The notes under the pieces: model-generated
Seen by the model: the letters and a program-made list of their open reading frames with translations, nothing else
Database searches by the model: none
Told to the model about the DNA's origin: nothing
Made by a program: the position numbers and the translations under genes
Part shown: positions 1 to 64,000 of the stretch, in pieces
Layout: each line of letters opens with the position of its first letter
Position numbering within the stretch: position 1 is the first letter of the stretch
Source: Candidatus Deferrimicrobiaceae bacterium
GTDB lineage: Bacteria; Methylomirabilota; Methylomirabilia; Rokubacteriales; CSP1-6
NCBI GenBank assembly: GCA_035463855.1
Contig: DATHSW010000003.1
Span: 1,892 to 65,891, forward strand
Direction of reading: 5' to 3'
DNA: 64,000 nucleotides

Positions 1-303
1 CGCGGCGCACGCGATGATGGTGTCGGCGTTGGGCACGCGCAGCCCGCCCTGCACCGGGCGCACCGTCACCTCGCCGTGGGGCAGCTCCTTCTTGACGCGC
101 TCCACGTCCACCCGGCCCGGATCGGGCACGCCCACCGTCACGTCCACCAGCATGCGCCCGCCCTTGGCCCGCACCTCGGTGAAGAGCGGCAGGCTCGAGT
201 GCCGGATCGCGTCCGACACCGCGCGGCAGGCCGCCTTGGTTCCCTCGTCCCCGTGCACGTCCACGCCCATCCCGAACTCGAGCACCATCGCCTGTGCGGC
301 CAC
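1..303 (-). CDS. Lin0512-family conserved hypothetical protein (N-terminal ~100 aa; 3' end lies beyond window start)
   Basis: Minus-strand frame is open to position 1. Translation VAAQAMVLEFGMGVDVHGDEGTKAACRAVSDAIRHSSLPLFTEV... resembles the Lin0512_fam N-terminus. GAGGAG lies 6 nt upstream of GTG at 303; ATG at 288 is an alternative start. Confidence 0.55.
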   Translation of the reverse strand, partial: MAAQAMVLEFGMGVDVHGDEGTKAACRAVSDAIRHSSLPLFTEVRAKGGRMLVDVTVGVPDPGRVDVERVKKELPHGEVTVRPVQGGLRVPNADTIIACAA

Positions 304-372
304 GTTGTTCTCCTCTCAGTCGCTCGCGCTCGCCCTCCCCCGGGGCTATCCCCCGGGGCTATCCCCCGGGTG

Positions 373-1140
373 CTATCCGATGATGCTGCCGCCCATGACC
401 CGGATCGTGTCGCCCGTGACGTACGCGGAGGCGTCGGAGGCCAGGAACAGGCACGCCTCCGCGATCTCCTCCGGGCGGCCCAGCCGGCCGAGCGGGATGC
501 GCTTCAATTGCTCCGGCCCGCCCGGCGGCGCCTGGCGGAACTCAGGGTACCACTCGGCATAGCGGCGCTCGGTGTCGATGGTGCCCGGCACCACCATGTT
601 GACCCGGATGCCGGAGGGCCCCAGCTCGGCGGCGAGCGCCCGCACCAGGCCGAGCAGCCCGGTCTTGGCCGCGGTGACCGCGGCGGTGCCCGATCGCCCG
701 GTGAGGCTCGACTGCCCGCCGAGCGCGATGATGCTCCCCCGTCCCCGCTCCTTCATGCCCGGCACCACCGCGCGGGCCAGGTAGAAGGCGGAGTGGAGGT
801 TCACCGCGAAGACGCGGTGCCAATCTTCCAGCGAGGTCTCGGTGACCGGCTTGTGCGGCCGGATTGCCGCGTTGCACACGAGCACGTCGATCGCTCCGAA
901 GACCGCGAGGCCGTCCTTGACCATGGCCTCGACCGCGGCGGGATCGCCGATGTCGCCGAGCACGGACGCGACGCGCACCCCCCGCTGGCGGCACTCCTCC
1001 GCCACCGCTTCCAGCTCGTCGCGGTTGGCGCGGGTGTTCAGGACGAGGTCCGCGCCCTCCGCCGCGAAGGCGAGCGCGATGGCCCGCCCGATATTGCGGC
1101 TGGCCCCGGTGACGAAGGCGGTGCGGCCCCGCAGTCTCAT
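373..1140 (-). CDS. SDR family oxidoreductase
   Basis: 255 aa with TGASRNIGRAIA Rossmann motif, NAA, and the S...AAKxG catalytic region typical of classical SDRs. Confidence 0.9.
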   Translation of the reverse strand: MRLRGRTAFVTGASRNIGRAIALAFAAEGADLVLNTRANRDELEAVAEECRQRGVRVASVLGDIGDPAAVEAMVKDGLAVFGAIDVLVCNAAIRPHKPVTETSLEDWHRVFAVNLHSAFYLARAVVPGMKERGRGSIIALGGQSSLTGRSGTAAVTAAKTGLLGLVRALAAELGPSGIRVNMVVPGTIDTERRYAEWYPEFRQAPPGGPEQLKRIPLGRLGRPEEIAEACLFLASDASAYVTGDTIRVMGGSIIG

Positions 1141-1150
1141 CGGCCGTCTC

Positions 1151-2167
1151 TCATGGGCGTGGAGGGAGCGCGGCCACGTGCGGCATCACCTCGGCGGTGA
1201 AGAGATCGATGGAAGCGAACGCCTCCGCGTCGGTCATCTCGCCGAACATGAGGCGGCAGGCCAGGTAGGTGCAGCCGCTCACCTCGACCTGGCGGGCGAT
1301 CTCCTCGCGCACGCGCGCGGGCGTGCCCGCGATGGCGACCCCGCGCCGGCGCGCCTCGTCGAAGTCGGTGGCGAAGCGCACCGGCGTCGCGCCGAAATCG
1401 CGCCAGAGCTTGGTGAGGTTGGCGAACCAGACCGCGTATTTGGCCCGGCCGATCGCCTCCGCGGCGGCCTCGGTGCCCGCCACCACCACGTGGCGCGACA
1501 TGCCGAGCCGCGGCATGCCCCCGTCGCCGTGCTTGCGCTGCCAGACCTCCCGGTAGCGGTCGAAGAGCGGCGCGGCCATCTCGGGCGGGTTGTTGGTGAT
1601 CACGTTGACCCGATTGGTGGCCGCCCACTCCGCGCCCGCCGCGTGGCCGAGCCCGTACCAGAGCGGCGGGTGCGGCTTCTGGAAGGGCTTCAGGATCATC
1701 GGGACTTTTCGAAAAGTGTACTTCGGCCCGCGATGATCGAGCACGTCCGATTGCATCCCCTGCAGGACGATCTCGAGCGTCTCGCGGTAGATGTCCTCGG
1801 TCTCCAGGTGATGCAGATCGAAGAAGGCCATCTCGTAGGGGACGATGCCCCGGCCCACCCCGAAGTCGAAGCGGCCCCGCGAGAGATGATCGAGCATGCA
1901 CACCTCCTCGATCAGCCGGAGCGGGTTGTAGAGCGGCAGGCAGTAGACGCAGGGCCCGAGGCGGATGCGGCGGGTGCGCTGGGTGGCCGCGGCCAGGAAG
2001 ACGCCCGGCACGGGCGCCAGCCCGAGCGGCGTCGCGTGGTGCTCGGCCAGGTGGTACGAGTAGAACCCCGCCGCGTCGTACCGCTCGAGCAGCCGCAGCC
2101 GGTGCTCGTAGAAGTCGGCCAGCGGCATGTCCCGACGGTCGAGATGGTCGAAGACGCCCAGGTCCAT
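1151..2167 (-). CDS. LLM-class (luciferase-like) flavin-dependent oxidoreductase
   Basis: 338 aa; MDLGVF...YSYHLAEHH...GRFDFGVGRG pattern typical of luciferase-like monooxygenases. Confidence 0.9.
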   Translation of the reverse strand: MDLGVFDHLDRRDMPLADFYEHRLRLLERYDAAGFYSYHLAEHHATPLGLAPVPGVFLAAATQRTRRIRLGPCVYCLPLYNPLRLIEEVCMLDHLSRGRFDFGVGRGIVPYEMAFFDLHHLETEDIYRETLEIVLQGMQSDVLDHRGPKYTFRKVPMILKPFQKPHPPLWYGLGHAAGAEWAATNRVNVITNNPPEMAAPLFDRYREVWQRKHGDGGMPRLGMSRHVVVAGTEAAAEAIGRAKYAVWFANLTKLWRDFGATPVRFATDFDEARRRGVAIAGTPARVREEIARQVEVSGCTYLACRLMFGEMTDAEAFASIDLFTAEVMPHVAALPPRP

Positions 2168-2264
2168 GTGCCCTCCTCCCGTCTGGTGGCGGGACCGGCA
2201 GGTAGGGTACCATGGGGCCGTTTTCCAGAGTGACCCCGGGGCGGGGCGGAGAGGAGCCAGCGCG

Positions 2265-3980
2265 ATGGCCTATGACCTGCTGATCAAGAACGGATGGGTG
2301 GTGGACGGATCCGGCCTGCCGCGGTACCGCGGAGACGTGGGCGTGAAGGACGGGCGGATCGTCGCCATCGGTCGACTCCGCGAGGGTGCACGAGAGGTCA
2401 TCGACGCGGAGGGGCGGGTCGTGGCGCCGGGCTTCGTGGACGGTCACACTCACATGGACGCCCAGATCTTCTGGGATCCGCTCGGGACGTCCTCCTGCTG
2501 GCACGGCATCACCAGCGTGGTCATGGGCAACTGCGGCTTCACCCTCGCGCCCTGCGCCAAGGAAGACCGGCACCTGGTCATTCGCAATCTCGAGCGCGCG
2601 GAGGACATCGCGGCCGAGGCCATGGAGGCCGGCATCGACTGGCGCTGGACCACCTTCCCCGAGTTCCTCGACACGCTCGAGTCGCTGCCCAAGGGCATCA
2701 ACTACTCGGGCTACATCGGCCACTCCGCGCTGCGCACCTACGTGATGGGCGAGCGCGCCTTCGAGCAGGCGGCCAGCGAGGCCGACCTGGCCGCGATGGA
2801 GCGCGAGCTGCGCAACGCGCTCATGGCCGGCGCCATCGGCTTCACGACGTCCCGGTCGCCGAGCCATGAGACGCCCGACGCGCGCCCGGTGGCGAGCCGG
2901 ATCGCCGCCTGGGACGAGGTGCGGCGGCTGGTGGGCGCGATGGGCGAGCTGAACGCGGGCATCTTCGAGCTGGCGGGGGAGGGGGTGGACCGCAAGGTGG
3001 ACCACCCGGATCTGCCCGACTACCACGCGCGGCTCAAGGCCCTGGCCGTCGAGACGGGCCGGCCGATCACCTTCGGCCTCTTCACCCGCAAGGACGCACC
3101 CGACATGTGGCGCCACTACGTGCGCCTGATCGAGGAGACCAAGGCCGCGGGCGGGCGCATGTTCGCCCAGGTGCACAGCCGGGCGCTCAGCGTGGTGCTC
3201 TCGTTCAAGACCCAGCTGCCGTTCGACCGGCTCCCGGTGTGGAAGGAGCTCCGCGCGCTGCCCCTCGGCGAGCAGCAGACGCGACTGCGCGACCCCGAGC
3301 TGCGGAAGCGCCTGGTCGAGGCCGCGCGCGAGCGGGACAACCGCCGCGCGATCGGCACCGAGGCCCGGCAGGCCGCCTACGACTGGATCTTCGTGATGGA
3401 CTCGGTGGACCCGCCGCACCGGTCGGTCGCCGAGATCGCGCGCGAGCGCAACGTGGACCCGGTCGAGGCGATGATCGACCTCGCGCTCGAGCGAGACATG
3501 GACCGGTTCTTCTTCCACCCGATCGCCAACGAGAACCAGGAGCTGGCGCTGGAGCTGATCAAGCACCCGCAGGCGGTGGTGACCTTCTCCGACTCCGGCG
3601 CCCACGTCTCCCAGCTCATGGACTCGTCGCTCCAGACCTACCTCCTGAGCCACTGGGTGCGCGCCAAGCAGGCGCTCACGCTCGAGCAGGCGGTGCGCAT
3701 GCTGTCGTTCGTGCCCGCCAGCTACTGGGGCTTCACCGATCGCGGCCTGATCCGCGAGGGCATGGCCGCCGACTTCGTGGTCTTCGATCCCGACACCATC
3801 GCGGCCGAGCTGCCCGAGGTGGTGCGGGACCTGCCCGCGGGCGCCAAGCGCCTGATCCAGCGCACCCGCGGCATCGCGGCCACCGTGGTCAACGGCGAGA
3901 TCCTGCTGCGCGACGGCAAGCACACCGGCGCGCACCCCGGACGGCTCCTGCGCGGCCCGCTCGCGCGGGCGACGGCCTAG
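2265..3980 (+). CDS. D-aminoacylase / N-acyl-D-amino-acid deacylase family amidohydrolase (copy 1)
   Basis: MAYDLLIKNGWVVDGSG...GFVDGHTHMD metal-binding HxH motif; GGAGAGGAG RBS upstream of ATG 2265. The track ORF from 2127 is an upstream extension. Confidence 0.9.
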   Translation: MAYDLLIKNGWVVDGSGLPRYRGDVGVKDGRIVAIGRLREGAREVIDAEGRVVAPGFVDGHTHMDAQIFWDPLGTSSCWHGITSVVMGNCGFTLAPCAKEDRHLVIRNLERAEDIAAEAMEAGIDWRWTTFPEFLDTLESLPKGINYSGYIGHSALRTYVMGERAFEQAASEADLAAMERELRNALMAGAIGFTTSRSPSHETPDARPVASRIAAWDEVRRLVGAMGELNAGIFELAGEGVDRKVDHPDLPDYHARLKALAVETGRPITFGLFTRKDAPDMWRHYVRLIEETKAAGGRMFAQVHSRALSVVLSFKTQLPFDRLPVWKELRALPLGEQQTRLRDPELRKRLVEAARERDNRRAIGTEARQAAYDWIFVMDSVDPPHRSVAEIARERNVDPVEAMIDLALERDMDRFFFHPIANENQELALELIKHPQAVVTFSDSGAHVSQLMDSSLQTYLLSHWVRAKQALTLEQAVRMLSFVPASYWGFTDRGLIREGMAADFVVFDPDTIAAELPEVVRDLPAGAKRLIQRTRGIAATVVNGEILLRDGKHTGAHPGRLLRGPLARATA

Positions 3981-3990
3981 GAGGCCCGCC

Positions 3991-4986
3991 ATGGCCAAGC
4001 TGCTCGAGGGCAGGACCGCGCTGGTGACGGGCGCGGGCCGCGGCATCGGCCGCGGCATCGCGATCGCGCTGGCCAAGGCCGGCGCCAAGGTGGTGGTCAA
4101 CGACCTGGGCGCGGGCCTGGACGGCGAAGGGGTGGCCACCGGACCGGCCGCCCAGGTGGTGGACGAGATCGTCAAGGCGGGCGGCACCGCCGCGCCCAAC
4201 TACGGCTCGGTGGCCGACTACAAGCAGGCCAACGAGATGGTGGACCAGGTCGTGAAGACCTACGGCCGGATCGACATCCTCGTCAACGTGGCCGGCATCC
4301 TGCGCGACCGCATGATCTTCAACATGACCAAGGAAGAGTGGGACGCGGTGCTGGCCGTGCATCTCGACGGCACCTTCTTCTGCACGCGCGCGGCCTCGAT
4401 CCACATGCGCGAGCAGAAGTACGGGCGCATCGTCAGCATGTCGTCGGTCTCCGCGCTCGGCTCGCCCGGGCAGCCCAACTACGGCGCGGCCAAGGCCGGC
4501 ATCATCGGCCTCTCCTGGTCCACCGCCAACGGGATGGCCAAGTACAACGTCACGTCGAACGCGATCCTGCCGAGCGGGGCCACCAGAATGATCGACTCCA
4601 CCCCGCGCGGCCGGCAGATCTTCGAGCAGACCGGGAAATGGCCGAGCGAGCAGGCCATCGGCACCGAGCGCGATCCCGACAACGTGGCCCCGCTCGTCGT
4701 CTACCTGGCCAGCGAGGGCGCCGGTCACGTCAACGGGCAGGTCTTCCACTCCTTCGGCTACGGCTACACCCTGATGGCCCTGCCCGAGCCCATCCGCCGC
4801 ATCGAAGCGGACCGAAGGCTCGAGCCCGAGGAGCTGGCCAAGCTGTTCCCGGACACGCTCGGTCGGAGCCTCCACGAGCCGCCCGGCACCAACTTCGGCA
4901 AGAGCCTCAACGAGCGGCCCAAGCAGGAGTGGAAGGATCTCGGCAAGGGCGTGCGGTACTGGCAGTCGCCCTGGGAGGCGCGTTGA
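3991..4986 (+). CDS. SDR family oxidoreductase with C-terminal extension
   Basis: TGAGRGIGRGIA glycine motif, NVAG, and S...YGAAKAG catalytic tetrad region; 331 aa. Confidence 0.9.
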   Translation: MAKLLEGRTALVTGAGRGIGRGIAIALAKAGAKVVVNDLGAGLDGEGVATGPAAQVVDEIVKAGGTAAPNYGSVADYKQANEMVDQVVKTYGRIDILVNVAGILRDRMIFNMTKEEWDAVLAVHLDGTFFCTRAASIHMREQKYGRIVSMSSVSALGSPGQPNYGAAKAGIIGLSWSTANGMAKYNVTSNAILPSGATRMIDSTPRGRQIFEQTGKWPSEQAIGTERDPDNVAPLVVYLASEGAGHVNGQVFHSFGYGYTLMALPEPIRRIEADRRLEPEELAKLFPDTLGRSLHEPPGTNFGKSLNERPKQEWKDLGKGVRYWQSPWEAR

Positions 4987-5483
4987 CCAACGTCCTGCTG
5001 GTCTGTCATGCCAACACCTGCCGCAGCGTGATGGCCCACGTCCTCCTGGAGAAGATGCTGATCGCGCGGCGCCGAGAGACCGCGGTGCGCGTCCGCTCGG
5101 GCGGCATCGCCAACCACGCCCGCGACGGGATGATCCCCTCGCTCGACGCGCGCATCGTGCTGCGCGAGGACGACATCCACCTGGCCGAGGATGCGTTCGC
5201 CTCCACCGACCTCCGCCGCCATCGCGACATCGTGGCCGAGGCGCACCTGATCGTGACCATGACCGCGCAGCAAAAGGAGATGATCGGCGCCTACGAGGAA
5301 GCGCGGGGGCGGCTGATCCTGACGCTGCACGAGCTGGCCGGCGAAGCGGGCGACGTCGACGACCCGTTCGGCCAGGGCGAGGACCGCTACCGCGCGACCC
5401 GCGACGAGATCAAGCGCTGCCTCGAGCTGGGCGTGGACCGGATGCTGACCTTGCTGCACGACCGGAAGGAGATCACCCGATGA
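4983..5483 (+). CDS. Low-molecular-weight phosphotyrosine phosphatase / ArsC-like family protein
   Basis: LTNVLLVCHANTCRSVMA contains the CX5R(S) P-loop, and DDPFG lies near the C-terminus. TTG 4983 overlaps the SDR stop (TTGA); GGGAGG lies 6 nt upstream. Confidence 0.8.
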   Translation: MTNVLLVCHANTCRSVMAHVLLEKMLIARRRETAVRVRSGGIANHARDGMIPSLDARIVLREDDIHLAEDAFASTDLRRHRDIVAEAHLIVTMTAQQKEMIGAYEEARGRLILTLHELAGEAGDVDDPFGQGEDRYRATRDEIKRCLELGVDRMLTLLHDRKEITR

Positions 5484-6010
5484 ACCAAGACGAGCAGATC
5501 CTCTACGACCCCACCGCCGAGCCCCGGATCCTGGCGACCGGCCTGGCGCCCCGCCTGGCGAGCCTCGAGGGCAAGCGCGCGGGCATCCTCGACAACAGCA
5601 AGGCCAACGCGGGCACCCTGATGCTGGCGGTGGTCGCGCGCCTCAAGGAGAAGTACGGCGTCCGCGACGTCGTCAAGCGCGAGAAGGGCATCGCGGGCGC
5701 GCCCAGCCCCGACATCCTGGCCGCGCTCACGACGTGCGACTTCGTCCTGGTCGGCAGCGCCGACTGAGGGTCGTGCACGTCGTGGAGTATCCACGGCGCC
5801 ATCGTGCTGGAGCAGCGGGGGATCCCCACCGTGGTCATGGGGACGTATGAGTTCGAGCAGCTGGCGAAGCTCGAGGCGAAGAACCGCGGGCTCGCCGACC
5901 TGCCCCTGGCCCTGATCCCCCACCCGCTGGGGGGCATCCGCGAGGACGAGGTCAGAAAGAAGGCGGAGCTGGTGGTCGAGATCGTCCGGAAAGCCGTCAC
6001 CCGCGCATGA
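5480..6010 (+). CDS. UGSC-family selenoprotein (in-frame UGA 5765-5767 read as Sec; track splits it into 5480..5767 and 5804..6010)
   Basis: Both ORFs are in the same frame. Read-through gives ...FVLVGSAD-U-GSCTSWSIHGAIVLEQRGIPTVV. ATGA overlaps occur at both ends (5480/5483 and 6007/6010), and a hairpin follows the UGA. Confidence 0.7.
5778..5798 (+). promoter_or_regulatory. Candidate bacterial SECIS hairpin
   Basis: CGTCGTGG-AGTAT-CCACGGCG: 8-bp stem (one G-U) with a 5-nt loop carrying G at position 2. The stem starts 10 nt after the UGA and the loop starts 21 nt from the U of UGA. Confidence 0.45.
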
Positions 6011-7098
6011 GCACGCTGGGGCCGGTCGCGCGGACACTCCGGATTCGCGGCGGCTACGCCGCGATCTTTCGGCACTACCAGGACCAGGGCTGGACGGATG
6101 GGCTGCCGATCGTGCCGCCCACCGAGGACGATCTGCGCGAGTTCCTGCGCTTCACCGACCGCGCCCCCCGTGAAGTCGTGGCGGTGCTGCCGCCGCGCCA
6201 GGGCGAGGCCACGGTGGAGCGCATCGCGATCAACGCGATCATGGCGGGCTGCCGGCCGGAATGTCTTCCGATCGTCATCACCGCGGTCGAGGCGTTGGCC
6301 GATCCCGCCTTCAACCTCGACTCGATCCAGGCCACCACGCACCCGGTGGCCCCGCTCATCATCGTCAACGGGCCGATCGCGAAGGAGGTCGGCATCAACG
6401 CGGGCTACAACGCCTTCGGCCAGGGCTTCCGCGCCAACCTCACGATCGGGCGCGCGATCCGGCTCCTGCTCATGAACGTGGGCGGCGGCCTGCCCGGCAC
6501 CGGCGACCGCGCCACCCAGGGCAGCCCGGCCAAGATCGCCTACTGCGTGGCCGAGAACGAGGAGGCGAATCCGTGGGAGCCGCTGCACGTCGAGCACGGC
6601 TTCCCGGCCGACACGAGCCTGGTCACCGCGATCGCGTGCGAGGGCCCGCACAATATCCAGGACCACTTCAGCTACACCGGGCTCGGCATCCTGAAGGTGA
6701 TCGCGGGCGCCATGGGCCAGGCGGGCAGCAACAACATCCTGGCCGGTGGGCATCCGCTGCTCTGCCTCGGGCCGGAGCACGCGGCCACCATCGCGCGCGA
6801 CGGCTTCACCAAGCGGCAGGTCAAGGAGTTCCTGGTCGAGCACGCGCGCTTCCCGCTCGCCCGGCTGGGCGACGAGTACCGCGCCCATCTCATCCAGCGC
6901 GGGGCCAGGGACGCGCCCGACACCATGATACCGGCGGTGCGCTCGGTCGACGACGTGAGCGTGATCGTGGTGGGCGGCGCGGGCAAGCACTCCTGCTGGC
7001 AGCCGACCTTCGGGGACCAGACCGGGCCGGCAAGGCGGCCGATCGCGAGGAAGGACGGCACGCCGCTGAGGACGGTCGCCGAGCTAGCCGACCGCTAA
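6007..7098 (+). CDS. Conserved hypothetical protein (363 aa), translationally coupled to the UGSC gene
   Basis: Long ORF with coding-like composition and an ATGA overlap with the upstream gene; no domain recognised by eye. Confidence 0.8.
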   Translation: MSTLGPVARTLRIRGGYAAIFRHYQDQGWTDGLPIVPPTEDDLREFLRFTDRAPREVVAVLPPRQGEATVERIAINAIMAGCRPECLPIVITAVEALADPAFNLDSIQATTHPVAPLIIVNGPIAKEVGINAGYNAFGQGFRANLTIGRAIRLLLMNVGGGLPGTGDRATQGSPAKIAYCVAENEEANPWEPLHVEHGFPADTSLVTAIACEGPHNIQDHFSYTGLGILKVIAGAMGQAGSNNILAGGHPLLCLGPEHAATIARDGFTKRQVKEFLVEHARFPLARLGDEYRAHLIQRGARDAPDTMIPAVRSVDDVSVIVVGGAGKHSCWQPTFGDQTGPARRPIARKDGTPLRTVAELADR

Positions 7099-7138
7099 CT
7101 GCCCCGCCTACAAGGGCCGTTAGCTCGGGGCGCAGGCC

Positions 7139-7162
7139 GTTACCAACCGGTCGGTTGGTAAC
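7139..7162. repeat. 24-bp palindrome GTTACCAACCGGTCGGTTGGTAAC (copy 1; extra ACGCC on the island side)
   Basis: Perfect 11-bp arms around a central GT. A second copy lies at 16367-16390, and the reverse complement of copy 1 plus its flank matches copy 2 plus its flank. Confidence 0.85.
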
Positions 7163-7390
7163 ACGCCCGACCTCAATTTGAGGAGCCGGAGCTGCCGCAT
7201 CGTGATCAGCTCGGCAGCGACGCACGAGTCAAGGCTCCGCTGGCTCGTCTCGTGCTCCTGGTGGCCGACCAGCCTGAGCGACCGCTCGCCTAGTTCCCGA
7301 GAGAGCAGGCCAACGCGAACGCAGTAAGCACAGTTTCCTTTGCTCCCTGCGCCCCTCGCACTGATAGGCTCGACTCACGGCGTCCCGACT

Positions 7391-7486
7391 ATGATCTTTG
7401 ACGAGATCGGGAACTGGTCCGAAATCAAGTTAGACATCATCCGCAAATACGCGGCCGCCTATTCGACGATCATGGCCGCGCAGAAG
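7391..7486 (+). pseudogene. Truncated N-terminal fragment of a TcmP-like (three-Cys-motif partner) protein gene
   Basis: MIFDEIGNWSEIKLDIIRKYAAAYSTIMAAQK resembles the TcmP N-terminus. The reading then degenerates and runs into the 3' end of the convergent P-II gene. Confidence 0.35.
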
Positions 7487-7538
7487 AGGCGGCGCCATCG
7501 GGTGGGCCCTCGGATGTGCGAGCGCGTGCGGTGCGCCA

Positions 7539-7880
7539 CTAGCATAGGACCGCCTCCCCAGCCTCGCCCGTGCGGATCCGGATCGCCGCGCTGACCGGCA
7601 GCACGAATACCTGCCCATCCCCCGCGAGCTCGGTCCGCGCCACCCGGCAGATGGTGGCGACGACCGCGGCCACGACATCATCCGCCACGACGACCTCAAC
7701 TGCGGCCTTCGGGACGAGGTCGGTCGTGTACTCCGCGTCCGGGTGATGCGCGGTCCGGTCAGCTTCGTTGCCGGACCCACGCACCCCGGTCACCGTGAGT
7801 CCGCCGACGCCCAGCGCGATCAGCGCATCCTTCATGTCATCGACCGTGAAGGGCCGAATCACGGCCTCGATCTTCTTCAT
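7539..7880 (-). CDS. P-II family nitrogen regulatory protein (orphan)
   Basis: 113 aa; MKKIEAVIRPF...GLTVTGVRG...(T-loop)...GDGQVFVLPV..AIRIRTGE matches the GlnB/GlnK architecture. The track ORF to 8534 is an upstream extension. Confidence 0.85.
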   Translation of the reverse strand: MKKIEAVIRPFTVDDMKDALIALGVGGLTVTGVRGSGNEADRTAHHPDAEYTTDLVPKAAVEVVVADDVVAAVVATICRVARTELAGDGQVFVLPVSAAIRIRTGEAGEAVLC

Positions 7881-8705
7881 GAGACACACCCCGTCGCGGC
7901 GTGCGGAAGCGGATGTCCCGCGCGCCACCCTCTCCCGACCCATCCTTTTCAGCGGTGGTCCCTTAGCCTCCACGCCGGTGGCCGAGCATCTATTCACTGA
8001 TCGCGATGCCCTCGACGGTCCTTCCTTCGCCGCTTCGCAGCGTCGTCGCGGATTCCCTCGCCTCGGTCTGCCGAGCGCGGCAACAGCAAGCACGAGGAGT
8101 GACCGCCACCACATGGTCCCCTCCGGTCTGATGCTTACCAAGTCTCTTGCCAAAGAAGAACTGACTGCAGAATCGACCACTTGCAGCGACGAAAGCCAGG
8201 ACATAATGAGGCACGACGGTCGCAGGTGGAGAGCCCTCGCCCCATTAAGACACAGCCCAACGTCAGCATCCTCCTTGGGCCAGGCTCGCAGCGGCCTTGA
8301 CGTACGTGGGGGGCGTCGCCACACGAGGCGGGGCTCAGGGGCCTCAGCCTTGGAGGTGCTACTGACGGCATCCGCCCCACCCTCGGGTCGTTTTCGGTCG
8401 TTGCAGGGACCCGCAATCAACCGACTCGCCTCAGCTTCGAGGTGGATATCGTCTCGTGGGAAGATAAGAATGTCTCTGAGTTTCTTGCAGGTCGGTGCCG
8501 CACGCTGCCACGCCGTCACGCCGTCTGATCCCATGTTTGCCCTAGAGAAAATGGTGCGCCTAGGGGATTGTGCGACAGACCACTTGGAAGTATGGGTCGA
8601 CCACGGGTCCGGCCAAATCGAAGGACCAGCCCCGCTAGGGGCCCTGCTCGCTCAGGTCGAGCAGCGGGCGTGGCAGGCGCCCACGTCCGGCGAGGGGGTG
8701 GCGAG

Positions 8706-10052
8706 ATGGGCATCGCCCTTGAGGACGGTTCTCGAGTGGGGGTCATCGGAGGAGGCCCCGCCGGGTCGCTGTTCGCGCAGTTCCTGCTGAACTTCGCCGA
8801 GCGGATGGAGCTACACCTCTCGGTCGATATCTACGAGCCCCGCGACTTCACCAAGCCGGGCCCGGCCGGCTGCAACATGTGCGGAGGTATTGTCTCCGAG
8901 TCCCTCGTCCAGGCTTTCGCCATCGAAGGCATCACCCTGCCGTCTGGCATCGTCCAGCGAGGAATCGACTCCTACGTGCTCCACACGGACACGGAAAGCC
9001 TCCGGATCGACACCCCGCTGCACGAGAAACGGATCGCGGCACTCCACCGAGGGGGTGGGCCGAGAGACATCAAGGAGATCAAGTGGGGGGGGCTCGACGG
9101 CTACCTGCTGACGCTGGCCCGGGACCTCGGAGCGAAGGTCGTGGCGGCGCGCGTCGGCGAGGTCGGCTGGGACGACGGGCGTCCGCAGGTGCGCCTCCCG
9201 GACCGGGCCGAGACCTACGACTTGCTCGTGGGCGCCACCGGCGTGAACTCGAGTGGTTGGCAGCTCTTCGAGGCGCTCGGGCTGCCCTCCAAGCGCTGCG
9301 AGACCACCAAGACCTACATCACCGAGCTCAACCTGGGCCATGAGGCGATCACGCGCCATTTCGGCAGCGCGATGCACATGTTTCTCCTGAACATCCCGCG
9401 GCTGGACTGTGCCGCGATTATCCCCAAGGGCGACTTCCTCACTATCTGTCTCCTGGGTCGGGACATCGACACCGCGTTGATCAGCGCCTTCTTCCAGAGC
9501 CCCGCGGTCAGGCGGTGCTTCCCCAGCACGTGGACCCTAGCGGAGGGCACCTGCCACTGCGCCCCGAAGATCAACATCCGCGAGGCGAGCCGGCCCTTCA
9601 TGGACCGCGTGGTGTTGCTGGGTGACTGCGGCGCGACCCGCCTCTACAAGGATGGTATCGGAGCCGCCTACCGCACCGCGAAGGCGGCCGCCCGGACCGC
9701 GATCTTCAGCGGGATCTCGGCCCAGGACTTTCAGCGGCACTACTGGCCGCTCTATCGCTCCATCGCGGTCGACAATCGATTCGGCTGGCTGATGTTCGAG
9801 GTCGTCCACCAGATGAAGGCCGTCCACCCGCTCCTCCGAGGCGTCATGCGAATGTCGGCGAAGGAACAGGCGGCCCCCGGCGCGGTCAGGCGCATGAGCA
9901 TCGTGCTCTGGGACATGTTCACGGGGAGCGCGCCCTACCGCGAGATCTTCGTCCGAACGCTGGATCCCCGATTCCTCGGCCGGTTGGCCTGGGAGAGCGC
10001 GCGGGCCCTCGGCAGCCGGAACCTGGCAACGGAAGTGGTGGCCCATGAATGA
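8706..10052 (+). CDS. FAD-dependent oxidoreductase (geranylgeranyl-reductase-like)
   Basis: VGVIGGGPAGS dinucleotide-binding motif and GPAGCNMCGG; 448 aa from ATG 8706; 8-nt overlap with the next gene. Confidence 0.85.
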   Translation: MGIALEDGSRVGVIGGGPAGSLFAQFLLNFAERMELHLSVDIYEPRDFTKPGPAGCNMCGGIVSESLVQAFAIEGITLPSGIVQRGIDSYVLHTDTESLRIDTPLHEKRIAALHRGGGPRDIKEIKWGGLDGYLLTLARDLGAKVVAARVGEVGWDDGRPQVRLPDRAETYDLLVGATGVNSSGWQLFEALGLPSKRCETTKTYITELNLGHEAITRHFGSAMHMFLLNIPRLDCAAIIPKGDFLTICLLGRDIDTALISAFFQSPAVRRCFPSTWTLAEGTCHCAPKINIREASRPFMDRVVLLGDCGATRLYKDGIGAAYRTAKAAARTAIFSGISAQDFQRHYWPLYRSIAVDNRFGWLMFEVVHQMKAVHPLLRGVMRMSAKEQAAPGAVRRMSIVLWDMFTGSAPYREIFVRTLDPRFLGRLAWESARALGSRNLATEVVAHE

Positions 10053-10641
10053 GGGCCTGCTCGGCAGGGAGTATGCCGACGGCGAGGTGATCTGCCGGGA
10101 GGGAGACCCGGGCGATCGCATGTACGTAATCCAGGCTGGCCGCGCGGCGGTCTGGCGCCAGGAGGGCGGTGTCGACATCAAGATCGGCGAACTGCAGAGC
10201 GGAGATGTCTTCGGTGAAATGTCGATTATTGACCGGAAGCCGCGCTCCGCCACCGTGTGCGCCAAAGGTCGAGCGCGAGTCCTCACCCTCGACAAGCGCG
10301 CGTTCCTGCGGGGCGTGCATGAGGATCCGTCTCTGGCCTACCGGGTCCTCCAGGCAATGTCTCAGCGAATCCGTCGGCGGGACGAGGAACTGTCGCTGCT
10401 GAAACGCTGTCCGGCCCTGGCGGGGGGACCGTCATGGGTGTTGCTGGTGGTGTCGCGTGATCACCCTGAGCTCTGCGATGACCTCCTCCGGAAGTACCCT
10501 CCCGCGAGCGGCGTCCAGGTTTTCCTGGACCGGCGCCTCGTGGAGCGCAGGCAGCGGATCGAGCCGCACCATGCTGAGCGACGCCACGCCGATCGCCGCA
10601 GGCCTCCACAGGGCTGGACGCTTCACCTCGCCCAGCGATGA
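10045..10641 (+). CDS. Cyclic nucleotide-binding domain protein with Arg-rich C-terminal tail
   Basis: GDPGDRMYVIQAGR...GDVFGEMSIIDRKPRSATV is the canonical cNMP-binding cassette. No HTH seen; the tail reads DRRLVERRQRIEPHHAERRHADRRR. Confidence 0.85.
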   Translation: MNEGLLGREYADGEVICREGDPGDRMYVIQAGRAAVWRQEGGVDIKIGELQSGDVFGEMSIIDRKPRSATVCAKGRARVLTLDKRAFLRGVHEDPSLAYRVLQAMSQRIRRRDEELSLLKRCPALAGGPSWVLLVVSRDHPELCDDLLRKYPPASGVQVFLDRRLVERRQRIEPHHAERRHADRRRPPQGWTLHLAQR

Positions 10642-10689
10642 TCCCGGTCTCGATGTAGAGCCGTCCGATCAGGCAGGAGACCTGAACAC

Positions 10690-13401
10690 ATGGCAGAGGC
10701 TGGCGGCCGAGTCGAAGACGTCCGGGCCGGTACCTCTCCGCCGCGTCTGCCCACCGGCGTCCTGACCTTCCTCCTGACCGACATCGAGGGCAGCACCGCA
10801 CTGTGGGAACGCCAGCCCGACGCCATGCGCCAGGCCCTGGTCCGTCACGACCTAGTGGTCCAGACACACGTCGAGTGCCACGGGGGCGTCTTCGTCCGGC
10901 CGCGCGGGGAAGGGGATAGCCGCTTCGCCGTCTTCGTGCTCGCGACCGACGCGGTCGCCTCCGCGTGCGCGCTCCAGCAAGCGCTGGGCTCGCAGCCCTG
11001 GGAAACGCCGATCCCCCTGCGCGTTCGGATGGCGCTGCATACCGGCGAAGCGGGCCTGCGCGAGGGCGACTACTACGGCCCAGCGGTCAATCGGTGCGCC
11101 CGGCTCCGCACGGTGGCGCATGGCGGGCAAGTCCTGCTCTCGCAGGCGACGGCTCACCTGGTGCGCGACGCTCTTCCTGACGGGGCCCGCCTGCGCGATC
11201 TGGGCGAGCACCGGCTCAAAGACCTGGCGAGGCCGGAGCGCATCCACGAACTCGTTGCTCCCGGCGTCGCCACCGATTTTCCGCCGCTGAGGGCGCCCGG
11301 CGGGAGGTCTCAGGCCCTGCCGCTGCCGCCCACGCCGTTCATCGGGCGCGAGAAGGAGATCGCGGCCGCCAGGGCGCTTTTGTGGCGCGATGAGGTCCGT
11401 CTGGTCACGTTCGTCGGCGTCGGGGGAACCGGCAAGACCCGGCTGGCCCTGCAGGTGGCCCTCGAGCGCGGTGACGCGTTCGAGGACGGCGTGCTCTTCG
11501 TCCCGCTGGCGCCGATTGCCGACCCCGCCCTGGTCGCCGCGGCGGTGGCCGAAAGCCTCGGATCGCTCGATGTGCGGGAGAACCGGGGCCAGTCACTGCT
11601 GGACAGCCTGAAGGAGGCGCTGCACGGCAAGCAGATGCTTGTCGTGCTCGACAACTTCGAGCACGTGATCGCCGCCGCGCCCGTGGTGGGGGACCTGCTG
11701 GCCGCGGCGCCCAGGATCAAGATCCTCGTGACGAGCCGCGAGCCATTGCATGTGCGCGGCGAGCACGAGTTCCCGGTGCCGCCACTGGCCCTCCCCAACC
11801 GCACGCCCGGGCCACCCCTGGGGGACCTGGGCCACTACGAGGCGGTCCGCCTGTTCGTCGAGCGGGCCACCGCGGTGAAGCCGGATTTCGCCCTGACGAA
11901 CGAGACGGCCCCCGCCGTGGCGGAGATCTGCCAGCGTCTCGATGGCCTGCCTCTGGCGATCGAGCTCGCCGCCGTCCGCATCAAGGTGCTCTCGCCCCAG
12001 GCGATGCTGGCGCGGCTGAGCAACCGGCTGAAGCTGCTGACCGGAGGCGCGCGTGACCTGCCGGCCCGACAGCAGACGCTTCGCAACACGATCGAGTGGA
12101 GCCACAGCCTCCTGACCGAGAACGAGAAGCGGTTGTTCCGGCGGCTGCCCGTCTTCGTCGGCGGCTGCACGCTCGACGCGGCCGAGGCGGTATGCAATGT
12201 CGGAGGCGAGCTGGAAATCGTGGATCTGATGGCGTCTCTAGTGGACAAGAATCTCGTGCGTCTCGCGGAGCGGGACGGTCACCCACGTCTCGGCATGCTG
12301 GAGACGATCCGCGAGTACGCGCTGGAGCAGATGGCGGCGAGCGGGGAGGCGGCGGTGGTGCGCCAGGCTCACGCCGACTACTTCGTGCGCGTCGCCGAGG
12401 AGGCGGAACGCCACCTCAACGGCCCGCAGGAGACAGAGACAGAGTGGCTGGTCCGGCTGGAGGCGGCGCACGGCGACTTCCGCGCGGCCCTCGCCTGGCA
12501 CCGGGAGCGGGGGGACATCGAGGCCGGGCTGCGCTTCGCCGGAGCGCTGCAGCGGTTCTGGTTCGTGCGCGGCTATCTGAGCGAGGGGCGGGCGTGGCTG
12601 GGGAGTCTCCTGACGGCGGGCGGCACGCCGGCCTCCGCCTCACGGGCCAAGGCGACGTACGGGGCCTGCCAACTGGCCTGGGCGCACGGGGACTTCCCAC
12701 AGGCGACCGTGCTGGGTCAGGAAGCGCTTGCGCTCACCCGGGCCATCGGCGACCGGGGCGGTATGGCAGTGTCGCTGATGCTGCTCGGTGTCGTGGCCTG
12801 GACTCTGAACTTGGACTACGAGCGCAGCAAGCCGTTGCTGGAGGAGAGCCTAGCGCTGTTCCGCGAGGTGGACGACCGCTGGTACCCCTCGAACGTGCTG
12901 ACGAACCTCGGGCTGGTGGCGGAGCGCCAGGGGGATTACGCGCGCGCCCAGGCGCTCATCGAGGAGGCCCTGGCCGGGGCACGGGAATGGGGTAATCGTC
13001 GCGCGATCGCCTTCTCGCTCATGGGCCTTGGCATCGTTGCCCTGTCGCAGGGCGCGTATGACCGAGCGACAACGGCGTTGCAGGAGAGCGTCATCCTGCT
13101 CCGGGAGACTGGCCACAAGCTCTTCCTCTTCTACTGTCTGAGCCTGCTGGTCCGAACCGCGGCGGGTCGGAGCCAGCTCGAGCGGGCCGCGCGCCTCCTG
13201 GGCGCGATGCAGGCGCTGGGGGACACCATCAATGCCCCCATGGCGGGGGCCTACGCGGAGGATCTTCGGAATGCCGTGACCGCCGTGCTGGCCGGGCTGG
13301 GCGAGGAGGCGTTCGGGCGAGCGTTTGCGGAAGGTCGAGCGATGCCACTGGAGCCGGCCTTCGCCTATGCGCTGGAAGGGTATACCCCTCCGCACGCATG
13401 A
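10690..13401 (+). CDS. Class III adenylate/guanylate cyclase - P-loop NTPase (NB-ARC/AAA-like) - TPR protein
   Basis: FLLTDIEGSTALWE, GEGDSRFAVF, ALHTGEA and GPAVNRCARL are cyclase motifs. GVGGTGKTRLA is Walker A and LVVLDNFEH is Walker B. The C-terminus has TPR-like repeats and no terminal HTH. Confidence 0.9.
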   Translation: MAEAGGRVEDVRAGTSPPRLPTGVLTFLLTDIEGSTALWERQPDAMRQALVRHDLVVQTHVECHGGVFVRPRGEGDSRFAVFVLATDAVASACALQQALGSQPWETPIPLRVRMALHTGEAGLREGDYYGPAVNRCARLRTVAHGGQVLLSQATAHLVRDALPDGARLRDLGEHRLKDLARPERIHELVAPGVATDFPPLRAPGGRSQALPLPPTPFIGREKEIAAARALLWRDEVRLVTFVGVGGTGKTRLALQVALERGDAFEDGVLFVPLAPIADPALVAAAVAESLGSLDVRENRGQSLLDSLKEALHGKQMLVVLDNFEHVIAAAPVVGDLLAAAPRIKILVTSREPLHVRGEHEFPVPPLALPNRTPGPPLGDLGHYEAVRLFVERATAVKPDFALTNETAPAVAEICQRLDGLPLAIELAAVRIKVLSPQAMLARLSNRLKLLTGGARDLPARQQTLRNTIEWSHSLLTENEKRLFRRLPVFVGGCTLDAAEAVCNVGGELEIVDLMASLVDKNLVRLAERDGHPRLGMLETIREYALEQMAASGEAAVVRQAHADYFVRVAEEAERHLNGPQETETEWLVRLEAAHGDFRAALAWHRERGDIEAGLRFAGALQRFWFVRGYLSEGRAWLGSLLTAGGTPASASRAKATYGACQLAWAHGDFPQATVLGQEALALTRAIGDRGGMAVSLMLLGVVAWTLNLDYERSKPLLEESLALFREVDDRWYPSNVLTNLGLVAERQGDYARAQALIEEALAGAREWGNRRAIAFSLMGLGIVALSQGAYDRATTALQESVILLRETGHKLFLFYCLSLLVRTAAGRSQLERAARLLGAMQALGDTINAPMAGAYAEDLRNAVTAVLAGLGEEAFGRAFAEGRAMPLEPAFAYALEGYTPPHA

Positions 13402-13464
13402 CCCCGAGGCCTCGTCCTTCCCGGACGCCGCCTGTCGTATCGGGACGCTCGGTCGGAGCGGGCC

Positions 13465-13857
13465 TCAGTCCGCGGCCTGACCGGTCCGCTTGAGGCGAAC
13501 GACCTCGTGCGTGAGCTGACGCAGCCGCTGTGACAGCGTCTGAATCAACCGGTAGCCCAGCGATGGGTCCTCGTGGATCCGCTGGAGCAGGTTCTTCCGG
13601 TCGACGGTCAAGACCCGGGTCCGCTCCATCGCGCGCACCGTGGCCATCCGGACCTCGCGCTCGAAGAGCGCCATCTCGCCGACGCACTCCCCGGCCGCGC
13701 GGTCCGCGATCTTGATCGGCCGCCCGCCCTGGTCGATCACGATCTCGACCCGGCCCTCTTGGATGACGAACATGCAATCGCCGGGGTCGCCCTGGCTGAA
13801 GAGCGTCTCCCCCGGCTCCAGTACCCGGCCCAGTTCGCCCGCCTCCATGGTCTTCAC
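13465..13857 (-). CDS. Cyclic nucleotide-binding domain protein (stand-alone, 130 aa)
   Basis: GDPGDCMFVIQEGR...GECVGEMALFEREVRMATV cassette. Confidence 0.9.
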   Translation of the reverse strand: MKTMEAGELGRVLEPGETLFSQGDPGDCMFVIQEGRVEIVIDQGGRPIKIADRAAGECVGEMALFEREVRMATVRAMERTRVLTVDRKNLLQRIHEDPSLGYRLIQTLSQRLRQLTHEVVRLKRTGQAAD

Positions 13858-13953
13858 CTTTCCGGCCTACGCGTCCCGACGCGGCGCCGGCGGCGTGCGG
13901 CGTCCTGCCATCAAGGAGGCGAGACTAATATACCAGCCGTGCACTCCGGTCAA

Positions 13954-13970
13954 GTACCAGTTCACCTCGG
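13954..13970. repeat. Left flanking direct repeat of the IS (GTACCAGTTCACCTCGG)
   Basis: Matches 15289-15305 (GTACCGGTTCACCTCGG) at 16 of 17 positions; lies immediately outside the terminal inverted repeats. Confidence 0.7.
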
Positions 13971-15288
13971 TGTTGGGGATATGTGATCTGACCGCTCGGG
14001 AGGGAACCGTGAAATGACCGCTTCAGCCGCGTGGGGTGGCAGGAATGGCTACCGCGGAGGTGGCCATGCTCTATCCATCCGGCGCCGTGGAGCGCGCCAT
14101 GAAGGTCCACGAAGTGATCATGCGAGCCCTGGACGGGCAGCTCACCTGGATTCAAGCCGCCGAGATCCTGGGCCGCAGCCCCCGCAGCATCCGGCGGCTG
14201 CGGCGGAAGCTGCAGCGCGACGGCTATGATGGGATCGCCGCCGTCAGGTGCCCTCACCGAGGCGGGCCCCCGTGGTCGAGGTCCAACGCCTGCTCGCGCT
14301 CTACCGCGACCGCTACCAGGGGTTCAATGTGCGGCACTTCCACCAGCTCGCCCGGCGTCAGCACGGCGTCCGCTTCTCCTATGCCTTCGTCAAGAAGGCC
14401 CTGCAGAGTGCGGGCCTCGTGCCCAAGCACCGCCCCCGCGGCCGCCACCGGCGCCGCCGCGTTCGGCGAGCTGTTGCATCTCGACGGCAGTCGCCATCGC
14501 TGGCTCGCCCAGGTCCCCGACCAGTAGCTCACCTTCATCGCCGTCGTCGACGATGCCACCAAGCGCCTGCTCCATGCCGAGCTCTGGGACAGCGGGGAAA
14601 GCGTCGTGGCCATCATGACCGCCCTGCGGGCGGTCCTCGAGCGCCACGGCTTGCCCATGGCCCTGTACACCGACCGCGCCCATTGGGCCGTCCACACCCC
14701 GGTGGCGGGCAACGCCCCGGATCGCCGGCGCCTGACCCAGGTCGGCCGCACCCTCGCCCGCCTGGGGATCGAACACATCCTGGGCTACTCGCCGGCGGCC
14801 CGCGGCCGCAGTTGCGCGTCAACCGCACCCTGCAGGATCGCCTCGTCAACGAGCTCCGCCTGGCCGACATCACCACGGTGCCTGTCGCCAACCGCTACCT
14901 GCGCGAGCGGTTCCTGCCCGCGTTCAACCGGGAGTTCGGGCGGCCCCCGGTTGATCCGGCGCCCGCCTTCGTCCCGCTCCGCCGCGTCGATCTCGATCAG
15001 ATCCTCTGCGTCGAGGAGGACCGCGTCGTCAGCCGCGACAATGTGGTCACCGTCGATCGCGTGGCCCTGCAGCTGGCCAAGCAGCCCGGCCGCCGCACCT
15101 GCGCGGGTCTCCGCGTCCTCGTCCGCCGGCATTTCCCCGGGCACTACTCCGTCTGGTACGGCGCCCGCTGCCTGGGGCGTTACGACGGCCAAGGCCGTGC
15201 GCTGCGCGCGGCCTGACTCGCCCATGCCGTTCACCAAGCGGTCATTTCTGGTGTCAAACAGTTGCGGTCAGATCACGTACCAGCAACA
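13971..15288 (+). mobile_element. Decayed ISNCY-family (IS1202-group-like) insertion sequence
   Basis: Terminal inverted repeats TGTTGGGGATATGTGATCTGACCGC and GCGGTCAGATCACGTACCAGCAACA enclose a frameshifted transposase reading frame. Confidence 0.75.
14036..15216 (+). pseudogene. ISNCY/IS1202-group transposase, multiply frameshifted
   Basis: Recognisable segments are spread over three frames: HEVIMRALDGQLTWIQAAEILGRSPRSIRRLRRKL (HTH), LYRDRYQGFNVRHFH, FGELLHLDGSRH, IAVVDDATKRLL...LYTDRAHW, GIEHILGYSPAARGRS, RVNRTLQDRLVNELRLA and VSRDNVVTVDR. Confidence 0.8.
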
Positions 15289-15305
15289 GTACCGGTTCAC
15301 CTCGG
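15289..15305. repeat. Right flanking direct repeat of the IS
   Basis: See 13954-13970. Confidence 0.7.
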
Positions 15306-15572
15306 CAGGCTCCGGGTCGGCGACGACCCGCCGCGCCATGCTCCGAGTCCCCTCGCGTGCGGCCCTGTCACCATATCCATGATGCTCGATCAGGTTCCTG
15401 ACATTCGATCTCCCCACCTGCCTATGGGCCCAGGCACCAGTCGATCGGACATGGCATCGTTGTAGGGTGGTGGCTCAGACTGGCCTGGCGGGCCAGGAGC
15501 GGGTCACCCGGGCGGGGAAAATCTCGACAGCGGTCTCCTGGTGGGGGGGACGGTGGCGGAGTTGGCGGCGGG

Positions 15573-16389
15573 ATGGCTCGTGCGGTTGCCACGATGATCA
15601 CGCTCCTGAGTTCGTCCGTGGTGGTCGCATTGGCCGAGATGGGCGACAAGACGCAGTTGATCGCGCTGATACTGGGGCTGCGGTATCGTCGGCCATGGAT
15701 CGTCATGACCGGGATCCTGATCGCAACTGTGCGCAACCATGCGCTCGCGCCGGCGGTCGTGTGGGGAGCGGCGCGATTCGACAGGCAGGTGCTCGAGCTA
15801 GTCCTCAGTGTGAGCTTCATCGCATTTGGGTTGTGGACCCTCGTGCCGGATCGTGCCGCGGCGGCCGCCGAAAGTCATTACTGGGGTCCTCTGGTGAGCA
15901 CGACGCTGGTGTTCTTCTTTGCCGAGATGGGGGACAAGACACTGCTGGCGACGCTGGCTCGGCGCACGTTTCGGATCGCCCGTGCTCGTCACGGCTGGCA
16001 CGACGGTTGGCATGCTTGTCGCTGACGGTGTGGCTGTCTTTGCCGGGAGTCACCTCGGCGAGCGCGTGCCGATGGCGCTGTTTCGGCGCTTGGCGGCCGC
16101 GCTCTTCTTTGTGTTTGGCATCGTGTCGTTAACCTCGGCCGTGGGGGTTGCTATAGCGGGGCGAGGAGGCCGACCCTTCAGGGTGACGCAGCGGGGTCTG
16201 GGCCGGATCTCGAAGTGGAACTCGAGCGACCTGTTCGTAGGCAAGTGGGTGCGGGCCCGCGCAACGCGTCTAGATCAAGTCAACCTCGAAGCTGAGCATC
16301 TTTGGTATCGGTGCTTGCGGGCCCCCGATTTGAACCAGCGAAATTGGCCGGCGACGATCCAGGCGTGTTACCAACCGTTCGGTTGGTAA
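15573..16389 (+). pseudogene. GDT1/TMEM165 (UPF0016) family membrane protein, one frameshift near 15960
   Basis: Two E-x-G-D-K-T motifs are present (AEMGDKTQLIA and AEMGDKTLLATLA). The expected continuation ARFGSPVLVTAGTTVGMLVADGVAVFAG is in the +1 frame (track ORF 15919..16389). Confidence 0.7.
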
Positions 16390-16390
16390 C
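16367..16390. repeat. 24-bp palindrome GTTACCAACCGTTCGGTTGGTAAC (copy 2; extra GGCGT on the island side)
   Basis: Partner of 7139-7162. Confidence 0.85.
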
Positions 16391-16504
16391 GTCCTAGCCG
16401 GTCCTCATGCAGTCAAGCCGGCGAGAAACCTGGGTTAGAAGCAAGGCATGCAGGACGCGACTCCATGAAGGTGATAGGATGTCGAGGCGAAAGGAGCACA
16501 TCCC

Positions 16505-17428
16505 GTGAGCACACCCGACCGCATCACCGGCGTCCTCTCCCCGGTCGTCACCCCGTTCAAGGCCGACCTCTCCCCCGATCCCGAGCGCTTCGTGCGCCAG
16601 TGCCGCTGGCTGCTCTCGCAGGACGTGGGGCTCGCGGTGTTCGGGACGAACTCGGAGGCCAACTCGCTCTCGACCGACGAGAAGGTGGAGCTGCTGGACC
16701 GCCTGGTGGCGGGCGGCATCGATCCGGGGCGGCTCATGCCGGGCACCGGCTGCTGCGCGCTGACCGACTCGGTGCGGCTCACCGCGCACGCCATGAAGCT
16801 GGGGGCGGGCGGGGTGCTGATGCTGCCGCCGTTCTACTACAAGGGCGTCTCCGACGACGGGCTCTTCAAGAGCTTCGCGGAGGTGATCGAGCGGGTCGGC
16901 GACCGGCGGCTGCGCGTGTACCTCTACCACATCCCGCCGGTATCGCAGGTCCCGATCACGCGGGGGCTGATCGAGCGGCTGCTCAAGGCCTATCCGGGCA
17001 TCGTGGCCGGCATGAAGGACAGCTCGGGCGACTGGAACAACACCAAGGCGATGCTGGACGCCTTCGCGGCGGGGGGCTTCGACGTCTTCGCGGGCAGCGA
17101 GACGTTCCTGCTCGCCAACATGCGCAACGGCGGCGCCGGCTGCATCAGCGCCACCGCCAACGTCAATCCCGGGCCCATCGCGCGCCTGTTCCGCGAGTGG
17201 CAGACCCCTGAGGCCGACGCCCAGCAGGCGCGCCTCGACGAGATCCGCGGCATCATGCAGCGCTACCCGATGATCCCCGCGCTCAAGGCGGTCATCGCCC
17301 GCTACGGCGGCGACGGCGCGTGGGTCACGGTGCGGCCGCCGCTGGTGGCGCTCACCCCCGAGCAGCGCGCGGCGCTCGCCGCCGAGCTCGGGCGCGCCGC
17401 CTTCACCATGCCGGGACTCGGGGAGTAG
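16505..17428 (+). CDS. Dihydrodipicolinate synthase (DapA/NAL) family lyase
   Basis: GVLSPVVTPF...GTNSEANSLS...YLYHIP...GMKDSSGD with Schiff-base Lys context; GTG start with AAGGAG upstream. Confidence 0.9.
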   Translation: MSTPDRITGVLSPVVTPFKADLSPDPERFVRQCRWLLSQDVGLAVFGTNSEANSLSTDEKVELLDRLVAGGIDPGRLMPGTGCCALTDSVRLTAHAMKLGAGGVLMLPPFYYKGVSDDGLFKSFAEVIERVGDRRLRVYLYHIPPVSQVPITRGLIERLLKAYPGIVAGMKDSSGDWNNTKAMLDAFAAGGFDVFAGSETFLLANMRNGGAGCISATANVNPGPIARLFREWQTPEADAQQARLDEIRGIMQRYPMIPALKAVIARYGGDGAWVTVRPPLVALTPEQRAALAAELGRAAFTMPGLGE

Positions 17429-17432
17429 CGCG

Positions 17433-18272
17433 ATGCAAGAGCTGGCCCACCGCCTCGACGCCCTCTGCGACGCGCTCCCGTTCCAGACGAGCTGGTACGT
17501 GAAGGACCTCACCTCCGGCGCGCGCGCGGACCGCCTCGGCGACGGGCCGGTGCCCTCGGCGAGCACGCGGAAGATCTCGATCCTGATGGCCGCGCTCAAG
17601 GCGGTGCACGACGGCAAGCTCGCGCTGGAGCAGCCGGTCACCATCGAGGCCAAGTACCAGGACAACGACTCGGGCACCTTCCAGCACCTGACCCCCGGCT
17701 TCTCGATCACCTTCCGCGACGCGCTGGTGATGATGATCATCGTCAGCGACAACGCGTGCACCGGGCTCGTGGTGGACCTGGTCGGGCTCGGCGAGATCCA
17801 GCGGCTCTGCGAGGCGGTCGGGATGACGCGCACCATCCACCGCTTCGGCATCCCGCCGCGCCTCGGCCCCGACCACGCGCTCGAGCAGGTCACGAGCACC
17901 ACGCCCAACGACCAGGGGCTGCTGCTGGAGCTCATCCTGAAGGGCGCCGAGGATGAGGCGGCGGCGGCGCGCCTCGGGGTCACCCCCGCGCTCTGCCGGC
18001 TCGCGCTCGACATCCTCTCCTGGCAGAAGCTCAAGGCGCGCCTGCCCTCGCAGCTGCCGCTCGGCACCAAGATCGCGCACAAGACCGGCACCGGGTCGCG
18101 CGGCTTCATGGACGCGGGCATCGTCTACCAGGGCGACCGGCCGCTCTTCATCCTCACCGCCTACACCGACCGCGTGCCCGCCGCCCTGCCCGACGGCACC
18201 CCCGGCTTCACCGCGGCGAACCAGCTCATCGGCCGCATGGCGCGCGTCTGCTGGGACGCGCTCGCCCGCTAA
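17433..18272 (+). CDS. Class A beta-lactamase-related serine hydrolase
   Basis: SASTRKI (SxxK), VSDNA (SDN) and HKTGTG (KTG) motifs. Confidence 0.85.
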   Translation: MQELAHRLDALCDALPFQTSWYVKDLTSGARADRLGDGPVPSASTRKISILMAALKAVHDGKLALEQPVTIEAKYQDNDSGTFQHLTPGFSITFRDALVMMIIVSDNACTGLVVDLVGLGEIQRLCEAVGMTRTIHRFGIPPRLGPDHALEQVTSTTPNDQGLLLELILKGAEDEAAAARLGVTPALCRLALDILSWQKLKARLPSQLPLGTKIAHKTGTGSRGFMDAGIVYQGDRPLFILTAYTDRVPAALPDGTPGFTAANQLIGRMARVCWDALAR

Positions 18273-18287
18273 CCCGGCCCCCGCTCC

Positions 18288-19028
18288 GTGCCGGCCCGGA
18301 CCAGGCCGAGCGAGCCGCCCGCGCCGAAGCGGGCGATGAGCATCCACGCGCACCCGGACGACCAGGAGTTCACGGTCGGCGGGACGCTCGCCAAGTGGGC
18401 GCGCGCCGGCTGCGAGATCGTCTCGATCTGCATCACCAGCGGCGGCGCCGGATCCAACAAGCACACCCCGCCCGACATGACGCGGGAAACCCTCGTGTCG
18501 ATCCGCGAAGACGAACAGCGCGACGCCTGCCGGATCCTCGGGGTGAAGGAGACGATCTTCCTCGGCTACGAGGACGGCATGCTGGAGCCGTCGATCGCCC
18601 TGCGCCGCGAGCTGACGCGCCTCATCCGCCGCCACCGGCCCGAGGCGGTGCTGACCGGCGATCCCACCGTGCGCTACTACGGTGCCACCTATATGAACCA
18701 CCCGGACCATCGCGTCGCCGCCGACGTCGCGCTCGACGCGGTGTTCCCCTCGGCGGGCACCCGCCTGATCTTCCCGGAGCTGCTGGCGGAGGGGCTCGAG
18801 CCGCACGAGGTGCGGCAGGTCTACATCCACGGCGCGGAGCGGCCCGACACCTACGTGGACATCGCCGAGACGCTCGACGTCAAGCTCGCCGCGCTGCGCG
18901 CGCACAAGAGCCAGATGGGCGAGTGGGATCCCGCCGAGATGATCGCCCAGTGGGCGGCCGAGCAGGGCCGCCGGCGGAAGCTCAAGGCGGCGGAGGCCTA
19001 CCGCCGCATGACCCTGCAGGATCTCTGA
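18288..19028 (+). CDS. PIG-L/LmbE family deacetylase
   Basis: AHPDDQEFTVGGTLA and HPDH motifs. Start is uncertain: GTG 18288 or ATG 18336. Confidence 0.85.
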   Translation: MPARTRPSEPPAPKRAMSIHAHPDDQEFTVGGTLAKWARAGCEIVSICITSGGAGSNKHTPPDMTRETLVSIREDEQRDACRILGVKETIFLGYEDGMLEPSIALRRELTRLIRRHRPEAVLTGDPTVRYYGATYMNHPDHRVAADVALDAVFPSAGTRLIFPELLAEGLEPHEVRQVYIHGAERPDTYVDIAETLDVKLAALRAHKSQMGEWDPAEMIAQWAAEQGRRRKLKAAEAYRRMTLQDL

Positions 19029-19041
19029 GCGAACCGCCCGC

Positions 19042-19455
19042 CTACTCCGATCGCGGCGGGACCTGGATCCAGCCGCCCGGGCACTGCTGCACCTCCGGAT
19101 AGTACCCGGCCGGATCCTGGCAGTAGTGCCAGTACTGGCTCGGCGGGCGCTCGACGTACGTGGTGGGCGGCGGCGTGACGACGACCGGCGGCGGCGTCAC
19201 CACCACGGGGGGCGCGTACCCCCAGTAGTACCCACCGTAGTAACGCGGGTAGGCGTAGTACGGGCCGGCATAGTACCGGGGCCCGACGAACGCCCGGGGG
19301 CCGTGGAAGTGCCTGCCGTGGAAGCCGTGGTGGTGATGATGCCGCCCGCGCCGCCCCCGATCGGCCTCGGCCTCGTCCCAGGCCCCGCCCGCGGCCAGGA
19401 GGAGCATCCCCAGCCCGGCCGTCACCAGCCCCTGCCCGATCACGCGCCTCGTCAT
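19042..19455 (-). CDS. Secreted His/Tyr/Pro-rich protein with C-terminal YWHYC...GYYP...CPGGW motif
   Basis: N-terminal signal-like hydrophobic segment, an HHHHH run, a PPVVVTPPPVVVTPPP repeat and a Cys-containing C-terminal motif. Confidence 0.6.
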   Translation of the reverse strand: MTRRVIGQGLVTAGLGMLLLAAGGAWDEAEADRGRRGRHHHHHGFHGRHFHGPRAFVGPRYYAGPYYAYPRYYGGYYWGYAPPVVVTPPPVVVTPPPTTYVERPPSQYWHYCQDPAGYYPEVQQCPGGWIQVPPRSE

Positions 19456-19501
19456 GGTCCGTCTCGGCTCCCGCTCCAGTGAGACCGGGCGCGCGGGCGC
19501 T

Positions 19502-20524
19502 CTATTCAGCGTAGCCCTTCCGGTGGAAGTAGTTCGCGTCGTAGAAGTCGAGCACGAGATCGCGGTAGACCGCGGGCGGGTAACGCGGCGGGGCGTCCGG
19601 CCCGATGCAGCTCGGCAGGCATTCGATGCGCGTCGCGACGTTGGGGCTGTAGAAGAACGCGATGGAGTAGCGGTCGGTCCCGGACTCGTTCAGCACCGCG
19701 TGCGGCGTGGAGAGGAAGCGGTCGTTGGACCACCGCTTCATCATGTTGCCCAGGTTGACCAGGAAGGTCCCCGGGACCAGGGGCGGCGCCAGCCACTCAC
19801 CGGACGGCAGCCGCACCGCGAGCCCGGGCACCTCGGTGCGGGCCAGGATCGTGATGAACGAGTTGTCGGTGTGCGGGCCCTGGCCGAACTGCTCGTCGTC
19901 GCTCACGTCCTGCGGCGGGTAGTGGAGAAAGCGCAGGTTGATGTGCGCCTCGTTCGCGAAGAACGGGGCGAAGTGATCCGCGGGCATGTCGAGGGCCCGG
20001 GCCAGCACCGGCAGCATGCCTTCCCCCACCGCTTCCAGCGTCTTGAAGTACCGCACCATCGCGATCCGCATGCGCTCGTGCCCCTCCGGCCACTGGTTGC
20101 GTCCGCGCAGCGGCACGCCGGCCACCACGTCGGGATGATCGGCCCCGCGATCGTGGCTGATGAAGAAGCTCTCGTTGTAGTTCGGCCGCGTGGCCCGGTG
20201 GACGGTCGAGGCCTTCTGGATGGACTCGTTCACCGGCAGGTAGCCGATGTTGTTCTCGTTGAGCTTCAGCCGCAGCTTCTCCGCGAGCGGCAGGGCGTGG
20301 AACTCGCGCGATGCCGCGAAGGCCGCGTCCACCACCGCGTCCGGGACGCCGTGGCCGGCCAGGTAGAAGAAGCCGACGGTCTCGCTGGCCCGCTTGACCT
20401 GGTGGGCGACGACTTCGATGTCGGCCGGATCGCCGGGCTCGAACGCGGGGTCGAAGTCGATGACCGGGATATCCCGCGTGGCCTCCTCGACGTTCTTCAC
20501 CGCCAGGGATTTCAGGATGTTCAT
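19502..20524 (-). CDS. 2OG-Fe(II) oxygenase (isopenicillin N synthase family)
   Basis: IPVIDF...GFFYLAGHGV N-terminal region, HTDNSFITIL and later H..L/RYSIAFF motifs. Confidence 0.9.
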   Translation of the reverse strand: MNILKSLAVKNVEEATRDIPVIDFDPAFEPGDPADIEVVAHQVKRASETVGFFYLAGHGVPDAVVDAAFAASREFHALPLAEKLRLKLNENNIGYLPVNESIQKASTVHRATRPNYNESFFISHDRGADHPDVVAGVPLRGRNQWPEGHERMRIAMVRYFKTLEAVGEGMLPVLARALDMPADHFAPFFANEAHINLRFLHYPPQDVSDDEQFGQGPHTDNSFITILARTEVPGLAVRLPSGEWLAPPLVPGTFLVNLGNMMKRWSNDRFLSTPHAVLNESGTDRYSIAFFYSPNVATRIECLPSCIGPDAPPRYPPAVYRDLVLDFYDANYFHRKGYAE

Positions 20525-20582
20525 GGCGCGCGCCCTCCGGCCCGAATCCTAGCGCATCCCCGCCGGGACGGGGAGGAAATGG

Positions 20583-20612
20583 CGGCGGCGGGGCCACGCG
20601 ACCCCGCCGCCG
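20583..20612 (-). terminator. G/C-rich hairpin downstream of the small secreted-protein gene
   Basis: CGGCGGCGGGG - 8-nt loop - CCCCGCCGCCG, an 11-bp perfect stem 21 nt after the stop at 20634. Only a weak T-run follows on the minus strand. Confidence 0.4.
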
Positions 20613-20633
20613 GATGAACCCGTCAGCGGACGA

Positions 20634-20915
20634 TCAGCAGCTCGGGAGCGAGCGGAGATTGGCCTCGATCTTGTCGCCGACCTTGAGATCCTGCAGGGTC
20701 TCCTTCGAAGCCTGGAACTCGTGCGTCTTGCCATCGGCCGCGGCCACCGCCACCTTCCCGCCCGCGGTGTCCACCCGGACCACCCGGCCCTCCACCTTCT
20801 GGGGCGCGGAGGCCTTCATCTGATCACATGAGGGCTTGCTCTGCCCGGCCGCGAAGCCCGCCCAGAGCGGGACGGCGACGATGATGCCGACCGCGAATGC
20901 CTTGTACGGCGTCAT
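20634..20915 (-). CDS. Small secreted hypothetical protein
   Basis: 93 aa; signal-like N-terminus (AVGIIVAVPLWAGFAAG); no recognised domain. Confidence 0.55.
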   Translation of the reverse strand: MTPYKAFAVGIIVAVPLWAGFAAGQSKPSCDQMKASAPQKVEGRVVRVDTAGGKVAVAAADGKTHEFQASKETLQDLKVGDKIEANLRSLPSC

Positions 20916-20927
20916 GAAATCCTCCGC

Positions 20928-21155
20928 TTATCTGTTCTTGGTGATGTCGTAGATCGCGCCGGCCGCGGCGCCCACCCCGGTGCCGATCAGCGCGCCCTTG
21001 CCGGCCCCGTACCCGGTTCCGGCGCCGACCGCCGCGCCCGCGCCGGCGCCGACCGCGGCGCCACCCAGCGTTCCACACGCCGTCGTGGCGAGCGCGACCA
21101 GCGAGAAGCCGATCACGGCGGATGCGATTCTGCTCTTCACGGTTTTCGTGGTCAT
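20928..21155 (-). CDS. Glycine-zipper lipoprotein
   Basis: Lipobox LATTAC followed by GxxxG-rich GAAVGAGAGAAVGAGTGYGAG. Confidence 0.6.
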   Translation of the reverse strand: MTTKTVKSRIASAVIGFSLVALATTACGTLGGAAVGAGAGAAVGAGTGYGAGKGALIGTGVGAAAGAIYDITKNR

Positions 21156-21331
21156 GGTGCACCTCCTGCGCGTCGTACTGGCAACCCCCGTGCCAGAGCG
21201 GCGCCCAGCGGCCCGCCGCGCAAGTCCACGGCGATCAGGGCCGAGACCTTCGCGACTCCTCGCGCGCCGGAAAAAGGTACACTCCCGGCGAGGTAAGAAT
21301 TACCGCGCTCACGAGAGGATGGAGACGACCC

Positions 21332-22114
21332 ATGGGACAGCTCGAGGGGAAGGTGGCGCTCATCACCGGCGCCAGCAAGGGGATCGGTCGCGTGATGAGC
21401 CGGCTGTTCGCGCGGGAGGGCGCCGCGGTGGTCTGCGCCGCCCGCAGCCGCGACCTCGTGGAAGAGACGGCCGCCCTGATCAAGAGCGACGGCGGGCGCG
21501 CGGTGGCGGTGACCGGCGACGCGGCCACCGAGGGCGACGTGCAGAAGATGGTGGCGGCCGCGGTCAAGGCCTTCGGCAAGCTCGACGTCCTGGTGAACAA
21601 CGCCGGGGACGGCGGGCCCACCAAGCGCGTGCAGGAGTACACGACCGACGATTGGTTCTACACCATCAACTCCTGCCTCACCAGCTCGTACATGTGCACC
21701 CGCTTCGCGGTGCCGGAGATGATCCGAGCGGGGGGCGGCGTCATCGTCAACGTCTCGTCCACCGCGGGCCGGCGCGGCCTGCCCTTTCGCATCGGCTACT
21801 GCTCGGCCAAGGCTGGCCAGGTCGGCATGACCTACGGCCTGGCGCTGGAGCTGGCGCCGCACAATATCCGGGTCAACGCGATCGCGCCGGGCGCCGTCGA
21901 GGGCGACCGCATCGACCGGGTCATCGCCGGGCAGGCCGAGGTGCGCGGGGTGGCGGTCGAGGACATGCGCCGGAGCTTCGTCGAGCGGTCGCCGCTCAAG
22001 CGCATGACCACCGCGGAGGACATCGCCACGCTCGCCGTCTACCTCTGCAGCGACGCGGCCAAGAACCTCTCCGGCCAGTGCATCGCGGTCACCGCAGGCG
22101 AGCCCGCCGTCTGA
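21332..22114 (+). CDS. SDR family oxidoreductase
   Basis: ITGASKGIGRV, NNAG and S...YCSAKAG motifs. ATG 21332 has GGAG upstream; the track ORF from 21122 is an extension. Confidence 0.9.
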   Translation: MGQLEGKVALITGASKGIGRVMSRLFAREGAAVVCAARSRDLVEETAALIKSDGGRAVAVTGDAATEGDVQKMVAAAVKAFGKLDVLVNNAGDGGPTKRVQEYTTDDWFYTINSCLTSSYMCTRFAVPEMIRAGGGVIVNVSSTAGRRGLPFRIGYCSAKAGQVGMTYGLALELAPHNIRVNAIAPGAVEGDRIDRVIAGQAEVRGVAVEDMRRSFVERSPLKRMTTAEDIATLAVYLCSDAAKNLSGQCIAVTAGEPAV

Positions 22115-22133
22115 GAGCGGGCCCGCTCGCGCG

Positions 22134-22162
22134 TTGACACCCTTCCCGGCCCCGCGTAGAGT
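22134..22162 (+). promoter_or_regulatory. Candidate sigma70 promoter (TTGACA-17 nt-TAGAGT)
   Basis: Consensus -35 hexamer, 17-nt spacer and a near-consensus -10 hexamer about 43 nt upstream of ATG 22205. Confidence 0.35.
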
Positions 22163-22204
22163 TTCTGCGGTCTCGTCGTCACCCCGTCGCGAGAGAGGAG
22201 CCCC

Positions 22205-22621
22205 ATGGACGTCGATCGCCCCCTGCCCACGCCGATCACCCCGGAGGCCAGGCCGTTCTGGGACGGCTGCAAGGCCGAGAAGCTGATGCTCCCCCGCTGC
22301 GAGGATTGCGCGCACGTCTTCTTCTATCCGCGCATCCTGTGCCCGCGCTGCCACTCGCGGCGCGTCGGCTGGATGCAGGCGAGCGGGCGCGGGAAGCTCC
22401 ACTCGTTCGAGATCGCCCACCAGGCCTTCCAGAAGGCGTGGAAGATCAAGCCGCCCTACGTGCTGGCCATGATCGAGCTGGAAGAAGGGCCGCGCATGAT
22501 GTCGAACCTGATCAACGTGGAGCCGTCCCCCAGGGCGGTCAAGTGCGACATGCCGGTGGAGGTCGTGTTCACCAAGGTGAGCGACGACGTCACCCTGCCG
22601 CTGTTCCAGCCGAGGCGGTGA
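22205..22621 (+). CDS. Zn-ribbon OB-fold protein (DUF35 family)
   Basis: PFWDG...CxxC...CPRC rubredoxin-like ribbon followed by an OB-fold region; the typical partner of the thiolase-like gene that follows. Confidence 0.9.
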   Translation: MDVDRPLPTPITPEARPFWDGCKAEKLMLPRCEDCAHVFFYPRILCPRCHSRRVGWMQASGRGKLHSFEIAHQAFQKAWKIKPPYVLAMIELEEGPRMMSNLINVEPSPRAVKCDMPVEVVFTKVSDDVTLPLFQPRR

Positions 22622-22626
22622 GCCGC

Positions 22627-23793
22627 ATGGCCACGGTTTCCGACCGGCAGCGGGAACTGCGCAACGTCGCCTGCGTCGTGGGCGTGGACGAGAGCGATCA
22701 GATCGGCATCCGGCCCGACACGAGCCAGCTCTCCCTGCACCTCGAAGCGATTTCCAACGCGGTTCGCGACGCGGGCCTCAAGGTCCGGGACGTGGACGGC
22801 ATCTTCACCGCGGGCCAGCACTCCCCCGCCACGCTCGGCGAGGCCCTCGGCCTCAAGCCGCGCTACGTGGACGGCACCACCGTGGGCGGCTGCTCGTTCA
22901 TCATCATGGTGGGGCACGCGGTGGCCGCGCTGCACCACGGCCTCTGCGACGTGGCGGTGGTCTCCCACGGCGAGAGCGGCCGCTCCGGCACCGGGGTCAC
23001 CCGCACCCGCGACACCGCGCTCAGCGGGCAGTTCGAGTTCCCCTACGGCTTCGGCGGAGCCACCAGCTACTTCGGCATGATCACCACGCGCCACATGCAC
23101 GAGCACGGCACCACGCTCGAGCAGTGGGCCCAGGTGGCGGTGTCCACGCGGAAGTGGGCCGCGCTCAATCCCAAGGCGCGCTTCCGCGATCCGATCGCGG
23201 TGGCCGACGTGCTCAACTCGCGCCCGGTCTCCTACCCGTTCAACCTGCTCAACATCTGCCTCGTCACGGACGCGGGCGGCGCGGTGGTGCTCACCCGCGC
23301 GGACCGGGCCAAGGACTGCGCCAAGCCGCCGGTCTACGTGCGCGGCTTCGGCGAGGCGACCGAGCACGTGATGGTGACCCAGATGGAGGATCTCGTCTCG
23401 AGCGCGGCGACCCGCCTGGCCGGCGAGCGCGCCTTCTCGATGGCCGGGGTGTCCGCCAAGGACTTCAACCACGTGATGCTCTACGACGCCTTCACCTCGG
23501 GCCCGCCGATCATGCTGGAGTCGCTCGGTCTGGCCAAGCCGGGCGAGGGCGTGCACTTCTTCGCGGAAGGGCGCTCCACCCCGGGCGGCACGCTGCCGAT
23601 CAACACCAACGGGGGCGGGCTCTCCTACACGCACTCCGGCATGTACGGCATCTTCCCGATCATCGAGGCCACGCGCCAGCTCCGCGGCGAGTGCGGCGCC
23701 CGCCAGGTGCCCGGCGCGAGCTGCTCGCTCGTCAACGGCATGGGCGGCATGCTCTCCGCCGCCGGCACCCTCGTCCTCGCCAACCGGACCTAG
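22627..23793 (+). CDS. Thiolase-like (SCP-x type) protein, DUF35 partner
   Basis: 388 aa from ATG 22627; GVDESDQIG..., C-terminal NTNGGGLSYTHSGMYG motif typical of non-acetoacetyl thiolase-like proteins. Confidence 0.9.
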   Translation: MATVSDRQRELRNVACVVGVDESDQIGIRPDTSQLSLHLEAISNAVRDAGLKVRDVDGIFTAGQHSPATLGEALGLKPRYVDGTTVGGCSFIIMVGHAVAALHHGLCDVAVVSHGESGRSGTGVTRTRDTALSGQFEFPYGFGGATSYFGMITTRHMHEHGTTLEQWAQVAVSTRKWAALNPKARFRDPIAVADVLNSRPVSYPFNLLNICLVTDAGGAVVLTRADRAKDCAKPPVYVRGFGEATEHVMVTQMEDLVSSAATRLAGERAFSMAGVSAKDFNHVMLYDAFTSGPPIMLESLGLAKPGEGVHFFAEGRSTPGGTLPINTNGGGLSYTHSGMYGIFPIIEATRQLRGECGARQVPGASCSLVNGMGGMLSAAGTLVLANRT

Positions 23794-23802
23794 CGCACCC
23801 GG

Positions 23803-24153
23803 TTACTCGATCGGGACGAAGATGCAGTGGCGGAGCTTGCCGTCCAGGGCCTTCGAGAGGTGACCCTTGCCCCAGGTGTCCTCGACGAGGATCACCTCGC
23901 CGGCGCCGATCTTGCGCGACTGGCCGTCGCTCGCGGTGATCTGCACGCCCGCGTCGAGGTTGATGATGTACTGCCGCCGTGGCGCCGGGTGCCAGTCGAG
24001 ATCGTAGTCGGGCGCGACCTCTCTGAATATGATGCCCGTCGCGGGAAGGCGCGCCGACAGCTTCCCGGCCCGGCCCGACTCGGTGTACGGGATCTCCATG
24101 TCCTCGAAGTGCGACTCCCCCTGCTTGTCCACGTAGAGATGATGGATCTTCAT
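23803..24153 (-). CDS. Cupin-like small protein
   Basis: 116 aa; beta-rich with WHPAPRRQYIINLDAG...GEVILVEDT resembling a cupin barrel. Confidence 0.7.
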   Translation of the reverse strand: MKIHHLYVDKQGESHFEDMEIPYTESGRAGKLSARLPATGIIFREVAPDYDLDWHPAPRRQYIINLDAGVQITASDGQSRKIGAGEVILVEDTWGKGHLSKALDGKLRHCIFVPIE

Positions 24154-24203
24154 GGCTCTCCTCGACGCGTGATGGATGACGGCTCGGGCCCCGAAGGTAG
24201 CAC

Positions 24204-25109
24204 ATGAAGCCCGCCCCGTTCCGCTACGCGCGGGCCGCCACCCTGGCGGAGGCGACCGCGCTCCTCGCGGAGGCCCCCGGCGAGACCAAGATCCTGGCCG
24301 GCGGCCAGAGCCTGGTGCCGATGCTGAACATGCGGCTCGTGCGGCCCGCGGTGCTGGTGGACGTCAACGGCCTGCGCGAGCTCACCGGCATCACGCCCCG
24401 GCCCGAGGGCGGGCTCCGGATCGGCGCGCTCACGCGCCACACCGAGCTGGTCACCTCGCCGGCGGTCCGCGAGCGTGCCCCGCTGCTGGCCGAGGCCGCG
24501 CGGCACGTGGGCCACGCGGCGATCCGCAACCAGGGCACGCTCGGCGGCAGCATCGCCCACGCCGACCCCGCCGCGGAGCTGCCCGCGGCGCTCGTGGCCC
24601 TGGACGCCCGGCTCCAGGCAACCGGCCCACGCGGCACCCGCGTCCTCGCGGCGGCCGAGTTCTTCCGCGGGCTGCTCGCGACCGCGCTCGCGCCCGACGA
24701 GATCCTGACCGCGGTCGATGTGCCGGCCCAGCCGCCGGGCTGGGGCTTTAGCGAGATCGCGCGCCGGCCCGGCGACTTCGCCCTGGCCGGCGTGGCCGCG
24801 GTCGTCCACGCTGGACACCCCCGCACCCCGCCCTCTTCCCCTCGCGGGGGAGAGGGAACTGATTCGGTGCGCCTGGTGGGCTTCGGCGTCGGGGATCGCC
24901 CGCTGCGGCTCACCGGCGCGGAGCGCCGGCTCGCCGACACGCCCCTCGACCTCGAGAGCGCCGCGCGCGCCGGGGTCACCGCCGGGCTCGACTGCGACCC
25001 GCCGAGCGACGTGCACGGCTCCGCGGACTATCGCCGCCACCTGGCCATGGTGCTCACCGAGCGCGCCCTGCTGCAGGCCCACGAGCGCCTCACCGCAACG
25101 CCCCGATGA
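24204..25109 (+). CDS. Xanthine dehydrogenase/CO dehydrogenase family FAD-binding medium subunit (CoxM-like)
   Basis: KILAGGQSLVPMLNMR and NQGTLGGSIAHADPAAELP motifs. Carries an in-frame palindromic-repeat insertion (see repeat 24818-24858). Confidence 0.9.
   Translation: MKPAPFRYARAATLAEATALLAEAPGETKILAGGQSLVPMLNMRLVRPAVLVDVNGLRELTGITPRPEGGLRIGALTRHTELVTSPAVRERAPLLAEAARHVGHAAIRNQGTLGGSIAHADPAAELPAALVALDARLQATGPRGTRVLAAAEFFRGLLATALAPDEILTAVDVPAQPPGWGFSEIARRPGDFALAGVAAVVHAGHPRTPPSSPRGGEGTDSVRLVGFGVGDRPLRLTGAERRLADTPLDLESAARAGVTAGLDCDPPSDVHGSADYRRHLAMVLTERALLQAHERLTATPR
24818..24858. repeat. G/C-rich palindromic REP-like element embedded in the CoxM-like coding sequence
   Basis: CACCCCGCCCTCTTCCCC-TCGC-GGGGGAGAGGG, an 11-bp stem with one G-T. 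Inverted relative of the intergenic element at 36673-36710. Confidence 0.6.
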
Positions 25110-25603
25110 GCGCGCCGAGCGAGCGCGTCGCGGTGCGCTTCACCGTGAACGGCCGGCCGGTGGAGCAGGTGGTCGAGGCCCGCCGATCCCTGGCGGATTT
25201 TCTCAGAGAAGACCTCGGCCTCACCGGCACGCACGTGGGCTGCGAGCACGGCGTCTGCGGGGCCTGCACGGTGCTGGTGGACGATCGCAGCGTCCGGAGC
25301 TGCCTGCTCTTCGCGGCGCAGCTCGAGGGGCGAAGCGTCGTCACGATCGAAGGCCTGACCCCGGCCGAAGGGCTGAGCCCGCTCCAGCAGGCCTTCCGCG
25401 ACTGTCACGCGATGCAGTGCGGCTTCTGTACCCCGGGCATGATCGCGACGACGACCGAGCTGCTGGCCCGCGAGCCGGCGCCGTCCACCGAGAACATCCG
25501 CGACGCCATCTCCGGGAACCTCTGCATGTGCACCGGCTACGTCAACATCGTCCGTGCGGTGGAGCAGGCCGTCGCCGCGCGCGCGGCCGGAGCCGGCGGG
25601 TGA
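25106..25603 (+). CDS. (2Fe-2S)-binding small subunit (CoxS-like)
   Basis: GCEHGVCGACTV and CGFCTPG...CMCTGY cysteine clusters. Confidence 0.9.
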   Translation: MSAPSERVAVRFTVNGRPVEQVVEARRSLADFLREDLGLTGTHVGCEHGVCGACTVLVDDRSVRSCLLFAAQLEGRSVVTIEGLTPAEGLSPLQQAFRDCHAMQCGFCTPGMIATTTELLAREPAPSTENIRDAISGNLCMCTGYVNIVRAVEQAVAARAAGAGG

Positions 25604-27981
25604 GCCACCGGACCGGCGGCTGGGTCGGGCGGCCGGTGCCGCTCAAGGAGGACGCGCGCCTGGTCGCCGGCCGCGGCCGCTTCATCGACGATCTCGGCCG
25701 CGCGCGCATGCTCCACGCGGCCATGCTGCGGAGCCCGCACGCCCACGCGCGCATCGTCTCGATCGACACGCGCGGGGCGGAGGCGCTGCCCGGCGTCTTC
25801 GCGGTCCTCACCGGCGCGGAGGCGGCGGCGCGCTCGGGCCCCATCCGCCCGCTCATCCCCACCACCGCGGGAATTCCCGACTACTGCCTGGCGGTGGACC
25901 GTGCGCGCTACGTGGGCGAGCCGGTGGCCGCGGTGGCCGCGGTCGATCGCGCCACCGCCGAGGACGCGCTCGAGCGGATCCGGGTGCAGTACGAGCCGCT
26001 GCCGGTGGTGGTGGATCCCGAGGCGGCCATCGGGCCCGACGCCCCGCTGCTCTACCCGGAGCTCGGCACCAACGTAGTCTGGCACGACACGCTCACCTAC
26101 GGCCCGGTGGACGAGGCAATGGCGCGCGCGGACGGCGTCCTGCGCGAGCGGTTCACGATCCAGCGCTACGCCTCCACCCCGCTCGAGACCTTCGGCGGCA
26201 TCGCGGAGTACGACCCGGGCACCGACGTGTTCGAGTTCTGGACGAACGACCAGCGGCCGGGCCTCACGATCTCGGTGCTGGCCGCCTCGCTCGGGGTGCC
26301 GCAGTCGCGGGTGCGGCTCTCCTGCCCGGACATCGGCGGTGCCTTCGGCAACAAGCGCCGCCCGGCCTATCTCCTGATCTGCGCGCTGCTCGCCCGCAAG
26401 GCCGGCCGGCCCGTGAAGTGGATCGAGGACCGGATCGAGAACCTCACCGCGCTCATGCACGCGTGCAACGGGATCATGGACGTGGAGCTCGGCTACCGGG
26501 CCGACGGCACCGTGCTGGCCCTCGCGGTCCGCGACATCGCCGACGAGGGCAAGAACCTCATCACCCCGACCCAGCACAACCTCATCAAGCTCGGCAACAT
26601 CGCCAACGGCTACCGGATCCCCGCGGTGCGCTACGAGGCCTGGTCGGTGCTGACCAACAAGTGCCCGAGCGGCGCCAACCGCGGCATCGGCAAGCCGTTC
26701 ATGTGCTTCGCGATCGAGCGCGCGATGGCGCTGCTGGCCCGCCGCCTCGGAATGGATCCGGCCGAGCTGCGCCTGCGCAACTACGTGCCCGCGGCGCAGA
26801 TGCCCTACACCACGCCGCCGGGCGCCCAGTACGACAGCGGCGACTACCCGGCGACTCTTCACCGCGCTCTCGAGCGGTTCGGCTACACGGCCCGGCGGGC
26901 CGAGCAGGCGCGGGCGCGGAAGGAGGGGCGGCTGCTCGGCATCGGCATCGCCACCTCGGTGGAGCCGGCCGGCACCAACCTCGCCTCCTACGAGATCATC
27001 ACCGGCCGGCGGAGCGCATCGGGCTCGGCGGAAGCGGCGATGGTGCGGATGGAGCCGGACGGGCAGGTGCGGGTATCCATCGGCGATCCCGCGAGCGGCC
27101 AGGGCTACGAGACGGTGATCGCCCAGATCGTGGCCGACGAGCTCGGGCTCACCCCGGAGGCGGTCACGGTCACGCGCGGCTTCGACTCGGCGACCACGCC
27201 CTGGCTCTACCTCTCGGGCAACTACTCCAACAAGTTCTCGGTGACCGACGTGGGCGCGGTCGTGGGCGCGGCCGCGCGCGTGCGGGAGAAACTCCTGCGG
27301 CTGGCCGCGCACCGGCTGGAGGCGTCCGTCGCCGACCTCGAGCTGGGCGGGGGCGCGGTGGCGGTGCGCGGCGCGGCCGACCGGCGCCTCTCCTTCGCGG
27401 AGCTGGCGCGCACCGCCTACGCGGACGTGCTCGGCCTGCCGCCCGGAGAGGAGCCCGGGCTCGAGTCGCGCCACGCGCACCAGAACCCGCTCGCCCAGCC
27501 CATGGACGCCGACCGGCGGGTCCGCTCCCAGCTCGTCTTCGCCAACGCGGCGCACTGCTGCCTCGTCGAGGTGGACCGGCGCACCGGGCTGGTGAAGATC
27601 CTCAAGTACGTGGTCGTGCACGACTGCGGACGCGAGCTGAACCCGCTGATCGTGGAAGGCATGGTGCACGGGGCGACCGCGCACGGCATCGGGGCCGCGC
27701 TGCTCGAGGAGTTCCGCTACGACGCGCAGGGCCAGCTCCTCACCTCGACGTTCATGGACTATCTCAAGCCCACCTCGGTGGACGTGCCGCTCATCGAGGT
27801 GGACCGGCTCGAGCATCCCTCGCCGGTCACGCCGCTCGGGGCCAAGGGGGTGGGCGAGGGCGGCGCGATCCCCGGCCCCGCCGCGGTCGCGAACGCGGTG
27901 GAGGACGCGCTCGCGCATCTGGGCGTGGTGGTCCGCGCGCTGCCGATCACGCCGGAGCAGGTCTGGCGCTGGCTCCGGTGA
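25600..27981 (+). CDS. Molybdopterin-binding large subunit of the xanthine dehydrogenase family (CoxL-like)
   Basis: 793 aa from GTG 25600 (GTGA overlap with the small subunit). Aldehyde oxidase/xanthine dehydrogenase a/b-hammerhead and Moco-binding style sequence. Confidence 0.9.
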   Translation: MSHRTGGWVGRPVPLKEDARLVAGRGRFIDDLGRARMLHAAMLRSPHAHARIVSIDTRGAEALPGVFAVLTGAEAAARSGPIRPLIPTTAGIPDYCLAVDRARYVGEPVAAVAAVDRATAEDALERIRVQYEPLPVVVDPEAAIGPDAPLLYPELGTNVVWHDTLTYGPVDEAMARADGVLRERFTIQRYASTPLETFGGIAEYDPGTDVFEFWTNDQRPGLTISVLAASLGVPQSRVRLSCPDIGGAFGNKRRPAYLLICALLARKAGRPVKWIEDRIENLTALMHACNGIMDVELGYRADGTVLALAVRDIADEGKNLITPTQHNLIKLGNIANGYRIPAVRYEAWSVLTNKCPSGANRGIGKPFMCFAIERAMALLARRLGMDPAELRLRNYVPAAQMPYTTPPGAQYDSGDYPATLHRALERFGYTARRAEQARARKEGRLLGIGIATSVEPAGTNLASYEIITGRRSASGSAEAAMVRMEPDGQVRVSIGDPASGQGYETVIAQIVADELGLTPEAVTVTRGFDSATTPWLYLSGNYSNKFSVTDVGAVVGAAARVREKLLRLAAHRLEASVADLELGGGAVAVRGAADRRLSFAELARTAYADVLGLPPGEEPGLESRHAHQNPLAQPMDADRRVRSQLVFANAAHCCLVEVDRRTGLVKILKYVVVHDCGRELNPLIVEGMVHGATAHGIGAALLEEFRYDAQGQLLTSTFMDYLKPTSVDVPLIEVDRLEHPSPVTPLGAKGVGEGGAIPGPAAVANAVEDALAHLGVVVRALPITPEQVWRWLR

Positions 27982-29252
27982 GCGAGCCCGCGGCCGCGCT
28001 CCCGGCGCGCTGGCGCCTGCTGACCATCCTCACCGCGGCCTACGGCGCGGGCGCCTTCGGCATGCTCGGGATCTCGCCGCTGTCCCCGAGCCTGGTGGAA
28101 GGGCTCGGGCTCACCCGCTTCCAGGTCGCCTTCCTCGTTCCGTCCATCTATCTCTCCGGGCTTCTGTTCTCGCTGCCCGGCGGCCGGCTCGCCGATCGGC
28201 TCGGCGTGCGCCCCGCGTTCCTCGGCGGCCTCGCGGTGGGCGCGATCGGGCTCCTCGCCGCCGCGCTCGCGCCCGGCTTCCTCGCCTTCCTCTTCTGTCT
28301 CTTCGTGGCGGGCAGCGGCTGGAGCGTCGTGAACCCGGCGCTCGGCAAGGCCATCATGGACGCTTTCCCGGTCAGCGAGCGCGGGATCGCGATGGGCGTC
28401 AAGCAGATGGGCCTCACGGTGGGCGGCCTGATCTCGGCGCTGGCGCTGCCCGCCATCGCGGCCGCGCTGGGCTGGCGCTACGCGATCGGGGCCTGCTCGG
28501 TGATCGTGGCGGTGCCGGTGGCGCTCGGCTGGCGCCCGCTCGCCGCGTTCCGCACCGGGTCGCGCGGGATTTCGGTCACCGCCGGCGCGACCGACGCGGG
28601 GTCGACGTGGTGGTGGGCCCGGCGGCCCGCGCTGGTCATCTTCTTCGCGGCCGGCTTCGTGCTCGGCATGGTCCAGGGCGCGGTGCTGAGCTATCTGCCG
28701 CTCTTCACGATCCAGGCGCTCGGCTTCGACAAGATCGGCGCCGGGTTCCTGGTGGCCGCCTCGCAGGGAGGCGGGGCGGTATCCCGGCTGGTGCTGGGCG
28801 CGGCCAGCGATCGCTGGGCCACCGGCCGGCGCTCCCTCTGGCTCGCCTTCACGGGCGCCGTCGGCGCGGCCATCTTCCTGCTCTACGCGATCTGGCCCGC
28901 CTCCTCGGCCGGCGCGGCCGGCCTGCTCGCCTTCGCCGCCGGGGTCGGCGCCTACGGCTGGGTCGGCATCTTCTTCGTGATCAGCGCGGAGGCGGGTGGC
29001 CGGGGCCAGGCGGGGCTCCTGAGCGGCGTGGCCTTCGCCTCCATCGTACTCGGGCTCCTGGTGGGGCCGCCCGTCTTCGGCCTGCTGCTGGAGGGCTCCG
29101 ACTCCTACGCGGTCGCGTGGGCCGTCTTCGCCGCGCTCTCCGGTCTCGTCACCGTCGTCTCCCTCCTCGCCGGCCCCGCCATCGACCGCACCTCCCGATG
29201 GGGTCAGGTCTTACATTCCGACATCGCACCGCGTCGAAATGTCGGAATGTAA
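27978..29252 (+). CDS. MFS transporter
   Basis: About 12 hydrophobic segments, GGRLADRLG loop motif, GTGA overlap with the upstream gene. The last ~17 codons are supplied by the hairpin repeat at 29200-29263. Confidence 0.85.
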   Translation: MSEPAAALPARWRLLTILTAAYGAGAFGMLGISPLSPSLVEGLGLTRFQVAFLVPSIYLSGLLFSLPGGRLADRLGVRPAFLGGLAVGAIGLLAAALAPGFLAFLFCLFVAGSGWSVVNPALGKAIMDAFPVSERGIAMGVKQMGLTVGGLISALALPAIAAALGWRYAIGACSVIVAVPVALGWRPLAAFRTGSRGISVTAGATDAGSTWWWARRPALVIFFAAGFVLGMVQGAVLSYLPLFTIQALGFDKIGAGFLVAASQGGGAVSRLVLGAASDRWATGRRSLWLAFTGAVGAAIFLLYAIWPASSAGAAGLLAFAAGVGAYGWVGIFFVISAEAGGRGQAGLLSGVAFASIVLGLLVGPPVFGLLLEGSDSYAVAWAVFAALSGLVTVVSLLAGPAIDRTSRWGQVLHSDIAPRRNVGM

Positions 29253-29263
29253 GACCTGACCCC
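29200..29263. repeat. 64-bp perfect hairpin element (25-bp arms, 14-nt loop)
   Basis: GGGGTCAGGTCTTACATTCCGACAT ...loop... ATGTCGGAATGTAAGACCTGACCCC; A/T-richer than its surroundings. Confidence 0.85.
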
Positions 29264-29307
29264 GGTGCTATCATGCGGGGCACGTCACGCGCGAGGGAGC
29301 GCTCCCC

Positions 29308-30144
29308 ATGGGCTACGAGCAGATCCTGTACGAGGTGAAGGACCGCGTCGCCACCGTCACCCTGAATCGTCCCGACAAGCTGAACGCGTGGACCGCGGTG
29401 ATGGGGCGCGAGGTGCGGCAGGCCATGGACGAGGCCGCGCGCGACGAGGCGGTGCGCGTGATCGTGATGACCGGCGCCGGGCGCGGCTTCTGCGCGGGCG
29501 CGGACATGCAGCTGCTCTCCGGCATCGTGGACGCGGGCCGGCAGGAGACGGGCGACGCCGCGGCGGGGCACGAGCCCGCGGCCCCCGGCGGCGACGGGAC
29601 CATCCGTCCCGACTTCCGCGGCCCCTACGCCTATTTCCCGATGGTCCCCAAGCCGATCATCGCGGCGCTCAATGGCGCCACCGCCGGGCTCGGCCTCGTC
29701 GTCTCGCTCTACTGCGACCTGCGTATCGCCGCCGACAGCGCGGTGTTCACCACCGCGTTCTCGCGGCGCGGGCTCATCGCCGAGCACGGGGTGAGCTGGA
29801 TGCTGCCGCGCCTCGTGGGCCTGCAGCACGCGCTCGACCTGCTGCTCTCCGCCCGCAAGATCACCGCCGCGGAGGCGCTCGCGATGGGCCTGGTCGCCCA
29901 GGTGAGGCCGGCCGCGACGCTCCAGGCGGACGTGCGCGCCTACGCGCGCGAGCTGGCCGACCTGGTATCGCCGCGCTCGCTCCGGATCATGAAGCGCCAG
30001 CTCTGGGAGGCGCAGTTCCAGAGCCTCGCGGAGGCGACCGCGGTGGCCAACGAGGAGATGCAGCGGAGCTTCAGCACGGAGGACTTCAAGGAGGGCGTGG
30101 CCCACTTCGTCGAGAAGCGCCCGCCTCGCTTCACCGGGCGGTAG
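29308..30144 (+). CDS. Enoyl-CoA hydratase/isomerase (crotonase) family protein
   Basis: VATVTLNRPDKLNAW...VIVMTGAGRGFCAGAD oxyanion-hole motif. Confidence 0.9.
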   Translation: MGYEQILYEVKDRVATVTLNRPDKLNAWTAVMGREVRQAMDEAARDEAVRVIVMTGAGRGFCAGADMQLLSGIVDAGRQETGDAAAGHEPAAPGGDGTIRPDFRGPYAYFPMVPKPIIAALNGATAGLGLVVSLYCDLRIAADSAVFTTAFSRRGLIAEHGVSWMLPRLVGLQHALDLLLSARKITAAEALAMGLVAQVRPAATLQADVRAYARELADLVSPRSLRIMKRQLWEAQFQSLAEATAVANEEMQRSFSTEDFKEGVAHFVEKRPPRFTGR

Positions 30145-30147
30145 GCA

Positions 30148-30690
30148 ATGGCCCGCCTCGAGATCCTCCCGCCCGACGCGATCGCCGATCCCGAGCTGCG
30201 CCGGATGGCCGAGGCCTCCGGCGACGAGATGTACGGGGTGTACGGCCACTGCCCCGAGCTCTTCGCGGCCTTCCTGCGCTTCTACCGGCCGACCAAGTAT
30301 GGCGGCCGGCTGCCCTTCGCGCTGAAGGAGCTGGTGCGGCTCAAGATCGCCGCGCTCAACGAATGCACCCGCTGAGCCACCGCGCGCGAGCCCTCGGAGA
30401 GGGCGCCGGGGCTGTACGTCGAGCTGTTGCCGAAGCTCCGCGGGGAAACGGAGGCGACGGAGCGTGAGCGCGCCGCCCTCCGGTTCGCCGAGACGCTCGC
30501 CACCTCTCACACCACGATCGACGACGCGTTCATGACCGAGATGCGCAGGCACTACACCGACGCCGAGCTGGTGGAGCTGGGGTTGATCACCGGCGCCTTC
30601 ATCATGCTCGGGCGGCTGCACCGCACCTTCGGGGTGGCCCCGATGGGCCCCCGGAGTCACGCGGTCCTCCAACGGGGGTACCACCCATGA
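30148..30690 (+). CDS. Carboxymuconolactone decarboxylase (CMD/AhpD-like) family selenoprotein candidate (UGA 30373-30375 read as Sec)
   Basis: Track ORFs 30148..30375 and 30427..30690 share a frame. Read-through gives KIAALNEC-T-R-U-ATARE..., placing U at the second Cys position of the family's CxxC motif. The second half (ERERAALRFAETLA...ELVELGLITGAF) is typical CMD C-terminal sequence. ATGA overlap with the next gene. Confidence 0.65.
30390..30404 (+). promoter_or_regulatory. Candidate SECIS-like hairpin (weak)
   Basis: GCCCTC-GGA-GAGGGC: 6-bp stem with a G-rich loop; the loop starts 23 nt from the U of UGA. Confidence 0.3.
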
Positions 30691-31736
30691 CGTCCATCCG
30701 GACATCTCTCCTCGCGGCTCTCGTGATCATCCTCGCGCTCGGCCCGGCAGGGGGCGCTCCCGCGCTCGCGTTCGACGGCGAGCAGGCCCTCCACGAGGCG
30801 GCCAAGAAGGAGAAGGAGCTCACCTGGTACACCGCCCACTACAACTCGGAGACCGCGGCCGCGCTCTGCCAGGGCTTCGAGAAGAAGTACCCGGGCGTGA
30901 AGTGCAACTACATCCGCACCACCGCCCAGGTGGCCTACCAGCGGCTGGCCCAGGACCAGAAGGCGGGCATCGCCCAGGCCTCGGTGATCAGCTCCACCGA
31001 CCAGAGCCACTACACCAAGATGAAGCAGGACGGGTGGCTCCTGCCCTACAAGCCCAAGAACCTGCCCGAGCTGGTGGACGCCTTCCGCTCGTTCAACGAC
31101 CCGGACGGCCTCTTCACCGCGACCGCGGCCGGCCTGGTGCTGATCACCTACAACACCAGCGTGGTCTCTCCCGCGGAGGCGCCCAAGAAGTGGACCGACC
31201 TCGCCGATCCCAAGTGGAAGAACAAGGTCTCGATCGGCCACCCAGGCTTCAGCGGTTACGTGGGTACCTGGGTCGTCCAGATGAAGAAGCTCTACGGCTG
31301 GGACTACTTCAAGAAGCTCGAGCAGAACAAGCCCCGCATCGGCCGCTCGATCAACGACACCGTGACCATGCTGAACGCGAAGGAGTCCATCGTGGCCGCG
31401 GGGCCGTCGGCCACCACGCTCGAGAGCAAGGCGAAGGGCAATCCCCTCGCGGTGGTCTACCCGGAGGACGGCGCGATCCTGATGGTCTCCGCCTCCGGCA
31501 TCCTGAAGAACGCGCCCGCGCCCAACGCGGGCAAGCTCTTCATGGAGTACCTGCTGAGCCGCGAGGGCAACGAGGTGATGGTGCAGCAGCACCAGGACCC
31601 GGTGAACAAGCACGTGAAGCCGATGACGGGGGGCAAGTCGATCGCGGAGGTCAAGACCATCCGGCCGACCGCGGTCGAGATCGAGAAGGGCATTCCCGAG
31701 GTCAAGGAGCTGTTCCGCGAGACGTTCGGGATCTGA
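30687..31736 (+). CDS. ABC transporter substrate-binding protein (iron(III)/family-1 solute-binding type)
   Basis: Signal peptide followed by an SBP_bac_1/6-like sequence; sits upstream of the permease and ATPase genes. Confidence 0.9.
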   Translation: MTSIRTSLLAALVIILALGPAGGAPALAFDGEQALHEAAKKEKELTWYTAHYNSETAAALCQGFEKKYPGVKCNYIRTTAQVAYQRLAQDQKAGIAQASVISSTDQSHYTKMKQDGWLLPYKPKNLPELVDAFRSFNDPDGLFTATAAGLVLITYNTSVVSPAEAPKKWTDLADPKWKNKVSIGHPGFSGYVGTWVVQMKKLYGWDYFKKLEQNKPRIGRSINDTVTMLNAKESIVAAGPSATTLESKAKGNPLAVVYPEDGAILMVSASGILKNAPAPNAGKLFMEYLLSREGNEVMVQQHQDPVNKHVKPMTGGKSIAEVKTIRPTAVEIEKGIPEVKELFRETFGI

Positions 31737-31758
31737 GGGGGCGGGCTCCGATCACACC

Positions 31759-33435
31759 GTGAAGGACCGGTCCCTCGTCGTCTGGCTGCTCCTGATCGCG
31801 CTGCTGCTGGTGCTCGTGATCAACCCCCTCGCCCGCCTCCTGTGGGCGAGCTTCGAGCATCCGGAGACCGGCGCCTTCACGCTCGCCAACTACGCGGCGG
31901 CCTACGGCCGCTGGCGCAACATCGAAGCGCTGATCAACTCCCTGGTGGTCGGACTCGCGGCGGCCACGCTCTGTATCGTGTTCGGGGTGCCGATGGCCTG
32001 GGCGGTGTCCCGCACCGACATGCCGGCCAAGGGGCTGGTGTGGGCCGCGGTGCTCGGCACCTTCATCATGCCCAACTACCTGGGCGCGGTGGCCTGGATC
32101 CTGATGGCCGGCCCCAACGCGGGCTGGCTCAACCGCGTCTACACCGGGCTGACCGGGGCCGCGGCCGGCCCCTTCAACATCTACAGCAAGACCGGGCTCG
32201 TGCTCGTCATCGCGTGCTATTCGTTCCCCTACATGTTCGTGTTCACCCGCTCCGCCCTCGACCTCATCTCCTCGGAGATGGAGGACGCGGCGAGCACGCT
32301 GGGGGCTTCCGCGCTCCGCACCACGCTCCGGGTGACCCTGCCGCTCGCCCTGCCCGCGATCATGGGCGCCTTCATCGTGGAATTCCTGGAGGCGATCGCG
32401 CTCTTCGGGGCGCCCGCCCTCATCGCGCTGCCCGCCCGCTTCCAGGTCATGACCACCATGCTGTGGCAGATGTTCGAGTTCCCGCCGCGCCTGCAGGTGG
32501 CGGCCGCCTACGCGATGCCGCTGCTGCTGATCACGGTGTTCCTGTTCTGGCTGCAGTACCGCCTGATCGCCCGCAAGGGCTTCGTGTCCCTCACCGGCAA
32601 GGGCGGCGAGCGCCGCATGGTGCGCCTCGGTCCGTGGCGCTGGGTGCTGCTCGGCTACTGCCTCTTCGTGACCTCGCTCTCGTTCTTCGTGCCGATGGTG
32701 GTGGTGCTCCAGGCCGCCTTCGCGAAGGCCTGGGGCCGCGGCTTCGGATGGGACAACCTCACCCTGCGCAACGTGCGCTTCGTGCTCTTCGACCAGACCG
32801 CCACCCGCGCGGCCACCGTGAACACCTTCGTCTACGCGGCGACCGCCTCGGTCATCGCGCTCGGCCTGGCGCTGGCCATCGCCTACATCGTGGCCCGGCG
32901 GCTGGTGCCGATGGGCCGGGCGCTGACCTACGTGGCGATGGCGCCCTTCGTGATCCCGGGCATCGTGCTCGCCATCGGCTTCTACGCCGCCTACACCGCG
33001 AAGCCCCTGGTGCTCTACGGCACCGCGTGGATCCTCATCCTGGCCTTCGCCACCCGCTTCCTGCCCATCGCGTACACCAACAGCGACGCGTCGCTGCGCA
33101 GCATCAACCCCGAGCTCGAGGACGCGGCCCGGATCCTGGGCGGCAGCCGGCTCCTGGCCCTGCGCCGCGTGGTGGCCCCGCTGCTCAAGCGCGGGCTCGC
33201 GGGTGCCTTCATCCTCGTCTTCATCCCGGCCACCCGTGAGCTGTCCTCCGCCATCTTCCTCTACACCACCGGCACGCAGGTGCTCTCGGTTCTGCTCTTC
33301 GACAAGAGCGACGAGGGCAACTTCGAGGTGCTCTCCTCGATGGGCCTGATCCTGGTGGTGGGCACGGTGGCGCTCGTGCTCGCGGGCTTCCGTCTGGTCG
33401 GCCGTGACTTCCTGCTGCGGAGGACCGCCTCGTGA
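31759..33435 (+). CDS. ABC transporter permease (fused double BPD-type domain)
   Basis: 558 aa; two repeats of the EAA-loop permease architecture ([10 protein letters not shown]... and [10 protein letters not shown]...). Confidence 0.9.
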
Positions 33436-34508
33436 GCCGCCTGGTCCTCACCGAGGTGAGCCGCCGCTTCGGCAGCGTGACCGCGGTGGACCGCTTCAGC
33501 CTCTCCCTGGCCCAGGGCGAGTTCGTCTCGCTGCTCGGGCCCTCCGGCTGCGGCAAGACCACCACGCTGCGGATGATCGCCGGGTTCCTCGAGCCGAGCG
33601 CGGGCACCATCGAGATGGACGGCCGCACGATCTCCTCGCCCGCCTCGACCCTGCCGCCCGAGAAGCGCGGCATGTCCATGATCTTCCAGAGCTACGCGAT
33701 CTGGCCGAACATGACGGTGGCCGAGAACGTGGCCTTCGGCCTGGAAGTCCGGCGCCTCCCCAGGGCGGAGATCCGCACCCGGGTGGACAAGATCCTGGAC
33801 GTGGTGCAGATGGGGCATCTCGGCGGGCGGTATCCTCAAGAACTGTCGGGCGGCCAGCAGCAACGCGTGGCGCTGGCCCGCGCCATCGTGGTGCAACCCG
33901 CGGTGCTCCTGCTCGACGAGCCGCTCAGCAACCTCGACGCGAACCTGCGCGAGGAGATGCGCTACGAGATCCGGCGCCTCCACGACGAGTTCCACATCAC
34001 CACCGTCTACGTCACCCACGACCAGGCCGAGGCCATGGTCACCTCCGACCGGATCGCGGTCATGCACCAGGGGCGGATCGAGCAGGTGGACGCCCCCCGC
34101 GCGCTCTACGCGCGCCCGCGCACCCGATTCGTGGCGGGCTTCATCGGCCGCACCAACTTTCTGGACGGCGACGTGCGGGGCGAGGCGATCGTCTTCGACC
34201 AGTTCGAGATCCCCCGGCGGGTATTCGCGGATCCGCAGGCGCTTCAGGGCCGGGTGAGCTTCTCGCTGCGGCCGCAGTCCATCGTGCTGCATCGCCAGCC
34301 GCCCGCTGCCTCCGAGCGCGGCGCGATCGTGCCGGGCGTGGTGACCCAGCGTGCGTACCTCGGCGAGCACTGGGACTACACGGTGCGGCCCGCGGGGAGC
34401 GCGCTGGCGCTCCGGGTCACCGGCCGCCCGCACGAGGTCTTCGAGGTGGAGGAGAAGGTCTGGCTCGAGCTGGACCCGCGTCAGATGGCGCCGCTCCTGC
34501 CCGAGTGA
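33432..34508 (+). CDS. ABC transporter ATP-binding protein (PotA/FbpC-like)
   Basis: GPSGCGKTT Walker [15 protein letters not shown] signature, LLLDEP Walker B and a C-terminal TOBE-like domain. Confidence 0.9.
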
Positions 34509-35047
34509 CGCTGATCCTCCTCAACAAGCCCTACGGCGTGCTCTGCCAATTCACGGACGAGGCGGGGCGGCCGACGCTGGCCGATCACGTGCCGGTGCGC
34601 GGCGTCTACCCGGCCGGGCGCCTCGACCACGACAGCGAAGGGCTCGTGCTCCTCACCGACGACGGCGCGCTCCAGGCGCGCCTGGCCGATCCGCGCTTCG
34701 GAACCGAGAAGATCTACTGGGCGCAGGTGGAAGGGACGCCCACCGCCGAGGCACTCGAGCGCCTGCGGACGGGCGTCGCGCTGAAAGACGGCAAGACGCG
34801 GCCGGCTCGGGTGACGGCCATCACGGAACCGCCGGGGCTCTGGCCCCGCGAGCCGCCGATCCGCGTCCGGGCCGCGATCCCCACCGCGTGGCTCGAGATC
34901 GCGCTCCGCGAGGGGCGCAACCGGCAGGTGCGGCGGATGACCGCGGCGGTGGGGCATCCCACGCTGCGGCTGATCCGGGTTGCGGTGGGGCCGTACAAGC
35001 TCGGGGAGCTGGGGCCGGGGGAGTGGCGGGAGGCAGTTCCTTCTTGA
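34505..35047 (+). CDS. rluE: 23S rRNA pseudouridine synthase RluE
   Basis: [23 protein letters not shown]...[24 protein letters not shown]...KIYWAQVEG...[23 protein letters not shown] closely parallels E. coli RluE as recalled. Confidence 0.88.
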
Positions 35048-35062
35048 GACCTCTTGAGCAGG

Positions 35063-35329
35063 CTACTCCACGCCGCGATACCAGCCGGCGGGAGCCGGAT
35101 CCCATTGCTTCTCGCGCGTCCAGCCCTTCGCGGCGAGGCAGCTGCGGTAGCGGGGCGCATCCACGATACCGTGCGCGGCGGCGGTCGGGTTCTCCGCGGC
35201 CCCGCGCGCGCACTCGCGGCTATCCCGCTCGAACTGGGCGGCCTCGCCTCCCGGGCGCGACCAGTAGTACCGCGCGCAGCCCGAGGCGGTGATCAGGACG
35301 AGCAGCAGCAGGCCGGCCCGCGATCTCAT
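35063..35329 (-). CDS. Small lipoprotein
   Basis: MRSRAGLLLLVLITASGC lipobox; 88 aa. The track ORF to 35683 is an extension. Confidence 0.6.
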   Translation of the reverse strand: MRSRAGLLLLVLITASGCARYYWSRPGGEAAQFERDSRECARGAAENPTAAAHGIVDAPRYRSCLAAKGWTREKQWDPAPAGWYRGVE

Positions 35330-35859
35330 TTCAGGAGATCGCCGAACTTCGGGTCGTGCACCAGCTTGCCGATCAGGAGCTGGACCGCGGGCGCGAAGGA
35401 CTTCGCGGTGCGCGCGCAGGCCGTCTCCCCGATGTAGGTGAAGCCATAGGTGTACTTGTTGGCCACCGTCAGGGACTGCCCGTTCGAGGACGTGACCGTG
35501 AGGTCGAGCATCCATTCGCCGGCCATCGAATCGAAGTCCACCTTGTTGACGCGGCCGCTGAGCGTGACCGGGGCGGACCCGGCGAGCAGCTCGGCGACGG
35601 TCAGCTCGTCGATCAGGGCCTTGCGGATCCACTCCTCGAACGGTTGATCGTCCGGAGTCTTGATGGGGCCGACCCCACGGCACGCGATCTCCTTCTTGCC
35701 CGGCTCGGCCGCGGTGAAGGGCCCCACCGCCACCTTGCTCCCGCCGAGCTTCTTGAGCGCCGCGTTGTTCTCGACCGACACCCCGTAGCGCCCGACGTCG
35801 AAGGTCGCGCAGCCGCCGAGGACGACGACCGTGATCAGGATCGCGAGGAACCCGCGCAT
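35326..35859 (-). CDS. Lipoprotein, unknown function
   Basis: MRGFLAILITVVVLGGC lipobox; 177 aa; overlaps the downstream lipoprotein gene by 4 nt. Confidence 0.7.
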   Translation of the reverse strand: MRGFLAILITVVVLGGCATFDVGRYGVSVENNAALKKLGGSKVAVGPFTAAEPGKKEIACRGVGPIKTPDDQPFEEWIRKALIDELTVAELLAGSAPVTLSGRVNKVDFDSMAGEWMLDLTVTSSNGQSLTVANKYTYGFTYIGETACARTAKSFAPAVQLLIGKLVHDPKFGDLLK

Positions 35860-35869
35860 GGCACCCCCC

Positions 35870-36670
35870 CTAGAAGATGGCGTAGCCGCCGTCGATGACG
35901 AACGTGTCGCCGGTGTGATAGCTGCTGGCGTCGCTGGCCAGGTAGACCGCGATGCCGCCGAAGTCGTCGCCGGTGCCCCAGCGCCGGACCGGTACGCGCG
36001 GGAGCACGCGCGTCCTGAAGGCCTCGCCGTGGACCGCCTTCTCGGTCATCGGGGTGTCGATCCAGCCCGGCACGATGGCGTTGACGCGGATCTTGTGCCG
36101 CGCGAGGCCGACCGAGAGCGCGCGCATCACCGAGAGCATCGCGCCCTTGCTGGCCGCGTAGTGGGCGCTGAGCGGCGAGCCTTCCAGCGCGGCCAGGCTC
36201 GCGGTGACCGCCAGCGAGCCGCCGGCCCCGCGCGCGGTCATGTGGCGCGCGGCCGCGCGCAGGGTGAAGAAGGCGCCGTCCAGGTTGACCGCGAGCACCC
36301 GGTGCCACTCCTCGGTCGTCATCTCCGCGAAGCTCGCGGCGCCGCCGCGGCCGGAGACCCCCGCGTTGACGAAGCAGGCGTCCACCCCGCCCAGGGTGGA
36401 CGCGGTCTCCGCGAACGCGCGCTCCACCGCCGCCTCGTCGCTCACGTCGCAGCGGAGCGCCAGGGCCTTCGCTCCGATCGCGTGCAGGCGCGCGAGCGCG
36501 TGCGTGTTCTTGTCCTCGTTGGTGCCCCAGATGCAGACCGCGGCGCCCGCGTGAGCCATCGCCTCCGCCATGCCGAGGCCGATGCCGCTGTTGCCACCGG
36601 TGACGATGGCGGTCTTGCCGGTGAGATCGAAGGCCTGGTACGCCATGTCTAGAGAGCCTTTCATCTTCAT
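35870..36670 (-). CDS. SDR family oxidoreductase
   Basis: VTGGNSGIGLG, NAG and YAASKGA motifs; alternative start ATG 36646. Confidence 0.9.
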   Translation of the reverse strand: MKMKGSLDMAYQAFDLTGKTAIVTGGNSGIGLGMAEAMAHAGAAVCIWGTNEDKNTHALARLHAIGAKALALRCDVSDEAAVERAFAETASTLGGVDACFVNAGVSGRGGAASFAEMTTEEWHRVLAVNLDGAFFTLRAAARHMTARGAGGSLAVTASLAALEGSPLSAHYAASKGAMLSVMRALSVGLARHKIRVNAIVPGWIDTPMTEKAVHGEAFRTRVLPRVPVRRWGTGDDFGGIAVYLASDASSYHTGDTFVIDGGYAIF

Positions 36671-36672
36671 AT

Positions 36673-36710
36673 CCCTCTCCCCTCAGGGGAGAGGGCGGGG
36701 TGAGGGGTGG
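36673..36710. repeat. G/C-rich palindromic REP-like element (intergenic)
   Basis: CCCTCTCCCC-TCA-GGGGAGAGGG followed by CGGGGTGAGGGGTGGG; same family as 24818-24858 in the opposite orientation. Confidence 0.6.
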
Positions 36711-36725
36711 GTTGACCGAGCGCGC

Positions 36726-38273
36726 TCACGGTCGCATGCGATGGGTGGACGGGCCCGGCTCGCGCAGCGGCGCGGCCAGCTCGGCGAATTCGCAGAGCAG
36801 CGGGCGGGTGGCGCGCGGGTCGATGATCTCCTCGATCCAGAAGGCCTCCGCCGAGCGGAACGGCGAGCGCAGCTTCTGCAGCCGCTGCTCGATCTCGACC
36901 ATCTTGGCGGCCCGATCACTAGCCCCGTCGAGGTCGGCGCGGTACGCGGCCTCGATCCCGCCCTCGAGCGGCAGCGAGCCCCAGCGGCCGGACGGCCACG
37001 CGTAGCGCGGGCCGTAGCGCGCCCCGGGCTTGTGGGCCGCGCCCGCCACCCCGAAGACGTTGCGGATGATGACCGCGCACCACGGCATCGTGGACTGCCA
37101 GATCGCGGCCATCGCGCGTACGCCCTGCTTGATCGTGCCGGTCTGCTCGGCCTCGAGGCCGATCAGGAAGCCCGGGCAATCCACCAGGTGGACCACCGGC
37201 AGGTGGAAGGTCTGGGCGAGGTCCACGAAGCGCTCCACCTTCTGGCAGGTGTCGGCGGTCCAGGCGCCGCCGTAGTAGTACGGATCGCTGGCCAGGACCG
37301 CCACCGGCCAGCCGTCGAGCCGGGCCAGCCCGGTGATGATGGCGCAGCCGTAGAGCGGCTGGATCTCGAAGAAGGAGCCGCGGTCCACCACCGCCTCCAC
37401 GATCGCGCGCATCTTGTACGGCTTGCGGATGTCGCGCGGTACCGCGTCGGCGAGCCACTCCTCGCGGCGCTCCCGGTCGTCGGTCTGCGGGCCGCGCGGG
37501 GGCAGCTCGTAAATGGACGAGGGCAGATAGGAGAGGAAGCGCCGCGCCGCCGCGAAGGCTTCCTCCTCCGTGTCCACCGCCTGGTCCACCGCGCCCGCCT
37601 TGAGCTGGATCTTCCAACCGCCGAGCTCGTTCTTGGTGAGCTTCTGCCCGAGCCGCTCGACCACCGGCGGGCCCGCCACGAAGAGGGCGGACTTGTCCTT
37701 GACCATCACCGAGAAGTGCGCGGCCGCGAGATGCGCGGCGCCGAGGCCCGCCACCGAGCCCAGGCCCAGCGCCACCCGCGGCACCGTGCCGATGCTGTTG
37801 ACGACCCACTCCCAGCCCGCGACGCCCGGTACGTTGGCGCGCCCGGTGGTTTCGATGGTCTTCACCGAGCCGCCGCCGCCCGAGCCCTCGACGATGCGGA
37901 TCAGCGGCAGCCGCAGCTCGTTGGCCATCTGCTCGCACTGGTTGTGCTTGCCCTTGATGGTCGCGTCGGCCGAGCCCCCGCGCACCGTGAAGTCGTCGCC
38001 GCCGATCACCACCGACCGGCCGTCGATGCGGGCTCGGCCGAAGACGAAGTTCGACGGCATCAGCTCCTTGAGATCGTTCTTGGCGTCGTAGGAGGCCTTC
38101 CCCGCGATCTTGCCGATCTCGTGAAAGCTCTGCGGGTCCGCCAGCCGGTCGATGCGCTCGCGGATCGTGTAGCGCCCGCCGTCGTGCTGCCGCTTGACCC
38201 GCTCCGGACCGCCCAGGCGCTCCGCGAACTCCTCGCGCCGCTTCAGCTCGTCCATCTCGGACTTCCAGTTCAT
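36726..38273 (-). CDS. Acyl-CoA carboxylase carboxyltransferase (beta) subunit
   Basis: 515 aa; ...RERIDRLADPQSFHE...GGSADATIKGKH...GGGGSV... typical of the propionyl/methylcrotonyl-CoA carboxyltransferase family. Confidence 0.9.
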   Translation of the reverse strand: MNWKSEMDELKRREEFAERLGGPERVKRQHDGGRYTIRERIDRLADPQSFHEIGKIAGKASYDAKNDLKELMPSNFVFGRARIDGRSVVIGGDDFTVRGGSADATIKGKHNQCEQMANELRLPLIRIVEGSGGGGSVKTIETTGRANVPGVAGWEWVVNSIGTVPRVALGLGSVAGLGAAHLAAAHFSVMVKDKSALFVAGPPVVERLGQKLTKNELGGWKIQLKAGAVDQAVDTEEEAFAAARRFLSYLPSSIYELPPRGPQTDDRERREEWLADAVPRDIRKPYKMRAIVEAVVDRGSFFEIQPLYGCAIITGLARLDGWPVAVLASDPYYYGGAWTADTCQKVERFVDLAQTFHLPVVHLVDCPGFLIGLEAEQTGTIKQGVRAMAAIWQSTMPWCAVIIRNVFGVAGAAHKPGARYGPRYAWPSGRWGSLPLEGGIEAAYRADLDGASDRAAKMVEIEQRLQKLRSPFRSAEAFWIEEIIDPRATRPLLCEFAELAAPLREPGPSTHRMRP

Positions 38274-38326
38274 GGGGAAGAGACCTCCGCGGGGGATGGT
38301 AGCAGGGAGCGCGCGGGATGCCTAGG

Positions 38327-38707
38327 CTACGTCTGGGCCGAGCGGGCGGCGTCGATCACGAGCGAGATGCGGTTACACGCGCCGTCCCGCCGGTACTCGA
38401 CCTGCCGGGCCATGGCGGAGACGAGGAGCACGCCGAGCCCGCCCACCGGCCGGTCCTCGACGTCCGCGCCCGGGTCGGGGCTCGCCATCGCCGCGAAGGG
38501 GTCGTGCGGCGGGCCGGTGTCCTCGTAGACCAGCGCGATGCGCCCGGCCTCCACCTCACAGTCGAGCCGCACCGGGGCGTCGCTGTCGGCGCCGTGGCCG
38601 TGCACCACCGTGTTGGTGAAGAGCTCCTCCACCAGGAGCGTGACCCGCAGGCACGCCTCGCGGGTGAGCCCGGCGCCCGCGCACACCTCGGCGAGGAAGG
38701 CCTCCAC
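38327..38707 (-). CDS. RsbW-like anti-sigma regulatory factor (HATPase_c_2 serine kinase)
   Basis: VEELFTNTVVHG (N-box) and DRPVGGLGVLLV (G-box). Start is uncertain: GTG 38707, but coding-like sequence continues upstream to the TAG at 38783-38785 with no canonical start codon. Confidence 0.7.
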   Translation of the reverse strand: MEAFLAEVCAGAGLTREACLRVTLLVEELFTNTVVHGHGADSDAPVRLDCEVEAGRIALVYEDTGPPHDPFAAMASPDPGADVEDRPVGGLGVLLVSAMARQVEYRRDGACNRISLVIDAARSAQT

Positions 38708-38782
38708 CTGCGGGAGGACGTCGCGGCGGGCGGGGAACGTTTGGCGGTGGCGGCCGGCGCTGATCGCCTCGGTCCCCCGGCG

Positions 38783-39280
38783 CTATCCCGCGAACGCTCG
38801 CTTCAGCGTATCGATGTCGATCTTTTTCATCTGCAGCATTGCCTCCATGGCTCGCTGGGATCTCCCCGGATCGGGGTCACTCATCATCTCGACCAGGACC
38901 CTCGGCACGATCTGCCACGACACCCCATACCTGTCCTTGAGCCAGCCGCACTGCTGCGCCTTCTCGTCGCCGCCCTGGGCCAGCTTCGCCCAGTAGTAGT
39001 CCACTTCCTCCTGCGTTTCGCAATCCACCTGCATCGAGATGGCCTCGTTGAACGTGAATATCGGCCCGCCGTTGAGCGCGGTGAACGCCTGCCCATCCAG
39101 CTCGAACGCCACGGTCATCACCGTTCCCGCCGGTTTCCCGTGGACCTCGCGTCCGGCCTCTCCGTACCGGGCAACGGTCACGATTCGCGAGTTCCTGAAG
39201 ATGCCCGTATAGAACTCGACCGCCTCTTCCGCCTGATCGTCGAACCACAAGCACGGGGTGATCCTTTGCCGGCCTCGCAT
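38783..39280 (-). CDS. VOC/glyoxalase-fold protein (PhnB / 3-demethylubiquinone methyltransferase-like domain)
   Basis: ITPCLWFDDQAEEAVEFYTGIF...FTALNGGP...CGWLKDRYGVSWQIVP; an alternative longer start lies at 39328. Confidence 0.85.
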   Translation of the reverse strand: MRGRQRITPCLWFDDQAEEAVEFYTGIFRNSRIVTVARYGEAGREVHGKPAGTVMTVAFELDGQAFTALNGGPIFTFNEAISMQVDCETQEEVDYYWAKLAQGGDEKAQQCGWLKDRYGVSWQIVPRVLVEMMSDPDPGRSQRAMEAMLQMKKIDIDTLKRAFAG

Positions 39281-39465
39281 GGCCTCCCCCTGGTCGGACC
39301 TGGTCTGGTCACGGGTGGACATCCCCATGACTACCAGCTAGTCGTCTGCCGCCGCCCTGGATCGACAAGTCCAGCCACGGGGCCAAGCCGCGACAGAGCG
39401 CCCTCACGAAGCCCAAGGACTCCTCGAACCCACGAAGCTCGTCCCTTTGCCTCTGGAGCAGCAGA

Positions 39466-40284
39466 CTAGCGGCATGGCGACACAACTCCCTGAACGGCCC
39501 ATGCCCGAGCGGTCAGCTCGATCGGCCCGTCTGGCGTCGATGCCAGACGCGACATGAGGCACAGCCGGATTCGTTCGCGTACGTCCCCATCCACCGACGC
39601 CAGATAGGTCGGGGCAGCGCCGGTCCTGCCAAGGAACGGCATCCAGTAGTCGTCGAAGTCCTTGAAAACCGTTGGAATCTCGATGGCGCGAACCGTCACG
39701 GACCTGAGCCCCATCCGCTCGAACAATGCCTGGAGCGGCCCGGGCTGGCAAAGAGGGAATCGTTCGGCCTGGTCGAGCTTCGCGTCATCGGGGCTCACTG
39801 CGACGGCTGCATCCCAGAAGTGCCGCATCATCTGCATTCCGCCGGCATAGTCCCAGACGTACGCCGCTACCGACCCGCCCGGCCTTGTCACCCTCGCCAT
39901 CTCTCGCACCATGGAATCGTGATCCCGCACGAAGTTGAGGACCAGGCCGGAGACCGTCACGTCGCAGACGGCCGACTCCCACGGCAAGTGAGTCGCGTCT
40001 CCGGTTTCAAAGCGGGCCCGCGGGTCGCTGATGCGCTCCCGCGCCCGGGACACGAAGCCCTCCGACGAGTCGATGCCGGTGACCGATGACGGCTCACCCA
40101 GCGTGAGGATCGCGGATGCCAATGCCCCCGTACCGCAGCCGACGTCCGCCCAGGCGAGGCCCGGACGAGGTGCGAGCCAGCGAAGGAACGCGGTCGCGAC
40201 CGTCCGGCTCCAACGCCCAACGTACTGCTCGTAGGCATCGCCAGAGTCCCAGGCCTCTGCCACGAAGACCGTCACGGCCACCAC
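39466..40284 (-). CDS. Class I SAM-dependent methyltransferase
   Basis: ADVGCGTGALA motif I and VTRPGGSVAAYVWD motif. Confidence 0.85.
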   Translation of the reverse strand: MVAVTVFVAEAWDSGDAYEQYVGRWSRTVATAFLRWLAPRPGLAWADVGCGTGALASAILTLGEPSSVTGIDSSEGFVSRARERISDPRARFETGDATHLPWESAVCDVTVSGLVLNFVRDHDSMVREMARVTRPGGSVAAYVWDYAGGMQMMRHFWDAAVAVSPDDAKLDQAERFPLCQPGPLQALFERMGLRSVTVRAIEIPTVFKDFDDYWMPFLGRTGAAPTYLASVDGDVRERIRLCLMSRLASTPDGPIELTARAWAVQGVVSPCR

Positions 40285-40565
40285 CGACGATGCGCTTCGA
40301 CGTCATCACCGAATCCAGCCCAGACCAGCACGTCGCGCCAGTCGATGTTTGCATGCTCGACGATGGAACGAAGCTCTCCGAGATCACCGCGGCTGAGCTT
40401 CAGCGCCGCGAAGCGAATACGCTCGGCGGACTCTGAAGTCGCTGATTCGCAGAACGGGAGATTCGCTCCACAGTCTTCCTCAAGAAGGCGGATCGCCGCC
40501 TCCTGTTCGTCCGAGGAGAACAACGCGCGGACTCGAGCCGTCGTCGGGTCACTCAATCTCAGCAT
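40272..40565 (-). CDS. Hypothetical protein (97 aa)
   Basis: ORF with plausible start ATG 40565; overlaps the methyltransferase start by 13 nt; no domain recognised. Confidence 0.4.
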   Translation of the reverse strand: MLRLSDPTTARVRALFSSDEQEAAIRLLEEDCGANLPFCESATSESAERIRFAALKLSRGDLGELRSIVEHANIDWRDVLVWAGFGDDVEAHRRWWP

Positions 40566-40732
40566 GCCAGTGTGCTTGCCAGCTAGACAGTATGACTTCC
40601 ACGAGGTGAGGCTGACCCCCAGCGCTCTTCGCGGGTTAGCCTGGAGGGGCCAGAGCCGCCTGGTGCGCAGGGCACCCAACGAACGTGAAGGTCAGCCATG
40701 GACGAGTGTAGCAAGACCCTGTATGTCGGGCT

Positions 40733-41055
40733 CGGTATCGGCAGTTGACCGCCCGCGGCAAGTACGTCAACCAGGTCGTCGTGGCGATCGCCCGCGAAAT
40801 GGCTGCCTTCGCCTGGGCCATCGCGCGTCTCGTCCCGCGGGCCGCCTGACGGGCGGGCCCACGAAGGAAGACGGAGTGCAGAGCCCGTGATCCCGACCTC
40901 GAGCCCTCGGCGGAGGCGCGGCCCCGGTATCGGCGCAATCTTCGATCGCGTTATGAGGCCACGACCCTCGTCCCTAGAGCGAAGTAGGCGCCGCGACGGA
41001 CACCTGTACGGTGGTAGCCAACCCTCGGATATCAGCATGATCAACCGTCGCCCCT
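40733..41055 (+). pseudogene. 3'-terminal remnant of an IS110-family transposase gene
   Basis: RYRQLTARGKYVNQVVVAIAREMAAFAWAIARLV resembles the conserved C-terminal IS110 segment. A second frame gives ...GGSQPSDISMINRR, a tail seen in IS110-type proteins. No N-terminal catalytic part is present. Confidence 0.5.
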
Positions 41056-41508
41056 TACAGGCCCCGTTTCTGCCGTGGCTGGAGCCACAACCCCCAATTG
41101 ACCCGCAGGAACATGAACAACACCCGCACTCCGACGGTCACCGTCGCTCTTGACGGTGGAAGTCATATCAACGCTCGCGCTCAGCGGCGCCGCGATGACG
41201 CCTACGAAGCACGTTGCGAGTTGAGCCACACACCAACGCAACGATCGCGACGGCGGTACAGGGCCTCCAGAGAACTTGGGAAGCGCAAATCCCACGATCG
41301 CGAACACGGGCGCAGAAATCCCGGGAAAAACGACAGTGAGATGAAAGGATCGTCATCAGGCACGACACTCAGCTCCGTGAGCAGCAGAAGACCGATCACC
41401 GTCACCGCCAGCACGATGGAGATCCTTGACAGGATTCGTGCTAGTTGCGCCGCGAGGCCGAACATGACCATTGCGTGACCACAGCGCCTACGCGCGCCCA
41501 GGCTATGC

Positions 41509-41880
41509 TCATTTACTGCGGCTCTCCATGTGAAAGCTGTGGAGGATGCGATGCGCGACCGGCGCGAGAATGACGCCAGCGACGAGGATAACAGCCAAGC
41601 CGCAGTAAAGCGCATACAAGCCCGCAAAGAGCTTGCCGCCAAAGGTGATCGGTGTATTCACGGGGCCCATTCCGCCCAAAAGCATTGACGCGTTTAGGAA
41701 TGCATCAATCCAGCTCAGACCCTCAAGGATGTGATAGCCGACCATACCGACGAACAAGGAAACGACAATGACTGCGACCGCGATGATCCCGCTGTGGGCC
41801 AGCCGAATAATGAACTGGTGCGGAGGAATTACGGGCTGAGCGCGATGCTCAAACTCTGGGAGTACCCTTTTCACGGTCAC
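41509..41880 (-). CDS. Two-TM ion-channel-like membrane protein (degenerate K+-channel pore)
   Basis: TM1 - LSWIDAFLNASMLLGGMGPVNTPITFGGKLFAGLYAL - TM2 mirrors the pore-helix/filter/inner-helix layout, with LGGMGP in place of TVGYGD. Confidence 0.45.
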   Translation of the reverse strand: MTVKRVLPEFEHRAQPVIPPHQFIIRLAHSGIIAVAVIVVSLFVGMVGYHILEGLSWIDAFLNASMLLGGMGPVNTPITFGGKLFAGLYALYCGLAVILVAGVILAPVAHRILHSFHMESRSK

Positions 41881-42273
41881 CTAACGCACCGGATCAGCGG
41901 CGGCGCGCAGCGCCGACCGCTGCATTCGGAAGTTAGAGGGCGCGGCGGACTCACTCATCGCAAAGACCACCGCGTTGGCTACCTGTGAGGCGATCGTCGC
42001 GCTCGTAGCTTTGGTATCAAGAATGCCGAACTTGCGGCTCAACGCGATGAGCGCGATGAGCACAACGGTCATGACCATGCCAAAGAGCGCTTGAAAGACT
42101 TCATGGTCTTGTTGTGCGAGAGCTAGGGCGACGACCACTGCGATTACGAGACTGAGAACAATCGCCACGACTTGCTCGAAGCGCTCGTACAGTGACATGA
42201 GCGGCCATTGCTGACGTGTTTCCGCCAAAAGCCTTCGGGAGACGCCGGACTTGGTTGCCATGTGTCGATCCAT
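41881..42273 (-). CDS. Small membrane protein (PsiE-like?)
   Basis: LYERFEQVVAIVLSLVIAVVVALALA plus a second hydrophobic segment; weak resemblance only. Confidence 0.4.
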   Translation of the reverse strand: MDRHMATKSGVSRRLLAETRQQWPLMSLYERFEQVVAIVLSLVIAVVVALALAQQDHEVFQALFGMVMTVVLIALIALSRKFGILDTKATSATIASQVANAVVFAMSESAAPSNFRMQRSALRAAADPVR

Positions 42274-42613
42274 TTCTGCTTGGCGCTCTAACTAGAACCA
42301 TCCAGGTCCAGATAACGCGGGATGGACCGGGGCCTGGTCAGGCTAATCCGGCTGGCCGGATTCACGGCGGGATCGGGGGAGCGGCCTTGTAAGAGGCGTG
42401 TTTGGCGCATGGTCCGGTGACGCCCCTCCGATGTTACACAGACCTGGATACTTTCGGGTAGAGGTGCTGATGCCGGCCGGCTCTCGCGGGTATTCAAGCG
42501 GGTGGGTGGCCGGGGGGCCTCTCCGCCGCCGAGTTCGCCGCTTTCCGCTATCATAGGGCGCCCTGGCGGGCTTCGGGCCGGGCGCTCTATCCTCCGCAGT
42601 CGAAGGAGCCGGT

Positions 42614-43063
42614 ATGCGCCGCATCGTTCTCTCGCTGGTCGTGGTGGTGGCCGCCCTCGCGCCGGCTCCGGCGCTCGCTCAGGAGGCCGGGCACGTCAAG
42701 GTGGCCAAGGGCGCGGTGCAGATCGAGCGCGCCGGGCAGAAGGTGCCGGCCACGGTCGGGGCGGCGGTGCAGGCCGGCGACGTGGTCACCACGGGCGCCG
42801 ACGGGTCGGTGGGCATCACCTTCCTCGACAACAGCCTGCTCTCCGCCGGTCCCAACAGCGTGCTCGCGATCGACCGCTTCGCGTTCGACTCGACCACGCA
42901 CCAGGGCTCGTTCGAGAGCTCGTTGAAGCAGGGCACGCTTGCGGTCGTCTCCGGCAAGCTCGCCAAGCAGTCGCCGGATGCGGTGAAGGTGAAGACGCCC
43001 GCCGCGGTGCTGGGCGTGCGTGGCACCGAGTTCCTGGTCCGCACCGGCGACGCCACGCGCTGA
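42614..43063 (+). CDS. FecR-domain periplasmic protein
   Basis: Signal peptide; GAAVQAGDVVTTGADGSVGITFLDNS...TPAAVLGVRGTEF typical of the FecR domain; GAAGGAG RBS. Confidence 0.85.
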   Translation: MRRIVLSLVVVVAALAPAPALAQEAGHVKVAKGAVQIERAGQKVPATVGAAVQAGDVVTTGADGSVGITFLDNSLLSAGPNSVLAIDRFAFDSTTHQGSFESSLKQGTLAVVSGKLAKQSPDAVKVKTPAAVLGVRGTEFLVRTGDATR

Positions 43064-43076
43064 CGGGCCGGCCGCG

Positions 43077-43676
43077 ATGGCAAGCCGGGCCGCGCTCGCG
43101 GCGCTCGCGCTCCTGCTCCTGGTGGGCTGCGCCAAGCCCATGCGCGACGATCTCTACGTGCTGATGCCGGACCAGGAGGGCAAGACCGGCGTGCTCGCGG
43201 TGGAGAGCGGCGGCCAGCAGGCCGTGCTCGACCGCCCCTACGCGTCCGCGCGCGTGGCGGAGCCCGGTCGCGTGCAGCCGGGCACGGTGTCCGAGCTGGA
43301 GGCCCGGCAGGCGTTCGGCGCGGCGCTCGGCGCCCAGCCGGCGCGGCCGGCCTCCTTCATCCTCTACTTCCTCGAGGGCCGGGACGAGCTGACGCCCGAC
43401 TCGCGGGCGGTGCTGACGCGCATCCTGGACGAGATCGCGCGGCGGCCTGCGCCGGAGATCGTCGTGATCGGGCACACCGACCGGGTGGGCGCCGTGCCCT
43501 TCAACGACGCGCTCTCGCTGCGGCGCGCCGAGCGGGTGCGCGACGAGCTGGTGAACGTGGGCATCGCGGCCGACCGCATCCGGGTGGCGGGGCGCGGGGA
43601 GCGGGAGCCGCTCGTGCCTACCGCCGACGAGGTGGCCGAGGCACGGAACCGACGGGTGGAGATCAACGTCCGGTAG
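43077..43676 (+). CDS. OmpA-family lipoprotein
   Basis: Lipobox LLLLVGC; C-terminal GHTDRVG...NDALSLRRAERVRDEL...NRRVEI OmpA_C motif. Confidence 0.85.
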   Translation: MASRAALAALALLLLVGCAKPMRDDLYVLMPDQEGKTGVLAVESGGQQAVLDRPYASARVAEPGRVQPGTVSELEARQAFGAALGAQPARPASFILYFLEGRDELTPDSRAVLTRILDEIARRPAPEIVVIGHTDRVGAVPFNDALSLRRAERVRDELVNVGIAADRIRVAGRGEREPLVPTADEVAEARNRRVEINVR

Positions 43677-45714
43677 GCCCGGTGAAGCGCAGGACGAGGA
43701 CGGCCATGTCGTCGGAGGGTTCGGTTCCGCCGGTGAAGGCGGCCACGTCGCGGCGAATCGCCTCTCCCACCTCGGCCGCGCTCGCGGCCCCGTCGAGCCG
43801 GCCCAGCAGCGCTTCGAGCCGCTCGCGCCCGTAGAGCTCCCCGCCCGGGCCGGCCGCCTCGGTGATGCCGTCGGTGATCAGGCACAGCGTGTCGCCCGGC
43901 GCGAGTCGCCGCGCGGCGGGCGTGTAGGGGAAGCCGTCCACCGCGCAGAGCGGCGGTCCCCCGCCTTGCACCAGGCGCTGGAGCGGCCGGCCGGTGCGCG
44001 GCAGGAGCAGCGGCGGCTCGTGGCCCGCGCTGCAGTACTCGAGCTCGCCGGTGCGCGCGTCCAGGATGCCGGCCAGCACCGTGACGAAGAGCCCCTCCGT
44101 GTTGTCCCGCGAGATCTCCGCGTCGGCCTCGCGCATCATGACCGCCACCTGCCCGTGGCGGCGGAGCGCGGTGCTCTTGTAGAGCGCCTTGCTGATCGCC
44201 ATGAAGAGGCTGCCCGGCAGGCCCTTGCCGGAGACGTCGCCGATCATGAAGAAGAGATGATCGGCATCGAGCAGGAAGAAGTCGTACAGATCGCCGCCGA
44301 CCTCGCGCGCGGGCTCCAGCATCGCGTACAGATCGAAGCGCGTCTCGCCCGGAAAGGCGGCCGCCGCGCGCGGCAGGGTGCCCATCTGGATCCGGCGCGC
44401 GGCCTCCAGCTCGCCGGCCAGCCGCGCCGCCGCCTCCCGCTGCTGCTCCACCTGTCGACGAAGAGCGCGACGCTGCGTCTGAGTCTCGGTGAGGGTGACC
44501 ACGAGCATCATGGAGAACAGGATGGCGAGAGCCACGGAGGGGGTGGCGGCGTCCAGGAGGACGCCCATCCTCAGATAGAGGAGCAGCCCGAGCCCCGCGA
44601 TCGCCGCGACCAGGACGGCGAGCAGCCCCACCGAAGCGCGGGCCGGCAGTCGCGGCACCAGCACGATGAGGAGCAGTCCGCCGACCAGCAGCCAGCTGAT
44701 CTCGATCCACCGGACGAACCGCGGGCGCGAGAGCAGCGATCCCTCCACGAGGTTCTCGAGAAACTGGGCATGGACCTCGACTCCTGACATGTGATCACCC
44801 ACCGGCGTCGCCAGATGATCTGACAACCCGAGCGCGGTCACTCCGATGAGCACCAGGCGACCCTGGAAGAGGCTCGCATCCGCCTGGGCCGCGAGCACGT
44901 CGGCCGCCGACACGAAGCGATCAGGGTCGTGCCGGGTGTAGTGGACCCAGGCGCTGCCGTCCGGCTCGCTGGGAGCAACGAAGGCGCCCACCCCCACCGT
45001 CTGGATGCCCGCGGCCGAGACGCGCACCGAGATCGGGGGCCCGCCTTCCCCCACCCGGAGCATCTCGAGGCCGAGAGATGGAACCAGTCCGTCGGCCACC
45101 CTGGCCAGCAGGGGGACCCGGCGGACCACTCCACGCTCCAGGTCCACGCTGGTCAGGCCGTGGCCGACCGCGGCGCGGTCGATCTCATCCACGCTGTGCA
45201 GCGTGGCCCCGAAGCGCCGGAGGAAGGGCGCGGGATCGCCGCCGATCGAGCGCACCGGCGCGTGGCGGACCTCGGTCGTCGCCTCCGGCCCGCGGCCCTC
45301 GAGGCCGGCGATGCCGAGCACAACCGGTCGCCCGCGAATCGCCTCGGCCAGGACCGTGTCGTTCCCGCGCAGTCGCGAGAGCCGCTGCGCCGTATCGGCG
45401 TCCATCCCGGCCACCATCCCGGGCAGCCGGGCCGGCGAGAGACGGTCGGGCTCCGGCATGAGGATGGCCAGGCCGATGGCGGCCGGCCGCGCGGCCGCGA
45501 CCGCCCCCACGATTCGCGCCAGCCAGGTCCGCGGCCAGGGCCACTGCCCATACTCCCGCAGGCTTTCCTCGTCGATGGCGACGATGACCACCGGGGCCAG
45601 GCGCGGGACTCGCGGGTAGAGGCTCTGGTAGGTGTCGAACGCGGTCGCGCGCAGCAAGCGGAGCCCCGGCAGCTGCGGCAGGAGCAGCCCGAGCAGGAGC
45701 GCGGCCAACAGCAA
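43663..45714 (-). CDS. CHASE2 sensor - PP2C/SpoIIE-type serine phosphatase
   Basis: N-terminal CHASE2-like periplasmic region (VVIVAIDEESL...GQWPWPR), three or four TM segments, then a C-terminal SpoIIE region (GGDLYDFF...GDVSGKG...DGITEA...DDMAVLV). Confidence 0.9.
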   Translation of the reverse strand: MLLAALLLGLLLPQLPGLRLLRATAFDTYQSLYPRVPRLAPVVIVAIDEESLREYGQWPWPRTWLARIVGAVAAARPAAIGLAILMPEPDRLSPARLPGMVAGMDADTAQRLSRLRGNDTVLAEAIRGRPVVLGIAGLEGRGPEATTEVRHAPVRSIGGDPAPFLRRFGATLHSVDEIDRAAVGHGLTSVDLERGVVRRVPLLARVADGLVPSLGLEMLRVGEGGPPISVRVSAAGIQTVGVGAFVAPSEPDGSAWVHYTRHDPDRFVSAADVLAAQADASLFQGRLVLIGVTALGLSDHLATPVGDHMSGVEVHAQFLENLVEGSLLSRPRFVRWIEISWLLVGGLLLIVLVPRLPARASVGLLAVLVAAIAGLGLLLYLRMGVLLDAATPSVALAILFSMMLVVTLTETQTQRRALRRQVEQQREAAARLAGELEAARRIQMGTLPRAAAAFPGETRFDLYAMLEPAREVGGDLYDFFLLDADHLFFMIGDVSGKGLPGSLFMAISKALYKSTALRRHGQVAVMMREADAEISRDNTEGLFVTVLAGILDARTGELEYCSAGHEPPLLLPRTGRPLQRLVQGGGPPLCAVDGFPYTPAARRLAPGDTLCLITDGITEAAGPGGELYGRERLEALLGRLDGAASAAEVGEAIRRDVAAFTGGTEPSDDMAVLVLRFTGPTGR

Positions 45715-45832
45715 CGCGCCGGCCGGCCGACCGCGCCCGCCCAGGAGCGCACGGGCCCACTGCCGCTCCGCCCAGTGCGGGGGTTCTGCCCCGTGCCGCC
45801 GGTCGGGCGGGTCGACGCTCAGGCCGGTCCCC

Positions 45833-46789
45833 TCAGAGCGCGATCTCCAGGCCGTCGTAGGCGGCCCAGACCTCCACGCGATGATCGGTCCGCGTGATCT
45901 CCTCGAGCCGCCGCGTCTCGGCCAGCAGGCGCGCGATGCGCTCGTCGTCGAAGATCGGCTCGTGGTGGTAGAGGCAGAGCCGGCGGGCGCGCGCGAGCTG
46001 GCACATCTCCACGCCGACCACGTTGCTCGAGTGCCCCCAGTCCTCCTTGACCGAGACGGCGTCGGCGAGCGAGTACTGGGCGTCGAAGATCACGAGGTCG
46101 GCGTCGCGGAAGAACTCCACGAAGGCCTTCACCTCCTCCGGGTGGTCCTGCTTGTGCTCGGAGTCGGTGGAATAGACCACCACCTTCCCGGCCTGTTCGA
46201 TGCGGTAGCCGTAGGAGTCGCCGCCGTGGCGCTGCCGCTTCGCCCGCACGCGCAGCCCGGCGATGTCGTGGTCGCGCTCGGGCTCGAGGCGGACGAACTC
46301 GATGCGCGCACCCATCCGGGAGAAATCGACCGGGAAGGAAGGCGCGGCGTTCTGGCGGCGGAACGCTTCCTCCAGCGTGTCGTGGCAGCCGTAGATCGTC
46401 ACGTGGTTGCCCGGCAGGTAGGCGGGCATGAAGAACGGGAAGCCCATGATGTGGTCCCAGTGCGGGTGGGACATGAAGACGTGGAAGCGGTGGCCGGAGG
46501 GCCCGCGGGTGGCGAGCACCCCGTTGCCGAACGCCCGCGCGCCGCTGCCCAGATCGCACAGCACGTAGTCGGGGCCCGCCGTCTCGAGCTCCACGCAGGA
46601 AGAATTGCCACCGAAGGTATGCGCGATCGAGAACTCGAGCTCGTTCTCGACGAAGGCGCGCGCCTTGCCCGCGGTGTCGAGGCCGCGGCCCGCGGCGGCC
46701 ACCACCGCGGCGACGAGCTTGCGCTGCACCTCCGCCGAGGTCATGGCCACCGGGATCGAGCCGCGCGTGCCCCAGAAGCGGACGAGCAC
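45833..46789 (-). CDS. MBL-fold metallo-hydrolase
   Basis: VRFWGTRGSIPV start and HPHWDHIMG (HxHxDH) motif. GTG 46789 lies 8 nt after the STAS gene stop. Confidence 0.85.
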   Translation of the reverse strand: MLVRFWGTRGSIPVAMTSAEVQRKLVAAVVAAAGRGLDTAGKARAFVENELEFSIAHTFGGNSSCVELETAGPDYVLCDLGSGARAFGNGVLATRGPSGHRFHVFMSHPHWDHIMGFPFFMPAYLPGNHVTIYGCHDTLEEAFRRQNAAPSFPVDFSRMGARIEFVRLEPERDHDIAGLRVRAKRQRHGGDSYGYRIEQAGKVVVYSTDSEHKQDHPEEVKAFVEFFRDADLVIFDAQYSLADAVSVKEDWGHSSNVVGVEMCQLARARRLCLYHHEPIFDDERIARLLAETRRLEEITRTDHRVEVWAAYDGLEIAL

Positions 46790-46797
46790 GGAGCGCC

Positions 46798-47172
46798 TCA
46801 GGCCGCCTCGAAGGCGGCCAGCGCGGCGGGCGAGAGCTTGGCCAGCGCCTCCCGCAGCGTGGGGAACACCTCGAGCACCAGGTTGAACCGGCTGATCTCG
46901 AAGATCTCGCGCACCACCGGCTGGAGCTCCGCCACCGCGAGCGCCCCGCCCTGCGCCTTCGCCTGCTTGGAGGCGAGCATGAGCACGCGCAGCCCCACGC
47001 TGCTGATGTACTCGACGCCGGCCAGGTCGAGCACCACGCGGTCGCCGCCCGCCGTGCACCGGGTCAGGTGGGGCTGCAGCGCGGCCTTGAATCCTTCCGC
47101 GGTCGCGTGATCGAGGCGCCCCGCGGGGAACAGCGCGATCGCGTCGGCGTACCGCTTCGAGACAAGCTCCAT
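46798..47172 (-). CDS. STAS-domain anti-sigma-factor antagonist
   Basis: 124 aa; LDLAGVEYISSVGLRVLM carries the conserved phosphorylatable Ser context. Confidence 0.85.
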   Translation of the reverse strand: MELVSKRYADAIALFPAGRLDHATAEGFKAALQPHLTRCTAGGDRVVLDLAGVEYISSVGLRVLMLASKQAKAQGGALAVAELQPVVREIFEISRFNLVLEVFPTLREALAKLSPAALAAFEAA

Positions 47173-47250
47173 GTCCACTCCCGGCATCGGATCGGGTGGA
47201 ATCGGGGTGCCGATTCTATCACCCGGGCGCCTGTGGCACACTGGGACTTC

Positions 47251-48480
47251 GTGGAAAAAGCCGATCTCCTGAATCAGCTCCGTATCGACCGCGGAGGGGA
47301 CCGTCCGCGCGGCCGGCGCGGCCGTCTGTACGCGGTCGCCGCCCTCGTGCTCCTGGTCGCGGGCGCGGGGGCCTGGTTCGCCTGGGCCCGCACCCGACCG
47401 CCGGTGGTGCAGACCGCGGTGGCGCGCGCGGCCGGCCAGGGCGCGGGCGCCGGCTCGGTGCTCGACGCGAGCGGCTACGTCACCGCCCGCCGCCAGGCCA
47501 CCGTCTCCGCCAAGATCACCGGCAAGGTGACCGAGGTGCTGATCGAGGAGGGCATGCGCGTGCGCGAGGGCGACGTGCTGGCCCGGCTCGACGACACCGA
47601 GGCCCGGGCCCAGCTCGCGCTCGCGCGGGCCCAGCTCGTAGCCGCCCGCTCCCAGCTCGCCGAGGTCCGGGCCCAGCTCGTCCAGGCCGAGCGGGATCAC
47701 GCGCGCCAGCAGGAGCTCTACGACCGCAAGCTCATCGCGCCGCAGTCGCTCGACGCGGCGCTGGCCCAACGCGACACCCTGCGGGCCCGCCTGGCCGCCA
47801 CCGAGGAGCAGGTCAAGGTGGCGCAGGAGTCGGCGTCGGTCGCCAGTGTCCAGCTCGACAACACGGTGATCCGCGCCCCGTTCGGCGGCGTGGTCGTCGC
47901 CAAATCCGCGCAGCCGGGGGAGATGATCTCGCCGATCTCGGCGGGGGGCGGCTTCACGCGCACCGGCATCGGGACCATCGTGGACATGGACTCGCTGGAG
48001 ATCCAGGTGGACGTCAACGAGTCGTACATCAACCGCGTCACCCCCGGCCAGCCGGTGGAAGCGACGCTGAACGCGTATCCGGACTGGAAGATCCCGGGCG
48101 AGGTGATCGCGATCATCCCGACCGCGGACCGGAGCAAGGCCACCGTGAAGGTCCGCATCGCGATCAAGCAGAAGGACGCGCGCATCGTGCCCGACATGGG
48201 CGCGCGGGTGGGCTTCCTCGATCCGAAGCCGGCCGCCGCGGCGGCGCCCGCCGCGCCCAGCGTGCTGGTGCCGTCCCAGGCGGTGCGCACCGACGCCGAT
48301 GGGCCGGTGATCTTCGTCTACGCCAACGGCCGGGTCGAGCGGCGGAGCGTGACGCTCGGGCCCGACGCCTCGGGCCAGCACCGGGTGCTGACCGGGCTGC
48401 GCGACGGCGAGCGGGTCGTCCTCGCCCCCGCGCCCACCCTCGCCGATGGCCAGGCGGTGAAGCCGGCCGAGGACAAGTGA
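47251..48480 (+). CDS. Efflux transporter periplasmic adaptor (HlyD/MacA family)
   Basis: N-terminal TM segment; ASGYVTARRQATVSAKITGKV lipoyl-like motif; long coiled-coil; beta-barrel region. Confidence 0.85.
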   Translation: MEKADLLNQLRIDRGGDRPRGRRGRLYAVAALVLLVAGAGAWFAWARTRPPVVQTAVARAAGQGAGAGSVLDASGYVTARRQATVSAKITGKVTEVLIEEGMRVREGDVLARLDDTEARAQLALARAQLVAARSQLAEVRAQLVQAERDHARQQELYDRKLIAPQSLDAALAQRDTLRARLAATEEQVKVAQESASVASVQLDNTVIRAPFGGVVVAKSAQPGEMISPISAGGGFTRTGIGTIVDMDSLEIQVDVNESYINRVTPGQPVEATLNAYPDWKIPGEVIAIIPTADRSKATVKVRIAIKQKDARIVPDMGARVGFLDPKPAAAAAPAAPSVLVPSQAVRTDADGPVIFVYANGRVERRSVTLGPDASGQHRVLTGLRDGERVVLAPAPTLADGQAVKPAEDK

Positions 48481-48485
48481 GCCCG

Positions 48486-49175
48486 ATGGCCAGCCTGGTC
48501 GAGATCCGTGGCGTCACCAAGGTCTACCGGCGCGGGCGCGAACGGATCGAGGCCCTGCACGGTATCGACCTCGACATCCCGAGCGGCGACTTCGTGGCCC
48601 TGATGGGCCCGTCGGGCTCGGGCAAGACCACCCTGCTCAACCTGATCGGCGGGCTCGACACCCCGACCGGCGGGAGCATCACGGTGGGGGACCGGCGCAT
48701 CGATCAGCTCTCGGGCGGCGAGCTGGCCGCCTGGCGGGCGACGCACGTCGGCTTCGTCTTCCAGTTCTACAACCTCCTGCCCGCGCTCTCGGCGCAGCGG
48801 AACGTGGAGCTGCCGCTGCTCCTGACCGATCTCTCCGCGGCCGAGCGCCGCCGGCGCGCCCGCATCGCGCTGACCCTGGTGCGCCTCGAGGACCGCGCCC
48901 GCCACAAGCCCCGGGAGCTGTCCGGCGGGCAGGAGCAGCGGGTGGCCATCGCGCGCGCCATCGTGTCCGATCCCACCCTGCTGGTCTGCGACGAGCCCAC
49001 CGGCGACCTCGACCGCGCCACCGCCGACGAGGTGCTGCGCCTCATCCAGATGCTGAATCGGGACCACGGCAAGACGGTGGTGATGGTCACCCACGATCCG
49101 AAGGCGGCGGAGTACGCGCGCCGGCGCGTGCACCTCGACAAGGGCACCATGACCACGGAGGCGATTCCCGCGTGA
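48486..49175 (+). CDS. ABC transporter ATP-binding protein (MacB/LolD type)
   Basis: GPSGSGKTT, LSGGQEQRVAIARA and LVCDEPTGDLD motifs. Confidence 0.9.
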   Translation: MASLVEIRGVTKVYRRGRERIEALHGIDLDIPSGDFVALMGPSGSGKTTLLNLIGGLDTPTGGSITVGDRRIDQLSGGELAAWRATHVGFVFQFYNLLPALSAQRNVELPLLLTDLSAAERRRRARIALTLVRLEDRARHKPRELSGGQEQRVAIARAIVSDPTLLVCDEPTGDLDRATADEVLRLIQMLNRDHGKTVVMVTHDPKAAEYARRRVHLDKGTMTTEAIPA

Positions 49176-50338
49176 GATACCTGCCGCTCCTCTGGGCCGG
49201 CCTCTTCCGCAAGAAGACCCGGACGGTCCTCACGCTCCTGTCCATCGTGGTCGCCTTCGCGCTCTTCGGCCTGCTGCAGGCGGTGGAGGTTGCCTTCGAG
49301 TCGGGCGCCGACACGGCGGACGCCAAGCGCCTGCTCACCACCGCGCGCTACTCGATCATCGAGCCGCTGCCGCTCGGCTACCTGCGGCGGATCGAGCAGG
49401 TGCCGGGCGTGGTGGGCGTGGCGTACGCCGACTGGTTCGGGGCCAAGTACCAGAACGAGTCCAACGCCTTCCCGGTCTTCGCGGTGGAGCCGGCGCGCTA
49501 CCTCGACATGTACCCCGAGTTCACCATCGCCCGCGAGCACCGGGAGGCCTTCGCCCGGACGCGCACCGGGGCGGTGGCGGGCAAGCGGCTCGCCGATCGC
49601 TTCGGCTGGAAGGTCGGCCAGAAGCTGCCGATCAGCTCCGAGATCCACCCGAAGACCGACGGCAGCATGAGCTGGGAGTTCGAGCTGGTCGGCATCATCG
49701 ACGCCGACGATCCGGCCGTGCGCGGCAACACCGACATGGTCCTGATCAACGTGGCCTACTTCGACGAGGCCCGCCAGATCGGCCGCGGCAAGACCGGCTG
49801 GTACATCGTGCGGGTGGCCGATTCCAGCCAGGCCCGCGCGATCTCGGCCGCGATCGACGGGCGGTTCATGAACTCGCCCGACGAGACCAAGACCCAACCC
49901 GAGAAGGAGTTCGCGCTGGGCTTCGCCAAGCAGATCGGCGACATCGGGGCGCTGGTCACCCGCATCCTGGTCGCGGTGTTCTTCACGATCCTGATCCTGA
50001 CCGGCAACACCATGGCCCAGTCCATCCGGGAGCGCATCCCCGAGCTGGCCATCTTGAAGACGCTCGGCTTCTCCGACGGCAAGGTCACCGCCCTGGTCCT
50101 GGCCGAGGCGGTGCTGCTGCTGGTGCTGGGGGGCAGCCTCGGCATGGGCGCCGCGGTCGCCGCCATGCCTACCCTCAACGGCTCCACCGGCGGCCGCTTC
50201 CCCCCGCTCTTCGTGGGCCCCGACACCTGGCTCCTCGCCGCCGCCATCGCGGCCCTCGTCGCGCTCGCCATCGGCCTGCCCCCGGCCCTACGCGCCAACC
50301 GCCTCAAGATCGTCGACGCCTTGTCCGGCCACCAGTAG
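49172..50338 (+). CDS. ABC transporter permease (FtsX/MacB type)
   Basis: 388 aa; MacB_PCD-like periplasmic domain followed by an FtsX-type C-terminal 3-TM bundle; GTGA overlap with the ATPase gene. Confidence 0.9.
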   Translation: MRYLPLLWAGLFRKKTRTVLTLLSIVVAFALFGLLQAVEVAFESGADTADAKRLLTTARYSIIEPLPLGYLRRIEQVPGVVGVAYADWFGAKYQNESNAFPVFAVEPARYLDMYPEFTIAREHREAFARTRTGAVAGKRLADRFGWKVGQKLPISSEIHPKTDGSMSWEFELVGIIDADDPAVRGNTDMVLINVAYFDEARQIGRGKTGWYIVRVADSSQARAISAAIDGRFMNSPDETKTQPEKEFALGFAKQIGDIGALVTRILVAVFFTILILTGNTMAQSIRERIPELAILKTLGFSDGKVTALVLAEAVLLLVLGGSLGMGAAVAAMPTLNGSTGGRFPPLFVGPDTWLLAAAIAALVALAIGLPPALRANRLKIVDALSGHQ

Positions 50339-50485
50339 GCCCCGCTTGCTCATGACGCGTGCCGGTACGGCATTGTTCTTATTGGGGGGGAGCGGCGGCG
50401 CTCCTCCCCCAAGCCCCCCCACCGCACTATTCCTCCGCGCGACATCCGCTCCGGTTCCGGGGCCTGCGCGCGCTCACGCCGACAG

Positions 50486-51679
50486 ATGCGCACGCTCACG
50501 CAAGTAGCGGCGATCACCGTCATGAACCTGCGCAACCTGCCGTCGCGGGTTGGCACCTCGCTGGTGGTGATCGTTGGCATCGCCGGCGTCGTCGGCGTGC
50601 TGGTCTCGGTGCTCGCGATGTCGGAGGGGTTTCGCCACACGCTGGCCAGCACCGGGCGTGGTGACCGCGTGATCATGCTGCGGGCCGGCTCCGACGCGGA
50701 GCTCTCGAGCGGCGTCGCGCGCGACCAGGCCACTCTCCTGGCCGCCCTGCCCGGGGTGGGGCGCGACGCGGCGGGCCGGCCGCTCGCCAGCGCGGAGCTG
50801 GTGGTCATGGTGGATCTGCCCCGCAAGGGCGAGCGCCATCCCAACAACGTGCCGTTCCGCGGCGTGCAGCGCGCCGCCTTCGACATTCGAGACGAGGTGC
50901 GGCTCGTGGAGGGGCGCCACTTCGAGCCCGGCGTCCGCGAGGTCGTGGTGGGACGCAAGGCCGCGGCCCAGTTCGCCGGGCTCGCGGTCGGCTAGCGCAT
51001 CGGCTTCCGCGACAGCGACTGGACGGTGGTGGGGATCTTCGAGAGCGGCGGCGACGTGCACGAGTCGGAGATCTGGGCCGACGCCGAGGTGGCCATGTCC
51101 GCGTTCCGCCGCACCGGCTACCAGTCGGTGACGGCGCGGCTCGCCGACGGCTCGGACGCGGGCCTCGCCGCCTTCCGGGACTCGGTCGGCCGCGATCGCC
51201 GCTTCTCGATCAGCGTGCTGCGCGAGCCCGAGTACTACGCCAAGCAGGCCACCGTGCTGTCCGATCTCATCAACGTGCTCGGCTACACGGTGGCCGCCTT
51301 CATGGCGGTGGGCGCCACCTTCGGCGCGCTCAACTGCATGTACTCGGCGATCGCCAGCCGGCAGGTCGAGATCGCCACCCTGCGCGCGATCGGCTTCGGA
51401 GGCGCGCCGGTGGTGGTCTCGGTGATGATCGAGGCGCTGCTCCTGTCCCTGCTGGGCGGGGCGGTGGGTGGGGCCCTGGCCTACGTCTACTGCGACGGCG
51501 CCACGCTCTCCACGCTCAACTTCAACACCTTCTCGCAAGTGGCCTTCGACTTCCGGGTGACGCCGGGGCTGCTGCTCCGCGGGCTCACCTGGGCGCTCGT
51601 CATCGGACTCGCCGGCGGGCTGCTCCCCGCCGTGCGCGCGGCCCGCATCCCGGTCACCGAGGCGCTGCGGACGTTATAG
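50486..51679 (+). pseudogene. Second FtsX/MacB-type permease interrupted by an in-frame TAG (50993-50995)
   Basis: Track ORFs 50486..50995 and 51026..51679 share a frame. Sequence across the stop reads ...FAGLAVG*RIGFRDSDWTVVGIFESGG, a continuous conserved permease motif. Confidence 0.7.
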
Positions 51680-51699
51680 TCGGAGGGGGCCCCCTCCGA
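51680..51699 (+). terminator. Perfect G/C palindrome immediately after the permease stop
   Basis: TCGGAGGGGGCCCCCTCCGA; followed by a further CCCCCTC repeat and no T-tract. Confidence 0.35.
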
Positions 51700-51819
51700 G
51701 CCTCCCCCTCGAACGGAGCTTACTCGGACGCGCTCCTCACATGCCGGGTGGTTGACTCCCCGCCGGCCGCCGGGCTAGCCTCGGGCGGTCAGGCAAGCCA
51801 GACCCCAGGAGGCCTCCCC

Positions 51820-53520
51820 GTGCACGATCTCGTCATCGACAACGCCCGCCTCATCGATGGTCTCGGCACACCCGCGCGCGACGGCAGCCTCGCGGTCACG
51901 GACGGCCGCATCGCCGCGCTCAGCGGTGACCGCCGCGGCGGCGATCTCGGGCCCGCGCGCGAGCGGGTGGACGCGGGCGGCCTCGTCTTGGCGCCCGGCA
52001 TCGTGGACCTCCACACCCACTACGACGCCCAGCTCACCTGGGATGCCTTCGCCACGCCCTCGACCGCGCTCGGGGTGACCACGGTGGTGATCGGTAACTG
52101 CGGCTTCACGATCGCGCCGTGCCACCCCGCGCACCGCGACCTCATCATCCGCAACCTGACCCACGTGGAGGGCATGTCGCTCGAGGCCCTGCGCGCGGGC
52201 ATCAACTGGGACTTCGAGACCTATCCCCAGTACCTGGACTCTCTCGAGCGGCGCGGGCTCGTGCCCAACGTCGCCTCGTTCGTGGGCCACTCCTCGGTGC
52301 GTACCTACGTGCTCGGCGAGGACGCGAGCAAGCGGAAGGCCACCGACGCCGAGATCGCCGAGATGCGGCGGATCGTGGTGGAGGCGCTGCGGACCGGGGC
52401 GATCGGCTTCGCCACCTCCACGCTCGAGCAGCACAACGGCGAGCACGGGATCCCGATGCCGTCGCGGCTGGCCGACGAGCGCGAGATGGCCGCGCTCACC
52501 GGGGCCCTCGGCGAGGTGGGCCGCGGCGTCTTCATGCTCACCAAGGGCATGACCTCCACGGTGCCGTGGCTCGAGGGCATCGCGGCCGCGACCCGCCGCC
52601 CGGTGATGATCGCGGCCATGTTCGTGGACCCGGGCGATCCCACCCGCGTCTTCCGCGAGCTCGGCGAGATCGAGGCCGCGCGCGGCCGGGGCCGCGAGCT
52701 GTGGGCGCAGGTGGGGTGCTTCCCGCTCGGCATGGAGTTCACCCTGCGTCATCCCTACCCGCTCGAGGCCTTCATCGCGTGGCGGCCCGCCATCGAGGCC
52801 ACCGACGAGGCGCGCTACCGTGCGGTGCTCGCCGACCCGTCGTTCCGGGCCGCGCTGAAGAAGGAGATCGGCCAGCCGGGCGTGCCGAACCGGTTCAGCG
52901 ACAAGAACTGGGACCACCTGACCATCGCGGAGGTGACGCGCCCCGAGCACCGGGCCCTCGAGGGCCAGACCATCGGGGCGCTGGCCCGGGCGCGCGGCGA
53001 GCATCCCTGGGACACCTTTCTCGACCTGGGCCTCGACGGCGAGCTCGACGCGATGTTCGACTGCCGCCTTTTCAACATCGACGAGAGCGAGGTCAGGCGG
53101 CTGCTGCGCCACCCCCACGCCGCGGTGGCCCTGTCGGACGCGGGCGCGCATCTGTCGTTCCTGTGCGACGCGGGTTTCGGCCTGCATCTCTTCGGGCACT
53201 GGGCGCGCGAACGGGGCGATCTCACCCTCGAGCAGGCGGTGCGTGCGGTGACCAGCGCGGTGGCCGACGCCTACCGCATCCCGGGTCGCGGGCGGCTCCA
53301 GGCCGGCGCGTGGGCGGACCTCCTGCTGTTCGATCCGGCGACGGTGGGCCGCGGCGGCAAGCGCCGGGTCAACGACCTGCCCACCGGGGCGAGCCGGCTC
53401 GACACCCCGGCGGTGGGCCTGCACGGGGTGTGGGTCAACGGGGCACGGACGGTGGACGAGCGCGGCCCGGTCGAGGACTGCGGCCGGCCGGGCCGGCTGC
53501 TCCGCGAGTTCTCCGCCTGA
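51820..53520 (+). CDS. D-aminoacylase / N-acyl-D-amino-acid deacylase family amidohydrolase (copy 2)
   Basis: VHDLVIDNARLIDGLG...GIVDLHTHYD. AGGAGG lies 8 nt upstream of GTG 51820. Collinear with copy 1. Confidence 0.9.
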   Translation: MHDLVIDNARLIDGLGTPARDGSLAVTDGRIAALSGDRRGGDLGPARERVDAGGLVLAPGIVDLHTHYDAQLTWDAFATPSTALGVTTVVIGNCGFTIAPCHPAHRDLIIRNLTHVEGMSLEALRAGINWDFETYPQYLDSLERRGLVPNVASFVGHSSVRTYVLGEDASKRKATDAEIAEMRRIVVEALRTGAIGFATSTLEQHNGEHGIPMPSRLADEREMAALTGALGEVGRGVFMLTKGMTSTVPWLEGIAAATRRPVMIAAMFVDPGDPTRVFRELGEIEAARGRGRELWAQVGCFPLGMEFTLRHPYPLEAFIAWRPAIEATDEARYRAVLADPSFRAALKKEIGQPGVPNRFSDKNWDHLTIAEVTRPEHRALEGQTIGALARARGEHPWDTFLDLGLDGELDAMFDCRLFNIDESEVRRLLRHPHAAVALSDAGAHLSFLCDAGFGLHLFGHWARERGDLTLEQAVRAVTSAVADAYRIPGRGRLQAGAWADLLLFDPATVGRGGKRRVNDLPTGASRLDTPAVGLHGVWVNGARTVDERGPVEDCGRPGRLLREFSA

Positions 53521-53532
53521 GCGGGCCAAGAA

Positions 53533-53550
53533 GTGTCAGCCGACTGACAC
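53533..53550. promoter_or_regulatory. Palindrome GTGTCAG-CCGA-CTGACAC (candidate enhancer-binding-protein site or terminator)
   Basis: 7-bp perfect arms; 13 nt after the amidohydrolase stop and about 75-90 nt upstream of the sigma54-like element. Confidence 0.35.
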
Positions 53551-53622
53551 AGCCCGCTACCCGTCGACCCCCAAGTCTCACATCTTCACGTTGTCCTTCA
53601 GATAGTTAAGCCGCTTCCCTAC

Positions 53623-53638
53623 TGGCAATCCATTTGCA
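53623..53638 (+). promoter_or_regulatory. Candidate sigma54 (-24/-12) promoter TGGCAATCCATTTGCA
   Basis: GG and GC dinucleotides have exact consensus spacing (TGGCA-N6-TTGCA); 52 nt upstream of ATG 53690, which has a strong GAGGAGG RBS. Confidence 0.5.
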
Positions 53639-53689
53639 CACTCCCCGGCTGGTCCGGGCGCGCCCGGATCAACCAAGAGGAGGCAGACA

Positions 53690-54190
53690 ATGGGGGTCAC
53701 CGTCTCGAAGCGTCTGGAGCGGCTGGTCCGCTTCGTCCCGGGAGTCGCGGGCTATCAGGACCGCGAGAATGCCCGAGCCACCGACAAGGAGGTCCGGATG
53801 CGGCTCGTCGGCGAGCTGCGGCGCCTCATCCAGGCCCTCGAGGAAGACAAGGCGCGCATCGCGGCGTCCGGCGATCTCTCCTCGCTGCCGCGTCTCGACC
53901 GCCTCGCAGGGCGCCTCGAGCGTCTGAGTCGTACCGTGGAGTTCGCGGGCCGGGGCTACGCGGGCCTCTTCGATCTCCACACGGTGGACGCCGACACGCT
54001 GGGCCAGCTCTACGCGTTCGACCTCGGGCTCTTCGACGCGCTGAGCGCGGTGCGGGCCAAGGCGGAGGCGGTGCGCGCCGCGCTTTCCGACGCGGAGGCG
54101 CTCAAGACCGCGGCCGAGCACATGCGGGAAGCGCTCGACGACTTCGGCGAGCTCTTCGATCAGCGCCGGCGCATCGTGGCCGCGGACTAG
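53690..54190 (+). CDS. Alpha-helical hypothetical protein (166 aa), first gene of the SPFH cluster
   Basis: Strong RBS; heptad-like charged helical sequence; no domain recognised. Confidence 0.7.
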
Positions 54191-54203
54191 GACGGAGGCC
54201 GCC

Positions 54204-55259
54204 ATGTCACCGATCATGATGGAAGTCATCGAGTGGTTCGACCAGAGCGGCACCGGCATCGTCCAGCGCTACCCCGACGCGGGCTCCGGCGACATCAAGA
54301 TGGGCGCCCAGCTCATCGTGCGCGAGAACCAGGCCGCGGTATTCTTCCGTGACGGCCAGGGGCTCGACGTCTTCGGGCCCGGACGCCACACGCTCTCGAC
54401 GCAGAACCTGCCGATCCTCACCCGGCTGCTCTCGCTGCCGTGGGGCTTCAAGAGCCCGTTCCGCGCCGAGGTGTATTTCGTCAACCTGAAGGTCTTCACC
54501 AACATGCGCTGGGGCACCCGGAGCCCGGTGGCCTTCAAGGACAGCCAGCTCGGCCTGATCCGCCTGCGCGCGTTCGGCAGCTTCACGATGCGGGTCAGAG
54601 AGCCACTCCTGCTCGTCAACAGCCTGGTGGGCACCCAGGGCTCCTACACCACGGAGCAGATCGAAGACTATCTTCGGGAAGTCATCGTGGCCCGGCTGAA
54701 CGACTTCCTGGGCGAGACCGTGCAGAGCCTGGTCGAGCTGCCCCGCCAGTACGACGAGATGGCGGTGGCGCTCAAGACCCGCCTCGCCGAGGAGTTCCGC
54801 AAGTACGGCGCCGAGCTGGTGGACTTCTACATCAACCGCATCACCCCGCCCGAGGACGTGGAGCGGATGATCGACGAGCGCTCGAGCATGGGCGCGGTCG
54901 GTGATCTCGACCGCTTCCTCAAGTTCAAGGCGGCCAAGGCCATGGGCGACGCCGCGCAGGGCCAGGGCGGCGGGCCGGACGGCGGGGCCGCCGCCGGCGT
55001 GGGCGTGGGCGTCGGCGCCGGGCTCGGCATCATGATGCCGGGCATGCTCGCGCGGAGCCTCGGCACCGAGCTCGCGGGCGCCCCGGCGGCGACGGTGACC
55101 TGCGCGGGCTGCCAGGCGGCGGTGGCGGCGGACAGCCGGTTCTGCCCGCGCTGCGGCCGCCAGCTCGCCACGGTTGCGCGCTGCACACGCTGCCAGGCCG
55201 AGCTGCCGGCCGGCGCCCGCTTCTGCTCGGCCTGCGGTCAGGCGGTGACCGGCGCCTAG
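54204..55259 (+). CDS. SPFH/Band-7 domain protein with two C-terminal zinc ribbons (YdjI / COG4260-like)
   Basis: IEWFDQSG...[19 protein letters not shown]... is an SPFH body. A Gly/Ala linker follows, then CAGC...CPRC and CTRC...CSAC ribbons. Confidence 0.88.
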
Positions 55260-55299
55260 CGCCGGTCCGCCGCCCCGCGGATTCTTCGACGGCACCTCC

Positions 55300-56802
55300 G
55301 TGAGCCAGGTCGTCGTCTCGACCGAGTGCCCCTCCTGCGGCGGGCCCCTCGATTTCTCCGAAGGGGCCAACGCCATCCGCTGTCCGAGCTGTGGCTCGGA
55401 TCTGCTCGTCACCGGCCGCAAGCAGGTGCTGAGCTACTGGGTGAAGCCGAAGGTCACGGTGGAGGTGGCGGGCGCGGCCGCACGCACCGGCCGGCTGGAG
55501 GCGCGGGTGGCGCGGGCACGGCTCTTCTTCGTGCCCTTCTACCGGCTGACCGGCCACGACTTCCAGTGGCAGGACGTGCCGCCCAAGCCCGAGCCGGAGA
55601 GCCCGACGTTCCCCGGCCTGGGCGACAGCGTCGGCGGGCGCGAGGCCGACCGCCCCGAGCTCGACATCCCGCTGGGCTCGATGCTCGGCTGGGGGGCCGA
55701 CCTCCTGCTCGGCCGGAAGGCCGGCGACGTCGTGCGCGATCTCCTGGGTGCGCCCCGCAAGGCGGAGCGGCCGCTCGAGCTGGCGGTGCTCACCGCGCCG
55801 CGTCCGGGTCCCGCCCCCAGCACCGCCGATGAGCAGGTGCAGTTCCTCGACCGCTACGTGGAGAAGACCTTCCCGGCCGCCGACCTGCCCGCGCTCGGCG
55901 TGCCCTCGCTCGGCGTGCGGGCCCAGGCCCTACGGGTCTCGCTCTTCGAGCGCTCCGCGCTGGCCGCCCTCGGCACGATCGTCGCGGTGCAGGTCCCGCC
56001 GGACCGGGCGATGACACACGGGCTCGCCGCGCGTGGGTTCCAGCACGTGGTCTACCGCCAGGTGCTCGGGCGCATCCTGAGCGTGATCTATTTCCCGTTC
56101 TGGGTGGTCGAGCTCACGCGCGACGCCGAGCGCTGGCTGACCGTGGTGGACGCGGTGGCCGAGGCCGTCGTGAACCCGCGCGCGCCACTCGATCTCTACG
56201 CGGCCCTCGAACGCGACGCCACCGACGAGCCGCGCACGGTGGGGCTCCGGCCCCTCGTCTGCCCCAACTGCGGTTGGACCCTGCCCATCGCGCCCGACGA
56301 CGTGATCTTCTTCTGCGGCTCCTGTCGCCGCGCCTGGCAGATCCACGGTCCCGAGCTCGCCGACATGCCCCACGAGATCGCCGACATCCGGCCCGAGGCG
56401 CCGGACCCCGGCCCGTCGCGCGATCTGACCTACCTGCCGTTCTGGCAGCTCGAGGTCGCGGGCGAGAGCCCGCGCGCGTGGGCGCCCGCCTTCCGCTACC
56501 GGCGGCTCAAGGCGCTGTACGACCTGGCCGCGCGGCTGACCGCCAAGCCCCCCGGGTACCGGCCGTGGACGGGCGAGCGCCCCGCGCTGCACGGCTGCTT
56601 CTACGATGCGGAGGACGCCGCGCTGCTGGCGCGCTTCGCGGCGGCCGGCCGGCAACGGACCGCTCAAGCGGTCAAGGCGGCCGCGGAGGCGGAGCCCGTG
56701 TTCACCGGTGCCCGCCTCACCTGGCTCCCGTTCCGGCGCGAGTCGCAATCGCTCCTCGATCCCTCCACCGGTCTCGCGCTCCAGGAGACGCTGCTTGGCT
56801 AG
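55300..56802 (+). CDS. Zinc-ribbon protein, 500 aa, unknown function (YdjG-like?)
   Basis: N-terminal CPSCGG...CPSCGS ribbon and an internal CPNCGW...CGSCRR ribbon; GTG start. Confidence 0.75.
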   Translation: MSQVVVSTECPSCGGPLDFSEGANAIRCPSCGSDLLVTGRKQVLSYWVKPKVTVEVAGAAARTGRLEARVARARLFFVPFYRLTGHDFQWQDVPPKPEPESPTFPGLGDSVGGREADRPELDIPLGSMLGWGADLLLGRKAGDVVRDLLGAPRKAERPLELAVLTAPRPGPAPSTADEQVQFLDRYVEKTFPAADLPALGVPSLGVRAQALRVSLFERSALAALGTIVAVQVPPDRAMTHGLAARGFQHVVYRQVLGRILSVIYFPFWVVELTRDAERWLTVVDAVAEAVVNPRAPLDLYAALERDATDEPRTVGLRPLVCPNCGWTLPIAPDDVIFFCGSCRRAWQIHGPELADMPHEIADIRPEAPDPGPSRDLTYLPFWQLEVAGESPRAWAPAFRYRRLKALYDLAARLTAKPPGYRPWTGERPALHGCFYDAEDAALLARFAAAGRQRTAQAVKAAAEAEPVFTGARLTWLPFRRESQSLLDPSTGLALQETLLG

Positions 56803-57277
56803 GCGGCTCGCGCGGACTCGCGGGCTCTGGCGCTCCGCGTCCCTCGCGCGCGTCGTGCTGATCGTCCTGCTCGCGACGGGGGTCTCGGTCGTGAGCTACC
56901 AGGCGCTCCGCTTCGCCGGCTCGTGCGCCACGCTCGACGGCGCCCGCGCGGCGATCGAGGCCCACGTCAAGGGCAAGCAGGTGCGGCGGGTGGCCCGCGT
57001 GCTGAAGGCCGCCGATCGCGAGCTGCTGGCGGCCCGGACCACGGTGCGCGTGACCGCGCTCACGTGCGGGCCGAGCCTGCTGAGCGGCATGACGTGCCGC
57101 GCGCGCTACGTGGTCAACGGCCAGAGCGTGGGACTGGAGGGCGCCGACCACTACTTCCGGATCGGCTACTCCCTGCTGGCGGGCTGGCAGGCGCCGAGCG
57201 TGACGGAGACGTCCGGGCTGCGCTACTCGCTGGCGCCCTGCCGCTGCTCGTGGAGCGCCGGCGGCCGGGAGCCGTGA
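56795..57277 (+). CDS. Membrane-anchored hypothetical protein
   Basis: TTG 56795 with AGGAG 7 nt upstream, overlapping the upstream stop. One N-terminal TM segment (VVLIVLLATGVSVV). Start uncertain. Confidence 0.5.
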   Translation: MARRLARTRGLWRSASLARVVLIVLLATGVSVVSYQALRFAGSCATLDGARAAIEAHVKGKQVRRVARVLKAADRELLAARTTVRVTALTCGPSLLSGMTCRARYVVNGQSVGLEGADHYFRIGYSLLAGWQAPSVTETSGLRYSLAPCRCSWSAGGREP

Positions 57278-57879
57278 TCGCCGGCCGGCCGTACCCGCCG
57301 GTGACCGTGCCCATCGCCTCGGCCCGCGGCCCGCACCCCGAGCTTGCGCGCCCACTCGCCGCTCCCGTTCCGTGACCCCCCATTCCGTGATCCAATAATC
57401 GGGAACACTTCCCGGACGAGCCCCTCGTACTCCTCCACGGTGCGCCGGAAGATGTCGAGCCCGGGGACCAGGTGGAGATCGAGGGTGCTGGGCGGCGCGG
57501 CCGGAGGCAGGACCGAGACGTGGACGGCCTGGAAGCAGGAGCGGCCGGGCTCGGGCCGATCGGTGACCAGGATCTCGTAGAGCTCCGGCCACTGCAGCGT
57601 GACCTCCGGCGAGCGCGCGGCCGTTTCGCGGCGGACGCAGTCCTCGGGGCTGACGCAATACTTCACCTCGATGGCGAGCAGGCGGTAGGAGCGATGGCCC
57701 AGGCTCGGATCGTCCAGCGCCTTCCAGACCACGAACTCGGGCACGCCGTGGCCCGTGCGCATGAGCGCGGAGACCTGCGTCTCGCGGGCGACCCGGGCGA
57801 CCATGTACTGCGCGCGCTTGAAGATGCCCTCGACCAGCGCCTCCGACATCCGGCCCTTCAACCGATAGATGTCGTCCAT
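57223..57879 (-). CDS. Hypothetical protein with PD-(D/E)xK-like core
   Basis: ...GVPEFVVWK...LLAIEVKY... is compatible with a restriction-endonuclease-fold E-x-K motif. The C-terminal ~60 aa are low-complexity and overlap a 15-nt tandem repeat. Confidence 0.5.
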   Translation of the reverse strand: MDDIYRLKGRMSEALVEGIFKRAQYMVARVARETQVSALMRTGHGVPEFVVWKALDDPSLGHRSYRLLAIEVKYCVSPEDCVRRETAARSPEVTLQWPELYEILVTDRPEPGRSCFQAVHVSVLPPAAPPSTLDLHLVPGLDIFRRTVEEYEGLVREVFPIIGSRNGGSRNGSGEWARKLGVRAAGRGDGHGHRRVRPAGDHGSRPPALHEQRQGASE

Positions 57880-57882
57880 GGC

Positions 57883-58302
57883 TCAGCGCTGCGCGTCGGA
57901 GATCTTGGTCGCCAGCGCACGCAACCGCTCCAGCGTCTCGGGGCGCAGCATGGCGGCGAAGCCGGCCGGATCCGTCTTGGCGCGGTCGAGCGCCTCGCTG
58001 AGCCGCCCGGGGTCGCCGCCCGAGCTCCGCGCCAGGTCCGCGAAGACCTCGGCCGCGAGCCCGTAGACCTCCTCGGCGAGCTGCGAGGAGCCCGCCAGGC
58101 CCTGGACCTGTTTGTCTATCGCGGCGGCGGTGGGGTCGGTGGCGAGGATCTGGCCTCGGGCCGCCGGGTCCGCCAGCATGCGGAGGGTCGTGGCGAGGGC
58201 TGCCGCGGCCGCGGGGTCGAGGGTCTGCGCGGGAAGCGGCGGCGCGGGAAGCACGAGCAGGGACAGGGCGAAGAACAGGGCGATCGCGACTCGTTTGATC
58301 AT
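57883..58302 (-). CDS. Secreted hypothetical protein
   Basis: MIKRVAIALFFALSLLVLPAPPLPAQ signal peptide; 139 aa; Ala-rich helical sequence. Confidence 0.6.
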   Translation of the reverse strand: MIKRVAIALFFALSLLVLPAPPLPAQTLDPAAAAALATTLRMLADPAARGQILATDPTAAAIDKQVQGLAGSSQLAEEVYGLAAEVFADLARSSGGDPGRLSEALDRAKTDPAGFAAMLRPETLERLRALATKISDAQR

Positions 58303-58501
58303 GGGCTCGGGGACCAGCAAGAGTCGGACCATGCGCGGCCCTTCAAACCCATCGAGAAAATCCGGAGTTGGCCAAGGGGCCCGGTGCCGCACTGACGGCC
58401 CGTGTCAGGCGGGCGCCCACCGATGGACACGGCTTGACCGCCCGGCCCCGCCGGAGAATAATCGCCGGGCACTTCCATTCCCAGCGCGCGAGGAGAGCCC
58501 G

Positions 58502-58975
58502 ATGGCCACAGCCGCTCATCGAGAAGAGATCTGGGTGCCGGGCATGCCGGAGCCCATCAGCCACTTCGTCCACGTGGTCCGCGCCGGACGGCTCGTCTTC
58601 GTCTCGGGCTGCGTGGCGAGCGACGACCACGGCCGCACGGTGGGGGGCAGCGACATCGTCGCCCAGACCCGCCAGGTCCACGAGAACATCAAGCGGTGCC
58701 TGGCCGCGGCGGGGGCCACCTTCGCCGACGTCTGCAAGGTGACGGTGTACCTCAAGAACATCGCGCACCGGGAAGCGGTCAACACGGTGCGCAAGGAGTA
58801 TTTCGGCGCGAGCCGGCCCGCGAGCACGCTGATCGAGATCTCGCAATTCGTCCGACCGGACCTGCTCATCGAGATCGAGTCGGTGGCGGTCCTGCCCGAG
58901 AAGAGGGGCGGGGCGCCGCGGGGCAAGGCCCGCGCGAGCGCGCCGGCCCGGAAGGTGCGCCGGCGGCGGCGCTGA
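58502..58975 (+). CDS. RidA/YjgF family protein with basic C-terminal tail
   Basis: ...RLVFVSGCVA...DVCKVTVYLK...ASTLIEI...LIEIESVAVLP. Confidence 0.9.
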   Translation: MATAAHREEIWVPGMPEPISHFVHVVRAGRLVFVSGCVASDDHGRTVGGSDIVAQTRQVHENIKRCLAAAGATFADVCKVTVYLKNIAHREAVNTVRKEYFGASRPASTLIEISQFVRPDLLIEIESVAVLPEKRGGAPRGKARASAPARKVRRRRR

Positions 58976-58991
58976 GTCCCGCCGGCGCGGC

Positions 58992-60656
58992 TCAGCCGGT
59001 GCCATCGCGGGCCTGCTCGCGCAGCGCGCGCTTGAGGATCTTGCCGGAGGCGGTCTTGGGCAGGGCGGGCACGAAGCGCACCGTGCGCGGCGCCTTGTAG
59101 ACCGCCATCTGGGCCCGACACCACGCGACGAGGTCGCGCTCGGTGGCGGTAGCCTCCGGCCGCCGCACCACGAAGGCGAGCACGTCCTCGCCGCGGTATG
59201 CGTCGGGCACGCCCACCACGCCGACCTCCGCCACCGCGGGGTGCCGGTACATGATGGCCTCCACCTCCGCCGGGAAGACGCTGTAGCCGGAGGCCTTGAT
59301 CATGTCCTTCTTGCGCTCCTCGATCGTGAAGTAGCCCTCCTCGTCCACCCGGCCGATGTCTCCGGTGCGGAGCCAGCCGTCCGGGATGGCCTCCGCGGTG
59401 GCCTCCGGGCGCCGCCAGTACCCCTTGGTGACCATGGGCCCCCGGATCGTGATCTCCCCGGACTCGCCCGGCGGCAGCTCGGTCATGCCGTCCTCCAGGC
59501 TGACGACGCGCACGCCGGTGAATGGCAGCGGCACCCCGACCGTGCCGTAGCGGGGCCGGTGCGGCGGGTTGGAATGGCTGGGCGCGGTGGTCTCGGTGAG
59601 CCCGTAGCCCTCCACGAGGGGGTGCCCGGTGATGGCCTCCCACCGGCGCGCGATCTCGGCCGGCACCGGGGCGCCCCCCGACGTGCACAGGCGGAGCGAG
59701 GTGAGGTCGGACGCGGGCGTCCTCGGATGGTTCACGATCGCGACGTTGACGGTGGCGATCAGGGTGGTGATCGTGCAGCGGTGCCGCTCGATCGCCTGGA
59801 GCGCGGTCTCCACGTCGAAGCGGTGCAGCGCGACCAGGGTCGCCCCGGTGTAGGCCATCATGTTGAGCTGCACTTCCATCCCGGTGATGTGGAACCACGG
59901 CACCACCCCGAGCAGCACGTCAGCGGGGGTGAAGCCGAAGAAGGCGCGCATCAGCTCGCAGTTCGCGGTGACGTTGCCGTGGGTCAGCTCCGCGCCCTTG
60001 GGCGCCCCGGTCGTGCCGGAGGTGTACTGGATCAGCGCGGTGTCGTGGAGCGCGCGCGGCTCGGGCGATTGCCGCCGGCCCGGCGCGGCCACGATCGCGC
60101 GAAACGCCTCCGCGGCGCCCGCGCGTCCATCCGCGGCCGCGTCCGTCTCCTCGCGCAGGGACGGCGGCAGCGGCAGGGTCGGCCGCTCGGGCAGATAGTC
60201 GCGATACGACACCCACGTCACCATCTCGAGCGGGGTCCGCCCGCGAATGGACTCCACGATCTCGCGGCCCGGGCCGGCGGCGACCAGGACGCGAGCCCCC
60301 GAGTCCTCCAGCTCGTGCTCGAGCTCGATCGCCTTGTGCATCGGATTGAGGGGGACCGTGATGGCGCCGGCCTTGAGCGCGCCGAAGTGGGCGATGGCGA
60401 ACTGGGGACAGTTCTCGAGATACAGGGCGACGCGGTCGCCCGGCCCGATCCCGCGGCCGCGCAGCCAGCCCGCGAAGCGATCGCTCGCCTCGTCGAGCTC
60501 GGCGAAGGAGATCTCGCGCCCATAGAAGATGATGGCGGGCCGGCGCGGGGCGCGGGCCGCGTTGGCCTTGAGGTGGACGGTGAGCGGCTCGCCCGGGAGG
60601 CGGATGCGCGCCTCGTCGAGGCCGGGCGGCCAGTGCGCCTGCCAGATCCGGTCCAT
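58992..60656 (-). CDS. Long-chain fatty acid-CoA ligase (AMP-binding, class I adenylate-forming)
   Basis: IQYTSGTTGAPKGA (A3), GYGLTET (A5), TGDIG (A7) and PKTASGKILKR (A10) motifs. Confidence 0.92.
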   Translation of the reverse strand: MDRIWQAHWPPGLDEARIRLPGEPLTVHLKANAARAPRRPAIIFYGREISFAELDEASDRFAGWLRGRGIGPGDRVALYLENCPQFAIAHFGALKAGAITVPLNPMHKAIELEHELEDSGARVLVAAGPGREIVESIRGRTPLEMVTWVSYRDYLPERPTLPLPPSLREETDAAADGRAGAAEAFRAIVAAPGRRQSPEPRALHDTALIQYTSGTTGAPKGAELTHGNVTANCELMRAFFGFTPADVLLGVVPWFHITGMEVQLNMMAYTGATLVALHRFDVETALQAIERHRCTITTLIATVNVAIVNHPRTPASDLTSLRLCTSGGAPVPAEIARRWEAITGHPLVEGYGLTETTAPSHSNPPHRPRYGTVGVPLPFTGVRVVSLEDGMTELPPGESGEITIRGPMVTKGYWRRPEATAEAIPDGWLRTGDIGRVDEEGYFTIEERKKDMIKASGYSVFPAEVEAIMYRHPAVAEVGVVGVPDAYRGEDVLAFVVRRPEATATERDLVAWCRAQMAVYKAPRTVRFVPALPKTASGKILKRALREQARDGTG

Positions 60657-60718
60657 GATTCGCGAGGAGGTCCCGTGCGAATACTACACCGGCGGGGCCG
60701 GATCGGGAGCCGGGCGCG

Positions 60719-60747
60719 TTGACACCCGCAGGACCGCCCGGTAGCAT
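60719..60747 (+). promoter_or_regulatory. Candidate sigma70 promoter (TTGACA-17 nt-TAGCAT)
   Basis: The -10 hexamer ends 12 nt before ATG 60760, implying a very short leader for the TonB-dependent receptor gene. Confidence 0.35.
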
Positions 60748-60759
60748 CCAGCCCCTACC

Positions 60760-62805
60760 ATGCTGCGCCGGGGCCTCGCCGCAGTGCTTCTGCTGCTCGC
60801 CGCCGCGTCGGCGCGCGCGCAGGACGAGGCCGAGCGGCTCGAGCCGGTGGTGGTCACCGCTACCCGCACCGAACAGCGCCTCGGCGAGACGCCCGCCAGC
60901 GTCACCGTGCTCACGCGCGAGGACATCAGCCGGACCGCGGCGCAGAGCCTCGACGACCTGCTGCGGCAGGTGCCCGGCTTCAGCCTCTTCCGCCGCTCCT
61001 CCAGCCTCGTCTCGCACCCGACCACCCAGGGGGTGTCGTTGCGGGGCATCGGCCCCAGTGGGGCCAGCCGCGCCCTCGTTCTCCTGGACGGCATCCCCAT
61101 CAACGACCCGTTCGGCGGCTGGGTGTACTGGGATCGCGTGCCGCTGCAGAGCGTGGAGCAGGTGGAGGTGGTGCGCGGCGGCGGCGCGAGCGTGTGGGGC
61201 AACTACGCGCTCGGCGGCGTGATCAACATCATCACGCGGCGCCCCACCGAGCGCGCGGCCGCCTTCGAGGGCAGCTACGGCACCAGCGACACGCGCCACG
61301 TGGACCTGCTGCTGACCGAGGCGCTCGGCCCCGTCCGCCTGAGCCTCGAGGGCAGCCACTTCTCCACCGACGGCTACGAGGTGGTGAGCGCCTCGCGGCG
61401 GGGCACCATCGACGTGAACGCGGGCTCCGAGCATCTCACCTTCAACGGGCGGGCGGAGCTGGTGCTCTCGCCCGACCTCACCGTCTTCATGCGCGGCACC
61501 TACTACGAGGAGGACCGGGAGAACGGCACGCCGCTGCAGATCAACACCACCTACTCGGGCTCGTTCGCGACCGGCGTGCGCGCGCGCACCGGCGACGGGA
61601 GCGAGTGGACCGGCACCGTCTTCACCGATTTCCAGGCCTTCCGCAGCACCTTCTCCACCCAGGCCGCCGACCGGAACTCGGAGACCCTGGCCCTCGACCA
61701 GCGGGTGCCCTCCACCGCGGTGGGCGCCGCCTTCTCGTGGAGCCGCGCCTTCGGCGCGCACCGCCTCCTCGCCGGCACCGACTTGCGCTGGATCGACGGG
61801 GAGACGGACGAGCGCGTCTACGTGGCGGGGGCCTTCGCGCGCACCCGGGTCGCGGGCGGCGAGCAGCAGATCTACGGCCTCTTCGTCCAGGACGTCTACC
61901 GGCCCATCCCCATGCTCGAGCTGGTCGCGGGCATCCGCGGGGACTACTGGCGCGCCTACAACGGCTTCCGGCGCGACACGCCGCCTCCCGCCGGGGTCCC
62001 GGCGCGCCAGACGTACTCGGACATCGACCGGCTCGGGGTGAGCCCGCGCGTCGCCGCGGTGGTGCACGCCACTCCCACCACCGACGTGCGCGCATCGGCC
62101 TATCAGGGCTTCCGGGTCCCGACCATCAACGAGCTGTACCGCGTCTTTCGCGTGCGCAACGACGTCACCGCGGCCAACGAGCATCTCAAGCCCGAGCGGC
62201 TGACCGGGGGCGAGATCGGCGTCGAACAGCGCTGGGGGCCGTTCAGCGGGCGCGCCACCGTCTTCTGGAACGAGGTGGAGGACCTGATCGCCAACGTCAC
62301 GCTCACCACGCGGCTGCCCGATTGCCCGGTGGGCACCACCTGCCGGCAGCGACAGAACCTGGATCGCGCGCGCATCCGCGGGGTGGAGACGGAGCTCGAG
62401 CTGCGTCCGGCCCGGGACTGGCGGATCACCGGCGGCTACATCTTCACCGACACGCGGGTGCTGGACGCCCCCCAGCAGCCGACCCTCGAGGGCAAGCGCC
62501 TGGCCCAGGTGCCGCGCCACGGCGCCTCGGTCACCGTGCGCTACGACAACCCCGCGCTCTTCACCGCGGCGGCCACCGTGCGCTTCGTGGGCCGCCAGTT
62601 CGAGGACGACCTCAACACGCTGCCGCTCGGCAGCTACGCGCTCGTGGATCTCTTCCTCTCGCGCCGCCTCGCCCGCTGGGCCGAGATCTTCGCGGGCATC
62701 GAGAACCTGCTCGACACCACCTACCGCACCGGGCGCACCAGCGAGGGCGTGGTCTCCATCGGCGCGCCGTTCCAGGTCCACGGCGGCGTGCGTCTTTCGT
62801 TCTGA
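60760..62805 (+). CDS. TonB-dependent receptor
   Basis: Signal peptide, TonB box-like EPVVVTATR, plug domain motifs (SLRGIGPSG...RALVLLDGIP) and a C-terminal beta-barrel ending in F. Confidence 0.92.
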   Translation: MLRRGLAAVLLLLAAASARAQDEAERLEPVVVTATRTEQRLGETPASVTVLTREDISRTAAQSLDDLLRQVPGFSLFRRSSSLVSHPTTQGVSLRGIGPSGASRALVLLDGIPINDPFGGWVYWDRVPLQSVEQVEVVRGGGASVWGNYALGGVINIITRRPTERAAAFEGSYGTSDTRHVDLLLTEALGPVRLSLEGSHFSTDGYEVVSASRRGTIDVNAGSEHLTFNGRAELVLSPDLTVFMRGTYYEEDRENGTPLQINTTYSGSFATGVRARTGDGSEWTGTVFTDFQAFRSTFSTQAADRNSETLALDQRVPSTAVGAAFSWSRAFGAHRLLAGTDLRWIDGETDERVYVAGAFARTRVAGGEQQIYGLFVQDVYRPIPMLELVAGIRGDYWRAYNGFRRDTPPPAGVPARQTYSDIDRLGVSPRVAAVVHATPTTDVRASAYQGFRVPTINELYRVFRVRNDVTAANEHLKPERLTGGEIGVEQRWGPFSGRATVFWNEVEDLIANVTLTTRLPDCPVGTTCRQRQNLDRARIRGVETELELRPARDWRITGGYIFTDTRVLDAPQQPTLEGKRLAQVPRHGASVTVRYDNPALFTAAATVRFVGRQFEDDLNTLPLGSYALVDLFLSRRLARWAEIFAGIENLLDTTYRTGRTSEGVVSIGAPFQVHGGVRLSF

Positions 62806-63215
62806 TGGGCCCGATCCGCGTCCGGGTGGGGCCGCTCGCGTTCACCGCGCGCTGGGAGGAGGCCGCGGCGCCCCGCACGTGCGCCGCCTTCCGCCGGCTC
62901 CTGCCCTACCGGGCGCGGATCATCCAGGCGCGCTGGAGCGGCGAGGCGGGCTGGATCCCGCTCGGCGCCTTCGACCTGGGCGTGGGCCCGGAGAACGCCA
63001 CGAGCGAGCCCGCGCCCGGCGCGCTCCTCTTCTACCCGGCCGGGATCAGCGAGACCGAGATCCTCTTTCCCTACGGCCCGACGCGCTTCGCGAGCGTGCA
63101 CGGCCCGCTGGCCGGCAATCACTTCCTCACGATCGAAGAGGGCCGCGCACAGCTGCCCGAGGTGGGGCGGCTCCTCTGCTGGGCGGGCGCCCAGGACATC
63201 ATCTTCGAGGCGTAG
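62805..63215 (+). CDS. DUF3830-like (cyclophilin-like fold) protein
   Basis: 136 aa; ...APRTCAAFRRLLPY...ARWSGEAGWIPL...PENATSEPAPGALLFYP... as recalled for DUF3830; ATGA-type overlap with the receptor stop. Confidence 0.65.
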   Translation: MGPIRVRVGPLAFTARWEEAAAPRTCAAFRRLLPYRARIIQARWSGEAGWIPLGAFDLGVGPENATSEPAPGALLFYPAGISETEILFPYGPTRFASVHGPLAGNHFLTIEEGRAQLPEVGRLLCWAGAQDIIFEA

Positions 63216-64000
63216 CCACCGCGCCGGGCGCTTCCGGGGTCGGCCGCCAGCTCTTCACCAGCGCCTCGCCCCGCGCCAGCTGCTCGGGCGTGAGAAGGGC
63301 CTTGACCGAGTCGCGCGCCTGGCGGGCGGTCTCCGCCTCCTTGCCGAGCAGGCCCTGGGCGGCCACCGTGAACCACCGGTAGGCCTGCACCGGGTCGCGC
63401 TCGACGCCCTGGCCGTTGGCGTAGCGCACGCCCAGATTGAACTGCGCGAAGGCCACACCCTGCTCGGCCGCCCGCCGGTACCACCTCACCGCCTCCGCGT
63501 AGTCCTTGGTGACGCCGTCGCCGTTGGCGTAGCGAAGGCCGAGCTGGTACTGCGCGGGCGCCAGCCCCTGCTCGGCGGCCTGCCGGTACCGGCGCGTCGC
63601 CTCCGCCGCGTCCGGGGGCACGCCCTCGCCGGTGGCGTAGCGCAGCGCGAGCTGGTACTGCGCGGCGGCGCCGCCGCGGTCGGCCGCGGCCCTCAGCAGC
63701 AGCGCGTCGCGGGAGCCCGCCGGGCCTCCCAGCCGCCCTTCCGCGCGCATCTCGTCGAGCGCGGCCTGGGCCGCGCGATTGCCCTGCGCCGCCGCACGGC
63801 CGTACCAGTCGGCGGCCTGCGCGTCGTCGCGATCCACTCCGCGGCCGTAAGCGTAGAGGAACCCCAGGCGGAACTGCGCGTGCACGTCGCCCTGGAGCGC
63901 GGCGCGGCGATACCAGGCGACGGCCTCGGCGGGATCCGCGGGCACGCCCTGCCCGCGCTCGTGCATGAACCCCAGGAGGAACTGCGCGGCGGCGTCGCCG
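63199..64000 (-). CDS. Sel1-repeat (SLR/TPR-like) protein, C-terminal part (5' end beyond window)
   Basis: Repeated ...A.EAV.WYRRAAEQG.A.AQ..LG..YA.G.GV..D... units; the frame remains open to position 64000. Confidence 0.85.
   Translation of the reverse strand, partial: GDAAAQFLLGFMHERGQGVPADPAEAVAWYRRAALQGDVHAQFRLGFLYAYGRGVDRDDAQAADWYGRAAAQGNRAAQAALDEMRAEGRLGGPAGSRDALLLRAAADRGGAAAQYQLALRYATGEGVPPDAAEATRRYRQAAEQGLAPAQYQLGLRYANGDGVTKDYAEAVRWYRRAAEQGVAFAQFNLGVRYANGQGVERDPVQAYRWFTVAAQGLLGKEAETARQARDSVKALLTPEQLARGEALVKSWRPTPEAPGAVATPRR

Follow-up and report, generated by a model that had tools for sequence, protein, structure and literature searches.

The window analysed here, a stretch of 64,000 nucleotides, contains an open reading frame (ORF) at 5480..5767 that is closed by a TGA at 5765-5767. 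The twelve sense codons that follow (5768..5803) share the frame of this ORF and lead directly into a second one at 5804..6010, so that the frame past the first TGA stays open up to the TGA at 6008-6010. It had been proposed in the initial annotation that the two ORFs, lying in one frame and parted by the TGA and twelve sense codons, together form a single gene, and re-reading of the sequence confirmed this arrangement. The features on which the following analysis rests are listed here with their coordinates in the window.

4983..5483, + strand: LMWPc/ArsC-like gene (Pfam LMWPc, 2.8e-16), the TTG start of which overlaps the SDR stop
5464..5471, + strand: Shine-Dalgarno sequence GGAAGGAG, 8 nt 5' of ATG 5480, as read from the sequence
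5480..6010, + strand: proposed UGSC selenoprotein gene, 176 residues with Sec as residue 96, matched by Pfam PF24696 across the TGA
5765..5767, + strand: UGA putatively read as Sec, first residue of U-G-S-C; TGA in the window and in 36 loci from three lineages, TGC/TGT in 43 others
5774..5776, + strand: Cys codon of U-x-x-C, the presumed resolving cysteine; TGC invariant in 30 Rokubacteria copies
5774..5797, + strand: block of 8 codons without synonymous variation in 30 Rokubacteria copies
5778..5798, + strand: bacterial SECIS-type hairpin, stem 5778-5786/5790-5798, triloop G5787 U5788 A5789
6007..7098, + strand: partner gene for a 363-aa protein of an uncharacterised family, beginning within the ATGA that also holds the UGSC stop
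30148..30690, + strand: AhpD-like/CMD gene with a C-x-x-U motif, a candidate second Sec-type gene; TGA at 30373-30375

If the TGA at 5765-5767 is read as selenocysteine (U), the read-through product is a peptide of 176 residues, ...DFVLVGSAD-U-GSC-TSWSIHGAIVLEQRGIPTVVMG..., with the sequence ...VGSAD-U-GSC-TSWSIHG... around the Sec codon. The U-G-S-C signature that had been noticed on this reading is encoded by TGA-GGG-TCG-TGC at 5765-5776. ATGA overlaps, likewise described before, are present at both gene ends: at 5480-5483 the ATG 5480 overlaps the stop codon with which the LMWPc-like gene upstream ends, and the stop of the UGSC gene overlaps, at 6007-6010, the start of the 363-aa ORF. The contention attached to these overlaps, namely that the operon only makes sense if the UGA is passed, is suggestive but falls short of proof. 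The GTG at 5804, which serves as the mechanical 'start' of the second ORF, has no Shine-Dalgarno site comparable to GGAAGGAG ahead of it. GC3 amounts to 1.00 before the TGA at 5765-5767 and to 0.97 after it, which is the strongest such pair in the window. Since UGA is the commonest ordinary stop in the window, where it terminates 28 of the 52 called ORFs, this codon does not appear to be reassigned. Taking all lines of evidence together, we consider it very probable that a single gene occupies 5480..6010 and that its product is a UGSC-family selenoprotein of 176 residues.

Family membership was assessed with profile models after replacing U by C in the product. As anticipated, the product matched the Pfam UGSC family (PF24696) with an E-value of 1.9e-45 and 155.5 bits (cutoff 25), and the alignment runs as a single stretch from position 3 to 171 of the 172 profile positions, straight over the TGA at 5765-5767. 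Since one Pfam alignment spans the TGA and GC3 is alike on both sides of it, the split of the ORF goes beyond chance. The NCBIfam equivalog model NF041046 'UGSC family (seleno)protein' gave 124 bits against a curated cutoff of 125 (E 4.7e-36, profile 1-146 of 147), a score that was taken with U replaced by C and whose 1-bit gap is within the effect of this substitution.

The UGSC-containing protein has been carried as a selenoprotein of unknown function in lists since 2007 (PMC1976440). In 2008, its abundance in aquatic metagenomes was reported, and in the GOS data, where it was represented by 255 Sec and 21 Cys forms, it ranked among the most numerous selenoprotein families (PMC2398784). The mentions of the family that we found in the literature are all surveys. 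The gene 5480..6010 is a member of this family (PF24696, NF041046; PMC1976440, PMC2398784; reference ABI76733.1 from Hyphomonas neptunium), with which it shares U/C-G-S-C at the same column, the occurrence of both Sec and Cys forms and a length of about 175 aa. It departs from the literature on the family in two respects described below: the predicted fold is flavodoxin-like, and the linkage to a partner is near-universal and not an occasional fusion. The gene thereby belongs to an already known family, and the finding of a split gene is correct but ordinary.

Homologues were sought in one genome per species, which gave 79 related loci. In the motif column, TGA is found in 37 copies (the window and 36 loci) and TGC or TGT in 43 loci, and the expectation that Cys-containing homologues would place Cys where the TGA stands was thus borne out. 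The 36 TGA loci comprise 34 Rokubacteria/Methylomirabilota MAG contigs and two Chloroflexota contigs (L035 and L060), and the 43 TGC/TGT loci come from Binatia, Acidimicrobiia, other Actinomycetota, sphingomonads, Myxococcaceae and haloarchaeal plasmids. G-S-C follows this column in 80 of the 80 copies tabulated, irrespective of whether they carry TGA or TGC/TGT, and the motif Cys is likewise present in all 80. The initial annotation had also considered that homologues might terminate at the TGA; this did not hold, as the 37 copies retain both the TGA and the downstream peptide. Judged from the alignment, the TGA and TGC/TGT forms sharing one column are a classical Sec/Cys pair. Frameshifts are seen at the UGSC locus in some related assemblies (loci L031 and L034, proteins P0005, P0019 and P0087), and S, R or L occupies the Sec position in database singletons.

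A hairpin had been pointed out behind the UGA as a candidate for a bacterial SECIS. This 8-bp hairpin with the loop AGUAU is present and starts 10 nt past the UGA at 5765-5767, with 5778-5785 pairing with 5791-5798; inclusion of the A-U closing pair extends the stem to 9 bp and reduces the loop to GUA. The energy of the hairpin is -14.3 kcal/mol, which is unremarkable versus dinucleotide shuffles (z = -0.97, with 32 of 200 shuffles folding as well), and a second shuffling test (z -0.23) likewise remained short of significance. An Rfam scan of the window returned no matches. The mean energy of the Cys-form homologues at the place of the hairpin about equals that of the Sec forms (-16.2 vs -15.6 kcal/mol). 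The Cys forms fold here because the T-S-W-S-V/I-H peptide, when encoded in GC-rich codons, is self-complementary, and the complementary pieces behind their hairpins are UCG-UGG with CAC-GA/GG. The mere existence of a hairpin was therefore dropped as evidence for a SECIS, since shuffles fold as well and the Cys forms, without need of a SECIS, do so too.

More telling is how the hairpin region has varied. For all selection estimates we used the Nei-Gojobori method on 30 ungapped Rokubacteria copies. Conservation of the hairpin in orthologous loci had been named as a point on which its interpretation would turn, and the hairpin is indeed kept, with zero synonymous change over codons +3 to +10. 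The synonymous entropy of these codons is 0.00, the minimum of the gene, compared with about 0.5-1.0 over most of the gene, and dS over codons +1 to +12 is 0.062 versus 0.49-0.74 elsewhere, a reduction of 8- to 12-fold. At position +7, Ser is encoded by AGT in 37 of 37 Sec forms, whereas each of the 27 Cys forms with Ser here uses AGC; AGT accounts for 1.5% of the Ser codons in the window. It is the U of this AGT codon that completes the G-U in the apical loop. Counting from the U of the UGA, nt 23-25 form the triloop in all three Sec lineages, reading GUA, GUG or GUU; the stems of these lineages differ from one another and include one G-C to C-G exchange.

The published bSECIS model sets limits of 3-9 nt for the loop, 4-16 bp for the stem, 16-37 nt for the spacing between UGA and loop and an MFE of <= -7.5 (PMC13188914). 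It also asks for G in the first two loop positions, with G then G/U at the loop start (PMC13188914). With a loop of 3 nt (A-GUA-U), a stem of 9 bp, a spacing of 19 nt and an MFE of -14, the hairpin agrees with this model throughout. The claim that the hairpin has the geometry expected of a bSECIS hence stands as far as the published model is concerned, but the existence of such a hairpin is by itself not diagnostic. The determinants described for E. coli fdhF are a stem-loop lying 11 nt from the UGA and, within it, G23/U24 (PMC8659212). The present hairpin resembles the fdhF SECIS in that the stem-loop lies inside the coding sequence, 10-11 nt after the UGA, and has a small apical loop with G23-U24. 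It differs in that the bulged U17 is absent from 5778-5798 and a triloop takes the place of the E. coli apical loop; moreover, unlike in the E. coli case, the encoded peptide also promotes a large part of the stem. Synonymous constraint, loop identity and register together support the view that the hairpin at 5778-5798 is under an RNA-level function.

We further inspected the window for the capacity to decode UGA as Sec. ARAGORN found no tRNA-Sec in the 64-kb window or in the 36 Sec-form loci, the window being without any tRNA gene, and selA, selB and selD were not found among the approximately 50 Pfam-annotated ORFs of the window. A GC3-based scan for further genes with in-frame TGA proved too noisy at 70% GC, and the AhpD-like gene at 30148..30690 came to light via a truncated Pfam match. 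Its TGA at 30373-30375 aligns with the second Cys of the CxxC motif in homologues, and the homology goes on to the C-terminus; close relatives of this gene stop short at the TGA codon. In having the TGA at the second Cys of CxxC and CMD/AhpD-like homology on both sides of it, the gene resembles AhpD-like/CMD C-x-x-U selenoproteins. It differs from the usual AhpD-like/CMD proteins by an R in place of H four residues past the motif and by low scores with curated models: TIGR01926 and NF053654 'YciW-related (seleno)protein' both span the TGA but remain far under their cutoffs (34 bits vs 310 for NF053654), and Pfam CMD gives 25.7 bits over profile positions 1-42 only. In two close relatives, W is found at the TGA position, which may reflect a gene call with an alternative code. 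With regard to the phylum, 63 predicted selenoprotein genes have been reported for a Methylomirabilota MAG (PMC13188914), and Sec-type hydrogenases have been reported from Methylomirabilota. The putative second Sec-type gene and the Methylomirabilota literature thus indirectly favour the use of Sec in this genome and phylum.

These observations also bear on the question whether the UGA might be read through mainly without Sec, be it by a near-cognate Cys or Trp tRNA or by local reassignment, with the Sec machinery lacking or silent. Such decoding would be in line with the Sec machinery not being found in the window and the related loci and with the W at the TGA position in the two AhpD-like relatives. 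We nevertheless regard it as very unlikely, as UGA ends more ORFs of the window than any other stop, the SelB-type G23-U24 is fixed by a rare codon in the TGA forms only, and Methylomirabilota are reported to be rich in selenoproteins.

If Sec is inserted at the UGA, the sequence behind it should behave as coding sequence. The 85 codons preceding the TGA have a dN/dS ratio of 0.28 and the 76 codons following it one of 0.20; for the part beyond the hairpin the value is 0.18. The alignment of the 30 Rokubacteria copies shows that the peptide downstream of the TGA is conserved, and the twelve codons at 5768-5803, with a dN of 0.007, are almost fully conserved as protein. Purifying selection acts on the downstream part at least as strongly as on the upstream half. 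The initial annotation had made its reading dependent on coding conservation of codons 5768-5803, and this conservation is found there as well as in the remaining downstream part.

The same values allow a judgement on whether the locus produces two polypeptides, a 95-residue N-terminal one and a 68-residue one from GTG 5804, which are joined non-covalently. This is exactly what standard ORF callers would put out, and fragments are indeed, as the initial annotation had foreseen, what has been annotated for 92 of the 120 closest database relatives, which end at the residue before U. We consider two polypeptides extremely unlikely, though. GTG 5804 is without a ribosome-binding site, and the G-S-C of the motif lies within the twelve codons that link the TGA to 5804. 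These codons, with a dN of 0.007, must be translated because they are near-fully conserved as protein; for the same reason an untranslated linker is excluded. In addition, the Cys forms are single chains, and according to the structural model described below a break at this site would hit the active-site turn. A pseudogene whose TGA arose by nonsense mutation or through misassembly has next to no probability, since, for all the errors in the related assemblies (L031, L034, P0005, P0019, P0087) and the singletons with S, R or L at the Sec position, the identical TGA stands in 37 independently assembled copies from three lineages, the downstream half (dN/dS 0.20) is at least as constrained as the upstream half and matches the family profile to its end, and the partner gene is coupled to the UGSC stop codon.

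An AlphaFold2 model was made for P0003, a Cys-containing relative with 73% identity, using nine homologues in the alignment. The model has an alternating beta-alpha fold (pLDDT 87.6, pTM 0.83), in which position 96 (U/C) forms the N-terminus of helix 97-112, directly after strand 88-92. Comparison of this model with the PDB by Foldseek yielded only flavodoxin-like or Rossmann-like structures among the top 50 (TM <= 0.50), including FMN reductase, azoreductase, the CpaE receiver and a B12-binding domain, and we thus predict a flavodoxin-like alpha/beta fold for the UGSC protein. A Trx-like fold had been suggested for UGSC in 2008 (PMC2398784); no thioredoxin fold is among the top 50 Foldseek matches of the P0003 model, and this assignment is thus not supported. 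PDB sequence and profile searches with UGSC returned nothing.

A distant relationship to the selenoprotein B subunits of glycine and D-proline reductases was also considered. TIGR01917 (GrdB) aligns UGSC residues 85-173 with GrdB 336-417, the Sec-bearing C-terminal part, at E 0.0047 and with 15.9 bits against a cutoff of 602, and Pfam PF07355 (GRDB) gave no match at E <= 10 with four UGSC family members. Homology to GrdB/PrdB is therefore no more than a lead, as it consists of one weak alignment that Pfam does not reproduce. As in GrdB/PrdB (TIGR01917, PF07355), a U-x-x-C motif is present in UGSC, and both are paired with a second, larger protein. Unlike in the GrdB/PrdB systems, the UGSC partner has no similarity to GrdE or PrdA, and we use the comparison as a working analogy only.

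The partner encoded at 6007..7098 had no Pfam match at E <= 10, no NCBIfam match and no sequence or profile match in the PDB. Its structural model (pLDDT 78, pTM 0.81) reached TM values of 0.2-0.27 at most in Foldseek, with class I fumarate hydratase and Toblerone-fold amide hydrolases, which is too weak to assign a fold. What characterizes the protein is its genomic association. A partner homologue adjoins the UGSC gene on the same strand in 76 of the 76 loci holding both, with the order UGSC to partner in 53 loci and partner to UGSC in 23; the gap between the two genes has a median of -4 or -2 nt. When 1.84 billion representatives were searched exhaustively, 5508 members of the partner family were retrieved, and among the best 150 representatives of these 5508, 57 have a UGSC sequence fused to the partner.

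The fusions fall into three groups. Full UGSC-partner fusions of 528-586 aa, several of them with CGSC, form the first. The second consists of proteins of 406-453 aa that start with the post-motif half of UGSC, a shape that is expected because gene callers cut Sec-form fusions at the TGA. Proteins of the third group, about 460 aa in length, have the order partner to UGSC and end at UGSC profile position 92, just before U. In some fused UGSC domains the CGSC motif is lost, and the UGSC domain therefore probably also has a structural role. Among 61 diverse partners, D31, N76, N103, R149, D167 and E183 are invariant, while Cys82 occurs in 58 and Cys180 in 59 of the 61. A fusion of UGSC with a conserved domain termed 'Unknown_1' was reported in 2008 (PMC2398784), and 'Unknown_1' may be the 363-aa partner family. 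What is newly seen here, across the loci and representatives compared, is the near-universal linkage of UGSC to the 363-aa family by adjacency and fusion.

The remaining neighbours are far less constant. The LMWPc-like gene stands upstream of UGSC only in loci L001-L013 and L030-L034, and the linkage of the upstream LMWPc-like, SDR and amidohydrolase genes is confined to the closest clade. In Cys-form organisms, genes for CoA-transferase III, acyl-CoA synthetase, enoyl-CoA hydratase, acyl-CoA dehydrogenase and Amidohydro_2 recur, each in at most 10 of 66 loci. Only Pfam-verified neighbours were counted as recurrent; clustering of crude ORFs gave one merged cluster and one antisense artefact.

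Taken as a selenoprotein gene, the locus would be expressed as follows. Ribosomes would start at ATG 5480 behind the strong Shine-Dalgarno site, and the hairpin at 5778-5798, its loop presenting G23-U24, would recruit a SelB-type elongation factor with Sec-tRNA(Sec) to the UGA at 5765-5767. Selenocysteine would then be inserted at this codon in place of termination, and translation would continue to the TGA at 6008-6010. Since this TGA overlaps the start codon of the partner gene, UGSC and its partner are probably translationally coupled.

The location of U-G-S-C at the N-terminus of a helix following a beta-strand would suit a redox couple of selenol and thiol (selenenylsulfide). Most likely, UGSC acts as the redox subunit of a two-part enzyme with the 363-aa protein as its other part. 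We tentatively extend this to a fuller proposal, to which we give slightly less than an even chance: rather than a redox protein acting on its own, the UGSC (seleno)protein may be one half of a widespread and hitherto undescribed two-part enzyme, the larger half of which is the 363-aa family, with Sec/Cys acting as reductive nucleophile or redox relay on a substrate of the organic acid or acyl-CoA type. The role of Sec/Cys would then be as in the B subunits of glycine and proline reductase, and the type of substrate is suggested by the recurrent neighbour genes.

For the selenoproteomes of this clade, the corrected gene model has direct consequences. The UGSC gene is routinely annotated here as a fragment, with the 92 of 120 closest relatives stopping before the Sec codon, so that catalogues lack, for this clade, the half that carries the active site. 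Because UGSC genes are annotated as fragments, the selenoproteomes of Rokubacteria and Methylomirabilota are likely undercounted, and the window itself adds a putative second selenoprotein gene. The comparison of Sec and Cys forms also provides an example of how a SECIS can be told from a peptide-driven hairpin: it cautions that the peptide encoded behind a UGA can give rise to a hairpin as a side effect, the informative signals being loop identity and suppressed synonymous change. Finally, the pairing of UGSC with its partner is found with either gene first, the stop codon of one usually overlapping the start codon of the other, and fusions exist in Sec and Cys forms alike. UGSC and the 363-aa partner hence present themselves as a concrete two-protein unit, which makes the function of the family experimentally approachable.

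The UGSC gene, whose in-frame TGA is most likely read as Sec, belongs to a run of overlapping genes:

3991-7098, forward strand: chain of four consecutive genes with 4-nt stop/start overlaps

Within this chain the SDR gene overlaps the LMWPc-like gene by TTGA, the latter overlaps the UGSC gene by ATGA, and a further ATGA joins the UGSC gene to that of its partner, and 10 nt separate the end of the upstream amidohydrolase gene from the SDR gene. Across the 30 Rokubacteria copies, synonymous variation within the UGSC gene dips a second time, though less deeply, at 5576-5605 (codons -63 to -54 counted upstream from the TGA, peptide ILDNSKANAG), where the synonymous entropy is about 0.24-0.3. This dip may simply be two-fold codons under strong bias.

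The position of U is occupied by Ser, Arg or Leu in three full-length database relatives (P0001, P0002 and P0004); in each case the codon differs from TGA by one base, and each protein is a singleton on a contig of 1-2.5 kb. These are probably errors or rare alleles that owe their high rank solely to having escaped truncation. The UGSC proteins of seven loci (L001, L004, L005, L007, L011, L025 and L030) share 75-97% identity with that of the window and group with the Rokubacteria/Methylomirabilota copies, although their contigs are labeled as Acidoferrum, Verrucomicrobiia, Limnocylindria, Chloroflexota, Dormiibacterota or Solirubrobacteraceae; mis-binning in these MAGs is likely. Frameshifts or fused gene calls around the UGSC gene in L031, L034, P0007, P0019 and P0087, all from long-contig MFD assemblies, look like assembly indels; P0007, for example, joins the LMWPc-like protein to the N-terminal half of UGSC.

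A second split ORF pair likewise forms one gene:

30148-30690, forward strand: AhpD-like/CMD gene with a TGA at 30373-30375

When aligned with homologues, this TGA falls at the column of the second Cys of CxxC, giving a C-T-R-U (CxxU) motif, and nucleotides 24-26 after the UGA form the GGA triloop of a hairpin. The gene scores low against all curated models.

One in-frame TAG interrupts another reading frame (context ...FAGLAVG*RIGFRDSDW...):

50486-51679, forward strand: MacB-like ABC permease (MacB_PCD, then FtsX) with the TAG at 50993-50995

Possible causes of this TAG include a nonsense mutation and an assembly error. The crude GC3-based caller found no genes in a stretch of about 3.3 kb (39329-42613), and Rfam gave no match anywhere in the window, this stretch included.

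Five representatives of the partner family (P0379, P0441, P0467, P0506 and P0412) are of double length (695-741 aa) and each contain 2-4 matched stretches; a Pfam run on P0379 and P0441 returned no domain. The partner domain may be tandemly duplicated in them. The UGSC-partner fusions P0406, P0367, P0373, P0475, P0494, P0408 and P0484 retain at most a degenerate form of the C/U-G-S-C motif, with DIGAAM or WSGVYT, for example, in its place. The UGSC domain is therefore able to persist without its redox motif.
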